Shown: piece by piece, positions 1 to 52,096 of the stretch
How the letters are laid out: the number at the start of each line of letters is the position of its first letter
How positions within the stretch are numbered: position 1 is the stretch's first letter
Source: an uncultured Pseudomonadota bacterium
GTDB taxonomy: Bacteria > SAR324 > NAC60-12
Reading direction: 5' to 3'
Assembly: GCA_964597275.1 (NCBI GenBank)
Contig: CAZQXS010000005.1
Span: 5,441 to 57,536 of the forward strand
Length of the DNA stretch: 52,096 nt
Position numbers and translations under genes: made by a program
The notes under the pieces: model-generated
What the model was told of the DNA's origin: nothing
The model's input: only the letters and a program-made list of their open reading frames with translations
Database searches by the model: none

Positions 1-24
1 TTGGCGCATGATCGCAATTTTCAT
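1..24 (-). CDS. Possible 5' end of a gene running off the window (MKIAIMRQ...), reminiscent of GT4 glycosyltransferase N-termini
   Basis: ATG at 22-24 on the minus strand, 14 nt after the hisD stop; only 8 codons are visible. Confidence 0.3.
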
Positions 25-38
25 CAGAAAACTAGACG

Positions 39-1316
39 CTACGACTCCAGCCGCACACGCACAGCGGCGGCGTGGGCGTGGAGCTGTTCTTCTTCGGCGA
101 AGCGGATGATCGCGGGACCGTCCTGCCGGAGGCGCTGCGGGGAGTAGCGCAGGATGGAACTGGTCTTGACGAAATCCGGCACGCCGAGTGGCGAGGCGAA
201 CTTGGCGCAACCGGAGGTCGGCAGCGTGTGATTGGGTCCGGCAAAGTAGTCGCCCACAGGCTCCGGGGTGTCGGCTCCCAAGAAAATCGCGCCCGCGTTG
301 CGGATTTGGGCGATGTCCTCCAGCGGATTTGGCGTGAGCAGTTCGAGGTGTTCCGGAGCGAGTTCGTTGACGACCTCAAAGGTTTCGTCCAGCGACTCCA
401 CCACGATGAGGGCGGAGCGGTGGGCAAAGGAGGCTTCGAGGATTTCCCGGCGGGGCAGGGTGGGCACGAGTTCGAGCAGACGCTGCCGCACCGCTTCGGC
501 TTGAGTCGCGGAGGTCGTGACCAAAATCGCCCCGGCTTCCGGATCGTGTTCGGCCTGCGAGAGCAAATCACGGACGAGGTATTCTGTGGGCACGTCCTCG
601 CGGTCGCAGACGATCAGGATTTCGCTCGGTCCTGCAAACGAATCAATGCCGACGATTCCGTACACCTGCCGCTTGGCCTCGGCGACGTAGGCGTTTCCGG
701 GTCCGGTGATCTTCACGACCTTCGGAATCGTTGCGGTGCCATACGCCAACGCGCCCACGGCCTGTGCGCCCCCAACGGCATAAAGCTCGTTCACGCCCAG
801 CAATGCCGCACACGCCATCACCAGTTCGTGGGGGCATCCGTCCTTGCCCGGAGGCGAAACCATCGCAATGCGCGGCACCCCGGCGACTTGCGCGGGAATC
901 ACGTTCATCAGCAACGAGGAGGGGTAGAACGCCCGTCCGCCCGGAATGTACACCCCGGCGCTGTCCACGGGCGTGACCTTCCAGCCAAGGATGGTGCCGT
1001 CCGGACTGAAATCAAGCTGGCTGTCGGTCTTCTGGCGCTCGTGAAACTGGCGGATGTTCGCCGCCGCCCGCTCCAGCACCTCCCGGAGTTCCGCATCCAC
1101 CGCAACAAGCGACTGCTGAAGCCGTGCTTCCGGAACCCGGAAGTCCTCGATCCGCACGCCATCAAAACGCTCGGTGCATTCCCGCACCGCCACATCACCG
1201 CGACGGCGGACCTCCTTGAGAATCGCCCCGACAGTTTCCGCAACATCCGGCGAGGGTTCCACGGCCCCGAAGGTTGCGCGGAATTCGTCAAACCCGTGAA
1301 AGAGCTTCACCTGCAT
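39..1316 (-). CDS. hisD: Histidinol dehydrogenase
   Basis: Motifs GVYIPGG, YPSS, GGAQA, GPGNAYV, AGPSE, SQAEHD, APEHL, GDYFAGPNHTLPT; start overlaps the smc stop (TGATG). Confidence 0.97.
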   Translation of the reverse strand: MQVKLFHGFDEFRATFGAVEPSPDVAETVGAILKEVRRRGDVAVRECTERFDGVRIEDFRVPEARLQQSLVAVDAELREVLERAAANIRQFHERQKTDSQLDFSPDGTILGWKVTPVDSAGVYIPGGRAFYPSSLLMNVIPAQVAGVPRIAMVSPPGKDGCPHELVMACAALLGVNELYAVGGAQAVGALAYGTATIPKVVKITGPGNAYVAEAKRQVYGIVGIDSFAGPSEILIVCDREDVPTEYLVRDLLSQAEHDPEAGAILVTTSATQAEAVRQRLLELVPTLPRREILEASFAHRSALIVVESLDETFEVVNELAPEHLELLTPNPLEDIAQIRNAGAIFLGADTPEPVGDYFAGPNHTLPTSGCAKFASPLGVPDFVKTSSILRYSPQRLRQDGPAIIRFAEEEQLHAHAAAVRVRLES

Positions 1317-4300
1317 CAGGCCACCATGCGTTCGGCTTCCTGAAAGTGGACCGAGACGGTTCTGGAAATGCCCGGTTCTTCCATCGTCACGCCGTAGAGC
1401 CGATCCCCCAATTCCATCGTCTTCTTGTTGTGAGTGATGATGATGAACTGCGAACCGTCCGCCAACTGCCGGATGAGGTTGTTGAAGCGCCCCACGTTGG
1501 CATCATCCAGCGGCGCGTCCACCTCGTCCAGCAGGCAGAACGGGCTAGGCTTGATGAGGAAGATGGCAAAGATCAGCGAGATCGCTGTGAGTGCCTTTTC
1601 GCCGCCAGAGAGCAGGTTGATGTTCTGGAGCTTCTTGCCCGGAGGCTGGGCCACGATATCAATGCCCGCGTCCAGCAAATCCTCGGATTCGGTCAGCACC
1701 ATCCGTGCCTCGCCTCCGCCAAAGAGCTTGGTGAAGACCTCCCCAAAATGCTCGTTGACCTGATCGAACATTTCCCGGAAGCGTCGGCGGGATTCGACGT
1801 TGATGTCGCGGATGGTGCGCTTGAGGTCGTCCGCCGCCTTCTGCAAGTCGTCGGACTGCTCCGTGAGGAACTGCAACCGCTCCACCAAGGCAGCGTGTTC
1901 GTCCGGCGCGGCGAGATTGACCGGGCCGAGCGCGTTGAGCTTGGCCTTGAGCCGCTGCACCTCGCGGGAGAGTTCGCGCACCTTCAGGGTGTCCAAATCC
2001 AGCCCCGGCACCAGCGTTGCGGGAGGCTGCTCGGTGAACTCCTGAAGCTGGGCTTCCAACTGCTCGCGCTGCATGCGGAATTCCGCCAGCTTGAGCGAGG
2101 TGTCGTGAGCCGCACTGACGGCGGTTTCCAGCGTCTTCTGCTTGGCTTGCAGGGTTTGGGTGAGTTCGTTCTGTTTCTCGGTCTGCTCGCCGTGGCGCAC
2201 GGTTTCGGAATCCAGTTCCCCCTTGAGCGTGTCCCGCGACTGCAACAGGCCGCCGAAAGAGGCATCAATCGCCTCGATGCGCTCGCGGCTTTGCGTGAGC
2301 CGACGGCTACTTTCGGACTGCCCGGATTCCAGCAATTGCAGGCGTTGGCGGGATTCGCCATGCTCCTGACGCAGGCGGACGTGCGTGGCCTCGGCGGTCT
2401 TCTGCTGCTCCATCACCTCGGTGAGCGCGACCCGCCGTTGCAGTAAATCCTCCGCTGCGTCCTCCACCCGACGGCTTTGGGACTGAATGCGCTCCTGCTG
2501 GGTTTCGGCAGTCGCCTCCAATTCCTGCCGCTCCGTTTCCAACTCTCCGAGCAGCTTGGTGGTGTTTTCGTAACGCGACTCGGCTCCGGAGATTTCCTCC
2601 TGAAGCTGCCGCAGGTCGGAGTCGAACTGCTCGGAGGTTTGCCGGGCACGGTTCAGTTCAAGCCGATGATGCTCCAGTTCCTTGGTGTGGCTGAGGACAT
2701 CGAGTTCCTGTTCGCGCTGCTCCGACTGCACCTGCTCCAGCCCCTCCTGCGTCTGGCCCCACGCCTCGCGCAGTGCTTCCTGCTGGCCCTCCTGCTCAGA
2801 AATCCCCTCGGCCAGTTCCGTGGTTTGCTGCTCCAGCGTTTCAATCTCCTGCTGGCGTGCGAGGAAGCCCAGCGAGCCTTCTTGCGACGATCCCGTTTGC
2901 ACCGTCACCTCGTCCATCCGCACACCGTCCGGCCCCATCCAAATCACGGAGCCGTCCGGCCATTCCTCCTGAAGGTGCGTCCACACGCCGGACTCGTCCA
3001 TGCGGAAGCGCTGGAAAAAGCGGGAACCCCACGCCTCCAGCAGTTCCCGGAAACTGAGGTGATCGGCCAGCGAGGTTCCCGGTAAGTTCGCGTCCGGAAC
3101 GCCGGGGAGCCGATCCAACGCCAGAAAACGCAACGAACCAAAACCCTCCTGCTGGCAAAACTCGGTGAGTCCCGGAAGCTGGGCGGACTGCTCCACCACG
3201 ATCCAGTCCAGCACCTCGGACAGCACAGGCGCGACCTGCTCCAGCCACTCCGGCTCTGTGATCAGATGATCGGCCAGCAAGCCCCGGATGCCCCACTGCT
3301 CCCGGAGTTCCGGCTGCTCGCGGAGCCGTTCCATGAACTGCCGGACGCTGTCGCTGAAGTCCTCGTACTGCCCTTGAATCTGCTGAAGCGATTCCAGCCG
3401 AGAACGCGCCGCCCCGTGCTGAAAGCGCAGTTTCCGGATGCGCTGGTCCAACTCGTCAATGTCGCTTTCCTGCTGGGAAGAGCGCAGCCCCAACTCTTCA
3501 ATCCGGGTTTCCAGCGTCGCCCGTCCCGCTTGCAGCGACTCCAGTTGCTGCTGGCTGGCGTGGGTGCGGGATTCCGCCTGACGCACCAGTTCGGCATTGG
3601 CCTCGCGCTGCTGCTGCAAACGCTGAAGCCGCTCCCGAAACTGCGTCAGCCGCTCCTCCAGAAAGTTGCGCTGGTTCGTCTGGTTCGTCAGTTCCATGTG
3701 GAGTTGGAGCAGTCGCTTCTGCAAGGACTGCAACACGCTGGTTGCTTCCTGCAAGACATCGTTCTGCTCGGCACGAACCCGCTCAATTTCGGTGACTTCG
3801 TCGGCCAGTTGGTCGCGCTTTTCGGTCAGCGTTTCAAACTGCCCGGAGGCATCCTGCACTGCGCCGTCCAGCCGAGCCAGCCGCCCCTGCAACTCCTCCA
3901 GTTCCTGCTCCTGCCGCCCCTGCTGTTCCTTGGCGTTTTCGATGGTTTGCTGTTCCAGCCGCCGCTGGTTTTCCGCCTCCTGAATCTCGCGTTCTTTCTG
4001 GAAGAGCGCTTCGCGCTTGCGGGTGAGTTGGTCGGTGCGCTGGGTTTGCTCCAGACTGAGGCGTTGCAGATCGGCCTCCACCACAGACTTCTCGGTCTGC
4101 AAATCCTGCTGACGCTGCTGCGCTTCGGCAACTTTGGCCCCCAGCTTTTCCTCCTGAAGCCCCACCTCGTGCCAGCGCAACACGATCAGGTTCTGCTCGG
4201 TTTCCCGGCACTGGGCCTGAAGGTCGAGATAGGTCTGCGCATTCTCAACGTGTTCCCGGAGCCCTTCCTCGCGGTCCTGCAACTCGCCCAGCACATCGTT

Positions 4301-4885
4301 GACGCGCAGCAGGTTTTGGCCCGTCTCTTCCAGACGACGCTCGGCGGCCTGCCGCTTGGTGCGGAACTTGACGATTCCGGCAGCGTCATCAATGAGGGTG
4401 CGGCGATCGGCGGGCTTGGCGCTGACAATCTCCCCAACACGCCCCTGCTCCACAATCGAATAGCCCGTGCCCCCAATGCCCGTGTCCATGAACAACTCCC
4501 GGATGTCCATGAGGCGCACCGGAGTCTTGTTGATCATGTACACGCTTTCGCCAGAGCGGTAGAGGCGGCGCGTGACGGCGATTTCGGAATATTCGTTGAG
4601 ACGGGGCAGGGCGTCCCCGGTGGGATTGGCAAAGGTGAGTGTCACCTCTGCCATGCCGAGCGGCTTTTGAAACGCGGACCCGGAGAAGATGACATCCTCC
4701 ATCGAACCGCCGCGCAAGTGCTTGGGGCGCTGCTCCCCCAACACCCAGCGGATCGCATCCACCACGTTGCTCTTGCCGCACCCGTTGGGGCCAACGACCA
4801 CGGTGGTGCCGTGTTCGGTGAAGCCCATCTCCACCGTATGACAAAAGGACTTGAAGCCGGAAACTTTCAGGCTTTTGATCCGCAT
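1316..4885 (-). CDS. smc: Chromosome segregation protein SMC
   Basis: GFKSF, Walker A GPNGCGKSN, Q-loop EQG, long coiled coils with a central hinge, signature LSGGEK, Walker B/D-loop LLDEVDAPLD; 1189 aa. Confidence 0.97.
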   Translation of the reverse strand: MRIKSLKVSGFKSFCHTVEMGFTEHGTTVVVGPNGCGKSNVVDAIRWVLGEQRPKHLRGGSMEDVIFSGSAFQKPLGMAEVTLTFANPTGDALPRLNEYSEIAVTRRLYRSGESVYMINKTPVRLMDIRELFMDTGIGGTGYSIVEQGRVGEIVSAKPADRRTLIDDAAGIVKFRTKRQAAERRLEETGQNLLRVNDVLGELQDREEGLREHVENAQTYLDLQAQCRETEQNLIVLRWHEVGLQEEKLGAKVAEAQQRQQDLQTEKSVVEADLQRLSLEQTQRTDQLTRKREALFQKEREIQEAENQRRLEQQTIENAKEQQGRQEQELEELQGRLARLDGAVQDASGQFETLTEKRDQLADEVTEIERVRAEQNDVLQEATSVLQSLQKRLLQLHMELTNQTNQRNFLEERLTQFRERLQRLQQQREANAELVRQAESRTHASQQQLESLQAGRATLETRIEELGLRSSQQESDIDELDQRIRKLRFQHGAARSRLESLQQIQGQYEDFSDSVRQFMERLREQPELREQWGIRGLLADHLITEPEWLEQVAPVLSEVLDWIVVEQSAQLPGLTEFCQQEGFGSLRFLALDRLPGVPDANLPGTSLADHLSFRELLEAWGSRFFQRFRMDESGVWTHLQEEWPDGSVIWMGPDGVRMDEVTVQTGSSQEGSLGFLARQQEIETLEQQTTELAEGISEQEGQQEALREAWGQTQEGLEQVQSEQREQELDVLSHTKELEHHRLELNRARQTSEQFDSDLRQLQEEISGAESRYENTTKLLGELETERQELEATAETQQERIQSQSRRVEDAAEDLLQRRVALTEVMEQQKTAEATHVRLRQEHGESRQRLQLLESGQSESSRRLTQSRERIEAIDASFGGLLQSRDTLKGELDSETVRHGEQTEKQNELTQTLQAKQKTLETAVSAAHDTSLKLAEFRMQREQLEAQLQEFTEQPPATLVPGLDLDTLKVRELSREVQRLKAKLNALGPVNLAAPDEHAALVERLQFLTEQSDDLQKAADDLKRTIRDINVESRRRFREMFDQVNEHFGEVFTKLFGGGEARMVLTESEDLLDAGIDIVAQPPGKKLQNINLLSGGEKALTAISLIFAIFLIKPSPFCLLDEVDAPLDDANVGRFNNLIRQLADGSQFIIITHNKKTMELGDRLYGVTMEEPGISRTVSVHFQEAERMVA

Positions 4886-4905
4886 GACTTCCCTGTCGCT
4901 GGACC

Positions 4906-4976
4906 GTTTGGTTAGGTGTTTAGGCGGTAGCTGTTTAGGCTGTAGGCTGTAGGGGTTTAGGCCGTAGGCGTTTAGG
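4906..4976 (+). repeat. Left heptamer array (about 9 GTTTAGG/CTGTAGG-type units), inverted relative to the array at 5332-5414
   Basis: gttagg t gtttagg cggtagc t gtttagg ctgtagg ctgtagg g gtttagg ccgtagg c gtttagg read directly; the last unit contains the TAA stop of the four-helix-bundle gene. Confidence 0.95.
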
Positions 4977-5328
4977 ATTTTCGCAGGGAGCGGATCAGGG
5001 AGCCAAGCACTTTCTCAGCCTCTACCAACTTCTGCTCAAAAGGAGCCGCCTCTGGCGTTTGCAGATACCCCAAACGCGAGGACAATCCCGTTTGGTAGTG
5101 CAGTTCTCTTAGCGAACCAAACGCGATCTCAAGAAAACGGACGTACTCCGCCTGACTTTCTCTCGCACAGCCTTCAACAATGTTCGAGGGCACGGAAACC
5201 GCCGCTCTTCTCATTTGAGAAGTCAGCCCATACACTTCGCCCTTGGGGAAGCTTCGGGTGAGGGCATAGGTCAACATCGCCACCTCATCTGCCAGTTCAA
5301 ATGCCCGGAGTTTCGTATGATCCCGCAC
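4972..5328 (-). CDS. Four helix bundle protein (23S rRNA intervening-sequence protein / TIGR02436 family)
   Basis: 118 aa, GTG start; family-typical FP..E.YGLTSQMRRAAVSVPSNIVEG.AR and FL.IA.GSL.EL. Confidence 0.92.
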   Translation of the reverse strand: MRDHTKLRAFELADEVAMLTYALTRSFPKGEVYGLTSQMRRAAVSVPSNIVEGCARESQAEYVRFLEIAFGSLRELHYQTGLSSRLGYLQTPEAAPFEQKLVEAEKVLGSLIRSLRKS

Positions 5329-5331
5329 AAT

Positions 5332-5414
5332 CCCCTACAGCCTAAACCCCCACAGCCTACAGCCTAAACCCCTACAGCCTAAACCCCTACAGCCTACAGC
5401 CTAAACTCCTAAAA
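5332..5414 (-). repeat. Right heptamer array (11 CCTACAG/CCTAAAC-type units on the plus strand)
   Basis: cc cctacag cctaaac c cccacag cctacag cctaaac c cctacag cctaaac c cctacag cctacag cctaaac t cctaaaa; 5377-5406 is the exact reverse complement of 4933-4962. Confidence 0.95.
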
Positions 5415-5921
5415 CGGAATGTCGTCCTTGATGAAATCATCATCGGGGTTGGACCGCTGTGGCGCATTGCTCCCGTAGTCGGCTCTTCCGCCGCCACTGC
5501 CACCGCTGGCTCCTCCCTCATTCCTGGGGGCCTGCTGATTCGCAGAGCGTCCCTGTCCCCCGCCGTAGCCGCCGGAGTCGCCATCGGACTGGCGGGATTC
5601 GAGAAACTGGATTCCGGTGGCCACGACTTCGGTACGATAGCGTTTCTGCCCCTGCTGGTCCTCCCAGCTTCGAGTTTGCAGACGGCCTTCGATGTACACC
5701 GAACGCCCTTTTTTCAGATAGTTCTGAGCCAGATCGGCCAAGCGGTCAAAGGCGACAATGTCGTGCCACTCGGTCTTTTCCTGCCGATTGCCCTGCTTGT
5801 CGGTCCAGCGATCCGTGGTCGCCAGCGAGAAATTCGCCACCGCGCTGCCTGCTTGCGTGTAGCGGATTTCCGGATCCTTGCCGAGATTGCCAATCAGCAT
5901 CACCTTGTTCAAACTTCCCAT
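5409..5921 (-). CDS. ssb: Single-stranded DNA-binding protein
   Basis: [31 protein letters not shown], Gly-rich linker, C-terminal DDIPF. Confidence 0.97.
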
Positions 5922-5958
5922 ACGTCCTCTTTCAGTTTCGAGTAAATCGTGCCTTGTT

Positions 5959-6576
5959 CTAACGCAGTGGCGTCAATAAGGAAAGTGCTTTTTTGATTCG
6001 GACCTCAAAAGACTGCTCGCCATTGCCGACCTGCCGCAACACCGGAAGGATTTCGCGCTCGGCGTAGCCCATGTTCTTGAGGGCCGAAAGCACCTCGTCA
6101 GTATCCGGTTTTTCGCCGGGCAATTCAAATGCCGCCACGCTCTCCATCGCCACTTCCAGCCCCGGAACGGGATGTTTCTTGAGCTGGTCCCGCATGTCGA
6201 GGCAGAGTTTGGCGGCGGTCTTCTTGCCAATGCCCGGAACCTGAGCGAAGCGGTTGGCGTTGCCCTGCTGCACGGAGCTGATCAACTCCTGCGGCGGCAT
6301 CACCGAAAGCACTCCCAGTGCCATCTTTGGCCCCACCCCGGAGGTCCGGATGAGCAGGTCAAACAAGTGCCGCTCGGCGGTGGAGGCAAAGCCGTAGAGC
6401 GAAATCTCGTCCTCCCGGACCTGCGTGTGGACGTGCAGCACCACCTCGTCTCCGGTCTTCAGTCGGGACAGCAACGGCTGCGGGATGTTGGCGGCATAGC
6501 CCACGCCGGAGAGGGTTTTCACGACCACCACTCCAGAATCGGCGGACAGCACCTGTCCTTCGAGATACGCGATCAT
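5959..6576 (-). CDS. ruvA: Holliday junction branch migration protein RuvA
   Basis: [22 protein letters not shown], HhH motifs SGVGPK and VPGIGKKTA. Confidence 0.95.
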
Positions 6577-6597
6577 TGTGGACTTGCTCCCTTGGGT

Positions 6598-7095
6598 TCA
6601 GACTCGGATGCGGTAGTTCGGAGCCATGTGCGCGTGCGTGATGGCTACCGCCAGCGCATCGGCCTCGTCTTCCTGCAAGGTTCCTTGGTGGTTGAGGAGG
6701 ATGCGCACCATGTGCTGCACCTGAGCCTTTTCGGCGCGTCCCACGCCCACAATCGCCTGCTTGATCTGGGTGGGGGAGTATTCGTGAATCGGCACCCCCT
6801 GCGCGGCAAACTGCAAGAGCGCCACACCCCGGACGTGTCCCAGCACAATCGCGGTGCGCGGACTGTGCGCAAAAAAGACTTCCTCCACCACCCCACAGTG
6901 CGGCTGGTGTTGCTGGATCAGGGCTTGTAGCGTTTCTGCAATTTCCAGCAACCGCTCCGGCAGCGGACGTTTGCGGTCCAGCTTGAGGAAGCCGCTGGCC
7001 AGATGGCGGCTGCGGCCTTGGGCGTGTTCGATCACACCCCATCCGGTTTTGCCGCTACCGGGATCCACCCCCAGGATGCGCAGTGCCTCAGCCAA
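6598..7095 (-). CDS. ruvC: Crossover junction endodeoxyribonuclease RuvC
   Basis: ILGVDPG, EEVF, IKQAIVGVGRAEKAQV, DEADALAVAITH; TTG start. Confidence 0.95.
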   Translation of the reverse strand: MAEALRILGVDPGSGKTGWGVIEHAQGRSRHLASGFLKLDRKRPLPERLLEIAETLQALIQQHQPHCGVVEEVFFAHSPRTAIVLGHVRGVALLQFAAQGVPIHEYSPTQIKQAIVGVGRAEKAQVQHMVRILLNHQGTLQEDEADALAVAITHAHMAPNYRIRV

Positions 7096-7840
7096 GTTGC
7101 GCGATCACGTCTTCGCTGACATCAAAGTTGGAGTGGACGCTTTGCACATCATCATCGTCCTCCAGCATGTCAATCAGCCGGATCACCTGCTCGGCCTTCT
7201 TGGGATCGTCAATCTCCACCCGGTTCTGCGGATTCCAGACCATGCCTGCCGAGCGCATGTCCACGTCCTGCTCCTCCAAAAAACTGCGAACCCCCTCGCA
7301 TTCTTCGGGAGTGGTCAGCACCCGGAATTCTTCCGCATCGTCGGTTTCGATGTCGTCTGCCCCCGCGTCCAGCACGAGTTCGGTGAGCCGATCTTCGTCA
7401 ATCGCGTCCTTGCCAATGCGGATTTCCCCAATGCGGTCGAACATGTACTGCACGGAATTGGTGGTGCCGAGGTTGCCTCCGTTCTTGGAAAAGGCATGGC
7501 GCACCGAGGCGATGGTGCGGTTGCGGTTGTCCGTCATGGCCTCCACGATGACGGCCACGTTGTGGGGTCCGTAGCCTTCGTAGAGGATTTCCTCGAACTG
7601 CTCGCCGTCCAGTTCCCCGGAGCCTTTCTTGACGGCCCGTTCGATGTTGTCCTTGGGCATTCCGCTGGAACGCGCATTCGCCATCGCCGCCCGCAGCCGG
7701 GGGTTCGCGTCCGGATCACCGCCGCCCATGCGTGCGGCCACCGTGAGCTCCTTGATGAGCTTGGTGAAAATCTTGCCGCGCTTGGCGTCCTGCGCGGACT
7801 TGCGGTGCTGAATGTTCTTCCACTTGCTGTGTCCAGCCAT
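7088..7840 (-). CDS. yebC: YebC/PmpR family protein
   Basis: MAGHSKW, NPRLR, MPKDNIERA, YEGYGP, TDNRNRT, DDVQSVHSN. Confidence 0.96.
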   Translation of the reverse strand: MAGHSKWKNIQHRKSAQDAKRGKIFTKLIKELTVAARMGGGDPDANPRLRAAMANARSSGMPKDNIERAVKKGSGELDGEQFEEILYEGYGPHNVAVIVEAMTDNRNRTIASVRHAFSKNGGNLGTTNSVQYMFDRIGEIRIGKDAIDEDRLTELVLDAGADDIETDDAEEFRVLTTPEECEGVRSFLEEQDVDMRSAGMVWNPQNRVEIDDPKKAEQVIRLIDMLEDDDDVQSVHSNFDVSEDVIAQLG

Positions 7841-7849
7841 GCTTCTCTC

Positions 7850-9211
7850 TTAGTTGGGTTCGACGATCCGGCCCACCAGATCATAGGCGTGGGCGTCGGT
7901 GATTTCAACATGATGAAACGATCCGGGACGTGCGTTGCCTTCGTTGATGTACACCACTCCGTCCACCTCCGGTCCCTGAAATTCGGCGCGTCCTTGCAGG
8001 AGCAAATCCGTTTCCTCGCTGTAGCCATCCACCAAAACGCGCACGGGCTGTCCAACGCGACGCTGGTTGTGCTGGAGGCTGATCGCCTGCTGTGCGGCCA
8101 TGAGCTGCTTGCGGCGCTGGCGCTTGACGGTGTTCGGCACCGGATCGCCCCACTTCGCCGAGCGGATGTTGTCCTCGTGCGAGTAGGTAAACACGCCCAC
8201 ATGCTGAAAATGCCCCTCCTGCACAAACTCCAGTAGTTCTGCAAAATCCGCTTCGGTTTCGGTGGGGAAGCCCACGATGAAGGTCGTGCGCCACGCCACG
8301 TCCGGAAGGTAGCTGCGGATGAGCTGCATCCGATCTTCGATTTCCCGGCGCGTGATCTTGCGGTTCATGCGCTTGAGCACGGCATCGCTGACGTGCTGGA
8401 AGGGCATGTCGAGGTAGCGGCAAAAGCGCGAATCCGCCGCCATGACTTCCAGCGTCTCCTCCGTGAAGGTGTTCGGGTAGCAGTAGAACATCCGCACCCA
8501 AAAATCGCCATCCAAGCCGGAAATCGAGCGCAACAAGGCCGCGAGGTCGGTGGGATCGTCTCGAAAATCCCGCCCGTAAGAGGACGTGTCCTGCGAAATC
8601 AGGTTGATCTCCCGGACGCCTTTGGCGACCAAGCCCTGGATTTCGTCGGTGACGGTCTGGACGGTGCGGCTGCTGAAGCCCCCGCGCAAGTACGGGATGT
8701 TGCAGAAGGTGCACATGTTGGAGCAGCCCTCGGCGATTTTCACATAGGCAAAATGCCGGGGTGTGCTTTGCAGACGCTCCTGCTGTTCGTAGTGTGTGTA
8801 GTGGGGTTTTTTCGAGAGGAACACCTGCGGATGCTGCGGATGCTCATACATCGCGTTGATGAGTTCCGGCATGCGCTCGAAACCATGCGAGCCGAGCAGG
8901 CCGTCCAGTTCTGGAATCTCCTGCGAGAGTTCCTCGCGGTAACGCTGGGTGAGGCATCCGGTCGCCACGAGCTTTTCGCAACTTCCGGAGGATTTCTGGT
9001 CGCTCAGTTCAAGGATGCGGTTGACCGACTCCTCGCTGGCGGCGGTCAGGAAGCCGCAGGTGTTGACCACGATCACCTCCGCGTCCTGTTCGGACTCCAC
9101 CAGCTCGTGCCCAGCCTGTGCGAGGTGGGCGAGCATGACCTCGGAATCCACTCGGTTCTTGGAGCAACCGAGGGTTTCCAGATAAACGCGCTTGGAGGCG
9201 ACGGCTGTCAT
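7850..9211 (-). CDS. rimO: Ribosomal protein S12 methylthiotransferase RimO
   Basis: LGCSKNRVDSE, VNTCGF, radical SAM motif GCSNMCTFC, IVGFPTETE, TRAM domain with GPEVDG. Confidence 0.93.
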   Translation of the reverse strand: MTAVASKRVYLETLGCSKNRVDSEVMLAHLAQAGHELVESEQDAEVIVVNTCGFLTAASEESVNRILELSDQKSSGSCEKLVATGCLTQRYREELSQEIPELDGLLGSHGFERMPELINAMYEHPQHPQVFLSKKPHYTHYEQQERLQSTPRHFAYVKIAEGCSNMCTFCNIPYLRGGFSSRTVQTVTDEIQGLVAKGVREINLISQDTSSYGRDFRDDPTDLAALLRSISGLDGDFWVRMFYCYPNTFTEETLEVMAADSRFCRYLDMPFQHVSDAVLKRMNRKITRREIEDRMQLIRSYLPDVAWRTTFIVGFPTETEADFAELLEFVQEGHFQHVGVFTYSHEDNIRSAKWGDPVPNTVKRQRRKQLMAAQQAISLQHNQRRVGQPVRVLVDGYSEETDLLLQGRAEFQGPEVDGVVYINEGNARPGSFHHVEITDAHAYDLVGRIVEPN

Positions 9212-9263
9212 GGAATGTGAACGGGCACCGTCTTGAACGAGGCTCGTTGCAAAAGGGGTGAGC

Positions 9264-9283
9264 GCCTGCCGCTTTGGGCAGGC
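9264..9283 (-). terminator. Possible hairpin downstream of rplQ
   Basis: GCCTGCC-6nt-GGCAGGC inverted repeat; only a weak and displaced U-tract. Confidence 0.3.
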
Positions 9284-9335
9284 AGGGAGTCATGGTTCCA
9301 GAGCTGGACTCCGGAGGTAATCCGTGCTGGCAGAG

Positions 9336-10007
9336 TTACGACTTGGCTTCAGCGTCCTTGGCCTCAGACTTGACCTCCTCAGCCGGAATGGCCGCTTCGC
9401 TGGCCGCTTCTGCGGCGGGTGCCGCCTCTTCAGCAGGTGCTACCTCTTCCGCCGGAGCTTCCGGGGCTGCTTCCACCGGAGTTTCCGCAACCTCTGCCGC
9501 CGGAGTTTCCGCAGCCTCTGCCGCCTGCTCGGCCTCCGGTGGCTCGTCCGCCTTCACCTCGGCGCTGACCTGTTCCAGCGTCTTGCTCGACTTCTTGGCA
9601 GGCTTCTTCTTTTTCTTGGCGTCCTTGAGGGCGGTGAGCGTGTCATGCTCACTGCCGATGAGTTGGACAATCGCCATGTCCGACGCATCCCCGGCCCGCG
9701 TGGTGGCGAGCTTGATGATGCGGCAGTAGCCGCCCGGACGGTCGGCGTAGCGCTCGGCCAAATCGTCAAACAGATTCGCCATCGCCCGCTTCGATTTCAC
9801 AAAGCGCAGGGCCATGCGGCGGGCATGCAAATCCCCGCGCTTGGCAAAGGTGATCATTTTCTCCAACGGGCGGCGCACTTCCTTGGCACGGGCCAAGGTG
9901 GTCGTGACCTGTCCTTCTTCAAGGATGGAGGTCACCATGTTGCGCATCATCGCCTTGCGGTGTGCGGTGGTGACGCCGAGTCGCCGTCCTGCCTTCAGGT
10001 GTCGCAT
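9336..10007 (-). CDS. rplQ: 50S ribosomal protein L17 with a long Ala/Glu/Pro-rich C-terminal extension
   Basis: [29 protein letters not shown]; follows rpoA. Confidence 0.96.
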
Positions 10008-10016
10008 TGAGTTCGC

Positions 10017-11087
10017 TCAGAGCTTCTTGTTCTTCTCGAAGGGATTGTTTGCCGCGTCAAACCCCTCCAGTTCCATGCCGAGCGAAAGCCCCATCGCAAC
10101 GAGAATCTCTTTGATCTCGTTGAGGGATTTCCGCCCGAAGTTCTTGGTCTTGAGCATTTCCTGCTCGGTCTTTTGGACCAAATCGCCGATGGTCTCGATC
10201 TTTGCGTTCTGGAGGCAGTTGATCGAGCGCACCGACAGTTCCAGTTCGCTCACACTTCGCCAGAGGTTTTCGTTGAGGTCGAGGATTTGTGTCTCTTCCT
10301 CCGTTTCCTCCTCCGGGCTGTTTTCGTCAAAATTGATGAAGACTTCCGTGTGTTCCTTCAGGATCTTGGCGGCATAGGCCAGACTGTCCTGCGGGCGCAC
10401 CGAACCGTTGGTCCACAACTCCATCACCAGCCGGTCGTAGTCCGTGCGCTGCTCGACCATCGCGTTCTCCACCTCATACTTGACGCGGCGGATCGGGGAG
10501 TGGTTGGCATCCAGGTAAATCGTCCCCACCGGAAGGTCTTCCTTCTGGTTCTCCTCGGAGGTGACGTAGCCCTTGTTGAAGCGCGTGTAGATCGTCATGC
10601 TGATCGTCGCGTTCTCCTCCAGCGTGGCGATTTTCGTTTCCGGGTTGAGGATGCGGGCCTTCTCAAAGGTTCCAATGTCCGCCCCGGTCAGCACACACGG
10701 CCCCTCGCCGATGAGTTCCATTTCCACGATCTCGTCAGAGAACTGCTCGATCTGCAACTCCTTGATGCTGAGGAGGATTTCGATGACATCCTCGAACACG
10801 CCCGGAATGTTGCCAAACTCGTGGGAAACCCCCTCGACCTGCACGGCAAACACAGTGGCCCCCCGGATGGAGGAGAGCATGATGCGCCGGAGCGAGTGCC
10901 CGATGGTGGTGCCGAAGCCCGGCTCCAGCGGCTCCAGAAAAAACTTGCCGTAGCTCTCGTTCAGCGTCTCCCGCTCAAACTTCATCCGCTTGGGTTGCGC
11001 AATCTCCGTCCAGTTTTTCGAGATGATGCGGCCGTCTGTGTTGACGGGCTCGGTGGGTTCCAAAATCGCTTCGCTTGCCTCGGACAT
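10017..11087 (-). CDS. rpoA: RNA polymerase alpha subunit
   Basis: [54 protein letters not shown]. Confidence 0.97.
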
Positions 11088-11109
11088 GCTGTTCCCTTAA
11101 CTGCGGTTA

Positions 11110-11493
11110 TTAAATGCGGCGCTGCTTCGGAGGGCGGCAGCCGTTGTGGGCGATCGGAGTGACATCGCTGATCGCCGTGATCCTCAGATTCTCGGCACTC
11201 CCGATGGCCCTGAGCGCGGATTCTCGGCCCACTCCGGGGCCTTTCACAAACACCTCGACACTCTTCATCCCCATCTCACTGGCCTTGCGCAACGCCACCT
11301 CGGTGGTCACCTTCGCGGCAAAGGGGGTGCTTTTGCGTGAGCCTTTGAACCCGCTCGCCCCGGTCGTGGACCACGCCACGACATTGCCCTGCACGTCAGT
11401 CACAGTGATGATGGTGTTGTTGAAGGTCGCCTTGATGTAAATGCGTCCTTGCTCAACAACTCGTTTTTCCTTCTTCTTCTTTGCTACGGCCAT
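11110..11493 (-). CDS. rpsK: 30S ribosomal protein S11
   Basis: [36 protein letters not shown]. Confidence 0.97.
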
Positions 11494-11517
11494 GTGGTGT
11501 TCAGTTCGTTCTTCTGA

Positions 11518-11889
11518 TTACTTCTTCTTGGAGGCGACCGCCAGACGACGCGGGCCTTTGCGGGTGCGGGCGTTGGTCTTGGTGCGCTGTCCTCGAACCG
11601 GCAAGCCCCGCCGATGCCGCAGCCCCCGATAATTGCCCAAGTCCATCAGCCGCTTGATGTTGAGGTTGATTTCGCGGCGCAAATCCCCTTCGACCATGTA
11701 GTCGCTCTCGATCACCCCCCGGATTTGGCTGATCTGCTCATCCGAAAGGTTCTTGGCCCGCAAGTCCGGGTCAATCCCAGTCTTCTCGACGATCTTGGTG
11801 GCACTGGTGCGGCCAATTCCGTAGATGTAGGTCAGCGCGATTTCGATGCGCTTGTTGTTCGGGAGGTCAACTCCTGAAATTCGTGCCAT
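11518..11889 (-). CDS. rpsM: 30S ribosomal protein S13
   Basis: [36 protein letters not shown]. Confidence 0.97.
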
Positions 11890-11894
11890 GCGTC

Positions 11895-12008
11895 CTATCC
11901 CTGCCGTTGCTTGTGCTTCGGGTTTTCACAGATGACGCGCAGAACCCCGTGACGACGGATGATCCTGCACTTCTCACACATTTTCTTGATCGATGAGCGT
12001 ACTTTCAT
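11895..12008 (-). CDS. rpmJ: 50S ribosomal protein L36 (Zn-binding type)
   Basis: Translated by hand (not in the ORF track): [37 protein letters not shown]. Confidence 0.95.
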
Positions 12009-12017
12009 CGGGTCTCC

Positions 12018-13352
12018 TTAAAGCCTCAGTGCACTGGTGCCGCCGTAGTTCCGGCGTTTGGTCTTCTTCATGAAGCCGTCGTAGTTCTGGTTGAGCAGGT
12101 GCGCCTCGATCTGGTTGACCAAGTCCAGGCCCACGCCCACCACGATCAGCAAAGCCGTGCCGCCAAAGCTGAAGGGCACGTTGAATACCACAAAAAGAAT
12201 GCTCGGCAGGATACAAACCGCCGAGAGGTAAACCGCCCCGCCGAAGGTCAGCCGCGTGAGGACGAGGTTGACGTACTCCGCCGTTTTCTTGCCGGGCCGG
12301 ATGCCGGGGATGTACCCACCGTGGCGCTTCATCTCCTCGGCAATCTTCACCGGGTTGAACTGAATCGCGGTGTAGAAGAAGCAGAAGAAGAAGATCATGA
12401 TGATGAACAGCACCGAATAGAGCAACTTGCCCGGAAGCAACTGCCCACTCACCGACTGCACCCACGGAATGGCGATGAAGCCCGTGATCGTCGCGGGAAA
12501 CGCCAGAATGGACGACGCGAAAATCGGCGGGATCACCCCGGAGGAGTTGATCTTGAGCGGTAGGTGCGAGGACTGGCCGCCGTACATGCGATTGCCCTGC
12601 ATCCGCTTGGCGTACTGGACCGGAATCTTGCGGTATGCGGTTTCCATGTAGATGACCGCAAAAATCACAACCACCATCAGCACCGCAACGATTCCCAGCA
12701 CCAGCGGCGCGAGTTGATCGGTCTGCACCAGCTGGATGGAGTTGATGATCGCGCCCGGAATGTCCACGACAATCCCGGCGAAGATCAGCAGCGAGATGCC
12801 GTTGCCGATGCCGCGCTCGTTGATCTGCTCGCCCACCCACATCAGGAAGGCGGTGCCTGCCGTCAGCGTGATCACGGTCAGCGCCCGGAAGCCCCAAGGA
12901 CTCATCGTGGAAATCACCACGGGGGAGCCGTCCGGAGCCGCCATGCTCTCCAAGCCAACGGAGATGGCGAAGCCCTGCACCAGGCTGAGGACGATCGTGC
13001 CGTAGCGCGTGTAAGCGGTGATCTTGCGGCGCCCTGCGTCTCCTTCCTTCGACAGCCGCTCCAAGTACGGAAAGACGACCGTGAGGAGTTGCATGATGAT
13101 GGACGCGCTGATGTAGGGCATCACCCCTAGCGCGAACACGGTCAGACGCGCCAACGCCCCGCCCGTGAACATGTCGAAGAAGCGCAAAATCGAACCCTGC
13201 TGCGCCTCAAAGAAGGCGGTCAGCGCCGAACCGTCAATGCCGGGAGTGGGGATATGTGCGCCGATCCGGAACACGAAGAGCATGAAGAGCGTGAAGATGA
13301 TCCGCTCTCGCAGTTCCTCAATCCGGAAGATGTTTTGGATCGTTGCCCACAT
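12018..13352 (-). CDS. secY: Preprotein translocase subunit SecY
   Basis: ALGVMPYISASIIMQLL, GIGNGISLLIFAGI, IPVQYA, IPGIRPG, GGTALLIVVGV. Confidence 0.98.
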   Translation of the reverse strand: MWATIQNIFRIEELRERIIFTLFMLFVFRIGAHIPTPGIDGSALTAFFEAQQGSILRFFDMFTGGALARLTVFALGVMPYISASIIMQLLTVVFPYLERLSKEGDAGRRKITAYTRYGTIVLSLVQGFAISVGLESMAAPDGSPVVISTMSPWGFRALTVITLTAGTAFLMWVGEQINERGIGNGISLLIFAGIVVDIPGAIINSIQLVQTDQLAPLVLGIVAVLMVVVIFAVIYMETAYRKIPVQYAKRMQGNRMYGGQSSHLPLKINSSGVIPPIFASSILAFPATITGFIAIPWVQSVSGQLLPGKLLYSVLFIIMIFFFCFFYTAIQFNPVKIAEEMKRHGGYIPGIRPGKKTAEYVNLVLTRLTFGGAVYLSAVCILPSILFVVFNVPFSFGGTALLIVVGVGLDLVNQIEAHLLNQNYDGFMKKTKRRNYGGTSALRL

Positions 13353-13360
13353 GCTTTGGC

Positions 13361-13807
13361 TTACTTGGCGGTGACGACTTCACCACCCGCTTGTTGGACC
13401 AAAGTCACGGCCTGCGCACTGGCGACATCAACCGTGATCTTCAGCTTCTTGGTGAGTTCTCCCTTGGCCAGCAACTTGACCTTCCGCTTTTCGTTGCGGA
13501 TGAATCCCAACTCGCAGAGTTCCGTTTTGGTGAGGGTCGCGTCTGCGCCCACCTTGTCGCTTTTCTCCAAGCGGCCCACGTTGACCAGTTGGAACACCTC
13601 GCGGTTGCGGCTGGTGAACCCAAACTTCGGAAGCCGCCGATTGAGCGGGGTTTGCCCGCCCTCGAAGCCGCGTTTGGTCTTGGAGCCTGACCGCGCTCGG
13701 GCACCTTTGTGTCCGCGCCCGCAGGTTTTGCCCTTTCCACTTCCCGGACCCCGTCCGACACGCTTGCGTTTGGAGTTGTTCGACTTGGGCAGTTCGTGCA
13801 AAAACAT
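13361..13807 (-). CDS. rplO: 50S ribosomal protein L15
   Basis: [34 protein letters not shown]. Confidence 0.96.
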
Positions 13808-13815
13808 AGTCTTTT

Positions 13816-13995
13816 TTAGATCTCTTCAATTTTCACAAGGTGCATCACCTTGCGGAGCAGCCCCCGGATTTCCGGGGTGTTCGGGAGTTCAACCGCATGG
13901 TTGATCCTCCGCAACCCCAAGCCCTTGAGGCACTCGCGCTGGTTCTGCCGATGCCCAATCTGGCTCCGGATTTGTGTCACTCGAATTCTGTTCAT
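13816..13995 (-). CDS. rpmD: 50S ribosomal protein L30
   Basis: [14 protein letters not shown]...[13 protein letters not shown]...; 59 aa between rpsE and rplO. Confidence 0.93.
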
Positions 13996-13999
13996 CGCT

Positions 14000-14524
14000 T
14001 CAGGCCTGCTTGAGGTACTCAACGGTCTTGCCGCGCATGCGGGCGACCTGATCCATGCTGCGCAGCGAGCGGAGTCCCTTGATCGTGGAGCGCACGAGGT
14101 TGTGCGGATTCCGCGAACCGAGGCACTTGACCGAAATGTCCGTGACCCCGACCGCTTCCATGACGGCGCGAACCGAGCCTGCGGCAATGATTCCGTGACC
14201 CTGGCTGGCGGGCTTCATCAGCACCTTGCCTGCGCCAAACTTGCAGGTGACTTCGTGCGGGATGGAAGTGCCTTCCAGAGGAATCGTCACCAGCTCGCGG
14301 CTGGCCTGTGCTATCGCCTTGCGGATCGCCTCGGTCACTTCCCCGGCTTTGCCCAGCCCGAGTCCGAGCCGGCCATTGCCGTCGCCCACCACCACCAGCG
14401 CACTGAAGCTGAAGCGGCGTCCGCCCTTGACCACCTTGGCCACGCGGTTGACCTGAATCACCCGCTCGACCAGTTCGTTCTTCTCGCCCTTCTCTGCGTT
14501 TTTCTCTGCGTTTTTCTCTGCCAC
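14000..14524 (-). CDS. rpsE: 30S ribosomal protein S5
   Basis: [23 protein letters not shown]; GTG start. Confidence 0.97.
14490..14521. repeat. 12-bp tandem repeat (about 2.7 copies) encoding AEKN repeats at the S5 N-terminus
   Basis: ttctctgcgttt ttctctgcgttt ttctctgc. Confidence 0.85.
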
Positions 14525-14546
14525 CGTTTTCCTATGTCCGATGCAA

Positions 14547-14912
14547 TCAGAACTTCAATCCGCCTTCGCGGGCGCCTTCCGCCAACGATTTCACGCGACC
14601 GTGGTACAAGTACCCGCCCCGGTCAAAGACCACTTCGCTGATCGCCTGCTCTTGCAGTTTCTGCGCGACGGCCTTGCCCACCTCGTAAGCGGCGTCCTTG
14701 CTTCCGGCGCTCACCTTCAGCAACTCCTTGATTTGCAGGGTGTTCGCCGCCGCCAAGGTGTGGCCTGCGTCGTCATCCACTGCGGAAACATAAATGTGAC
14801 GACTGGACCGGAACACCGTCAGCCGGGGGCGCAGCGTTGTGCCCATAAGCTTCTTGCGGATGCGCCGATGTCGTACCTTCCGCGCCTCTGCGCGGCTCAA
14901 TGCTTTAGCCAT
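14547..14912 (-). CDS. rplR: 50S ribosomal protein L18
   Basis: [34 protein letters not shown]. Confidence 0.97.
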
Positions 14913-14917
14913 AGTGC

Positions 14918-15457
14918 TTACTTCTTCCCGCTCTTGCCAGCCTTGCGGCGGATGCGTTCGCCCTCAAAGAGAATGCCCTTGCCCTTGTAAGGCTCCGGTG
15001 GGCGGAATTTGCGAATCTCGGCGGAAACCTGTCCGATCAATTGTTTGTCAATGCTCTCCAGCGTGATCTTCGTGTTGGCGGCAACGCTTGCCGTGACCCC
15101 CTCCGGCAAGGAGTAGTTCACCGGATGGGAGAACCCAAGGCTCATCTCCAGCACGTTCTTGTTGACCGCTGCGCGATATCCCACGCCCACCAGATTCAGT
15201 TGCTTCTGGTAGCCGTTGGTGACACCTTCCAGCATGTTCCGGATGAGTGCATGGGTGGTTCCCAGCATCGGCACCTTGCGCTGGGCGGTGCCTGCGGCCT
15301 TGACCTGGATCGCCGCGCCGTCCACTTCAAGATCCACGTGTTCGTGGACGCTCATCTGCAATTCCCCTTTTGGGCCTTTCACCGAGAGCTGGCGGTCCTG
15401 ATAGTTGACCGTGATTCCGCTGGCGATGGCGATGGGGCGCTTAGCAATTCGTGACAT
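14918..15457 (-). CDS. rplF: 50S ribosomal protein L6
   Basis: [35 protein letters not shown]. Confidence 0.97.
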
Positions 15458-15469
15458 CAGTTCCCTCTC

Positions 15470-15862
15470 TTACCAAACCCTGCACAGCAACTCGCCACCA
15501 ACCCCTTCGGAGCGGCACTGCCGATCGGCCATCACCCCCTTGGAGGTGGACACGATGGCGATGCCCTGCCCGTTGACAACGGGGCGGAGGTCTCCGGCCT
15601 TGGTGTACTGCCGCAGTCCCGGCTTGCTGATCCGCACGATCTCGCGGATCACCGGCTCGCCCTGCCAGTAGCGCAGTTGAATCTTGAGGGTGCGGAACAC
15701 TCCGTCTTCCTCCACCTGGACTCCATCCACGAAGCCCTCGTCCTGAAGCACCTGCGCGATGCTCGCCTTCATCTTGCTCGAAGGCATGGCCACCTCGGAC
15801 TTCCTCCGCAGGTTGGCATTGCGGATGCGCGTGAGCATATCCGCGATTGGGTCGGTCATCAT
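15470..15862 (-). CDS. rpsH: 30S ribosomal protein S8
   Basis: DPIADMLTRIRNA, SKPGLR, STSKGV, GGELLC. Confidence 0.97.
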   Translation of the reverse strand: MMTDPIADMLTRIRNANLRRKSEVAMPSSKMKASIAQVLQDEGFVDGVQVEEDGVFRTLKIQLRYWQGEPVIREIVRISKPGLRQYTKAGDLRPVVNGQGIAIVSTSKGVMADRQCRSEGVGGELLCRVW

Positions 15863-15890
15863 GAGCTGCTGTCTCGCTAGTCGGGTTGTC

Positions 15891-16076
15891 TTACCAGCTG
15901 GCCTTCGTCACTCCCGGCAACAAGCCGGACGAGGCCTTGAGCCGGAAGCAGATTCGGCACATGCCGAACTTGCGCAGATACGCCCGGGGTCGTCCGCAGT
16001 AGTTGCATCGGTTGTAGCCCCGCACTTTGAACTTGGGCTTACGTTTGCACTTCGCAATTAACGCTGTTTTGGCCAT
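15891..16076 (-). CDS. rpsN: 30S ribosomal protein S14 (short Zn-binding type Z)
   Basis: MAKTALIAK...[10 protein letters not shown]...CRICFR...PGVTKASW; 61 aa from the ATG at 16076. Confidence 0.95.
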
Positions 16077-16080
16077 GCTG

Positions 16081-16626
16081 TCAATTTCGGAAAGGGAATC
16101 CAAGCCCCTGAATTAGTTCACGGGCTTCTTCGTCAGTGTTCGCAGTCGTGGTGATGGCGATGTTCAGCCCCCGCACCTTGTCAATCTGGTCAAAATCAAT
16201 CTCCGGGAAGATCAGTTGCTCCCGGATGCCCAAGGAGTAGTTGCCGCGCCCGTCAAAAGCTCTCGGCGAGACGCCCCGGAAGTCCCGGATACGCGGCATC
16301 GCCACATACAGGAGCTTGTCGAGGAAGTTCCACATGCGCTGCTGGCGCAATGTGACCATACAGCCGATGGGCATGCCCTCGCGCAGCTTGAAGCCGGCAA
16401 TGGACTTCTTGGCGCGGGTCACGACCGGACGCTGTCCGGCAATTGCGGCAAGCTGTTCTGTCGCGGCATCCACCACTTTCGGGTTCTGCACCGCTTCGCC
16501 GAGTCCAATGCTGACCGTCACCTTGACGATCTTCGGAATCTGGTGCAGGTTCTTGTACTCGAACTTCTCCTTGAGCCGCGGAACAACCTTGGAGCCGTAG
16601 GTTTCAAGCAAATGGCTTTGTGTCAT
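16081..16626 (-). CDS. rplE: 50S ribosomal protein L5
   Basis: [40 protein letters not shown]. Confidence 0.97.
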
Positions 16627-16627
16627 A

Positions 16628-16999
16628 TTATCCCAAAACCTCTGAAGTCTTCACACACACCCGCTGACGTACACCTTCCTCGGTGCGCTGCAAGCGGACG
16701 CGCACCCCGCGTCCGAGTGTGGGGTTGTAAAGCTGGATGTTGGAGTAGTGGATCGGCGCCTCCAGTCGAGTGATCCCCCCCTGCTGGTTCTGCGGGTTGG
16801 GCTTGACGTGTTTTGTCACCATGTTCAGACCTTCCACCACCACACGCTCCTGCTTCCAGTTGATCGAAAGCACCTTGCCCGTGTTCCCCTTTTCCTTCCC
16901 GGAGATCACGATCACGGTGTCGCCTCGTTTGATGATAGGAATTCGGCGCTTGCGGGGCGTCTTCTTCTTTGGCCCCACGACCTTTTTCTTCGATGCCAT
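16628..16999 (-). CDS. rplX: 50S ribosomal protein L24
   Basis: KOW motif [29 protein letters not shown]; basic N-terminal extension. Confidence 0.96.
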
Positions 17000-17008
17000 G
17001 ATTTTCTG

Positions 17009-17377
17009 CTACAGCACTTCGGGAGCCAGCGAGAGGATCCGCATGAACTTCCCGGCGCGCAACTCGCGGGCGACCGGGCCGAAAATGCGGGTGCCCACAG
17101 GCTCACGCTTGTTGTCAATGATAACGGCGGCGTTGCGGTCAAACTTGATGTGGGTGCCGTCACTGCGCCGGAACTCCTTGCGGGTGCGGACCACCACGGC
17201 CTTGACAACATCTCCGGACTTCACCTTGCCGTTGGGCAGGGAGGCTTTCACCGAGGCGACAATGATGTCTCCCACGCGGGCATAACGCCTGCGGGAGCCA
17301 CCCAGCACCTTGATGCACATCAGCCGCTTGGCACCGGAGTTGTCCGCCGATTCAAGTACGGTTTGGGTTTGGATCAT
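17009..17377 (-). CDS. rplN: 50S ribosomal protein L14
   Basis: [31 protein letters not shown]. Confidence 0.98.
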
Positions 17378-17378
17378 C

Positions 17379-17624
17379 TCACTCTCCTGCGGCGGGGTAC
17401 AGTACGCGATGCCGCTTGCGACGGCTCAGGGGCCGGCACTCCACGATTTCCACCGTGTCGCCAATCTTGAACGTCTCGCGCTCATCGTGCGCCATGAATT
17501 TCTTGGAGCGCTTGATCGTCTTCTTGTAGAGCGGGTGTGTCACGCGGGTTTCCACCTGCACCACCACCGACTTCTGCATCTTGTCGCTGACGACCACCCC
17601 CTTCAGGGATTTTCGGTTATTCAT
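17379..17624 (-). CDS. rpsQ: 30S ribosomal protein S17
   Basis: [34 protein letters not shown]. Confidence 0.96.
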
Positions 17625-17635
17625 GTCCGTCTCTC

Positions 17636-17848
17636 TCAGCCAGCGTTCTGTTCAGCAGCTTCGCGCTGTTTTTCCGTAATCAGGGTGTTGATGCGCGCAA
17701 TCTCCTTGCGGGCCTTGCGGATCTGGGTGACATCCCCCAACTGCTTGATCACATTGCTGAAGCGGAGCCGCATGTGCTCCTCCTTGAGTTCGTTGCGCCG
17801 ACTGGCCAACTCCTCGATGGGCAACGCCCGGAGTTCCTTCACTTTCAT
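17636..17848 (-). CDS. rpmC: 50S ribosomal protein L29
   Basis: [23 protein letters not shown]; canonical position. Confidence 0.95.
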
Positions 17849-18261
17849 ACCACCGCCGCTCGCTTAATGATCCGTGCCTTGACGGGCAGCTTGTAGGCTG
17901 CCAGCCGCAGGGCTTCCGTTGCAATCTCCTCGGAGACCCCGTCAATTTCATAGAGAACCCGTCCGGGGCGCACCACGGCCACCCACGAATCCACCGCGCC
18001 CTTGCCTTTTCCCATCCGCACCTCGGCGGGCTTGCTCGTGATCGGCTTGTCCGGGAAAATGCGGATCCACGTCTTTCCGCCACGCTTGAGTGTGCGGGTG
18101 ATCACCCGCCGCGCCGCCTCAATCTGGCGGTTGCTCACGTAGCCGCGATCCGTGGCTTGCAGGGCCACCGACCCGAAGCTCACCGTGTTTCCGGTCATCG
18201 CGCTCCGCTTCATGCGGTCGCGCATCTTCTTGCGGTACTTGGTCCGCTTGGGCATCAACAT
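17845..18261 (-). CDS. rplP: 50S ribosomal protein L16
   Basis: [32 protein letters not shown]. Confidence 0.97.
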
Positions 18262-18266
18262 GCTGA

Positions 18267-18926
18267 CTAATCCTTTCTGCGAGAGCGACGGGAGCGGGAA
18301 CGCTCAAAGTTCTCCCCCCGGTACACCCAAACCTTGACGCCGATCACCCCGTAAGTGGTGTGGGCTTCGGCAACCCCGTAATCAATGTCCGCCTTGAACG
18401 TGTGGAGCCGGACCTGACCCTCGCGAACCCATTCGGAACGGCTGATCTCCGCACCGTTGAGGCGTCCGCCGACCATGATCTTGCAACCGGCGATATTCAT
18501 GCGCATAGCCGAGGCCATCGCCCGCTTGATCGCACGGCGGTAAGCGATGCGGCGCTCCAACTGATTGGCGATGTTCTCCGCGATCAGCGTTGCGTCAATC
18601 TCCGGACGCTTGATCTCACGGATGTTCACGATCACCTCATCGCGCATCTTGCCGCTCAACTCGTTGCGCAGCCGCTCAACCTCATCGCCCTTGCGCCCGA
18701 TGATGATCCCCGGACGGGCGGTGTAGATGTTGACCTTCATCTTCTTGGGGGTGCGCTCCACTTCGATCCGCGAGATGGCGGCGTGGCGCAGGCGTCCCTT
18801 GATGAAGCCCTGGATGTCCAGATCCTGCTTGAGTTGTTCTGCGTAGTCCTTCTCCGCGAACCACTTCGAGTTCCACGTCTTGGAGATGCCTAGTCGCAGC
18901 CCAATCGGATTGACTTTCTGACCCAC
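18267..18926 (-). CDS. rpsC: 30S ribosomal protein S3
   Basis: [42 protein letters not shown]. Confidence 0.97.
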
Positions 18927-18950
18927 TCGTTTCCTATCGTTTCATGCGGT

Positions 18951-19283
18951 TCAATCGCCAACCTCCACCGTGATGTGGCTGGTCCGTTTCCTGATCGCTC
19001 CGGCCCGGCCCATCGCGCGGGGGCGGAAGCGTTTCATCGTGGCACCTTCGTTGACGAAGGCCGCCGTGACTCGGTAGTTGTCCACGTCTGCGGACTCGTC
19101 CTTGTACGCGGCGTTGGCGACGGCGGACTTGAGCACCTTCAGCACCAACTTGGCGGACTTGTTCGGACTGTGAGTGAGATACGCAATGGCTCGGGGTACG
19201 CGCTCACCCCGGATCAAATCCACGGCCAGCCGCGCCTTCCGCGCACTGATCCTCACTCGTTTTGCTGTGGCCTGTGCCGTCAT
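18951..19283 (-). CDS. rplV: 50S ribosomal protein L22
   Basis: [31 protein letters not shown]. Confidence 0.97.
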
Positions 19284-19285
19284 GA

Positions 19286-19564
19286 TTACCTTGATCGCTT
19301 ATCCGACTTGCCCTCGTGCCCACGGTAGGTGCGGGTGGGCGAGAATTCGCCCAGCTTGTAGCCGACCATCTCTTCCGTGATGTAGAGGGGGATGAACTGT
19401 TTGCCGTTGTGGACGGCGATGTTGAGTCCCACAAACTCCGGGAGGATCACCGAGCGGCGCGACCAGGTTTTGATGAGCTTGCGGTCGCTCGCAGCCTTGG
19501 CGGCCTCGACTTTCTTGACGAGGTGGTCGTCAACGAACGGCCCTTTCTTAACGGATCTCGGCAC
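19286..19564 (-). CDS. rpsS: 30S ribosomal protein S19
   Basis: [30 protein letters not shown]. Confidence 0.97.
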
Positions 19565-20385
19565 TACTTCCTCCTCCGGACGATGTACTTGTCAGTGTCG
19601 CGGCGTTTGCGTGTCTTGTAACCTTTGGTGGGCTTGCCCCACGGAGTGACCGGGTGCCGGCCTCCAGAGGTCTTGCCCTCGCCGCCGCCATGTGGGTGGT
19701 CCACCGGGTTCATGGCCACGCCCCGCACCGTGGGTCGGCGTCCAAGCCAGCGGTTGCGGCCTGCCTTGCCCAAGTTGATGTTCATGTTTTCCGGATTGCT
19801 CACGGCTCCAACGGTGGCCATGCACTCAATGCGGATCTTACGGATTTCTCCGGAGCGCAAGCGAATCTGCGCGTATTTCTCATCCTTTGCGACCAACTGG
19901 GCCACGCCCCCGGCACTGCGGATGAGCTGTCCGCCCTTGCCGGGCTTCATCTCGATGTTGTGCAGATTCGTTCCCAAAGGGATCGCACGAAGCGGCAACG
20001 CATTTCCAGGCTTGATGTCCACCTGCTCCCCGGCAACCACGGTGTCGCCCACGTTCAAACCTTGCGGTGCGATGATGTAACGCTTCTCGCCGTCGGCGTA
20101 GTGCAGCAAGCTGATGCGGGCCGTGCGGTTTGGGTCGTACTCGATGGTGGCCACCTTGGCAGGCACGTCAAACTTGTTGCGCTTGAAGTCAATCAAGCGG
20201 TAGCGCCGCTTGTGGCCTCCGCCACGGTGGCGCACGGTGATCCGCCCCAGATTGTTCCGGCCCCCGGTTTTCTTGAGTGGCCGCAACAGGCTCTTCTCCG
20301 GCTTGTCGGTGGTGATCTCCGAAAAGTCGAAGCCGCTCATGTTGCGGCGTCCCGGTGAGGTGGGCTTGTAAAGCTTAATTCCCAT
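19564..20385 (-). CDS. rplB: 50S ribosomal protein L2
   Basis: [40 protein letters not shown]. Confidence 0.98.
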
Positions 20386-20407
20386 AGTTGAATCGCAAAA
20401 CTTCGGC

Positions 20408-20695
20408 TTAGGCGCCTTCGTAGTACTCGATCGTCTGCCCTTCCTTGAGGGTCACGATCGCCTTTTTCCAGTCCGGACGCCGGCCAGCGAACCGTCCCAT
20501 GCGCTTCTTCTTGCCGCGCACGTTCATGGTCCGGACCTTCAGCACGTCCACCTTGAACGCGGTCTGCACGGCCTGCCGGATTTGGTACTTGTTGGAATCG
20601 GGATGCACCTTGAAAACAAAGTGGTTCCCCTCCTCCTTAATCATCAGGGACTTCTCCGTCAGGTGCGGCCCCTTCAGCACGTCGAATGTGTTCAT
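20408..20695 (-). CDS. rplW: 50S ribosomal protein L23
   Basis: TEKS, FVFKV, NKYQI, KKAIVTL; ATG overlaps the rplD stop. Confidence 0.95.
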
Positions 20696-21315
20696 CAGTT
20701 CAGCCTCTGGGTGAAGTCGTCCAACCCGCCCTTGACAAAGATCACGTTCGGGAACCGCATCAGTTCGTAAGTGTTCACGTTGCGGCCCGTCATCACATGC
20801 ACGTCCGGAAGGTTCCGGGAGGCCCGCTCCAGATTTTCGGAAATCGTGTCGGTCACGATCAGCACCTTGCCCTCGACCAACTGCCCAAGCAGTTTCCGGA
20901 GGTTCTTGGTCTTGTGGTCGGCCAGTTCCAGCGAGTCCAAAACCTGAACATAGCCCTGCCGGACCTTCTCGGCAAAGAGGGAGCACAAGGCGAGCTTGCG
21001 GACCTTCTTGTTCAGCTTGGTGGAGTAGTCGCGGGGCTTGGGACCGAAGGTGACGCCGCCGTGTCGGCGGATCGGGGATTTCGCGCTGCCCGCACGGGCG
21101 TTGCCGGTTCCCTTCTGGCGGTAGAGCTTGCGGGTGCTGTAGGAAACCTCCGCCCGTGTTTTGGTGGAGTGGCTTCCCTGGCGCTTGCCTGCAAGGTAGT
21201 GGACCACTGCCTCCTTCACCACCTGCGGGTGATAGGACGTCTCCAGAATCTGGTCCGCAATCTCCAGTTCGCCGACGGCCTGCTTTGCGGTGTCAATGGT
21301 TTGCAATTTTGCCAT
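20695..21315 (-). CDS. rplD: 50S ribosomal protein L4
   Basis: RQGSHSTKTRAEV, RQKGTGNARAGS, GGVTFGPKPR, RNLP. Confidence 0.97.
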   Translation of the reverse strand: MAKLQTIDTAKQAVGELEIADQILETSYHPQVVKEAVVHYLAGKRQGSHSTKTRAEVSYSTRKLYRQKGTGNARAGSAKSPIRRHGGVTFGPKPRDYSTKLNKKVRKLALCSLFAEKVRQGYVQVLDSLELADHKTKNLRKLLGQLVEGKVLIVTDTISENLERASRNLPDVHVMTGRNVNTYELMRFPNVIFVKGGLDDFTQRLN

Positions 21316-21332
21316 GATCCGTGTCCTTGCCG

Positions 21333-21644
21333 TCAGTCTTCCTGTTTGATCGCGATGTCCACCCCCGCAGAGACATCGAGCCGCATGAGGGCGTCCATGG
21401 TCTGGGGAGTGGCGTCCTTGATGTAGAGCAGCCGCTTGTGAGTCCGGGTCTCGAACTGCTCCCGCGACTTCTTGTCAACGTGCGGGGAACGCAGCACGGT
21501 GTAACGGCTGATGCGCGTTGGCAAGGGGATAGGCCCCACAATGTCTGCCCCCGTGCGCCGCACCGTGTGCACGATCTCCCCGACCGTCTGGTCGAGAAGC
21601 TTGTCGTCGTAGGCCTTGAACCGGACCTTGATCTTCTGCTCCAT
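21333..21644 (-). CDS. rpsJ: 30S ribosomal protein S10
   Basis: [30 protein letters not shown]. Confidence 0.97.
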
Positions 21645-21664
21645 AAATCAGAACTCGTCGCGAA

Positions 21665-22864
21665 TCACTTGATCACTTCCGTCACCACGCCGGAGCCGAT
21701 CGTCCGGCCTCCTTCGCGGATGGCGAAGCGCACTTCTTTCTCAAGCGCAATCGGGGTGATTAGTTCCACCGTCATTTCCACATTGTCCCCCGGCATCACC
21801 ATCTCCACGTTCTCCGGAAGGTGGACCACCCCGGTCACATCCGTGGTGCGAAAGTAGAACTGCGGGCGGTAGTTGGTGAAGAACGGTGTGTGGCGTCCCC
21901 CCTCTTCCTTGGTGAGGACGTACACCTGCGATTTGAAATCGGTGTGCGGGGTGATCGAACCCGGCTTGCAGATGACCTGCCCGCGCTCAAGCTCCTCACG
22001 CTTCAGTCCGCGCAACAGCAAACCAACGTTGTCGCCGGCCTGCCCCTGATCGAGGGTCTTGCGGAACATCTCCACCCCCGTGACTGTGGTCTTTTGGGTG
22101 TCGCGGATGCCGACGATCTCGATCTCTTCGCCCGTGTTGACAATGCCGCGCTCAATGCGCCCCGTGGCAACCGTGCCGCGTCCGGAAATCGTGAAGACAT
22201 CTTCAACGGACATCAGCAACGGCTTGTCCAAGTCGCGCGTCGGCTCCGGCACGTGAGCATCAACGGCGTCCATCAGCTCAACAATCGGCTTGTACACGTC
22301 ATCGCTCGGTTCGGTGGAGCCGGACTCCACAGCAGCCAGAGCGGAACCCTTGATGATCGGGATGTCGTCACCGGGGAAGTCGTAGGAGCCCAGCAGTTCG
22401 CGCACTTCCATCTCGACCAGTTCGAGCAGTTCCTCATCGTCCACCTGGTCCACCTTGTTCATGAAGACCACCAAGTGCGGGACGTTGACCTGACGCGCCA
22501 GCAGGATGTGCTCGCGAGTCTGAGGCATGGGGCCGTCGGCAGCCGAAACCACCAGAATGCCGCCGTCCATCTGGGCTGCGCCCGTGATCATGTTCTTCAC
22601 ATAGTCGGCGTGTCCGGGGCAGTCAACGTGAGCGTAGTGCCGACTGTCGGTCTGGTACTCGATGTGCGCCGTGGCGATGGTGATCCCCCGTTCCTTTTCT
22701 TCCGGGGCTGCATCGATCTGTTCGTAGTCCATTGCCTGCGCCTGTCCTTTCATCGCAAGCACCTTGGTGATCGCGGCGGTCAGCGTCGTCTTGCCGTGGT
22801 CCACGTGTCCAATCGTGCCCACGTTCACATGCGGTTTGGACCGCTCGAACTTCTCTCGTGCCAT
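21665..22864 (-). CDS. tuf: Elongation factor Tu
   Basis: [38 protein letters not shown]. Confidence 0.99.
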
Positions 22865-22934
22865 TGGGTTCTCCTGTCTTGCTGAGGTTCACTCACTTGA
22901 GTGGGGCTGCCATGCAGCCGTTCTTGTTTAAGTC

Positions 22935-25022
<2,088 letters not shown>

Positions 25023-25067
25023 GACAGAGATGCTCAGAAGCGGACAGTGGGGTTCATGAACACAGGA

Positions 25068-25541
25068 TCACCAGCGGTAATGTGCAAACGCCTTGTTGGC
25101 CTCTGCCATCTTAAAGGTGTCCTCGCGCTTCTTGACGGAGGAACCCCGGCTGTTGAACGCATCCATCAGTTCGTCGGCAAGCTTGGCTCGCATCGAACGG
25201 CCGCTGCGGGCGTTGGCGTATTGGATTAGCCAGCGGATGGCCAAGGACTGGCTGCGCAAGGTGCGCACTTCCATCGGAACCTGATAGGTCGAGCCACCCA
25301 CGCGGCGGGAGCGGACTTCCACCGCAGGCTTGACGTTCTCGATGGCCGCATGGAACACCTCCAGCGGTGCGGCTTCTTCCTCGCGCTGCGAGATGATGTC
25401 CAGCGCCCCGTAGAGGATTTTCTCGGCTACGCCCTTCTTGCCGTTGCGCATCAGGCAGTTGATGAACTTGCTCACCAACACGTCGTTGTGCTTGGGGTCC
25501 GGGAGAATTTTGCGTTGCTCCGCCTTGCGTCGTCTTGACAT
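25068..25541 (-). CDS. rpsG: 30S ribosomal protein S7
   Basis: [32 protein letters not shown]. Confidence 0.98.
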
Positions 25542-25547
25542 AGGATT

Positions 25548-25919
25548 CTACTGATTCTTCTTGGCGCCGTACTTGGAGCGAGCCTTCATGCGACCCTTCA
25601 CCCCCACCGTGTCAAGCGCGCCCCGGATGATGTGGTAGCGGCACCCCGGAAGGTCCTTCACGCGACCGCCCCGGATCAGGACCACCGAGTGTTCCTGAAG
25701 GTTGTGCCCGACTCCCGGAATGTAGCTGATGACCTCGATGCCGTTCGTGAGTCGCACCTTGGCGACCTTGCGCAGGGCAGAGTTCGGCTTTTTCGGGGTG
25801 GAAGTGTACACGCGCACACAGACACCGCGCTTCTGCGGGCAAGCCTGCAACGCCGGGGTGTCCTTCTTGACGGTCTTGTGCTTGCGTCCTTTGCGGACGA
25901 GCTGATTCAGGGTCGGCAT
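25548..25919 (-). CDS. rpsL: 30S ribosomal protein S12
   Basis: [27 protein letters not shown]. Confidence 0.98.
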
Positions 25920-25973
25920 AATACGGTGAAACGCTGCTCGAAAATGGTCCTGCCTTCAATTAGGCAAACAGTA

Positions 25974-26002
25974 AATCTAACACCCTGATACAAATTCGTC
26001 AA
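25974..26002 (-). promoter_or_regulatory. Sigma70-type promoter of the ribosomal protein cluster
   Basis: Minus strand TTGACG-17 nt-TAGATT with an extended -10 TG, in the AT-rich gap 55 nt upstream of rpsL. Confidence 0.7.
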
Positions 26003-26022
26003 CAGAAAAACGGCCTTGCCCC

Positions 26023-28503
26023 TCAAACAACAATGTTCACCAGCCGATTCGGCACCACGATCACCTTGCGGACGCTTTGCCCGGAGAGATGCGGCTGGAT
26101 TTTTTCGGAGGCCAGCGCCAGCCGCTCGACCTCCGTGCGCTCCAGCCCCGCAGGCACCTCAAGGCGGTCCCGGAGCTTGCCGTTGACCTGCACCACGAGG
26201 GTGACGAGATCATCTGCCGCCAGCGTCTCGTCATGCTCCGGCCACGGCTGGAGGTGGACACTGCCCGTGTCCGGACAGCGGCGTTGCCACAGTTCTTCCG
26301 CGATGTGCGGGGCCAGCGGCGCAAGCAGCAGCAGCAAGGCCCGGACGGCCTCTTCCTGAAGCTCGCCGCCAATCTGTTCGCCCTCGCTGCGCAACTGGTT
26401 CCGGAAGGACATCAGCGCGGCAATTGCGGTGTTGAAGCGGAAGTGCTGGAGGTCGTCCGTGACCTTCTTGATCGTCTGGTGCAGGGCGCGGCGGACCTTC
26501 TGCTCGGCCTCGGCGTTTTCGGACACCTCCGAAGTTTCTTGCAAGGCCAGCGTCCACACCGAGCGCAGGAAGCGCGACGCCCCTTCGATGCCATGCGGGT
26601 TCCACGGCGCTCCGGCATCCCACGGCCCAAGGAACATCAGGTACAGCCGCACCGTGTCCGTACCGTAGTGCTGCACGAGGTCGTCCGGATTGACCACGTT
26701 GCCCCGGCTCTTGGACATCTTCTCGTGGTCCTCGCCGAGGATCATGCCCTGATTGAAAAGCCGTGTGGCCGGTTCCCGGAAGTCCAGCAGGCCCATGTCC
26801 GCGAGCGCCTTGGTGTAGAAGCGAAAGTAGAGCAGGTGCATGGTGGCGTGCTCGATGCCTCCGGTGTACTGATCCACCGGACCCCACGCCCGCATGGTTT
26901 CCAGATCCCACGGCTGGGAGTCCTTGGCAAGTGTCGCGCCCCGTTGCCAGTACGGCGCGAGGTAGCCGTAGTAGTACCACGAGGAGCAGATGAAGGTGTC
27001 CATAGTGTCGGTCTCGCGCTCGGCGGCACCGCCACACTTCGGACAGGTGGCTTGCAGGAAGCCCTGATGGTGCTTGAGCGGGCTTTCGCCCGTCGGCTTG
27101 AACTGTGCGTCGTCCGGCAGTTCCACCGGAAGCTGCTCGTAAGGCACGGGCTGCATCCCGCAGTCGTTACAGTACACCACCGGGATCGGCGTGCCCCACA
27201 TGCGCTGGCGGCTGATCAGCCAGTCGCGGATGCGGTAGTTGACCTGCCGCTCGCCCAAGCCCTCGCGCTCCATGTGGGCCGCCACCGAGTCAAAGCTCTG
27301 CGGCCAGCGCAGCCCGTCAAATCCGGGGCTGTTGACCATCACGGAGCCAGCCTTGTCGGTGAACAACGTTTCCAGAGAGTCGGCATCGGGCGCGTTGTCG
27401 CGCTGGCCTTCCGGGACGATCACGGTCGGCGTGGGCAGACCGTACTTGCAGGCAAACGCAAAATCGCGCTCGTCGTGCGCAGGCACCGCCATGATCGCGC
27501 CCGTCCCGTAGGAGGCCATCACATAGTCGGCGATCCAGATCGGCACCTCGGCCCCGTTCATGGGATTGATCGCGTAGGCTCCGGTGAAAACGCCGTCCTT
27601 CTCCTTGCCCTCCGCCGTGCGCTCGATCTCGTCCTTGCGGGCCGCCGCCTCGCAATACGCCTGCACCACCTCCTGCTGCTCCGGCGTGGTGATCTGCTCC
27701 ACCAGCGCATGCTCCGGAGCCAGCACACAGAAGGTCATGCCGAACACCGTGTCCGGGCGAGTCGTGAACACTCGGAATGACTGCTCCTCGGCCCCTGCGA
27801 TTTTCAGCGCAAACTCCACCCCCTCGCTGCGTCCGATCCAGTTGGTCTGCATCGCCTTGACCTTCTCCGGCCACTCCAGCCCTGAGAAGTCGAGCAGCTC
27901 CTCCACGTACTTGGTGATGCACAGCTTCCACTGGTTGAGTTCCTTCTTCACCACCGGGTTGCTGCACCGCTCGCACAGCCGCTCCTCGCCCCACACCTGC
28001 TCGCGGGCCAGCGTCGTCTGACAGTGGTTGCAGAAATCCACGGGCGCGTACTCGCGGTACGCCAAGCCCATTTCCAGCATTCGCAGGAAGAACCACTGGC
28101 TCCACTTGTAGTAGTCCGGATCGCAGCTCACGACCTCGTTCTTCCACGCAAACATGTTCCCCATCGTGCGCAACTGCCCGCGCATGCGCTCGATGTTCTG
28201 GTAGGTCCACTCCTTGGGATGGATGTTGTGCTTGATCGCCGCGTTCTCCGCCGGAAGCCCAAAGGCGTCAAAGCCAATCGGGAAGAAGACCTCGTGCCCG
28301 CGCATCTTCAGAAAACGCGCGTAGGCGTCCGAGGGCGCCATCGCGTACCAGTGCCCGATGTGCAAATCTCCGGAGGGGTAGGGCAACATGGTCAGCATGT
28401 AGAACTTGGGACGCTCCGGATTCAGCTCCGGGTCAAGCTGGCCGCTCTGCTCCCAGTGCTGCTGCCACTTCGATTCGATCTCGCTGGGGACGTACTCCTG
28501 CAT
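26023..28503 (-). CDS. leuS: Leucine--tRNA ligase
   Basis: MLPYPSG.LHIGH, GFDAFGLPAENAA, FTTRPDT editing domain, DWLISRQR, KMSKS; ATG at 28503 preferred. Confidence 0.97.
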   Translation of the reverse strand: MQEYVPSEIESKWQQHWEQSGQLDPELNPERPKFYMLTMLPYPSGDLHIGHWYAMAPSDAYARFLKMRGHEVFFPIGFDAFGLPAENAAIKHNIHPKEWTYQNIERMRGQLRTMGNMFAWKNEVVSCDPDYYKWSQWFFLRMLEMGLAYREYAPVDFCNHCQTTLAREQVWGEERLCERCSNPVVKKELNQWKLCITKYVEELLDFSGLEWPEKVKAMQTNWIGRSEGVEFALKIAGAEEQSFRVFTTRPDTVFGMTFCVLAPEHALVEQITTPEQQEVVQAYCEAAARKDEIERTAEGKEKDGVFTGAYAINPMNGAEVPIWIADYVMASYGTGAIMAVPAHDERDFAFACKYGLPTPTVIVPEGQRDNAPDADSLETLFTDKAGSVMVNSPGFDGLRWPQSFDSVAAHMEREGLGERQVNYRIRDWLISRQRMWGTPIPVVYCNDCGMQPVPYEQLPVELPDDAQFKPTGESPLKHHQGFLQATCPKCGGAAERETDTMDTFICSSWYYYGYLAPYWQRGATLAKDSQPWDLETMRAWGPVDQYTGGIEHATMHLLYFRFYTKALADMGLLDFREPATRLFNQGMILGEDHEKMSKSRGNVVNPDDLVQHYGTDTVRLYLMFLGPWDAGAPWNPHGIEGASRFLRSVWTLALQETSEVSENAEAEQKVRRALHQTIKKVTDDLQHFRFNTAIAALMSFRNQLRSEGEQIGGELQEEAVRALLLLLAPLAPHIAEELWQRRCPDTGSVHLQPWPEHDETLAADDLVTLVVQVNGKLRDRLEVPAGLERTEVERLALASEKIQPHLSGQSVRKVIVVPNRLVNIVV

Positions 28504-28804
28504 GGCTTGGTAAACCTGTGGGTTGGTCCGCACCCCTCTCTTGGGGTGGCGGGAAAGCAAATAGATCATTATTCGGGGGTTCCCGGAGAAGGACAATCCA
28601 AAAGGCGGGGCTGGCTCCGGTTACACCGGACCTCGGTGCTGATCGTCGGCTTGTGGTGCTTCAGCACCGCCGCAATCTCGCTGTGCGGGCGGCCTGCTTG
28701 TAAAAGCGCCGTAATCTGGTAGCGTTCTTCCTGAGTGAACTGCGCTTACGAAATTGAATGTGAATGCGCTTGCAACCGTGCAAATGAATGACGAGTTGTT
28801 GACC

Positions 28805-29593
28805 ATGATGCTGGAAGGCGCAACCCTCCTCCGCTTGGGAGTGTTCACCGGAGTCTTGTTGATGATGGCGGTGCTGGAGCAGGCTTTCCCGCGACGGCGG
28901 CGGGCGGCTTCCCGGCCCTTGCGCTGGGTGAACAATCTGGCACTGGTGTTTCTGAACTCCGTGCTGGTGCGCCTCCTGCTTCCGGTGTCGCTGATCGGGT
29001 TCGCCGACATCGTTGCGGCCCAGGGCTGGGGGCTGTTCAATCTGATGGCAGGGCCGTTCTGGCTCCATGTTTTGCTCTCGCTGATCCTGCTGGATTTGGC
29101 AATTTATCTTCAGCACCGCCTGCTCCATGCCGTGCCTGCCCTCTGGCGGCTGCATCGGCTGCATCATGCCGACCTGGACTACGACACCACCACGGGACTG
29201 CGCTTCCACCCGCTTGAAATCCTGCTGTCCATGATCTTCAAGTTTGCGCTGGTGGTCCTGCTCGGTGTTCCGGCAGTAGCGGTGTTGGTGTTTGAGGTGG
29301 TGCTGAACGGCATGGCCCTCTTCAACCACGCCAATGTGAACATTCCCGCCGGAATGGATCGCTTCCTGCGGACCTTTGTGGTGACGCCCGACTTTCATCG
29401 GGTGCATCATTCCATCCAACCGCAGGAAACCAACAGCAACTTCGGATTCAACCTCTCCTGCTGGGATCGCCTGTTCCGCAGCTATCGCCCCCAGCCGGAG
29501 GACGGCCACTTGGGCATGACCATCGGCTTGGCACAATTCCGGGAGATGGACGAGTTGCGGCTGGATCGGATGCTGGGGCAGCCCTTTCGCTAG
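28805..29593 (+). CDS. Sterol desaturase / fatty acid hydroxylase family membrane protein
   Basis: His boxes HRLLH, HRLHH, HRVHH; RFHPLE, NHAN, SNFG, WDRLF; start uncertain (28754-28808). Confidence 0.88.
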   Translation: MMLEGATLLRLGVFTGVLLMMAVLEQAFPRRRRAASRPLRWVNNLALVFLNSVLVRLLLPVSLIGFADIVAAQGWGLFNLMAGPFWLHVLLSLILLDLAIYLQHRLLHAVPALWRLHRLHHADLDYDTTTGLRFHPLEILLSMIFKFALVVLLGVPAVAVLVFEVVLNGMALFNHANVNIPAGMDRFLRTFVVTPDFHRVHHSIQPQETNSNFGFNLSCWDRLFRSYRPQPEDGHLGMTIGLAQFREMDELRLDRMLGQPFR

Positions 29594-30681
29594 GCCGAAG
29601 CCCCCGGCTCCTTCAGTCCAAGGGTGTGGAGCCGTTCGCTCCAGAACTCGGTCCATGTGGGTTCCGGCTTCACGGCCATCGTCAGCACCCATCCCGATTC
29701 CGCAAGTTCCGGGAAGGCCCGGAGCTTGACCGCGTCTTTTTCGGTCGTCACCCAAGCCTCCGCACCGCACGTTTGCAATTGCGCCTGAAGCTGGCGGGCG
29801 TCTGCGGGGGAGTAGGCATGATGATCCCGGAATCGCAGGGGGGCTTCCAGTTGGAACCCCGCGTGTTCCAGCATCCGGGAAAACCCTTCCGGCTGGGCAA
29901 TTCCGCAGACGGGCATCACGCGCATTCCTCGAATTGAATCGAGGGAGCGGGTGGTCTGGCCGTCCAAGCGCTCCAGTTGCTTCGGCAGGTAGTCGAAGCG
30001 AAAGACGGGCTTGGTGAGGCCGAGCCCGCCCTGCAACTGGTGCAACAGCACTTCCGGGTCGCCAAGGTTCGCCTTGGTGATCAGCACGGCATCGGCCCGT
30101 TCCCAATGCGAGATCGGCTCGCGGAGCGGACCAAGCGGGAGCAGGCGGCGATTGCCCAAGCCGCGCTCGGCATCCACGAGCAACAGGTTGAGATCGCGGT
30201 GCAAGGCGAGGTGCTGATAGGCATCATCCAGCACAAGGCAGTCCGGATGGTCCAGCGATTCGGCAAGACGGGCAGAGGCGCTACGGTTGGCTCCGACAAA
30301 CACAGGCGTGTCCGGGTGCCGCTGCGCGAGCAGGCAGGGTTCGTCGCCCAGCAATTCTGGAGTGCCCGGCACTCCGTCGTTCCAGCGAAAGCGCAACGGC
30401 TCCAAGTTGCTGGTGCGTCCGTAACCCCGGCTGAGCAGCGCGGCACGGTTGGGGGAAAGCGTCGTCAGCAGGTGATCGGCCACCGGAGTTTTCCCAGAGC
30501 CGCCTGCCGTGAGGTTGCCGACCGAGATCACGGGAATGTCAGGACGGTGGGTGCGCAGCCAGCCGCGTTCGTAAGCATGAACGCGAACCCGGACCAGCGC
30601 CGAGTAGAGAGCTTCCAGCGGTCCCAACGCAATCCGGTGTCCGAGCGTCGGAGGCACCGAGCCGGAAGCGAGTGCGGGCAT
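29590..30681 (-). CDS. lpxK: Tetraacyldisaccharide 4'-kinase
   Basis: VISVGNLTAGGSGKTP, LSRGYG, GDEP, LDDAYQH, GPLRE, DHHAY, TTEKDAVK. Confidence 0.95.
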   Translation of the reverse strand: MPALASGSVPPTLGHRIALGPLEALYSALVRVRVHAYERGWLRTHRPDIPVISVGNLTAGGSGKTPVADHLLTTLSPNRAALLSRGYGRTSNLEPLRFRWNDGVPGTPELLGDEPCLLAQRHPDTPVFVGANRSASARLAESLDHPDCLVLDDAYQHLALHRDLNLLLVDAERGLGNRRLLPLGPLREPISHWERADAVLITKANLGDPEVLLHQLQGGLGLTKPVFRFDYLPKQLERLDGQTTRSLDSIRGMRVMPVCGIAQPEGFSRMLEHAGFQLEAPLRFRDHHAYSPADARQLQAQLQTCGAEAWVTTEKDAVKLRAFPELAESGWVLTMAVKPEPTWTEFWSERLHTLGLKEPGASA

Positions 30682-31109
30682 CAGGCAAGCAGCCGGAAGC
30701 GAGGCTCCTGCTCGGCCCGGACATCCTCGTGCATCTGCTCCAAGAAGCCCTGGCGGATCAGTTCCTGAAGCAGTTCGTCGGTTTCCTCGGCATTGAGCCG
30801 CAGCCGCAGAAAAAGCTCGGTTCGGGTGAGCGAGCCTCCGAGACTGCGTCCGAGTTCCAACGCTTCGTGGAGGGGCGGGCGGCGGTAGGCGCGGTACTGG
30901 AAGAGGCCGTAGGCGAGCAACACCCCGCCGATCAGCACGGAGGGCAAGCCCGTGAGCGGGATGGGGTAGGGCAGGGCACTGTCGAGCAACACGAACGCCC
31001 CAAGCGCCCCGAAAATCCACGCATGGTTGCGCTCGCGGCGCTTGCGGGCATGGAAAGCCGCTTCGTCGAAGCTTCCCGGAGGCTGGGCGTTTTTGGAGGA
31101 ATCCGGCAT
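30681..31109 (-). CDS. Hypothetical membrane protein (two hydrophobic segments and a possible small helical/winged-helix C-terminal domain)
   Basis: 142 aa, tightly packed between the secretin and lpxK (TGATG overlap). Confidence 0.7.
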   Translation of the reverse strand: MPDSSKNAQPPGSFDEAAFHARKRRERNHAWIFGALGAFVLLDSALPYPIPLTGLPSVLIGGVLLAYGLFQYRAYRRPPLHEALELGRSLGGSLTRTELFLRLRLNAEETDELLQELIRQGFLEQMHEDVRAEQEPRFRLLA

Positions 31110-31112
31110 GGC

Positions 31113-33245
31113 TCAGTCGCTGAAACTCGCGGACTCCCCGCGCTCCAGTCCAAAGTCGGGAAGCACAGGCGAGGATGCGGGCAGGATGCGGGTGGGCGTG
31201 ATGAAAACCATGACGTGGTCAAAGCGGCGTTCGTTGGAGCCGGAGCGGAACAGCCAGCCCAGCAGTGGCAAATCCTTGAAGAACGGGATTCCGGATTCAG
31301 AGGTTCCTGCACGGTCCTTGATGAGTCCTCCCAGCAGGAAGGGCTGGCCGTTGCTCACCTCCACGCTTCCTAGCGTCCGTTGCACGTTGATTTGCGGAAT
31401 GCCGTCCACGGTGTTCGTGAGAATCGGAGTGCTTGTTTCAGCATAGACATTGAGCCAGATGCGATCACGGCTGCGATTGTCGTCCCCATCCGCAATCAGC
31501 CGGGGCGTCACCCTCAGCGTAACCCCCGTCCTCAGTTCCTGCAAGCCCTTGTCGGCAAGCTTGACGTTGATCACGGAGCCGCTGTTCATTTCGGCCTCCA
31601 AGTCGTTTCCGGTCACCACCAGCGGACGCGAGAGGACTCGGCCCTTGCCCTCCTGCTGCATGAGCCGCAAAACGGTGTCCACACGATAGCCTCGGCTGGT
31701 TTCGGCCCCGCCCAGCACTCCCGCCGCCGAAAAGGCTCCGGGCGCATCCACGTTTGGGGTGCCACTGGCAGGCGCCCCTCGTGCGCTGAACTCCACGCCC
31801 AGCTTCCGCGAAAACTCCTCGCTGGTCTCGAAGATGTGCGCCTCGATGCGAATCAGCGGTCTGGGCCGATCCCAGATTTCCAGCAACTCCTGCAACGAGC
31901 GCAGGGCTTCGGCGGATCCGATCAGCACCAGCGCATTTCCGGGACGGTCTGGAATCAGCGTGGGGCGTTCCTTGGAAGAACCTTCCGGGAACTGTTTTTT
32001 CAGCAATTCGTGCAAGCGCGTGTCGGCCCCCTTGAGCGTGACGGTTTCGCCGTTGCTGCGAACCTTGCGGTCGCCGATGTGCAGGTGGCGCAGGGGGATT
32101 CGCAACACCTGCCGCTTGGCCGTTTGGGCTTCCGGAGTTTGGGTGGTAACGGATGGCGCCGGGGGAGTTTCGTCCAGCCACGGCTCCAGTTCCAGCAGGA
32201 CTTCGGCAACGGCAGTCATGGCTTTAGGCTCTCCGGAAAGCGCAACGATCAGCCTGCCGCCCTCTGTGGCCTCCGCCCCCCACGACACCCGAACCCGCCC
32301 CGCCAAAGCCGCTCCCTCGCCCACGAGCGGAGCCAAGCGCGATTCCAGCAATTCGGGACTCACGGATTCCAGCACCAAGGTGCGCACGGCTTCCGGGGGA
32401 GCGTTCGTGACTGGTGCGTCCGCAGATTTTTGCGTTACCGCAACCTGCGGCACCACGTCAAGCTGCCGCACCAATTCCTCGGCAACGCCGACCCACGGCT
32501 CCGGGCCTTTCAGCACGATCAGCCGCTCTGCTGGATTCACGAACTCGACCTGCTGCAATTCCAGTAGGGATTCGGTGATCCGGGACCACTCGGCAGCAAC
32601 CGTTTCGCCACGTTGGTGCTTGAGCCGCAACGTGCGAATCGCCATTTCAGGAGACTGCACCCAGCGCATGCGATGGATTCCGGGAAAGTATTCCAGAAAC
32701 GCTGAATGCTCCCGCGCCAGTTGCGTCAGCGCCTCCGCAACGGATTCGTGGGCAAGGCTGCGATGAAGTTTGCGAGCGCCCAAAGCTTCCGGGGCGTACT
32801 CGATGGGCAGTTCGCCGAGTTCCGAAAGCTCGTCGAGAATGGCAGACAACGGAACCGGAGAAGCAAGGGGCCGCTGGACAGGCTGGTGTTGCCAAACGAA
32901 CTTGCGGGGCAGGATGAGCGTTTGCTCGGCTTGGTTGACCACAGAAAGCCCGTGCTGGCTCAACAAATAGCTCAGCACCGATTCCGGCCCTCCGCCTTCC
33001 ACAAACCCCACCTGCAACGGTCCCTGCACCTCTGGATGCAGAACAATACGCTGCGGGTGCTCGGCGTGGGTTTGGAGCAGTTTTTCCAGTGCGGCCCGGA
33101 GGTCCGGCACCTGCTCGCGGCGGAGCGTGATCCGCTTGGTTTCAAGAGATCGCCACTGGACCTTTCCCTTGGCGCAGAGCGCCTCCGGACTGCCAGCCAG
33201 TCCCAACCCCACCCCCAAAATTCCTGCCACTATCCATGAACGCAT
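31113..33245 (-). CDS. Outer-membrane secretin (type II/III secretion family; SctC-like features)
   Basis: Signal-peptide-like N-terminus; N3 domain ending DRPGNALVLIG...WDRPRPLIRIEAHIFE; GVTLRVTPR; secretin signature LLGGL...GIPFFKDLPLLGWLFR...VFITPTRI. Confidence 0.88.
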   Translation of the reverse strand: MRSWIVAGILGVGLGLAGSPEALCAKGKVQWRSLETKRITLRREQVPDLRAALEKLLQTHAEHPQRIVLHPEVQGPLQVGFVEGGGPESVLSYLLSQHGLSVVNQAEQTLILPRKFVWQHQPVQRPLASPVPLSAILDELSELGELPIEYAPEALGARKLHRSLAHESVAEALTQLAREHSAFLEYFPGIHRMRWVQSPEMAIRTLRLKHQRGETVAAEWSRITESLLELQQVEFVNPAERLIVLKGPEPWVGVAEELVRQLDVVPQVAVTQKSADAPVTNAPPEAVRTLVLESVSPELLESRLAPLVGEGAALAGRVRVSWGAEATEGGRLIVALSGEPKAMTAVAEVLLELEPWLDETPPAPSVTTQTPEAQTAKRQVLRIPLRHLHIGDRKVRSNGETVTLKGADTRLHELLKKQFPEGSSKERPTLIPDRPGNALVLIGSAEALRSLQELLEIWDRPRPLIRIEAHIFETSEEFSRKLGVEFSARGAPASGTPNVDAPGAFSAAGVLGGAETSRGYRVDTVLRLMQQEGKGRVLSRPLVVTGNDLEAEMNSGSVINVKLADKGLQELRTGVTLRVTPRLIADGDDNRSRDRIWLNVYAETSTPILTNTVDGIPQINVQRTLGSVEVSNGQPFLLGGLIKDRAGTSESGIPFFKDLPLLGWLFRSGSNERRFDHVMVFITPTRILPASSPVLPDFGLERGESASFSD

Positions 33246-33405
33246 TCCGGCCCGTCCCTGTTGTCAGATGTGAAATACTTACCGCAGTTTGGGCATGAAT
33301 CGCAAGCCTCTTGTGTCAAATAGCTTGAATCGGGTTGTCACTTCCACCACCCTTTGATAGAGAATGCCTGTTGCACTTGAATTTGACCTCCAGAAAGGAT
33401 TCGCC

Positions 33406-35457
33406 ATGCAAGCCTTCCTCAAACGTCCCGACACCTGGTTCGTTATCCTCATCTTCCTGCTCATGATTCCGGCAGAGCGGCTTGAGCTGTTCTCGGCGTC
33501 GGAGAACCAGCTTCATGGCCTGCGCCACCTCGTGCGCTGGTCCGTGCTGCCTCCCAGCGAAACGGGATTCCCGATTAACGAAATCATCATCGTGGACACG
33601 GACGAAGAGTTTTTTGAGGAATACGGCGGCTGGCCCCTGCGTCGCTCCGACATCGGGCAGATCGCCTCCAACCTCAAGGAGTTGGGGGCCAAGGTCATCG
33701 CCCTCGACATGCTGATTGACTTCCCCAACAGCTACGGGGACGACCCCATCTTGGCCGAGCATCTGGAAAACGCCGGAAACACAATGGCGGCGGCGCAGAT
33801 TCAGTTCAAGAACGGGAAGTTTGAGGGAATCAACCACCCCACCGAAGTGATCAAGGACAAGACCGAGAGCGGCTACACGAACCACACCAACACGGGCAGC
33901 ATGCTCTCGCGGTTGCGCTTCTATCCCACCATCCACGAGCAGCATCAGCTCTGGCCGTTTGCCGTCAAGGCTCTGGCAATGGCTGAGGGGGTGGAGCCGA
34001 GGCTCGAAGGACGCGAGTTGGTCGTGGGAGAGTACCGGGTGCCGTTGGACCACTTCAACGACCTCTGGGTGGACTACCCGCTGCTGCCTGCCGGGATTCC
34101 CTTCCTCACCAAATACGCCGGACTCTCTGCAATCGAGGTGCTGGACTTGGAGGATTTGGACGAGGACGAGATTGAGGAGTTGCAGGATATGATTGCGGAT
34201 AGGATCGTGCTGGTGGGCGACACCACGGAGGTTTCGCACGACATCTTTGAAACCCCGGTGGGCGAAATCTACGGGGTCGAGTTCCTGGCGAACACGATCA
34301 ACACGATCATGAGTGGTGCGCCGATTCAGCCTGCGGACTCCTCATGGGAGGTGGCAATCCTCGTCCTTCTGATGCTTTTGGTGTTGGGGTTGAGCCAACT
34401 GCCCAAGTGGGAGGCACTGGCCTTTCTTGCGGTGCTGCTGGCCTACCTTGCGTTCGGGGTCTATGCCTACGCCTACTACGGAATCGCCTTCTCCATGAGC
34501 TATGTGCTGCTTGCGCTGATCCTCAGCTTCGTCGCCATCAACCTCCACAAGTTCATGCTGGAGCGCAAGCAGAAGTCCTACATCAAGGGCGCGTTCTCGC
34601 AATACCTCTCCCCGGCGGTGATTGACGCAATCGTCGAGGATCCCAGCAAGCTCTCGCTCGGCGGCGAGCGCCGTGAGATGACCGCTTATTTCTCGGACAT
34701 CCAGAAGTTCTCCACGATTTCGGAAAGCCTGACTCCGGATGAACTGGTGAATCTGCTCAACATCTACCTCACGGAGATGTGCGACATCATCTCCGGCTAC
34801 AACGGGACGGTGGACAAGTTCGAGGGCGATGCGATCATTGCCTTCTGGGGAGCGCCGCTGGATCAGCCCGACCATGCGAAGCTCGCGTGCTACGCGACTC
34901 TCGACATGCAGAAGCGACTGGTGGATCTGCGCAAGGAACTGCGCGAGCAGGGCCAGCCCCAGCTTTACACCCGGATGGGCATCAACAGCGGCCCCATCGT
35001 CGTGGGGAACATGGGATCGAGCCAGCGCATGGACTACACGATCATGGGCGATGCGGTCAACCTCGCGGCCCGCCTGGAGGGGGCGAACAAGTTCTACAAG
35101 ACGTACACGATGATCTCCGAGTTCACCTACGCTCAGGCCGGGGAGTTCCTTGACGCCCGCCCCACCGACATCATCCGGGTGGTTGGCCGCAAGGAGCCGG
35201 TGACAGTGTATGAGGCGCTGGACCGCAAGAACCAGCTTTCTGGAGACAAGGCGCTCGTGGTGGAGAATTATCTCCAGGGCTACGAGCTTTACCACAATCG
35301 GGATTTCACGGCGGCGGCACCCTTCTTTGAAAAGGCTCTGGATATTGACGAGGATGACGGCCCCTCCGCCGAGTACCTGAAACGCTGTGAGGCTTTCAAA
35401 TTGCAACCTCCGGACAAGGATTGGGACGGCGTTCACACGCTCACCGAAAAGGGCTGA
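33406..35457 (+). CDS. CHASE2-domain class III adenylate cyclase
   Basis: CHASE2 (IIIVDTDE, GGWP, GAKVIALD, TPVG..YGVE..AN), three TM segments, catalytic FSDI, DKFEGDA, GINSG, DYTIMGDAVNLAARLEG; TPR-like tail. Confidence 0.92.
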   Translation: MQAFLKRPDTWFVILIFLLMIPAERLELFSASENQLHGLRHLVRWSVLPPSETGFPINEIIIVDTDEEFFEEYGGWPLRRSDIGQIASNLKELGAKVIALDMLIDFPNSYGDDPILAEHLENAGNTMAAAQIQFKNGKFEGINHPTEVIKDKTESGYTNHTNTGSMLSRLRFYPTIHEQHQLWPFAVKALAMAEGVEPRLEGRELVVGEYRVPLDHFNDLWVDYPLLPAGIPFLTKYAGLSAIEVLDLEDLDEDEIEELQDMIADRIVLVGDTTEVSHDIFETPVGEIYGVEFLANTINTIMSGAPIQPADSSWEVAILVLLMLLVLGLSQLPKWEALAFLAVLLAYLAFGVYAYAYYGIAFSMSYVLLALILSFVAINLHKFMLERKQKSYIKGAFSQYLSPAVIDAIVEDPSKLSLGGERREMTAYFSDIQKFSTISESLTPDELVNLLNIYLTEMCDIISGYNGTVDKFEGDAIIAFWGAPLDQPDHAKLACYATLDMQKRLVDLRKELREQGQPQLYTRMGINSGPIVVGNMGSSQRMDYTIMGDAVNLAARLEGANKFYKTYTMISEFTYAQAGEFLDARPTDIIRVVGRKEPVTVYEALDRKNQLSGDKALVVENYLQGYELYHNRDFTAAAPFFEKALDIDEDDGPSAEYLKRCEAFKLQPPDKDWDGVHTLTEKG

Positions 35458-35506
35458 GTCCGAAGCGCAGTTCCACCGCTTTGCCAACTCTTTCGGTGTT
35501 AAAGTT

Positions 35507-37327
35507 CTGCTACGCACTCTCTTGCTTTCTGGAGCCGCTGTTGTCCTCCTGAGTGTTCCTGCTTATGGGGCGGTGAGCGGGCTGATCGTCCGGAGCAACT
35601 TGGCCCCTGTGCCCACCAAGCATCTGGGCAAGGTGCTGGAGCAACAGTTGGGCCGCAAGCACTCCATGCTGCCGCAATCCACCGCGCTGAAGTTGCGGCT
35701 TCAGTCCCGACAGGCGACCAACTCCCGTAGTTGCCTGGATGACCGTTGCCTGCTGGACCTGCTGGACCGCTTGCAGGTGGTGCGGCTGTATGATTTGGAA
35801 ATCCTGCAAACCGGACGGTTCCAGCAGCTCAAGCTCATGGAGTTCTCTCGAAGTCAGCGCCGGGAGGTCACGGACTTTTGCAAGGCATGCGGCATCCGTG
35901 AGCTGACCCGACGAGTGCAAATCCTCTCCGAGCAGTTGTTCAGTCCCGATCCGTACATCCCCGTCCACTCGGTGCTCATCATGCCCAGCCCTCCGGAGAT
36001 GAGTCGGGAGTCCTGGCTGATCCCTGCGCTCCCGGAACTCCCCATCGAGTTGCAAATCCCAGAGCTGTCGGTAGTCCCTGAAGGCGAGGGGGAAGTGGCC
36101 CTCCCGGAGGTTCCCCAGCCAGAGACCCTGGACCTTCCTCCGGAAACCTCAATTGAGGTTGAGGCGGAGGATTCCGTGGAGGACTTGCTGATTTTTACTC
36201 GAACCGCAGACTTGGTGCAGGAACCGCAGGGGGAGTTTCTCTTTCAGGCAAGTGCTTTCAGCCCGTTGCGTTCCGTCTCGGTCAACGGGAAAGCCCAGAC
36301 CATTCCAGAAGGAGCCTATGAAGCCATCTTTGCGATTCCCTACACGCTCGAACCGGGCGAGAACACCTTTGTGGTGGAGGCGACCTCGGTGTTGGGGGAA
36401 AGCACGGAGGAGTTCGTGGTGTTTCTGGAAACCGATCTCGTCAAGCGCGAAAAGCCCAAGCCGCCGTTCACGATGGTCGTGCTGGCCAGCGCAGCTTCGG
36501 ATGACAACGCCCTCAGCGCGGATTCCGATTCTGCCAAAACCACCGGAACCAAAAGCTCGCTCATCCTCGTGCCCGGCTTCAACTTCACGCTGGATCACGA
36601 CTCCCGGATTGCCGTCAAGGGCTTGCTGGTGACCGATCGCTATCAGGAAACAGAACTGCGCTCGCAGGAAATCCTCCTCAAGCAGCTCAGCACGGAGTGG
36701 GTGGAGAAGCTGTACGTCTTGCGCTCGGAAGCAACCATCGGGCTGGGATCCAACACGATCAGCCTGCGGGATGACGACCAAGCCAGCGCCTTGCGGGATG
36801 CGTGGGTGGACGATTACAAGCAGTACACGCAGGACACCTTCGGAACGCTTTCCGTGAAAACCACGGTTTCCGAGACAATCACGTGGACCACCAAGCTGGA
36901 GCATCGCCTCAAGGACAACGTGGAGGACGACACTCAGGACGGACAAGCCAACACGACCAGTGTGAGCCTCAAGTTTCCAGCATGGGGCGGACAAAACACC
37001 ACCACCCTCGGAGGGGTGGTCACAGACCTTGCGGATGCAACCGAGGACAAAACCGAAACCAAGGGCAGCTACAAGTATGCCGCTCCAATTTTCGGACTGT
37101 CGGGAACAGCGCAGGTGGATTTGGTGAATGCCGCGTATGCCTCCGCAGATTCCACCGGAGTCGTTCCCAAGAAGGTTCAGCAAACCTACACCTTGGGAGT
37201 GAGCTACCCCGTTGCAAGCTGGTTCATTCTCGGCTACAGCCTGAAGCACCAGCGGCAGTCCAGCAACTTGGTCGGCGACGACTATGTGAAGAACACCCAC
37301 ACCCTGCAAACCACCTTCGTGTTCTGA
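35507..37327 (+). CDS. Exported protein with a Cys-containing N-domain, Pro/Glu linker, Ig-like domain and C-terminal outer-membrane beta-barrel
   Basis: Signal-like LRTLLLSGAAVVLLSVPAYG; SVSVNG...LEPGENTFVVEA Ig-like motif; alternating beta-strand pattern ending in terminal Phe; no ATG near the start, so the start (CTG 35507 or TTG 35522) is uncertain. Confidence 0.7.
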   Translation: MLRTLLLSGAAVVLLSVPAYGAVSGLIVRSNLAPVPTKHLGKVLEQQLGRKHSMLPQSTALKLRLQSRQATNSRSCLDDRCLLDLLDRLQVVRLYDLEILQTGRFQQLKLMEFSRSQRREVTDFCKACGIRELTRRVQILSEQLFSPDPYIPVHSVLIMPSPPEMSRESWLIPALPELPIELQIPELSVVPEGEGEVALPEVPQPETLDLPPETSIEVEAEDSVEDLLIFTRTADLVQEPQGEFLFQASAFSPLRSVSVNGKAQTIPEGAYEAIFAIPYTLEPGENTFVVEATSVLGESTEEFVVFLETDLVKREKPKPPFTMVVLASAASDDNALSADSDSAKTTGTKSSLILVPGFNFTLDHDSRIAVKGLLVTDRYQETELRSQEILLKQLSTEWVEKLYVLRSEATIGLGSNTISLRDDDQASALRDAWVDDYKQYTQDTFGTLSVKTTVSETITWTTKLEHRLKDNVEDDTQDGQANTTSVSLKFPAWGGQNTTTLGGVVTDLADATEDKTETKGSYKYAAPIFGLSGTAQVDLVNAAYASADSTGVVPKKVQQTYTLGVSYPVASWFILGYSLKHQRQSSNLVGDDYVKNTHTLQTTFVF

Positions 37328-37437
37328 TTCCAAAAGGCCCGGAGCTTGATCCGTTCCGGTGCGGCTTGTTCTGCGCCAACGTTCGCACTATCATTGAAAG
37401 AATACACAACAAAGCACTGGCTTCGTCGAAACCGTCC

Positions 37438-38553
37438 ATGAACCGCTTGCTCCACTCCAATCCAGCCTTCGGGCAGCAGAGCCTCAAACGGCTGGGTCTG
37501 GCGATCTTCCTGATGGTGCTGGGAGCGACCTTGGCTCATGCACAGGAGGGCGTGTTGCGCATCGAGCGCGGCTTCGCCAAGATCACTCGCGGAGCGCAGG
37601 TTCGGATTCTGCGGGACATCGGAAAGCCCATTGCCCTCTCACTGGAAGACCGTGTGCAAGTCGGCACAAACTCAAAGGCCACGGTGTGGATCCGGGAGGG
37701 CGAAGAGACGGTGCAGTTGGCTCCGAGGTCGTACTTTTCGCTCGACAGCGTCAGTGCCGAGGAAACCACGATTTCCATGCCCACGGGCAAGGCGCAATTC
37801 AAAGTCACCCGGAGGCTGGGCAAGCTCGGCGGAAAAAAACTCGGAGGCAAGCTCGGAGGCAAGCAGTTCGGCAGCAAGGCAAAATTCCAGGTCCGGACGG
37901 TCACGGCGATTGTCGCTGTGCGCGGGACCGAGTTCGTGCTTGGCTCCGAAAGCGGACAGACCAGCCTGCTGACGCTTGCTGGCGAGGTGGCAATGGCCTC
38001 TGCCGAGGCGCCAGAGATCGAGGTCACGGTGCCGGAGAACCAAGCCTCCACAGTGCAGCGCGGACTGGCACCCACCGCACCCGTGTCCGTGCCTCCAGAA
38101 GTGCAGAAGGAAATCACGCAATCCGACAGCGCCAACTCCTTCAAGGTGGTGGCCTTCCCGCCTGCCGTGCCCATCGAACAGGCGCGTCAGCAAAAGAAGC
38201 GCGAGGAAGCCAAAAAGAAGGAGGAGGCGAAAAAGAAAGAAGAGAAGAAGAAAGCGGACAAGAAATCGGAGAAGAAGGACTCCAAGCAGAAGGCTGCGAG
38301 CAAGAAGGACTCCGGAAAACAATCTGCACAAAAGCAGGATGCCAAAAAGCCCGCAAGCGGTGGCACTCCTGGGGCATCCGAGGAAAAGCGCCCTGCTCCG
38401 ACTCAGCCTCCTGCTCCCGTGCCGAAAAACCTCCCCAGGCTCGACAACCTCCCCCAGCTTCCAGAGGGCTTGGACCAAGTGCTGGAGAACATCCAGCAGG
38501 AAACCAACCGCACGCGGAAAAAAGTCATTCGGCTGAAGCTGAATCGGAAGTAG
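37438..38553 (+). CDS. FecR-domain exported protein with a Lys/Glu- and Pro-rich tail
   Basis: Signal peptide (..ATLAHA|QE), D.VQVG..SKA, FQVRTVTAIVAVRGTEF, GEV. Confidence 0.85.
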   Translation: MNRLLHSNPAFGQQSLKRLGLAIFLMVLGATLAHAQEGVLRIERGFAKITRGAQVRILRDIGKPIALSLEDRVQVGTNSKATVWIREGEETVQLAPRSYFSLDSVSAEETTISMPTGKAQFKVTRRLGKLGGKKLGGKLGGKQFGSKAKFQVRTVTAIVAVRGTEFVLGSESGQTSLLTLAGEVAMASAEAPEIEVTVPENQASTVQRGLAPTAPVSVPPEVQKEITQSDSANSFKVVAFPPAVPIEQARQQKKREEAKKKEEAKKKEEKKKADKKSEKKDSKQKAASKKDSGKQSAQKQDAKKPASGGTPGASEEKRPAPTQPPAPVPKNLPRLDNLPQLPEGLDQVLENIQQETNRTRKKVIRLKLNRK

Positions 38554-38555
38554 TC

Positions 38556-39299
38556 ATGGCCAAGCGTTGTCGGCTCGATGTGCTGCTGGTGGAGCGAGGA
38601 CTCGCCGAAACCCGGGAAAAGGCGCGAGCCTTGGTGCTGGCCGGAGCCGTGCGCGTCAATGGCGAAGTTTCGGGAAAGCCCGGAACTGCGGTCTTGGCGA
38701 CGGCTGTGTTGGAAGTTGTCGGGCAGGATCATCCCTACGCCAGCCGGGGCGGCCTCAAGCTGGAAAAGGCGCTCCACGCCTTTCAGATCAACCCGCAGGG
38801 CTGGACCGCACTTGATGTCGGCGCATCCACCGGAGGCTTCACCGATTGTCTGCTTCAACATGGTGCGGCCAAGGTTTATGCCGTGGATGTGGGCTACGGG
38901 CAGTTGGCGTGGAAGTTGCGGCAAGAGGACCGTGTGGTTGTGCTGGAACGCACCAACTTCCGAAACCTTGCTTACGAAACCATCGGCGAAACCGTGGGCC
39001 TTGTGGTCATTGACGCCTCGTTCATTTCCCTGAAGCTGCTCCTGCCCAAGGTCCGGGAATTCCTGACTCCGGAAGGGCAGGTGCTTGCGCTCGTGAAACC
39101 GCAGTTCGAGGCGGGCCGAGCGGAGGTGGGGAAGCGTGGGCGTGTGGCAGAAGGCGAAGTGCATGAGCGTGTGCTGGACGAACTCGGCACCGCCGCCCAA
39201 GCCTTGGGGTTCCGGGTGCTTGGCCAGTGCGATTCTCCGATTCTTGGAAAAAAAAGCGGCAACCGGGAATTTTTCCTGCACCTTAGCTTAGGGGTTTAG
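38556..39299 (+). CDS. tlyA: TlyA family rRNA (cytidine-2'-O)-methyltransferase
   Basis: S4 domain RLDVLLVERGL, SRGGLKL, LDVGASTGGFTD, DVGYGQL, SFISL, KPQFE, GN.EF. Confidence 0.95.
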   Translation: MAKRCRLDVLLVERGLAETREKARALVLAGAVRVNGEVSGKPGTAVLATAVLEVVGQDHPYASRGGLKLEKALHAFQINPQGWTALDVGASTGGFTDCLLQHGAAKVYAVDVGYGQLAWKLRQEDRVVVLERTNFRNLAYETIGETVGLVVIDASFISLKLLLPKVREFLTPEGQVLALVKPQFEAGRAEVGKRGRVAEGEVHERVLDELGTAAQALGFRVLGQCDSPILGKKSGNREFFLHLSLGV

Positions 39300-39336
39300 G
39301 CTGTAGGGGTTTAGGCTGTTAGGAGTTTAGGCGTAG
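39283..39336 (+). repeat. Solo copy of the GTTTAGG/CTGTAGG heptamer array
   Basis: ttagc ttagg g gtttagg ctgtagg g gtttagg ctgttagg a gtttagg cgtag; 39289-39319 is the exact reverse complement of 5359-5389. Confidence 0.92.
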
Positions 39337-39358
39337 TGATTTCGGTGGGAGCGAGCAG

Positions 39359-40213
39359 ATGAGCGACTTGAGGGTTGGCACGGGGTATCCGGGGGGCCGC
39401 GAGGAACTGCGCCGAGTTCCGCTGGAGCACATCTTCCCAAACCCGCAGCAGCCCCGGCAGCGTTTTTCGGAAGAGGCGTTGCAGCGTCTGGCACAGTCCA
39501 TCCGCACCCAGGGCGTTTTGCAGCCGCTGGTGGTGCGTTCCTCCGGATCAGGAGGCTACGAGCTGATCGCGGGAGAGCGACGCTGGCGGGCACTCAAGCT
39601 GCTGGAGGCCAAGGACGCGCCCGTGCTGATCCGGGACATTCCGGACGAGGCGGTACTGGAAGTCGCGCTGCTGGAGAACATCCAGCGCGAAAACCTCACG
39701 CCCATCGAGGAAGCCCGCAGTTACCGGCTGCTCGTGGAGCAGCACGGCTACACGCAGGAAGCGCTGGCCCGGAGACTCGGAAAGGACCGCTCCACGATTG
39801 CCAACCTGATGCGGCTGCTGGCGCTCTCCACGCCCGTGCAAAACGATCTGGAATCCGGGCGGCTCACCATTGGGCACGCCCGCGCTCTGCTTCCCCTTCC
39901 TGATGAAGCCGCCCAACTGCACCTGCGGGAGCGGCTGCTGCGGCACGGCTGGAACGTGCGGGAGACCGAGAAGCAGGTGCGGGCATGGCTAGCACGGCTC
40001 CCCCAAACTCCCCAGCCCAAGGGCCAAAACCCAAAAAACACCACGCCCTCGTCCCGCTTGCGCCCGGAAATCAAGGCACTCGAAGACGAACTGGCGCGGA
40101 TGCTCGGAACACGGGTGGCCCTCACCTATCAGAAGGGGCGCGGCTCGGTGCGCATTGACTACCACTCGCTGGATGAGTTCGAGCGGCTTTATGAACGACT
40201 GATCGGCTCCTGA
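39359..40213 (+). CDS. parB: ParB/Spo0J family protein
   Basis: NPQQPR..F, G.LQPL.VR, IAGERRWRA, ENIQRENL, HTH GKDRSTIAN..RLL, GHARALL; no parA adjacent. Confidence 0.88.
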   Translation: MSDLRVGTGYPGGREELRRVPLEHIFPNPQQPRQRFSEEALQRLAQSIRTQGVLQPLVVRSSGSGGYELIAGERRWRALKLLEAKDAPVLIRDIPDEAVLEVALLENIQRENLTPIEEARSYRLLVEQHGYTQEALARRLGKDRSTIANLMRLLALSTPVQNDLESGRLTIGHARALLPLPDEAAQLHLRERLLRHGWNVRETEKQVRAWLARLPQTPQPKGQNPKNTTPSSRLRPEIKALEDELARMLGTRVALTYQKGRGSVRIDYHSLDEFERLYERLIGS

Positions 40214-40263
40214 AGCTGGCATGGATTGTGCGGCTTGGTTGTGTTGCAGAATCACCTCCAGCA

Positions 40264-40292
40264 TTGGCAGCAAGAGGACGGACTGCTATAAT
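40264..40292 (+). promoter_or_regulatory. Sigma70-type promoter upstream of ftsW
   Basis: TTGGCA-17 nt-TATAAT with an extended -10 TG, about 30 nt before the ATG. Confidence 0.7.
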
Positions 40293-40321
40293 TTCTGCTG
40301 TCAGCCACTTGTGATCGTTCC

Positions 40322-41437
40322 ATGAAATTGCACTACGACCTACCCTTGATCGGAGTTACGTTCTTCCTGATTTGCTGGGGGACGATCATGGTGTACAGCA
40401 CAAGTGCGGTTTATGCCGACTTGCGCTATCAGGACAACAGCTACTTTCTCCAAAAACACCTGTTCCACCTCCTCGTGGGCATCGCGGGGCTGATGCTGGC
40501 CAGTTCGCTCAACTACCGACAATGGCAGCGGCTTTCCCCGTGGCTGATGCTGGGCATGCTCGTCCTGCTCATCCTCGTCCTCATTCCGGAAATCGGAACC
40601 GAGGTGAAGGGAGGACGCCGCTGGATTCGGTTTGCCAACTTTGGGGTCCAGCCTGCCGAGTTGCTCAAGGTGGTCCTCATCATCTACGTCGCGTCCTACC
40701 TTGAGCGCAAGCAGGCGGTGCTGTCTTCCTTCTTCCGGGGGCTGACGCCCAACTTCATTGTCACGAGCATCTACCTTTTCCTCGTCCTGCTGCAACCAGA
40801 TTTTGGCACTGCCGTGCTGATCGCCCTCACGGTCTTGATGATGCTCTACGTTGGCGGCGGACGGCCCTCGCACCTCTTCGGCAGCCTGATCGGGGTGGGA
40901 CTGATCGGAGGGCTGTTGATCGCAACCCATGCCTACCGAGTCCGGAGGATGCTGGCCTTTTTGGACCCGTGGGAAGACCCGCAGAACAGCGGATTCCAGA
41001 TCATCCAGTCCTTCATCGCGCTGGGCACTGGAGGCTGGTTTGGGCGCGGACTTGGGGAAAGCCGCCAGAAGGCGCTTTTCCTCCCGGATGCGCACACCGA
41101 TTTCATCTACGCGATCATCGGCGAGGAGTTGGGGTTCTTCTGGGTGTGCGTGCTCATCACCTTGTTCGCCCTCTTCATTTGGCGGGGGTACTGGATTGCG
41201 TGGCACATTCCGGACACCTTTGGAAAGTACCTCGCCTTTGGAGCAACCACCCTGCTCAGCCTCCAGATCACCCTCAACCTCTCAGTGGTGACCGGGCTGC
41301 TGCCCACCAAGGGACTGCCCCTGCCCTTCATCAGCTACGGAGGCACCTCTCTGGTGACCTCGCTTTTCCTCACGGGCATCCTGCTCAACATCAGCAGCCA
41401 CATCATTGAGAATGCGGCGGCTCCCAAGCCTGCCTGA
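40322..41437 (+). CDS. ftsW: SEDS family peptidoglycan polymerase FtsW
   Basis: MVYSTS, GGRRWI, QPAELLK, QPDFGT, FLDPW.D, LPDAHTDFI...GEELG, PTKG.PLPFISYGGTS. Confidence 0.92.
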   Translation: MKLHYDLPLIGVTFFLICWGTIMVYSTSAVYADLRYQDNSYFLQKHLFHLLVGIAGLMLASSLNYRQWQRLSPWLMLGMLVLLILVLIPEIGTEVKGGRRWIRFANFGVQPAELLKVVLIIYVASYLERKQAVLSSFFRGLTPNFIVTSIYLFLVLLQPDFGTAVLIALTVLMMLYVGGGRPSHLFGSLIGVGLIGGLLIATHAYRVRRMLAFLDPWEDPQNSGFQIIQSFIALGTGGWFGRGLGESRQKALFLPDAHTDFIYAIIGEELGFFWVCVLITLFALFIWRGYWIAWHIPDTFGKYLAFGATTLLSLQITLNLSVVTGLLPTKGLPLPFISYGGTSLVTSLFLTGILLNISSHIIENAAAPKPA

Positions 41438-41438
41438 C

Positions 41439-44417
41439 ATGTTGCGTCCCCTCTTGTTCCAGAAGCTTGGGTGGATGGCCGTCTGGGTGGGCTGCTCGGT
41501 TTTCATCGGCCTGCCGACGTCCTTTGCCACCAACCCTGACCCGAAGCAGGATTATCGGCTGCAAAACTTTCTCGCCACCACCTCCAACCGGGACGACTGG
41601 ACCCGACTCATGCTGGCCATCATCGAAGGCGTGGAGGCCGTGAAGCAGGTGCTGGAGGGCGGGGTGGACATCAACATCCGGGGAGTGGCACCGTTTCAGG
41701 GCATGACGCCGCTGGCCTTTGCGTCCCGGATTGGCTCGTTGGAAACCGTGAGGCTGCTCGTGGAGCGCGGGGGCCGAGTGAACGACAGCGACCAGCAGGG
41801 CTACACTGCGTTGATCCGCGCCGCGCAAGAAGGCGAGTCCGACATCGTCCGGCTCTTGCTGGACTCTGGGGCCGATCCCAGCGCCCGCACCGATCAAAAC
41901 TGGGGGCCGCTCACCTTTGCGGCGTATCATGGGCATCAGAAGGTGATCCAGCGTTTGCTGTCCGCCGGAGTTCAGGTTGACCTCATGGACGATCTGGGGC
42001 TGACTCCCCTGCACCACGCTTCGCGGCGCGGACATGTTCAGGTGGTCGCCCTGCTGTTGGCTTCAGGGGCCAATCCCAACCACCCCTCCGGAAATGGCTC
42101 GACTGCGCTGCACTGGGCCGTCCGTGGCCGACAACTTGGCGTGGTCCGCATGCTGGTTGAGCAGGAGGCGCTGCTGGATGCCCAAGAATCCGAGTTTGGA
42201 CGCACCCCGCTGATCCTTGCGGCGCGAGACGGTCAAGACGACCTGGTTCAAACCCTCCTCAAGGCTGGAGCCGATCCCGTGCTGTCGGATTTTCAAGGCA
42301 CCCCTCCCTTGCTTGCTGCCGTGCAAGGGAAAAACATCCGTGTACTGGGACTGCTGATCAAGAAAGGGATCGGCTTGAACCAAGCCAATCATTACGGTAG
42401 CACCGCACTCACCGAAGCCGCCGCTCTGGGGCTGACCGAGATCGCCCAGTTCCTGCTGAAGCAGGGAGCCAATCCCAACATCGTTGGACGCGAGCAACGG
42501 ACTCCCCTCATGCTCGCCGCCAAAAGCGGAGACCTGTCGCTGGTCAAGCTGCTGCTCCAGCGCCATGCCGACCCGAACCTGAAAGACAAGTACGGAAAAA
42601 CCGCATGGATGTATGCGGCGGACACGGGCAACAGTTCGGTGGCGATGATCCTCAGCACCAGCGGGGTGAACTTGAGCGAATCCCTGATCTACGCCTCCGG
42701 AACGGGGTCGGTGGACATGGTGCGGCTGATTCTGGGGTTCAAGATTTCTCCAGACACCAAGGACACCAAGGGCTGGACGGCCCTGATGTACGCTGCCGAT
42801 CGCGGACACACGGAGGTTGCGCGTTTGTTGTTAAACCGGGGGGCTTACCCCAACCGGACTGGACCCAAGGATTGGACGGCGATCATGCTCGCCGCCGGGC
42901 GTGGGCATGAGGAAACGGTGGATTTGCTGCTGGCCTCCGGAGCCGACCCCATGCAGCAGGATGAAGAACACTGGAGCGCCCTGACGTGGGCCGCCGCGAA
43001 AGGACGGGTCGGGGTGTTGCGCAGGTTGATCGCCAGTGGTGCCAATCCCAACGAACGCATGCCGGACGGCAGCACACCGCTGATGTGGGCGGCAGCCTTC
43101 GGGCATTTGGAAGCGGTGTCCACGCTGCTGGAGCTTGGAGCCAATCCCCGGCTGGAGGACGAACACGGGCGCAGCGCCCTCACGCTGGCCATCCAGCAGG
43201 GTCATGAACCCACAGCAACCGTTCTGATTGAGCAGGGGGCGGACCTGAACCAGAGCCTCCTCCACGCCTCCAGTCGAGGACATGCCCAAGTCGTCCAGTT
43301 CCTCCTGAACCACGGGGCCGAGGTGAATTGGCGGTCGGAACAGGAGCAAACTGCCCTGATTCTTGCCAGTCGTGGCGCACACTGGGAAACGGTGCGGCTC
43401 CTGATCGAAAACCACGCAAACCCCAACCTGATGGACAACCGGGGGCGAACGGCGTTGATGCACGCGGTGCTGGCAGGAAATCCCCGGGTCGTCCGGCTCA
43501 TCCAACATGGACTCCAGCCCACGGAGGGGGCCGCTGACGACAGCGGAAACACCCCGCTCATGCTCGCCGCCTCGCGGGGCTACCTTCCCGTGGTGGAAAC
43601 CCTGCTCAACGAAAACCCCCGCCTCAACGCCACCAACCTCAAGGGGCAGACCGCCCTCATGCTTGCCGCGTCACGGGGGTATCTGGAAATCTGTCGAGCC
43701 TTGCTTTCCGGCGGGGCGGATTTGCACCTCCGGAATCAGCGGGAGCATACCGCGTTGTCCATGGCCGCCATGTACGGTCACGGACGGGTGGTCGAGTTGC
43801 TGCTTCACGAAGGCGCGGAACTGGAGTGGAACGGGGTTGACTTGGATGGAGAGGGCGGCACCCCCCTGATTCTGGCGGCGCGCCACGGGCAGACGGAGGT
43901 GGTGCAGATCCTGCTGGAGCGCGGAGCGAATCCTGTGGCAGTCGAGCTACTGCTCCGGCGCATGGCCATCCACGAGGCGGCGGTGCGTGGGCATTACGAG
44001 ACGGTGGAGCGACTGTTACGCTTCGGGGTGATTGCCGACATTCAGGATTTTCATGGCGACACCCCCCTGCACCTCGCCGCCCGCTCTGGAGCCACAAGCG
44101 TGGTCCAACTCCTTGCCAAGCACGGCCTGTCGGTGAATGCGGTCGAACAGAAGGGGGACACGCCCCTGCACCTTGCGGCCTCCCGGAACCATCCGGAAAC
44201 CGTGTCCGCACTGTTGAAGTTGGGGGCATCGCTGAACACGGCAAACCAAGCCGGGCGCACCGCGTTGATGGAATCAGCTCGGCTTGGCCATGAGGAGGTG
44301 GTGCGTTTGCTCGTGATGGCGGGAGCGGCGGTCGAATTGCAGGATCACGAGGGGCAGTCCGCACGGACGCTTGCCGAGCAAGCCGGACACCCCAAGGTGG
44401 TGGCTCGCCTCAGATGA
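41439..44417 (+). CDS. Exported ankyrin-repeat protein (about 29 repeats)
   Basis: Repeated G.TPL..AA..G...V..LL..GA..N motif over almost the whole length; hydrophobic N-terminal leader; ATG 1 nt after the ftsW stop. Confidence 0.93.
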   Translation: MLRPLLFQKLGWMAVWVGCSVFIGLPTSFATNPDPKQDYRLQNFLATTSNRDDWTRLMLAIIEGVEAVKQVLEGGVDINIRGVAPFQGMTPLAFASRIGSLETVRLLVERGGRVNDSDQQGYTALIRAAQEGESDIVRLLLDSGADPSARTDQNWGPLTFAAYHGHQKVIQRLLSAGVQVDLMDDLGLTPLHHASRRGHVQVVALLLASGANPNHPSGNGSTALHWAVRGRQLGVVRMLVEQEALLDAQESEFGRTPLILAARDGQDDLVQTLLKAGADPVLSDFQGTPPLLAAVQGKNIRVLGLLIKKGIGLNQANHYGSTALTEAAALGLTEIAQFLLKQGANPNIVGREQRTPLMLAAKSGDLSLVKLLLQRHADPNLKDKYGKTAWMYAADTGNSSVAMILSTSGVNLSESLIYASGTGSVDMVRLILGFKISPDTKDTKGWTALMYAADRGHTEVARLLLNRGAYPNRTGPKDWTAIMLAAGRGHEETVDLLLASGADPMQQDEEHWSALTWAAAKGRVGVLRRLIASGANPNERMPDGSTPLMWAAAFGHLEAVSTLLELGANPRLEDEHGRSALTLAIQQGHEPTATVLIEQGADLNQSLLHASSRGHAQVVQFLLNHGAEVNWRSEQEQTALILASRGAHWETVRLLIENHANPNLMDNRGRTALMHAVLAGNPRVVRLIQHGLQPTEGAADDSGNTPLMLAASRGYLPVVETLLNENPRLNATNLKGQTALMLAASRGYLEICRALLSGGADLHLRNQREHTALSMAAMYGHGRVVELLLHEGAELEWNGVDLDGEGGTPLILAARHGQTEVVQILLERGANPVAVELLLRRMAIHEAAVRGHYETVERLLRFGVIADIQDFHGDTPLHLAARSGATSVVQLLAKHGLSVNAVEQKGDTPLHLAASRNHPETVSALLKLGASLNTANQAGRTALMESARLGHEEVVRLLVMAGAAVELQDHEGQSARTLAEQAGHPKVVARLR

Positions 44418-44426
44418 AACCACTGC

Positions 44427-44660
44427 TCACAAGGAACGACGCCACCAGTTCAGAACCAGCAGCTTCTCGCGTTCCTGAAAGGTGGCTTCGTCAATCTTGC
44501 CTTGCTTGAGGCCGTTGCGCAAGTAGTGCAGTTTCGCCAGACACTCCTCCCGGTTCTCGCATTGGCTCCACCCGTTTTCGGTACGGTGGACCAGTTGGTC
44601 GTACTCCTCCTGTGATACCTCGATGGGATGATCAATGGCGTGTGGTGTGAGTTGGATCAT
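44427..44660 (-). CDS. Small hypothetical protein (77 aa)
   Basis: MIQLTPHAIDHPIEV...NWWRRSL fills the gap between convergent/divergent neighbours; protein-like composition. Confidence 0.7.
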   Translation of the reverse strand: MIQLTPHAIDHPIEVSQEEYDQLVHRTENGWSQCENREECLAKLHYLRNGLKQGKIDEATFQEREKLLVLNWWRRSL

Positions 44661-44728
44661 GTCAAACAGGATGCTGGAGTGCGTAGCCAGTATCGTACCG
44701 CGATTCCTGCAAGTCGCAACAACCCTCT

Positions 44729-46393
44729 GTGTCTGAATCCTTGAAAGCCAAACTCCAGAACACATCTCCGTGGTGGTGGGCGGTGCTGGGTGGAGTCCTC
44801 ATCGGGCTGAACGCTCCCGGATGGCACACCCAGCTTGTGGGCTTGGTGGCACACCTGCCTGTCATGCTCATGCTGGAGCAAGCCCGAAAACGCCACAGTT
44901 CCTTGGGGAGGTGCTTGCTACCGTGCCTCCTGCTCTGTTGGGGAACGGGGGTGCTGGGAGCCGTGATTGGCGCACACTGGATCACCAACAGCGCTCACGT
45001 TTTTGGGCACCTGCCGTGGGTGGTCGCGGTGGTGATCACCGGAGTGGGGTACGGCTTGGAGGTTGGGCTGTTGCTCTTCGCGCTGCATGCGGTGCCGATC
45101 CTGCTGTTACGCTCCGGGCGTGTGTGGGATTTGCCCGTGCGGCTGTGCTGGTTTCTCTGGGTGGACACCTGGTACCCTCGGTTGATCCACTGGAATTTTG
45201 GCGGACTCACCTTCACGCAAGTCCCGTTGCTGGAGCAATTCGCAGATTTGATCGGAGCCTCCGGAATGGTGCTCTTCAGCATCGGCCTGAGTCTCTGGCT
45301 GTTGTTGCTGTGGCGTCGAAAAATCGAGGGGCAGGGCATCTCCGGAAAGGCACTTGGCGTCGGCCTCGCCTGCTACTTGGGGCTGCTCAGTCTGGGAGTG
45401 GGCTACGGCGCATGGCGGCAGTCGGCACTTGGTGAAACCTCCTCCGGCGCTCCGCTTCAGGTCGTTTCGGTGCAGCCGAATTTTTCGCTTCAGGAGCTGG
45501 CGTCCAACCCGGAACTGGCGCATTCACAACGTGCCCGCAACATTGGAGCGTTGCTGGCCGATTCATTTCAAGCACTGTCCCAACTGCCCGATCAGTCCGC
45601 AGTGCCGCGCCTGCTGGTCTGGCCGGAATCGGTGTTCCCGGAGGCGTTCTTCAAAAATCCGGAGGCCCAACAGCTCGTTTCACGCTTTGCCCGCGAACAC
45701 GAAACCGCCATTCTGCTCGCCTCCATTGACTGGAGCGGAACCCCCGGAAACTACCGCTTTCATGGCATTTCCGTGCTGGTGGGACCGGACGGCACGGTGC
45801 GGGGGCGCTACAACAAAATCTTCTTGATTCCCTTTGGCGAAACCATTCCGCTCTCCGACTGGTTCCCCGGACTGGCGCAACGGCTCCGGGACCACGTTCG
45901 CAACCTCTCCGAGTTTGAAGCCGGAAGTGAGTTCACAGCCTTCTCGCTTTCCGAGCAGGTGCGCCTGTCCGCCCCGATCTGCTTTGACATCTTTGCGCCG
46001 GACACCATCCGGAACATGACGCGCAACGGCTCGCTGCTGGCGGTCAATCTCAGCAACCTCGCGTGGTTTGGGCAAAGCACCGCCTCGGACAACATGGAAG
46101 CCGTTTTGCGCTGGCGGGCCATCGAGAACCGCACCCCCGTGCTGTTCGCCTCCAACAACGGGAGGAGCGTCCTCATCGGCGCGGATGGCCAGAACCTCAG
46201 TCCTCGGCTGGGCCTCTTTGAGGAAGACGTGATTTCGACAACCATCGGGCTGGAGCCTCGTTTCTCGTTCTACCGGGAGCATCAGGAGTGGGTGAATACC
46301 ACTTGGCTGGTGCTGTTTCTTGGACTACTCTGGATAGGCCACCGTCGGGAAAACCTGCTCGGCGGCTGGCGTTCCCAACCAACTTCGACTTAG
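44729..46393 (+). CDS. lnt: Apolipoprotein N-acyltransferase
   Basis: Multi-TM N-half, VQPN, WPES, YNK..LIPFGE, PICFD (Glu-Lys-Cys triad), AWFG, RAIENR. Confidence 0.88.
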   Translation: MSESLKAKLQNTSPWWWAVLGGVLIGLNAPGWHTQLVGLVAHLPVMLMLEQARKRHSSLGRCLLPCLLLCWGTGVLGAVIGAHWITNSAHVFGHLPWVVAVVITGVGYGLEVGLLLFALHAVPILLLRSGRVWDLPVRLCWFLWVDTWYPRLIHWNFGGLTFTQVPLLEQFADLIGASGMVLFSIGLSLWLLLLWRRKIEGQGISGKALGVGLACYLGLLSLGVGYGAWRQSALGETSSGAPLQVVSVQPNFSLQELASNPELAHSQRARNIGALLADSFQALSQLPDQSAVPRLLVWPESVFPEAFFKNPEAQQLVSRFAREHETAILLASIDWSGTPGNYRFHGISVLVGPDGTVRGRYNKIFLIPFGETIPLSDWFPGLAQRLRDHVRNLSEFEAGSEFTAFSLSEQVRLSAPICFDIFAPDTIRNMTRNGSLLAVNLSNLAWFGQSTASDNMEAVLRWRAIENRTPVLFASNNGRSVLIGADGQNLSPRLGLFEEDVISTTIGLEPRFSFYREHQEWVNTTWLVLFLGLLWIGHRRENLLGGWRSQPTST

Positions 46394-46402
46394 GAGAACC
46401 AA

Positions 46403-47194
46403 ATGGATTTAGGATTCACTGGCAAGGTGGCGATGGTCGCAGCCTCCAGCAAGGGGCTGGGCTTCGGCATTGCCCAGGAACTCGCCCGCGAAGGTGCCTC
46501 GGTCTCGATTGCCAGCCGCACCCAAGCCGACATCGAAAACGCCGCCGCCCAACTGCGTGACGAAACCGGAGCCTCCGTGCTGGCCACGGCGATGGATGCC
46601 ACCAAGCCCGACGACATCCAAAACTGGATTCAGCGCACGCTTGCCGAATTCGGCGGGGTGGACGCACTGGTGGCCAATGCGGGTGGCCCCCCTCCGGGGC
46701 AGTTTGACGACTTCAGCGACGACGACTGGCAAAACGCCTTTGAACTGAACGTGATGAGCGGGGTCCGCATGATCCGGGGCGTGCTGCCCTCGATGCGCGA
46801 ACGCGGCGGCGGCTCGATCCTCACCGTCACGTCCAGTTCGGTCAAGGAACCCATTGACATCCTCATCCTCTCCAACGTGATGCGCTCCGGAACCACCGGA
46901 CTCGTCAAAAGCCTCTCGCTGCAACTCGCGCCCGACAACATCCGCGTCAACAACCTCATGCCCGGACGCATGGACACCGACCGGGTGCGCTCCGCCGATG
47001 CCTTCCAGGCGCAAAAGCTGGGGATCACCCCGGAGCAGATGCGCGAAAAAAGTCAAGCCTCCCTGCCGTGGAAACGCTACGGCACCATCGAGGAATTCGG
47101 CAAGACCGGAGCCTTTCTGCTTTCCGACGCGGCCAGCTACATCACCGGCTCCAGCGTTGCGGTAGATGGCGGCATGATCCGCACCGTCTGGTAA
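46403..47194 (+). CDS. SDR family oxidoreductase
   Basis: AASSKGLG, NAGGPPPG, IRVNNLMPG..DT.R, ASYITG...VDGG; SD AGGAG upstream. Confidence 0.92.
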   Translation: MDLGFTGKVAMVAASSKGLGFGIAQELAREGASVSIASRTQADIENAAAQLRDETGASVLATAMDATKPDDIQNWIQRTLAEFGGVDALVANAGGPPPGQFDDFSDDDWQNAFELNVMSGVRMIRGVLPSMRERGGGSILTVTSSSVKEPIDILILSNVMRSGTTGLVKSLSLQLAPDNIRVNNLMPGRMDTDRVRSADAFQAQKLGITPEQMREKSQASLPWKRYGTIEEFGKTGAFLLSDAASYITGSSVAVDGGMIRTVW

Positions 47195-47385
47195 GCTCAG
47201 GAGCCGGTGGAGGCTGCCGATTTTCTTCGTCAAGTTTTTCGCAGTTCTGCCGATAACGTACACAGGAAGCGCACAGCCCCCGGAAGTCCGGGGGTGGTGG
47301 CGTTGTGCATCCACTTGAATGCTTGTCCAGATTGGCCAATCGGTGTTGGCGAATTTCGGACTGAACCTGTGAACGAAGGGTCATC

Positions 47386-48126
47386 ATGCCCCCAGTCAAC
47401 TACCTGTCGATCTACCTGATCAGCGTGGTCGGGTCGTTTTCCGCCACGGTCGCGGGCGTGGTCTATTGCTACAACGGCATGTCTGCGGCGAGCTACCTGA
47501 CGTACAAGGGCATGCAGACCACGACCTACTTCTTCGACAAGACGCGCTACGATCTCTACTTCAACGGGCTGGTGTACTGCTCGGCCTTTGCGATTGCCCT
47601 GTTGATGCTGATTCTGGTGATCATGATCCCCAGTCAGGACCAGATTCAGCGGCGCATGGTGGCCACTCCGTTTGCCGGAGGGGCACCCATGGCGGGCGCA
47701 CCGCCGGTTCAGGCCGCGCCTGCGGCAGCGGACGCTCCGGAAATTGAGCTTGCGCCAGACCTGAGCCTGATGGATGAGGACGAAGATGACGACGACTTTG
47801 AGGACGGCATCCAGATGACGGAAACCGACGATTCCGATGTCATCTACGGAACCGGAAGGATCACGGATGCTGCCCACAGCAAGTTCATCATGGAAAGCAC
47901 CGACAGCGCGATCAAGTTCCTCATGCGCAAAGAGCTGGATGGCCGTCCGCTCAAGGCCGATCAGGAGGAAATCTACGAAGGCTGGCAGAAGCGCGGACTC
48001 TCCAGAGGCCGAGTGCGCAAGCACATCTTCAAGATCATGGGCTGGGACAGCATCCCGGACATCCCGATCCACGAAATCGTCAGCCAAGTCAAGAGCAAGG
48101 CCTATGAAGCCACCCACACTGAATAA
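47386..48126 (+). CDS. Hypothetical membrane protein (two TM segments, Ala/Pro and acidic linker, soluble C-domain)
   Basis: 246 aa ORF with host-like codon usage, ending 2 nt before the MoxR gene. Confidence 0.75.
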   Translation: MPPVNYLSIYLISVVGSFSATVAGVVYCYNGMSAASYLTYKGMQTTTYFFDKTRYDLYFNGLVYCSAFAIALLMLILVIMIPSQDQIQRRMVATPFAGGAPMAGAPPVQAAPAAADAPEIELAPDLSLMDEDEDDDDFEDGIQMTETDDSDVIYGTGRITDAAHSKFIMESTDSAIKFLMRKELDGRPLKADQEEIYEGWQKRGLSRGRVRKHIFKIMGWDSIPDIPIHEIVSQVKSKAYEATHTE

Positions 48127-48128
48127 GC

Positions 48129-49043
48129 ATGTCCGCTAACGAATTTTTCACGGGAACCCCAACCTACCTCTGCGACCCCAAACTCGCAGAGGCCTTCCAC
48201 ATCGCCCGCCTGCTGGAAAAGCCCCTGCTGCTGGAAGGCGAACCCGGCACGGGCAAAACCAAGCTCGCCCAGGAATTTGCAACCCATCTGGACCACTCGA
48301 TTTTCGAGGTGCCGATCACGTCCGAGAGCAAGGTCTCCCAGCTTGTTTCTCGCTTTGACGAAGTGCAGCGGCTGATGGATGCGCAGGCGGCCATTGCCAA
48401 TGCGCAGATGAAGCAGGCCGGGATTGACCAGCACATTGACACCGGAAGTCGGCGTGTGGATCAGTTGGAGGACTACGTTCATCTTGGCCCACTCGCCCAA
48501 GCATTCTCCACTCCGGGGTCCATCCTGCTGCTCGACGAAATTGACAAGGCGCCAAGGGAACTGCCCAACAACCTGCTCTTTCTGCTCTCGGAGCGGCGCA
48601 TCGTGGTTCCGGAAACCCAGCAGGTGATCGCGTGCGAACCGGGGCAGATGCCCACCATTGTCATCACCTCCAATCACGAACAGGACTTGCCTGCGCCCTT
48701 CATCCGGCGCTGCATCTACATGTACATCGAGTTCCCCTCGCCGGAGCGGATGCGCGAGATCGTGCGGATGCACCATCCGGGGGCGGAGGAAACGATGGTG
48801 CAGGCCGCGATTGAGATTTTCTATCAGCTCCGAGATCTGGACCTCACCCGCAAACCCTCCACCGGCGAAATTCTCGACTGGATCGCCTACCTTATCCGGG
48901 CGGGAGTGACCGACCTTGACACCATCCGGCGGCTGCAAGGCGCACAAACACTCGTCAAACACCGCGAGGACCGCGAGCTACTCCGGCTCATCCAAGAGCG
49001 GGGCATCGAAGAAGCTCAGGGACGCCGGAAGCATTCCTGGTGA
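48129..49043 (+). CDS. MoxR family AAA+ ATPase
   Basis: PLLLEGEPGTGKT, LLLDEIDKA, ITSN.E..LP.PF.RRC, KPSTGE.LDW. Confidence 0.9.
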   Translation: MSANEFFTGTPTYLCDPKLAEAFHIARLLEKPLLLEGEPGTGKTKLAQEFATHLDHSIFEVPITSESKVSQLVSRFDEVQRLMDAQAAIANAQMKQAGIDQHIDTGSRRVDQLEDYVHLGPLAQAFSTPGSILLLDEIDKAPRELPNNLLFLLSERRIVVPETQQVIACEPGQMPTIVITSNHEQDLPAPFIRRCIYMYIEFPSPERMREIVRMHHPGAEETMVQAAIEIFYQLRDLDLTRKPSTGEILDWIAYLIRAGVTDLDTIRRLQGAQTLVKHREDRELLRLIQERGIEEAQGRRKHSW

Positions 49044-49056
49044 TTTTTTTCCGGAC

Positions 49057-49704
49057 ATGACTCTGCTCCTGCTTCTGCTGGCGGCGTTTCTGCTGGGCAG
49101 CATTCCCTTTGGACTCATCGTTGGCAAGCTGTTGCTGGGTGTGGATGTCCGGCAGTCGGGAAGCGGAAACATCGGCATGACCAACGTCATGCGCGTGGGC
49201 GGCAAGCTTCCGGGCGTACTGACCTTCCTGCTCGACTTCGGGAAAGGCGGTCTGGCGGTCTGGCTGGCGCAACTTTGGTTGTCGGGCGAGATGGAGGCTC
49301 CGGTGTGGCAGGTCAGCCTGATTGCCGTCGTCACGGTCTGCGGGCATGTGTTCTCGGTGTTCTTGCGCTTCAAGGGCGGCAAGGGCATTTCCACCCTGTT
49401 CGGAACGCTGGCGGTGCTGAACCTGTCCGTTGGGCTGGGAGCAGCAGCGGTTTGGCTGGGTCTCTTTGCCGCCAAGCGCATCTCCAGTTTATCGGCCATC
49501 ACGATGCTGGCAACGCTCCCTGTTTGGTTCCTGCTGATCCCTTGGTTTCAGGGAAATCCGGTGCTTTGGTCGCAGTTCGGAATGTTTTGTGCGCTTGATG
49601 TGTTGCTTCTTTACAAACATCGTGACAACATAGCCCGATTGCACACAGGGCAGGAAACCGAGCTGAAAGCTCCCAACTCCACACCATCAGAGTCTTCGAC
49701 ATGA
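49057..49704 (+). CDS. plsY: Glycerol-3-phosphate acyltransferase PlsY
   Basis: LLGSIPFG, DVRQSGSGNIG.TNV.R, D.GKG, GH.FSVFL.FKGGKG, KHRDNI.RL..G.E. Confidence 0.95.
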   Translation: MTLLLLLLAAFLLGSIPFGLIVGKLLLGVDVRQSGSGNIGMTNVMRVGGKLPGVLTFLLDFGKGGLAVWLAQLWLSGEMEAPVWQVSLIAVVTVCGHVFSVFLRFKGGKGISTLFGTLAVLNLSVGLGAAAVWLGLFAAKRISSLSAITMLATLPVWFLLIPWFQGNPVLWSQFGMFCALDVLLLYKHRDNIARLHTGQETELKAPNSTPSESST

Positions 49705-50855
49705 GAGTTTTCAAGCCGCTACAGGTGTTCTTTGGCGAACACATGTTCAAGAACGCGATAGGCCTCACGGTCGTCGCCATCATTGCATGGGTCGCTCATC
49801 GTCAGGGCATCGCCGGCTCCTCTCATGTGCTGTGGATTTCCCTGATTGTGCTTTCGTCCTTGGTGATCTGGCGGGCCGGGGATTTCTTTGCACCCGCATC
49901 CACCTACATTCAGGAACATCACAACCTGCCCCAATCCATCAAGGCGGCGGTGATTGATGCGGTGGCCAGCTCCTTCCCGGAATTCTGTGTTGCGGTGATC
50001 GCCACCGTCCAACTGGGCAAGGCCGAGGTGGGGGTCTCCACGATCATCGGCTCTGCGCTCTACAACGTCCTCGTCATTCCTGCGGCGGCTGGACTGGTTG
50101 CTACGGCTCCGATGAAAATCGGCAAGGAGGTGGTCTGGCGCGACAACGTCTTCTATCTTGCGGTCGTGGCTCTGCTCTACGCCATGCTGACCCAGATGGG
50201 CGAAGTGCAGCCTTCCGGAGAGGTGCAGACGTACTGGGGGCTGGGCGTGGCACTCATCTTCTTGGGGGCGTATCTGCTCTACGTCTTCTGGCTCCAGCAC
50301 GACTACCGCAAATACCAGCAGGCGCATGCCGGCGAGCCGGAGCCGGAAAGTGAGGATGAGGATGAGGACGGTCCCATCGAGATCACTTCCGAAGGGCAGG
50401 CGTGGGCGTGGATTGCGGGCATGATGGTTCTGATGGGGCTGGCCTCGGAAGTGCTGGTGCAGTCCTCCATCCACCTTGGCGACCTGCTCAACATCAAGCC
50501 GGTGGTGATGGGCTTTGTGATCATCGCGGCAGGCACCTCGGTCCCGGACACCGCGCTTTCGGTCATCAGCGCCCAGCGCGGTAACTACGATGCCGCGATT
50601 TCCAATGTCTTTGGCAGCAACATCTTCGACATCTGCATCTGCCTCAGCGTTCCGGTCCTCATCGCCTTGCCGATGACTGGAGTAACGTTGATTGACCTCC
50701 AGCAGGTCGAACTCGTCTGGGCCTTGATCGCTGCAACCGCACTCGCGTTCTACCTCTTCTGGAGCAAGAACTACACGCTCACCAAGCCCAAGGCCGGACT
50801 CATGGGGTTCACCTACCTGATGATCGTGGTGTACGCCGTGGCCACTGGCGTTTGA
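49701..50855 (+). CDS. Sodium/calcium (CaCA family) antiporter
   Basis: Alpha repeats ASSFPE...IIGSALYN and AAGTSVPD...SNVFGSNIFD with a central acidic loop; start may be 49743. Confidence 0.88.
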   Translation: MRVFKPLQVFFGEHMFKNAIGLTVVAIIAWVAHRQGIAGSSHVLWISLIVLSSLVIWRAGDFFAPASTYIQEHHNLPQSIKAAVIDAVASSFPEFCVAVIATVQLGKAEVGVSTIIGSALYNVLVIPAAAGLVATAPMKIGKEVVWRDNVFYLAVVALLYAMLTQMGEVQPSGEVQTYWGLGVALIFLGAYLLYVFWLQHDYRKYQQAHAGEPEPESEDEDEDGPIEITSEGQAWAWIAGMMVLMGLASEVLVQSSIHLGDLLNIKPVVMGFVIIAAGTSVPDTALSVISAQRGNYDAAISNVFGSNIFDICICLSVPVLIALPMTGVTLIDLQQVELVWALIAATALAFYLFWSKNYTLTKPKAGLMGFTYLMIVVYAVATGV

Positions 50856-50870
50856 GCCTGCCCTCTCCAC

Positions 50871-52096
50871 ATGACTTCTGGAAGCGTCTCGGCAACGGCG
50901 CAGCAACTGCTGGCCTTCATTGACGCTTCCCCCACCCCCTTTCACGCCGTCGAGCAAATCCGCCTCCGTTTGGAGGACGCTGGCTTCCGGGAGTTCCGGG
51001 AGTCGGAACCGTGGGATTCTGTCGACGAGCGTGGTTATGTGATCCGGGGAGGAGGGACCATTGCCGCATGGGTTCGAGGCGCAGAAACTCCAGCCTCACA
51101 TGGGTTTCGGATCATCGGTGCGCACACCGACAGCCCCAACCTGCACGTCAAGCCCAACCCGGACCTCCACCAGCACGGCTACCACCAGCTTGGCGTGGAG
51201 GTGTACGGCGGGGTCTTGCTTTCAAGCTGGATGGACCGCGACCTGACCCTCGCTGGACAGGTGCATGTCAAGGATGCCGGAAGCATTCGGACACACCTCG
51301 TTCATCTCGACAAGCCGCTGCTGCGCATTCCACTGCTGGCGATCCACCTCAATCGGAACGTCAACGAGAAAGGCTTGATCCTCAACGCCCAATCCCACCT
51401 GCCTCCGTTGCTTGCGCTGGAGGGCGAGGCCGATGAACAGGCGCTGAAATCGCTGCTTGGCGAAACTCTGGGCGTTGACTCGGAGGCCATCCTCAGCTAC
51501 GACCTCAGCCTTTGCGACACCCAGCCTTCCGCGATTTTGGGACGGAACGGCGAATTTGTTGCCGCGCCTCGGCTCGACAACCTTTGCTCGTGCTTCTGCG
51601 GACTTGAAGCGCTGCTGGCGGACCTCGACACGCCCTGTCCGCAAACCCGGATGCTCGCATGCTTCGATCATGAGGAAATCGGCAGCCTCACGACCCAAGG
51701 GGCGCGTTCCTCGCTGTTGCGGCACACTTTGGGACGCTTGGTTCGGGAGACGGCTCCGGAGGCCTACGAGCGCTCCGTGGCCAACTCGGTCCTGCTTTCC
51801 GCCGACATGGCGCACGCCGTTCACCCCAACTATCCAGATCGGCACGACCCCCAGCATTTTCCCAAGATCAACGCCGGGCCCGTGATCAAGATCAACGCGC
51901 AAGGGCGCTACGCGACCAGCGGTTGGTCCGAGGCGTGGTTTGAGTTGATTTGTCAGGAACGCGAGATTCCGGTGCAGAAGTTCGTCAACCGCACTGACCT
52001 CGCCTGCGGCAGCACCATCGGCCCCTTCGTGGCCAGCGACCTTGGACTGCCGACGCTTGACGTGGGCGCGGCGATGCTCTCCATGCACTCCATCCG
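50871..52096 (+). CDS. M18 family (aspartyl) aminopeptidase, truncated by the window end
   Basis: Read by hand (not in the ORF track): FIDASPTPFHAV, GAHTDSP, EVYGG, DRDL, RLDNL, DHEEIGS, SADMAHAVHPNY, CGSTIGP, LSMHS. Confidence 0.93.
   Translation, partial: MTSGSVSATAQQLLAFIDASPTPFHAVEQIRLRLEDAGFREFRESEPWDSVDERGYVIRGGGTIAAWVRGAETPASHGFRIIGAHTDSPNLHVKPNPDLHQHGYHQLGVEVYGGVLLSSWMDRDLTLAGQVHVKDAGSIRTHLVHLDKPLLRIPLLAIHLNRNVNEKGLILNAQSHLPPLLALEGEADEQALKSLLGETLGVDSEAILSYDLSLCDTQPSAILGRNGEFVAAPRLDNLCSCFCGLEALLADLDTPCPQTRMLACFDHEEIGSLTTQGARSSLLRHTLGRLVRETAPEAYERSVANSVLLSADMAHAVHPNYPDRHDPQHFPKINAGPVIKINAQGRYATSGWSEAWFELICQEREIPVQKFVNRTDLACGSTIGPFVASDLGLPTLDVGAAMLSMHSI

Follow-up and report, generated by a model that had tools for sequence, protein, structure and literature searches.

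Intervening sequences (IVS) of bacterial 23S rRNA, known from Leptospira, Coxiella and others, can carry an open reading frame of the PF05635 'S23p' family in the loop of a long inverted-repeat stem. According to the accessible part of one account, in which the first description of this ORF is cited as 1993, rRNA intervening sequences replace hairpin tips, and the ORF-bearing ones ride in the host transcript, are patchy among strains and are suspected of being mobile (PMC4990558). The Coxiella IVS, as described in the same part, has a 28-bp terminal stem that is cut by RNase III and tandem heptamers just upstream of the S23p ATG (PMC4990558). PF05635 has also been equated with Avd, the accessory protein of diversity-generating retroelements (DGRs), in the available portion of another paper (PMC10053308).

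A second puzzle, to which the class of elements described here connects, is why 7-nt tandem repeats are over-represented and patchily distributed among bacterial genomes. The cyanobacterial STRR are scattered heptamer repeats of this type. Others are the GGGAATC repeats of Xanthomonas and GGGGA(C/T)T of Nostoc (PMC4692102), and the TAACTGA repeats of Beggiatoaceae, cyanobacteria and Bacteroidetes, for which 'no mechanism is evident' (PMC4679880). S23 or four-helix proteins occur 0 times in the accessible parts of these two papers. Within the main texts of openly available papers, the Coxiella IVS heptamers were the one link found between the protein family and flanking or scattered heptamer arrays.

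We analyzed a stretch of 52,096 nt from an uncultured bacterium (the window), in which ssb and smc are separated by a gap of 523 nt that holds a small gene between two repeat arrays (Table 1). This locus is one example of a gene-plus-repeat cassette that is found across bacteria and comes and goes like a selfish element. It is probably best described as a selfish, promoterless stem-loop gene cassette, kin of the ORF-bearing 23S rRNA IVS but placed in an mRNA operon.

Table 1. Features of the ssb-smc locus and of one related array, in positions of the window.
Feature	Position	Strand	Basis
Four-helix-bundle gene, 118 aa, GTG start, TAA stop	4972..5328	-	PF05635/TIGR02436
ssb, upstream host gene, co-directional with cassette gene	5409..5921	-	ORF and profile match (SSB)
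smc, downstream host gene, co-directional with cassette gene	1316..4885	-	ORF and profile match (SMC)
5' arm (sense strand), ~11 units GTTTAGG(G)/CTGTAGG, from ssb stop to 3 nt before the GTG	5329..5411	-	
3' arm (sense strand), CCTAAAC/CCTACAG/CCTACGG units, reverse complement of 5' arm; holds the TAA of the gene	4913..4976	-	
Perfect 30-bp inverted repeat, one half	4933..4962	.	Exact reverse complement of 5377-5406
Perfect 30-bp inverted repeat, other half	5377..5406	.	Partner of 4933-4962
Host spacer including smc ribosome-binding region	4886..4912	-	Conserved in two same-genus genomes without the gene
463 bp missing from cassette-less allele (marine metagenome run X9)	4931..5393	.	
Gene-less one-armed array of GTTTAGG/CTGTAGG-type units, tlyA-like / parB-like junction	39288..39332	+	

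The initial annotation had described a four-helix-bundle gene between ssb and smc, abutted on both sides by opposite-orientation arrays of GTTTAGG and CTGTAGG that include a perfect 30-bp inverted repeat, and had counted at least four AGA codons in the gene beside neighbours that by eye seemed to favour CGN; the ORF, the profile matches, a check of the sequence and the codon counts given below agree with it on all of these points. The arrays abut the genes. The ssb stop codon TAG (5409-5411) itself makes up the first unit of the upstream array, the sense-strand end of that array, CTGTAGGGGATT, immediately precedes the GTG, and a CCTAAAC unit contains the TAA of the cassette gene.

The two arms are tandem arrays, mutually inverted, with a complementarity of 87% over 61 nt and 92% over 49 nt. 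The window contains 11 copies of GTTTAGG, where 1.43 would be expected, and 9 of CTGTAGG, where the expectation is 1.67; neither count was reached in any of 100 shuffles. The arm-to-arm Smith-Waterman score was 82, while 500 random pairs taken from the same window at the same spacing had a median of 16 and a maximum of 25. The accessible text of PMC4692102 describes heptamer repeats as common among bacteria, and one might think of chance, or of plain slippage-prone DNA unconnected to the gene. However, the excess over controls, the inverted symmetry, and the fixed polarity and recurrence across phyla reported below together refute such an explanation, to which we give practically no credence.

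The gene product matched PF05635 (23S_rRNA_IVP) over residues 6-109 with an E value of 2.8e-31 and 108.3 bits (cut-off 33.8), TIGR02436 with 110.6 bits (cut-off 24), and 2gsc_A with an E value of 2.4e-23; the full-length profile match above curated cut-offs places it in the S23p family. To our knowledge, it has no enzymatic fold. The likeness to the 23S rRNA IVS lies in this ORF and in terminal inverted repeats that are predicted to form a stem enclosing it. The cassette differs in lying between two protein-coding genes and not within helix 9, 25 or 45 of a 23S rRNA gene, and in having long multi-unit arrays as arms on both sides; furthermore, excision by RNase III has been shown for the IVS, whereas for the cassette we infer it. 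The likeness to Avd is one of a related four-helix-bundle fold and family, but the match to the Avd equivalog NF033474 was weak (26.7 bits, below the 80-bit cut-off), the studied assembly (G000, 92.5% complete) had no RVT_1 match that would indicate a reverse transcriptase, and neither template nor variable repeats were noticed next to the gene. The codon use of the gene is foreign to its neighbourhood, AGA encoding 4 of its 11 arginines but 2 of the 225 in seven genes nearby, and its GC3 being 0.59 against 0.70-0.79.

Comparison of the ssb-smc junction among related genomes, a check proposed beforehand, found it filled here, reduced to remnants in the same genus and empty in other genera. The empty form was seen in five genomes of two other genera, where the gap lacks such arrays and measures 108-110 nt (G003, G020) or 256-265 nt (G006, G022, G016); in a sixth genome, G014, it is masked by N. 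Within the genus, the gap of G001 is 139 nt long and contains a short palindrome of the units, and that of G002, 133 nt long, contains the remnant of an array together with the 3' arm and the final ~37 nt of the gene. Since G002 retains a fragment of the gene, its short form is a deletion product. Both alleles were found in marine metagenome run X9, where a contig at depth 5.75 joins 4930 to 5394 (0 and 1 other letters), leaving a palindrome in which GGCGGTAG meets CTACAGCC at the joint, and the filled form is present as contigs covering 4920-5162 at depth 4.3. A 7-nt indel at 5352 was found in runs of two studies. Empty sites, remnants and the co-existing deleted allele thus uphold the initial proposal that gene and arms are an inserted, dispensable cassette. 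These comparisons show that the cassette was inserted between ssb and smc in this genus's lineage and that it is being lost through internal deletions, which leave behind heptamer arrays that are palindromic or have a single arm. Two further joints were not retained. A joint from 4939 to 5356 in run X5, with 40 letters between, was rejected as a variant of the locus because these letters are the spacer of a gene-less array pair on contig C81, which indicates cross-mapping of arrays; and a contig of run X7 joining 4906 to 5629 was set aside as a diverged relative, since it holds 24 other letters and unknown sequence between.

In a related complete genome, G008, the cassette has multiplied to dozens of copies, there being 87 PF05635 matches and arrays that form part of the repeated unit. 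One of these copies is absent at the matching site of G017, a genome of the same genus, where 48 nt free of arrays are found. Presence and absence at matching sites, as looked for with transposons and MITEs, are therefore seen both at ssb-smc and between G008 and G017. The initial annotation had reported no transposase, integrase or reverse transcriptase in the window; for RVT_1 and Y1_Tnp, the two families searched, this holds across the assembly, which has no Y1_Tnp match either. A reverse transcriptase was consequently discarded as the mover of the cassette. It is conceivable that a recombinase encoded elsewhere (Y1 transposase, RAYT or an integron-like enzyme) mobilises the cassette in trans as a DNA hairpin, with the arms, folded on one DNA strand, as the recombination site. 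Y1_Tnp matches number 20 in G008 and 15 in G017, the genomes with the multicopy unit, palindromes lie near both ends of the unit in G008, and the wobble bias described below favours pairing of the antisense strand. We nevertheless regard this mode of movement as quite improbable, and rejected the Y1 transposase as mover, given that the studied assembly has none and that the one IS200-type copy of G008 that was read has different end hairpins; furthermore, five G008 copies read by eye showed neither a target duplication nor a conserved target, and the loop, at ~350 nt, would be long for a hairpin in DNA. No target duplication was evident by eye at the ssb-smc locus either. MITEs with their autonomous parents and REP/BIME elements resemble the selfish cassette that we favour in their inverted ends, copy bursts, gene-less derivatives and intergenic sites. 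The cassette differs from them in that neither a transposase (Y1_Tnp searched in G000) nor a target duplication was seen, and in that its ends are made of tandem repeats, with sequences that vary from one related element to the next.

A second PF05635 paralog of the studied assembly lies between pntA and pntB and has its own inverted arrays, of the GGTCAGT type. That each paralog might have its own inverted arrays had been put forward initially as a check; this one passes it with a different heptamer, and so do most homologs. Nearly all of 23 loci from relatives were armed, with a unit peculiar to each locus as judged by eye. The family also has a match in Bacteroides thetaiotaomicron, among the control genomes. 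In a survey of 80 loci from many phyla, which included related and hence non-independent genomes, the flanks of 47 of the 77 usable loci formed inverted repeats above the 99th percentile of 385 controls; the other 30 did not exceed this threshold, many of them still having short arrays by eye. The best lag was 7 in 37 of the 39 periodic flanks, the units of the two arms were more similar within a locus than between loci (0.80 vs 0.55), and the polarity of the arms relative to the gene was fixed. The architecture of gene plus inverted arrays, with a separate unit at each locus, is accordingly shared by most relatives across phyla. Searches with rRNA models placed 0 of 40 homolog loci in rRNA. 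Cassettes lie mostly co-directional with their neighbours, between genes of one operon: both neighbours were co-directional at 53 of 91 loci and both opposite at 10, and the host gene pairs include accB-accC and permease-permease. Integron gene cassettes are likewise small promoterless co-directional ORFs that are read from outside and bounded by a foldable imperfect palindrome, but whereas attC lies downstream only, the foldable site of the PF05635 cassette is split between the two sides of the ORF and is made of heptamer arrays.

The initial annotation missed the gene-less arrays of the cassette's heptamers that occur genome-wide. The search of the genome for these heptamers, which it had suggested, found 17 TAGG-type loci in the studied assembly, two of them being the cassette's own arms, and 61 pattern matches for the unit against 4 for the reversed pattern. 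Strict arrays numbered 12 at period 7 and 2 at period 9, with none at 5, 6, 8 or 10. They are intergenic and adjoin start and stop codons, so that tandem 7-nt units recur between genes throughout this assembly as STRR do. The solo array of Table 1, whose neighbours were named by eye, has array-free counterparts at the same junction in both same-genus genomes, G001 and G002. Scattered heptamer repeats (those of Xanthomonas and Nostoc, TAACTGA and STRR) are similarly intergenic 7-nt arrays, single or in convergent inverted pairs, whose copy number varies between strains; the cassette differs in that its arrays enclose a gene. Apart from 35 conserved nt of the paralog, blastn at word size 9 found no cassette-gene fragments beside the solo arrays of the studied assembly, and the notion that solo arrays are scars of cassettes consequently rests on the ssb-smc remnants.

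In three lineages the scattered arrays share their unit with the arms of the resident cassette, the published Xanthomonas GGGAATC repeats being among them: cassettes of Xanthomonadaceae-like genomes have GGGAATC/GGGATTC arms. TAACTGA-type arms were found on some cassettes. The cassette class may therefore explain the origin of the hitherto unexplained 7-base repeats of bacterial genomes. A bolder extension, which we consider possible but doubtful, is that non-DGR PF05635 proteins are the trans determinant of heptamer repeats, each four-helix-bundle oligomer being specific for a 7-nt unit of its own. Gene and inverted arrays together would then be an autonomous mobile form without a transposase, the STRR, Xanthomonas GGGAATC and TAACTGA arrays its gene-less offspring, and the ORF-bearing 23S IVS the same element in an rRNA hairpin.

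The order of events might also be the reverse, with STRR/BIME-like heptamer arrays spreading independently and PF05635 genes inserting, or being kept, at the centres of palindromes, so that the arms would be host DNA. This would suit the cassette-less X9 allele, in which the outer units form a palindrome centred on the joint, as well as the replacement of hairpin tips by rRNA intervening sequences. The studied assembly also has gene-less inverted pairs (C81:1938-2060 and C82:9316-9395) and arrays that adjoin a REP-like 26-mer, and many GAWTS arrays persist in 7 of 30 PF05635-negative Xanthomonadaceae-like genomes. Like these PF05635-negative genomes, six PF05635-positive ones tell against the selfish cassette, having GAWTS arrays while their listed cassette is armed with other units. 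On the other hand, both sites with an empty counterpart are array-free when empty (ssb-smc in five genomes, and the G008 copy compared with G017), the arrays of G008 belong to the repeated unit, the short form of G002 is the product of a deletion, and the GGCACAAAGG unit has 244 matches in G008 and none in its genus-mate G017. In view of these findings we judge a prior origin of the arrays unlikely.

Another proposal is that the protein is a regulator with sequence-specific affinity for heptamer arrays in RNA or single-stranded DNA, the arms being autoregulatory and the scattered arrays marking the controlled transcripts. The PF05635 protein would then be the missing factor of the post-transcriptional network proposed for TAACTGA repeats, a role compatible with the selfish cassette. 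The shared unit of arms and scattered arrays in three lineages, the fixed polarity of the arms, the presence in the studied assembly of two paralogs together with two array families, and the position of arrays between genes beside start and stop codons, as given in the accessible part of PMC4679880, are all in keeping with it. Protein identity and unit similarity were correlated as well (Spearman 0.163; 5 of 2000 permutations gave as high a value), but the correlation is weak and is what common descent alone would give, and we dropped it as support for specificity. Point mutation cannot have produced binding sites with 3 to 14 tandem units at scores of loci, and a copying mechanism would still be required; the cassette is, furthermore, readily lost. 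We see little likelihood that regulation accounts for these arrays.

For the selfish cassette, we propose that the gene would be read within the ssb-smc transcript, where the arms would pair into a stem of ~70 bp hiding the start region of the gene. RNase III could then cut this stem, releasing a cassette RNA of ~0.45 kb and separating the ssb and smc mRNAs. Complementarity of the arms might be maintained by slippage of whole units together with selection or conversion, and the protein, likely a pentamer (cf. 2GSC), may bind its own heptamer arrays. Several observations bear on this scheme, in which we infer both the pairing of the arms and their cutting in RNA. A scan of 4700-6200 with sigma-70-type consensus found no sigma-70-like promoter, and no intrinsic terminator was found in the same region. 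An RNase III domain gene is present in the assembly (122 bits, cut-off 35). Folding of the minus-strand RNA, suggested at the outset, gave a minimum free energy of -237.4 kcal/mol against -193.0 +/- 7.3 for shuffles (z -6.1), none of the 100 shuffles being as stable, and in the predicted fold the arms form an outer stem of ~70 bp that encloses the ORF, the GUG and SD-like bases. In a wobble test of 62 loci, however, transition mismatches on the sense RNA numbered 91 A.C against 50 G.U (33 loci against 13), the opposite of the prediction and hence a result that counts against a sense-RNA stem, though one confounded by register ambiguity and by the need for SD and stop codons within the arms. 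The initial view of an IVS-like stem looping out the gene is accordingly upheld by the predicted fold and disfavoured by the wobble test, and the initial interpretation as a whole is partly supported; in its main lines it proves right, and the pattern extends far beyond this locus. One 152-nt metatranscriptome contig, identical to 5169-5317 but strandless and possibly carried-over DNA, provides a weak hint of RNA from the cassette; run X19 yielded no RNA contig matching ssb or smc exactly, and contigs of this kind cannot rank expression.

The same gene-in-stem unit as that of the IVS, whose ORF has no known role, is now seen mainly as an operon-dwelling cassette across phyla, so that what had been an oddity of a few pathogens becomes a general type of element. 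The role of the IVS-type ORF and the origin of heptamer repeats both become testable with one small protein and defined units. Because cassettes lie between subunit genes of single enzymes (pntA-pntB, accB-accC, permease pairs), they may affect the processing of operon mRNA and the balance of subunits. Finally, the arrays break short-read assemblies, which matters for metagenome-assembled genomes; in the assembly studied here, arrays occur where a contig ends and next to a stretch of N.

On its minus strand, the window carries hisD, smc, an open reading frame (ORF) of 118 codons and ssb. The product of the ORF matched the PF05635 profile with an E value of 2.8e-31, and its sole solved relative by sequence is 2GSC, Xanthomonas protein XCC0516 (E 2.4e-23). 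The model of Avd, the DGR accessory protein, differed in giving this protein 26.7 bits, far under the 80-bit cut-off. On the sense strand about 11 units of GTTTAGG(G)/CTGTAGG lead from the ssb stop codon to 3 nt before the GTG, and the reverse-complement units follow on the 3' side, one of them containing the TAA stop; the two arms share a perfect 30-bp inverted repeat. Window counts of the two heptamers are 11 and 9, where 1.4 and 1.7 are expected, and the arm-to-arm alignment score was 82, against a maximum of 25 in 500 same-spacing window controls. Furthermore, AGA accounts for 4 of 11 arginine codons in this gene but 2 of 225 in seven neighbours, and its GC3 is 0.59 compared with 0.70-0.79. 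The gene, the inverted heptamer arrays, the 30-bp repeat and the AGA bias had all been described in the initial annotation, and these counts and controls confirm that description throughout.

Coordinates of the cassette gene, its paralog and a solo array in G000, the assembly that holds the window
Feature	Location	Strand	Remarks
Four-helix-bundle ORF, 118 aa, GTG start	window 4972-5328	-	PF05635 and TIGR02436 profile matches
Second PF05635 gene	L001 (G000 contig C74) 1429-1806	-	between pntA and pntB, inverted GGTCAGT-type arrays
Solo one-armed gene-less array of cassette units (TTAGGGGTTTAGGCTG...)	window 39288-39332		gives stop codon of upstream tlyA-like ORF (by eye)

SSB was detected in 39 of 41 relatives, and the DNA downstream of ssb was read in 27 of the 30 listed loci. 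The gap from ssb to smc is 523 nt in G000 compared with 133 and 139 nt in two genomes of the same genus. Both of these retain remnants: in G002 the final ~37 nt of the gene together with the downstream array and a stub of the upstream one, and in G001 a short palindrome of units with scraps of the downstream array. No such arrays were found in the ssb-smc gap of two other genera, which measures 108 nt in G003, 110 nt in G020 and 256-265 nt in three further genomes; the gap of G014 contains N, and in the remaining genomes smc lies 1.1-1.3 kb away or is absent within 1.5 kb of ssb. The stretch is also present in marine metagenomes, four runs of which were compared with the window. Run X5 yielded a 553-nt contig spanning the entire cassette (4844-5403), one unit shorter, and run X9 a 278-nt contig in which 5394 follows immediately on 4930 (0 and 1 other letters), together with contigs of the filled form. 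This cassette-less allele is a palindrome of the outermost units. Consequently, with the remnants in G001 and G002, there are three distinct deletion products, and the filled and deleted forms occur side by side in nature. At 5352 the upstream arm lacks one 7-nt unit in contigs of both X5 and X9, which come from different studies; units are gained and lost singly, and the arms vary unit by unit in natural populations. The cassette is an inserted, dispensable unit that is now being lost.

The gene-plus-arms architecture belongs to the PF05635 family and not to the window locus alone. The second PF05635 gene of G000 separates the NAD(P) transhydrogenase alpha and beta subunit genes. The family is present in 13 of 41 relatives. 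Of 23 loci from relatives that were inspected by eye, nearly all show a short-period array ahead of the start codon, matched by its complement at or beyond the stop, with a repeat unit that differs from locus to locus. When one genome per species was scanned, 575 relatives were confirmed, and the best 80 of these come from Bacteroidota, Planctomycetota, Acidobacteriota, Chloroflexota, Proteobacteria, Clostridia, Elusimicrobiota, a candidate-phylum bacterium, Ignavibacteriota and one cyanobacterium. The inverted-repeat score between upstream and downstream flanks exceeded the 99th percentile of controls (385 random window pairs of equal spacing drawn from these loci) in 47 of 77 usable loci, with a median of 32 against 16 in controls. 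Thirty-nine flanks were periodic beyond the control 99th percentile (29 loci with at least one), with a best lag of 7 in 37 and of 8 in 2, and at many loci failing these thresholds shorter arrays were seen by eye. Across 40 loci with clear period-7 arms, units scored 0.80 against the other arm's complement and 0.55 between loci. The arms have a polarity: upstream units on the sense strand are C-poor, and AGT, TAG or CAG is far commoner there than in the complements. The design recurs across phyla with fixed polarity, co-directional with host genes. Two loci had unusual arrangements. At L005 (1850-2080) the cassette is partially duplicated in tandem, a truncated second copy of its upstream array and of the beginning of the gene coming directly after it; at L009 (1350-1990) CGTTGAC- and GGAGAAC-type units flank both sides, as if one cassette were nested within another's arms.

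None of 40 tested loci lay inside an rRNA gene. When neighbours were called crudely, as the longest open frame on each side, both ran in the direction of the cassette gene at 53 of 91 loci and both opposite at 10, with 24 mixed and 4 uncallable. A median of 64 nt separated the upstream stop from the beginning of the protein match, and verified host junctions were pntA|pntB, accB|accC and two permease|permease pairs. Promoter-like and terminator-like sites were looked for at the window locus and not found. The pattern is as expected for a unit that lacks a promoter and is transcribed from its host operon.

The cassette would then be transcribed from the host operon, its arms would pair in RNA, and RNase III might cut the resulting stem by analogy with the intervening sequence (IVS) of 23S rRNA. 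The Coxiella IVS is reported as a 428-nt element in 23S helix 45 whose terminal stem of 28 bp is cut by RNase III; directly 5' of the start of S23p, its PF05635 ORF, lie two to three GACAGAT repeats and a degenerate one, and repeat copy number varies by strain (PMC4990558). The arms studied here are complementary and multi-register, and in the minus-strand RNA fold they form a ~70-bp stem around the ORF, the GUG and an SD-like AGGGG (z -6.1). An RNase III gene is present in the assembly, and a metatranscriptome contig (152 nt, identical to 5169-5317) hints weakly that RNA of the cassette gene exists. Counting against the RNA step, transition mismatches between arms on the sense strand at 62 loci were A.C in 91 cases and G.U in 50. 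This excess would fit pairing on the opposite strand, or may reflect SD and stop-codon needs within the arms. The observation is real, and its initial reading as an IVS-like, repeat-bounded cassette was largely right. Neither reverse transcriptase nor Y1 transposase was found when both families were searched in G000.

Units of the cassette are also scattered as gene-less arrays. G000 has 12 strict tandem arrays at period 7 and 2 at period 9, with none at 5, 6, 8 or 10. TAGG-type arrays occupy 17 loci, the two arms of the cassette included, and about 10 further scattered arrays, GGCTGGT/GGTCGGT-like, resemble those flanking the second paralog. TAGG-N3-4-TAGG-N3-4-TAGG matches at 61 places in G000, and the reversed pattern at 4; the counts are 7 and 7 (controls 6 and 7) in the same-genus genomes with a decayed cassette, and 0 and 2 in two other genera. 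At the junction of the solo array, G001 and G002 have ~65 nt of unrelated sequence and no array. A REP-like, palindrome-bearing 26-mer (GAGCGGGCCATGCCCGCGAAAAATCG) has 12 copies in G000 at no more than 4 mismatches, often adjoining heptamer arrays of several unit types, on contigs C42 (22200, 24392), C99 (6057, 6270) and C127 (1519) and at 7 more sites. Arrays lie at an N-run and a contig end on C9 (36377-36405) and C173 (5655-5718); heptamer arrays probably break short-read assemblies, so that the numbers of cassettes and arrays counted in draft genomes are minimum values.

PF05635 is present in 31 of 61 genomes of the family around a Luteimonas locus. By eye, many of the loci are placed between accB and accC and have GGGATTC/GGGAATC/GTGATTC arms; one protein of this group matches XCC0516 (E 4.7e-50). 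Of the 31 PF05635-positive genomes, 22 had 9 or more matches to a three-unit GGGATTC-kind pattern, as did 7 of the 30 negative ones, the other 23 negative genomes having at most 2; the genomes in these array comparisons are related to one another, and the counts are non-independent trials. All 15 genomes with GGGATTC-kind arms on the listed cassette had 79-642 matches, and the genome of a sixteenth locus with mixed arms had 2. Six positive genomes have GGGATTC-kind arrays though their listed cassette has other arms. GGCACAAAGG, the unit of one cassette in G008, has 244 matches there, none in G017, G018 or G006, and 2 in G019, both at its own cassette. A TCAG-type pattern was present in all three searched genomes with TCAG-armed cassettes and in neither of the two others. 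Such arrays have been described in X. campestris, with 186 GGGAATC arrays, 70 as convergent pairs, without known role (PMC4692102), and as 169 sets of TAACTGA repeats whose patchy distribution suggests horizontal spread, 'but no mechanism is evident' (PMC4679880); S23 and four-helix proteins go unmentioned in both papers. A full-text search of the main text of openly accessible papers found none linking the protein family to heptamer arrays, apart from the Coxiella account of heptamers within its IVS. The wider pattern, a design shared by most relatives in many phyla and connected with scattered heptamer arrays, appears to be undescribed.

The cassette can multiply. PF05635 matches number 87 in G008, a complete 4.3-Mb genome of the same taxonomic family; most are near-identical 120-aa frames, and some contain stop codons. 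The repeated unit, which holds most of these matches, is ~560 nt with ~110-nt imperfect inverted ends (for example L023, L026 and L028-L030): the gene lies within inverted CGTGCTC-type arrays, followed by outer imperfectly inverted sequence with a palindrome at each end. In L030 two units stand in head-to-tail order. The copies are concentrated in repeat-rich regions, where GGCACAAAGG arrays are also found, and one copy is absent from the matching site of the genus-mate G017, which has 48 nt there without arrays. G008 has 20 Y1 transposase matches, but the single IS200-type copy examined has end hairpins unlike those of the repeated unit.

Repeats of another kind are found in the window at 9403-9525, where tandem 12/18/24-nt repeats lie within ORF 9336-10007(-); its product has an acidic, Ala/Glu/Pro-rich tail, and by eye the ORF resembles ribosomal protein L17.

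Follow-up and report, generated by a model that had tools for sequence, protein, structure and literature searches.

A solo heptamer array at the 3' end of tlyA in an uncultured SAR324 bacterium, a single-arm member of a dispersed intergenic repeat family

At the junction of tlyA and parB in an uncultured SAR324 bacterium lies a short array of tandem heptamers. It is an ordinary copy, with one arm, of a class of intergenic heptamer repeats that has been in print since 1990 and is still unexplained. Positions are those of the window, by which we mean the whole 52,096-nucleotide stretch of DNA analyzed here, and the genome that contains it is referred to as G000. On balance, we favor the interpretation that this is a real solo array of a dispersed family, added at the 3' end of tlyA within the lineage of this species as a by-product of repeat turnover and without function at the site. 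The added units are present, are specific to this lineage and obey a position rule shared with other arrays; they probably arrived as a single arm and are probably neutral. The array is a dated and clean example of its class, since in the sister species the site is empty and the two housekeeping genes overlap. Because that state is preserved, the effects of the array's arrival are visible: a new protein tail, a donated stop codon, and the uncoupling of two genes.

The array (39283–39336, G-rich on the plus strand) consists of two consensus 15-mers, TAGGGGTTTAGGCTG, followed by a variant unit, TGTTAGGAGTTTAGGC. Tandem Repeats Finder places it at 39288–39332, with a period of 15 (7 + 8), 2.9 copies, and 90% matches; it contains six spaced TAGG cores, its G tracts are GG and GGGG only, and its units are perfect consensus without decay. 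Its G-rich strand is the sense strand of both neighboring genes. Upstream lies a tlyA-type rRNA methyltransferase gene with Pfam S4 and FtsJ domains (38547–39299, plus strand), starting at 38547, as translated for the Pfam search, or at 38580 according to the codon model. TlyA ends in ...FFLHLSLGV with its TAG at 39297–39299, so the S-L-G-V codons and the stop fall within the array, as the preliminary description had stated. The FtsJ match ends at residue 246 of 250, and beyond the conserved EFF motif the TlyA tails of 29 relatives differ greatly from one another. Downstream, a spacer (39337–39358, plus strand), for which the sister genomes, the cassette described below, and a REP-like element all gave no convincing match, separates the array from parB (39359–40213, plus strand; Pfam ParB_N, HTH_ParB, and ParB_C), the ATG of which lies 59 nt past the tlyA stop and has a GGGAG 7 nt to its 5' side.

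In G001 and G002, two genomes of the same genus whose TlyA proteins are 89 and 87% identical to that of G000, there is no array between tlyA and parB, and the sole in-frame parB starts lie inside tlyA (GTG, 11-nt overlap). Neither an array nor room for a cassette was found at this junction in any of 29 relatives, and the gap between the tlyA stop and the parB alignment runs from −1 to 56 nt at the 20 loci having parB. The net gain in length over the sisters is 49 nt, the array itself being 48–54 nt long. Judged from these sequence comparisons, the array is an addition specific to the G000 lineage, and the ancestral state is one of overlapping genes. We considered whether the 73 nt between the array and conserved parB could be diverged ancestral sequence, in which case the event would have been a clean insertion of 49 nt, but global and semi-global alignments were unconvincing, 89 of 1000 shuffles scoring as well; since this stretch is unalignable with the sisters, the replaced portion may extend beyond the array.

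The preliminary description had taken the repeat for a dispersed family rather than the outcome of local slippage, and this is borne out by 17 loci in G000 and by members in both same-genus genomes and in other phyla. G000 holds 19 arrays at these 17 loci, which are spread over 15 contigs, and the exact 15-mer TAGGGGTTTAGGCTG occurs 16 times. Arrays with at least three spaced TAGG cores number 20, compared to 6–8 in three shuffles, and the family pattern matches 25 times in G000 (reversed control, none), three times in G001, and four times in G002; the family is absent from all 38 relatives beyond these two. Contig ends are not rich in arrays (1 of 524). In a genome-wide count, 14 of the 17 loci are in the solo state. 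Many other heptamer families are also present in G000, including GGTGGCT, GGTTGTC, CCAGCAA, ACTGATA, and AAGGCAG.

Arrays have been gained, lost, and replaced between the sister species. Solos confined to G000 are also found at the C183, C192, and C180 sites, where the gaps in the sisters are short or otherwise filled; at the latter two, G000 and G001 carry different heptamer families and G002 is short or empty. Five solos (C68, C9, C8, C78, and C128) have orthologous counterparts in sister species, with flanks 82–88% identical, and their persistence could reflect selection and not neutrality. Unit number differs between sister species at C6, C128, and C78. For the C82 locus, neither G001 nor G002 yielded the flanks, and the C42 loci are too rearranged to be read in this comparison.

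Heptamer arrays follow a rule of position with respect to gene ends. In 30 of 34 arrays, taken over all families, the G-rich strand has its 5' end closer to a gene, with a median distance of 4.5 nt compared to 145.5 nt on the other side. At the tlyA array the two distances are −12 nt (a 12-nt overlap with the tlyA stop) and 26 nt. Thirty of the 34 arrays lie between co-directional genes, as do 76% of all adjacent pairs, both figures resting on crude gene calls. Passages of Rehm et al. 2015 (PMC4692102) give the same rule for other heptamer repeats, the 5' end of the G-rich strand lying near the stop of the neighboring ORF if on the sense strand and near its start if on the antisense strand.

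Outside the genus, stretches with an exact 19-mer of the family number at least 114, and the phyla they come from, as assigned by record title, at least eight. Among 114 other-phylum loci there are 86 partnerless arrays (70 of them clear of locus ends) and 62 pairings of a G-rich with a downstream C-rich arm, nine of which have a PF05635 gene inside. The solo is thus the usual state of the TAGG-type family. Where hairpins occur, the G-rich arm is 5' and the C-rich arm 3', and some enclose a PF05635 gene. Around the solos of this wider sample, residual complementary hexamers are strongly skewed to the 3' side (178 downstream compared to 31 upstream; 30 arrays compared to 8, with 50 ties), the controls being symmetric; about one third of these "solo" arrays have such hexamers on their 3' side, which implies that many are decayed hairpins. 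At the solos of G000, the same complementary-hexamer search found nothing left of a second arm in any case.

The window itself contains a complete hairpin between ssb and smc. Its smc-side arm (4905–4976, G-rich on the plus strand) includes the TAA stop (4972–4974) of a four-helix-bundle gene (4972–5328, minus strand) encoding 118 aa and matching PF05635 23S_rRNA_IVP with an E-value of 2.8e-31; the gene fell below the threshold of the gene caller and was added to the gene calls by hand. The ssb-side arm (5332–5411, G-rich on the minus strand) holds the ssb stop TAG (5409–5411). The flanking genes, both on the minus strand, are ssb (5409–5921) and putative smc (1316–4885), a 1189-aa ORF with an N-terminal GPNGCGKSN motif, named from its translation and the preliminary description. 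That description also drew attention to a 31-nt identity between 39289–39319 and the reverse complement of 5359–5389, which a script comparison reproduced (31/31), and to a variant, TAGGAGTTTAGGC, common to the tlyA array and the ssb-side arm; in the latter it adjoins the ssb stop. The 31-nt identity is not specific to this pair, because the 31-mer is two consensus 15-mers plus one base; it occurs at four places in the genome.

Several known systems resemble this family. Heptamers termed STRR (short tandemly repeated repetitive) were reportedly described by Mazel et al. in 1990 from heterocystous cyanobacteria; as in G000, several unrelated heptamer families lie between the genes of one genome, although the phylum and the units differ. 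The GGGNATC-type repeats of Xanthomonas and Nostoc, in the passages of Rehm et al. 2015 (PMC4692102) considered here, likewise comprise dispersed tandem 7-nt units that are mostly non-coding and lie preferentially between co-directional ORFs; their unit number varies too, as it does between sister species here. The TAGG-type unit, in contrast, is a 7 + 8 double with GG and GGGG tracts, and its predicted fold lacks the G-quadruplex that Rehm-type repeats have the potential to form; those passages draw no link between repeats and four-helix genes or hairpins. The TAACTGA direct repeats of marine Beggiatoaceae, Cyanobacteria, and Bacteroidetes, as set out in parts of MacGregor 2015 (PMC4679880), differ in their units but are also a case in which one heptamer turns up in widely separated phyla without an obvious means of transfer, and as in the present family the majority of arrays sit a few nucleotides away from a start codon. 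They are proposed there to be the binding site of a translational regulator, with no link to PF05635 in those parts. In the IVS of the Coxiella burnetii 23S rRNA, according to sections of Warrier et al. 2016 (PMC4990558), terminal inverted repeats pair into a stem that is cut by RNase III, with the S23p ORF, of the PF05635 family, in its loop, and the element begins at its 5' end with tandem GACAGAT heptamers, in 2–3 copies depending on the strain. The ssb–smc cassette has the design given in those sections, as read here from sequence alone. In contrast, the tlyA array is one-armed, carries no ORF and lies between protein genes and not in rRNA; of the features of an IVS-like cassette it has an arm of family units, and lacks the two inverted arms and the PF05635 ORF. 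In the literature searched here, no link between dispersed heptamer arrays and PF05635 genes outside rRNA was found.

In the interpretation that we favor, tlyA and parB would have started out overlapping by 11 nt, as in the sisters, and an array of the double unit would then have arrived at the 3' end of tlyA in the lineage of the G000 species. From that point the array would have supplied the last four residues of TlyA and its TAG, leaving parB to begin from a new ATG 59 nt further on. The most likely route is the addition of an arm alone; a hairpin that cleanly lost its other arm is less likely. To our knowledge, no mechanism for arm-only addition has been described, and this counts against that part of the reading. 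The array would have no function of its own at the site and would be neutral, and we propose that it was tolerated because the TlyA tail and the ParB N-terminus are variable.

The most credible alternative, although in our judgment an unlikely one, is that the solo array is a functional RNA or DNA element tuning tlyA–parB, bound by the four-helix protein or a host RNA-binding protein, or pairing in trans with transcripts of C-rich arms. In its favor, arm sequence tracks the clade of the PF05635 protein. The protein encoded in the window is 68–72% identical to 10 proteins from other phyla, nine of which were labeled TAGG-armed by regular expression while the tenth (L129_3655) has TAGG-type arms that the expression missed; by comparison, identity falls to 25–47% with the PF05635 proteins found in its own family and to 39% with the second copy in its own genome, and relatives at 57–61% identity have a different, TGAG-type arm. 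In the tree, all nine labeled proteins fall in one clade with 100/100 support, but the sampling is confounded, since the other-phylum loci were chosen by the repeat. The five solos that persist at orthologous sites and the regulatory roles proposed in parts of Rehm et al. 2015 (PMC4692102) and MacGregor 2015 (PMC4679880) point in the same direction. Against a function, the tlyA–parB site is empty in both sister species and all other relatives, and the C192 and C180 gaps hold another heptamer family or nothing in the sisters. Orientation argues against it as well: the preliminary description's observation that the G-rich strand is the sense strand holds at tlyA and ssb, but the 14 solos taken together are random with respect to transcription (six sense, seven antisense, and one unclear). 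No promoter was predicted, nor in 38900–39700 any terminator-like site with a GC-rich stem-loop and a T run behind it, the sole Rfam hit was a chance miRNA match outside the array (E-value 0.65), and ViennaRNA with the G-quadruplex option on gave an unchanged minimum-energy fold without a quadruplex, though two-tetrad forms may occur. Finally, the number of arrays does not follow the cognate gene, the median being 12 matches per genome where it is present (17 genomes) and 10 where it is absent (28 genomes), and the richest genome (84 matches) lacking it at E ≤ 1e-10, with presence and absence scored in possibly incomplete MAGs. An intact cognate four-helix gene as the driver of array number would fit the genus, where G000 (intact) has 25 matches and G001 and G002 (decayed) have 3 and 4, but as a general rule this was rejected because 50 other genomes, MAGs of possibly incomplete content, show no difference.

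Less likely again is that the array is a scar, as the preliminary description had suggested, left by a full four-helix cassette that inserted at tlyA–parB after the sister split and then lost its gene and C-rich arm. Such decay is real in the genus: at ssb–smc, G002 retains one G unit, about 40 nt of the 3' end of the four-helix gene, and the C arm, and G001 is more decayed, while at C81 a gene-less hairpin in G000 corresponds to only a short C arm in G001. The 3' skew of residual hexamers in the wider sample is likewise what decayed hairpins would leave. At tlyA–parB, however, no such remnant is found. The four-helix gene is absent, as had been noted, the two PF05635 genes of the genome being those at 4972–5328 of the window and on contig C74, and there is no stub of it: 39336–39420 aligned with the whole cassette on both strands reaches a local score of 18, which 231 of 500 shuffles also reach. 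The opposite arm is missing from the 800 nt to each side, where local scores reach 15–16 at best, in agreement with the preliminary description, and no residual complementary unit lies within 150 nt, a single hexamer in parB being attributable to chance. The site has gained about as much length as the array itself occupies, the units are perfect consensus, and the scenario requires both an insertion and a clean deletion in the lineage of one species. The decay at ssb–smc, together with the gaps in which families change, makes the genus a natural series for the origin of heptamer arrays and for the role, if any, of 23S-IVS type genes therein.

With a comparably low probability, solos, gene-less hairpins, and PF05635 cassettes could be three states of one mobile system, in which the protein recognizes its own arm, arm-only copies are seeded or left at gene boundaries, and the published but unexplained position rule is a trace of hairpins with stems reaching from a stop codon to the start codon that follows. 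If so, the array at tlyA would serve the cassette 34 kb away as a trans target, or would be a fresh half-site belonging to it.

We consider it very improbable that the tlyA array is a pre-insertion or landing site attracting cassettes. The reuse of the C192 and C180 gaps by different heptamer families in G000 and G001 and the tandem hairpins that adjoin one another in L120, L185, and L186 would suit such a site, but gap reuse is explained equally well by selection that tolerates insertions only between genes, solos far outnumber cassettes, and this suggestion of the preliminary description found no counterpart at tlyA–parB, where none of the 29 relatives has a cassette.

The stretch is contained in runs from marine or seawater metagenomes, none of them on record as RNA. 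A misjoining of repeat reads has a negligible chance of accounting for the array, for while the genome has further copies of the 31-mer and the full array is not crossed by any contig, both junctions occur without a differing letter in contigs of independent studies (left, 38900–39318, in run X7; right, 39290–39700, in run X5; both in the likely source, X1). The lack of a spanning contig follows from assembly at k=31, so that the unit number is as assembled, and the depth over 39278–39331, about eight times that of the flanks, follows from the piling up of repeat copies.

Repeats of the REP/REPIN type, known from Pseudomonas, are short, palindromic, dispersed, and intergenic. The tlyA array is likewise a short dispersed intergenic repeat, but it is a direct tandem with no palindrome. 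G000 has a palindromic 21-mer of its own in 74 copies (up to three mismatches), often adjoining heptamer arrays. A REP-like element beside the tlyA array was considered, as 10 of 12 bases agree between the 3' flank and a 24-mer, GTAGGAGCGGGCCATGCCCGCGAA, and was rejected, matches as good being found in 11% of random genome windows and in 277 of 5000 shuffles (p ~0.11 and 0.055). Elsewhere in the genome, strict period-7 arrays lie beside 5 of 67 REP-like elements, compared to 1 of 3000 random windows, and by eye further REP-like copies are followed by C-rich heptamers.

The heptamer array at the junction of tlyA and parB (window positions 39283-39336) consists of CTTAGC followed by two copies of TAGGGGTTTAGGCTG and one of TGTTAGGAGTTTAGGC, with a period of 15 in 2.9 copies according to TRF. 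It lies in the draft genome G000 (3.9 Mb, 262 contigs, 60% G+C; the window is C5:5441-57536) between the genes for a TlyA-type methyltransferase (38547-39299; Pfam S4 and FtsJ) and ParB (39359-40213; Pfam). With TlyA ending in ...FFLHLSLGV and its TAG at 39297-39299, the array supplies the final four codons as well as the stop. The reverse complement of 5359-5389, a stretch inside the arm between ssb and a PF05635 (23S_rRNA_IVP) gene encoding a 118-residue four-helix protein (4972-5328), matches 39289-39319 at all 31 positions. On either side of this gene are inverted arrays (4905-4976 and 5332-5411) built from the same repeat units as the tlyA array; they contain both the gene's own stop and that of ssb. 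At tlyA-parB neither a complementary arm (within 800 nt) nor a PF05635 gene was found. The observations of the preliminary description were thus right on all points that were checked, and the array is a recent solo copy, i.e., a single arm, of a known kind of repeat.

The repeat is indeed a dispersed family, as had been proposed: a BLAST search of G000 with the 31-mer returned 19 arrays at 17 loci. Since the exact 31-mer recurs at four places and a 15-mer at 16, the identity with the ssb-side arm reflects two consensus units and no special tie between the loci. The 17 loci comprise the gene-bearing pair, two gene-less hairpins (C81 1926-1961/2000-2049 and C82 9311-9374/9381-9399) and 14 solos, two of which could be judged on one side only (C173 at a contig end, C9 beside an N run). 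A G-rich sense strand is not a rule, since the G-rich strand is sense in six of the solos, antisense in seven and unclear in one. With one mismatch allowed, a 19-mer of the repeat has 25 matches in G000, three and four in the same-genus sister genomes G001 and G002, and none in 38 other genomes; within this comparison it is confined to the genus. Many further heptamer families also occur in G000.

In G001 and G002, TlyA is 89% and 87% identical to that of G000 and ends in ...FFLHL(D/A)LANSGAER(V/A)C, and the in-frame starts of parB lie exclusively inside tlyA, the nearest being a GTG that gives an 11-nt overlap with the tlyA end. Clear homology with G000 extends to ...CACCTT and resumes ~25 nt before CGAGTTCC; between these anchors G000 has 128 nt and the sisters 79 nt, a net gain of 49 nt compared with 48-54 nt for the array itself. 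The remaining 73 nt give no convincing alignment with the sisters (89 of 1000 shuffles reach an equal score), so two possibilities stand: the array alone may have been added, or a longer piece may have been replaced.

Similar differences are seen elsewhere in the genus. An 86-nt solo at C183 corresponds to a 17-nt gap in G001 (the locus was not found in G002). The orthologous gaps of two further TAGG-type solos, each delimited by the same two flanking genes (L230-L235), are occupied in G001 by heptamer families unrelated to the TAGG type, as an array at one (C192:3162-3232; nearly nothing in G002) and as a hairpin at the other (C180:2236-2271; 6 nt in G002). The C81 hairpin is replaced by a short solo C arm in G001 and by an unrelated 120 nt in G002, and the long array at C6 is short in both sisters. 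Solos are shared with G001 at C128, C8 and C78 and with G002 at C68 and C9, and at C130 both sisters have a solo and G000 none. Arrays thus arise, disappear, shift in length and give way to other families in one and the same gap, and certain solos survive the species splits. All four gains specific to G000 (tlyA-parB, C183, C192 and C180) are solos. On balance, we favor the reading that the tlyA array is a by-product of such repeat turnover, most likely an arm-only addition, and would have no function of its own at this place.

The position of the array follows a wider rule. We called genes with a codon model of our own (3488 genes covering 88.6% of the genome) and analyzed, across all families, 34 intergenic heptamer-type arrays that show a G/C skew and have called genes as neighbors at either end. 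In 30 of them, the G-rich strand has its 5' end closer to a gene than its 3' end (medians 4.5 vs 145.5 nt), and the flanking genes are co-directional in 30, compared to 76% of all adjacent gene pairs. The tlyA array obeys the rule with -12 nt (5') and 26 nt (3'). The same rule is described for G-rich heptamer repeats (Rehm et al. 2015, PMC4692102). TAACTGA arrays are reported from three phyla, a few nt away from start codons and with no obvious means of transfer (MacGregor 2015, PMC4679880), and heptanucleotide arrays are catalogued in Geobacter (Aklujkar et al. 2009, PMC2700814). The class is therefore already known; our literature searches found no paper that connects dispersed arrays of heptamers with PF05635 genes located outside rRNA. 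Around tlyA-parB, searches for terminators and promoters gave no matches and Rfam no families. That the array acts as a functional binding or pairing site, for example the trans-acting target proposed earlier, would seem rather unlikely.

Somewhat less likely again is that the array is a scar of a cassette, that is, of a PF05635 gene between inverted arms, lost at this site. A true scar does exist in the genus: at ssb-smc, where G000 has the full cassette, G002 retains one G unit, ~40 nt of the PF05635 gene 3' end and the C-rich arm, and G001 is more decayed. Other phyla offer a broader view: at least 114 stretches of a species-genome collection contain the exact 19-mer, where chance would give ~4 (2 x 596e9 / 4^19). 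By their titles, 80 listed stretches represent at least eight phyla, including Desulfobacterota, Verrucomicrobiota (with Akkermansia), Bacteroidota, Planctomycetota, Nitrospirota, Lentisphaerota, Kiritimatiellota/Calditrichota, and Pseudomonadota. Among the matches listed, counting arrays of at least three units and partners of at least two units within 700 nt, there are 62 G>C pairings (nine enclosing a PF05635 gene, 51 spaced by at most 250 nt, two longer) and seven C>G pairings, mostly facing arms of adjacent hairpins; a few arrays enter two pairings. Hairpins thus have a fixed polarity (G-rich arm 5'), and this amounts to the position rule described above. Compared with the 62 G>C pairings, 86 arrays are partnerless (70 clear of locus ends), so the solo state is common everywhere, as it is in G000 (14 of 17 loci). 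We then counted reverse-complement hexamers within 150 nt on each side of 88 clear solos from the other phyla and G000. Relative to the G-rich strand, the 3' flanks contain 178 and the 5' flanks 31 (more downstream in 30 arrays, more upstream in eight, ties in 50), and the reversed (81/80), complemented (79/71) and direct (92/100) controls are symmetric; about one third of solos therefore retain a decayed second arm, in line with a scar. However, the hexamer count reveals no decayed arm in the G000 solos, the single match at the tlyA array being located within parB, and the lack of an opposite arm there likewise argues against a scar.

A tree of 35 PF05635 proteins places all nine that a regex labelled as TAGG-armed in one clade (100/100 support); its sampling is confounded by the choice of other-phylum loci through the repeat. 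The closest neighbors of the window's protein come from one Akkermansia and two Bacteroidota MAGs. It is 68-72% identical to ten other-phylum proteins, namely these nine and L129_3655 (72%), whose TAGG-type arms the regex missed. Identity drops to 25-47% with PF05635 proteins from within its own family, and is 39% with the second G000 copy. Clade members at 57-61% identity have a TGAG-type arm instead, and the G001 copy (47%) an AGGAGTC-type arm. Arm type tracks protein identity, which indicates that gene and arms travel together. The gene-bearing form parallels the S23p intervening sequences of 23S rRNA. In the Coxiella element, GACAGAT is repeated in tandem (2-3 units) at the 5' end, and RNase III cleaves the stem (Warrier et al. 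2016, PMC4990558). For the spread of arrays, the 80 titled loci include 61 distinct MAG records, and matches were counted in 50 of these, bearing in mind that MAGs may lack repeats. Where a cognate gene is present (17 genomes; identity of 65% or more over 93 residues or more, no stop), the median is 12, vs 10 in the 28 genomes lacking one (five have fragments only), which counts against protein-driven spread. The richest genome, G042 (by title an Opitutales MAG), has 84 19-mer matches (at most two mismatches) and no match to the window's four-helix protein at E ≤ 1e-10; a large family of arrays is possible in an assembly that has no cognate gene.

A landing site for cassettes, as also considered previously, is highly improbable. 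TlyA is present in 40 of 41 genomes searched, G000 included, and parB comes next in 20 of 29 relatives' loci fetched, with -1 to 56 nt from the tlyA stop to the start of the parB alignment; none of the fetched loci has an array or room for a cassette at tlyA-parB.

An assembly artefact is barely conceivable. Parts or all of the stretch occur in 20 public runs of nine studies, and among the contigs of the four runs compared, 38900-39318 is covered by one contig each in X1 (the likely source) and X7 (a different study), and 39290-39700 by another in X1 and in X5 (a third study), with 0 differing letters. None of these contigs bridges the whole array, as expected for k=31 assemblies and a 31-mer repeated in the genome. 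The array is truly present here, its left and right junctions being seen separately and its unit number being that of the assembly only.

Several minor observations concern the four-helix genes. The codon-model score of the gene at 4972-5328 is 11.7 (vs 41 for ssb and 407 for smc), under the improved caller's threshold; such a low score would fit a foreign origin, shortness being another factor. The second G000 copy (C74:1453-1767, minus strand), outside the window, is bracketed by inverted arrays of another heptamer of the GTCAGTG / CCACTGG type (C74:1404-1830). The shift of arm type with PF05635 subclade described above concerns L171:2498-2887 and 5021-5374, L129:1353-1709, L076:1480-1821, and L074:1471-1761. 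Two TAGG-armed cassettes of Planctomycetota MAGs (L118:6900-7560 and L129:3520-4150) lie between sequences that, by eye only, are like tRNA 3' ends (GGTTCGA.TCC-type). G008, a closed 4.3-Mb genome of the same family, has at least 87 PF05635 matches, most of them near-identical with 120-residue open frames. The copies at L088, L093, L094, and L095 (~1370-2000 each) sit in units estimated by eye at ~0.7 kb, with inverted arms of GTGCTCG repeats and, at the termini, short hairpins of the CCACCAGCTCTGCTGGTG type; L095 has two such units head to tail. This looks like a proliferating small mobile element carrying the four-helix gene.

G000 also has 74 copies (at most three mismatches in 21 bases) of a palindromic element, GTAGGAGCGGGCCATGCCCGCGAA, which we take to resemble Pseudomonas REP sequences (e.g., C6:18047-18070, C42:22206-22226, C42:24398-24418, and C127:1525-1545). 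Several copies directly adjoin or separate heptamer arrays, and in a strict period-7 test an array lies beside 5 of 67 elements vs 1 of 3000 random windows.
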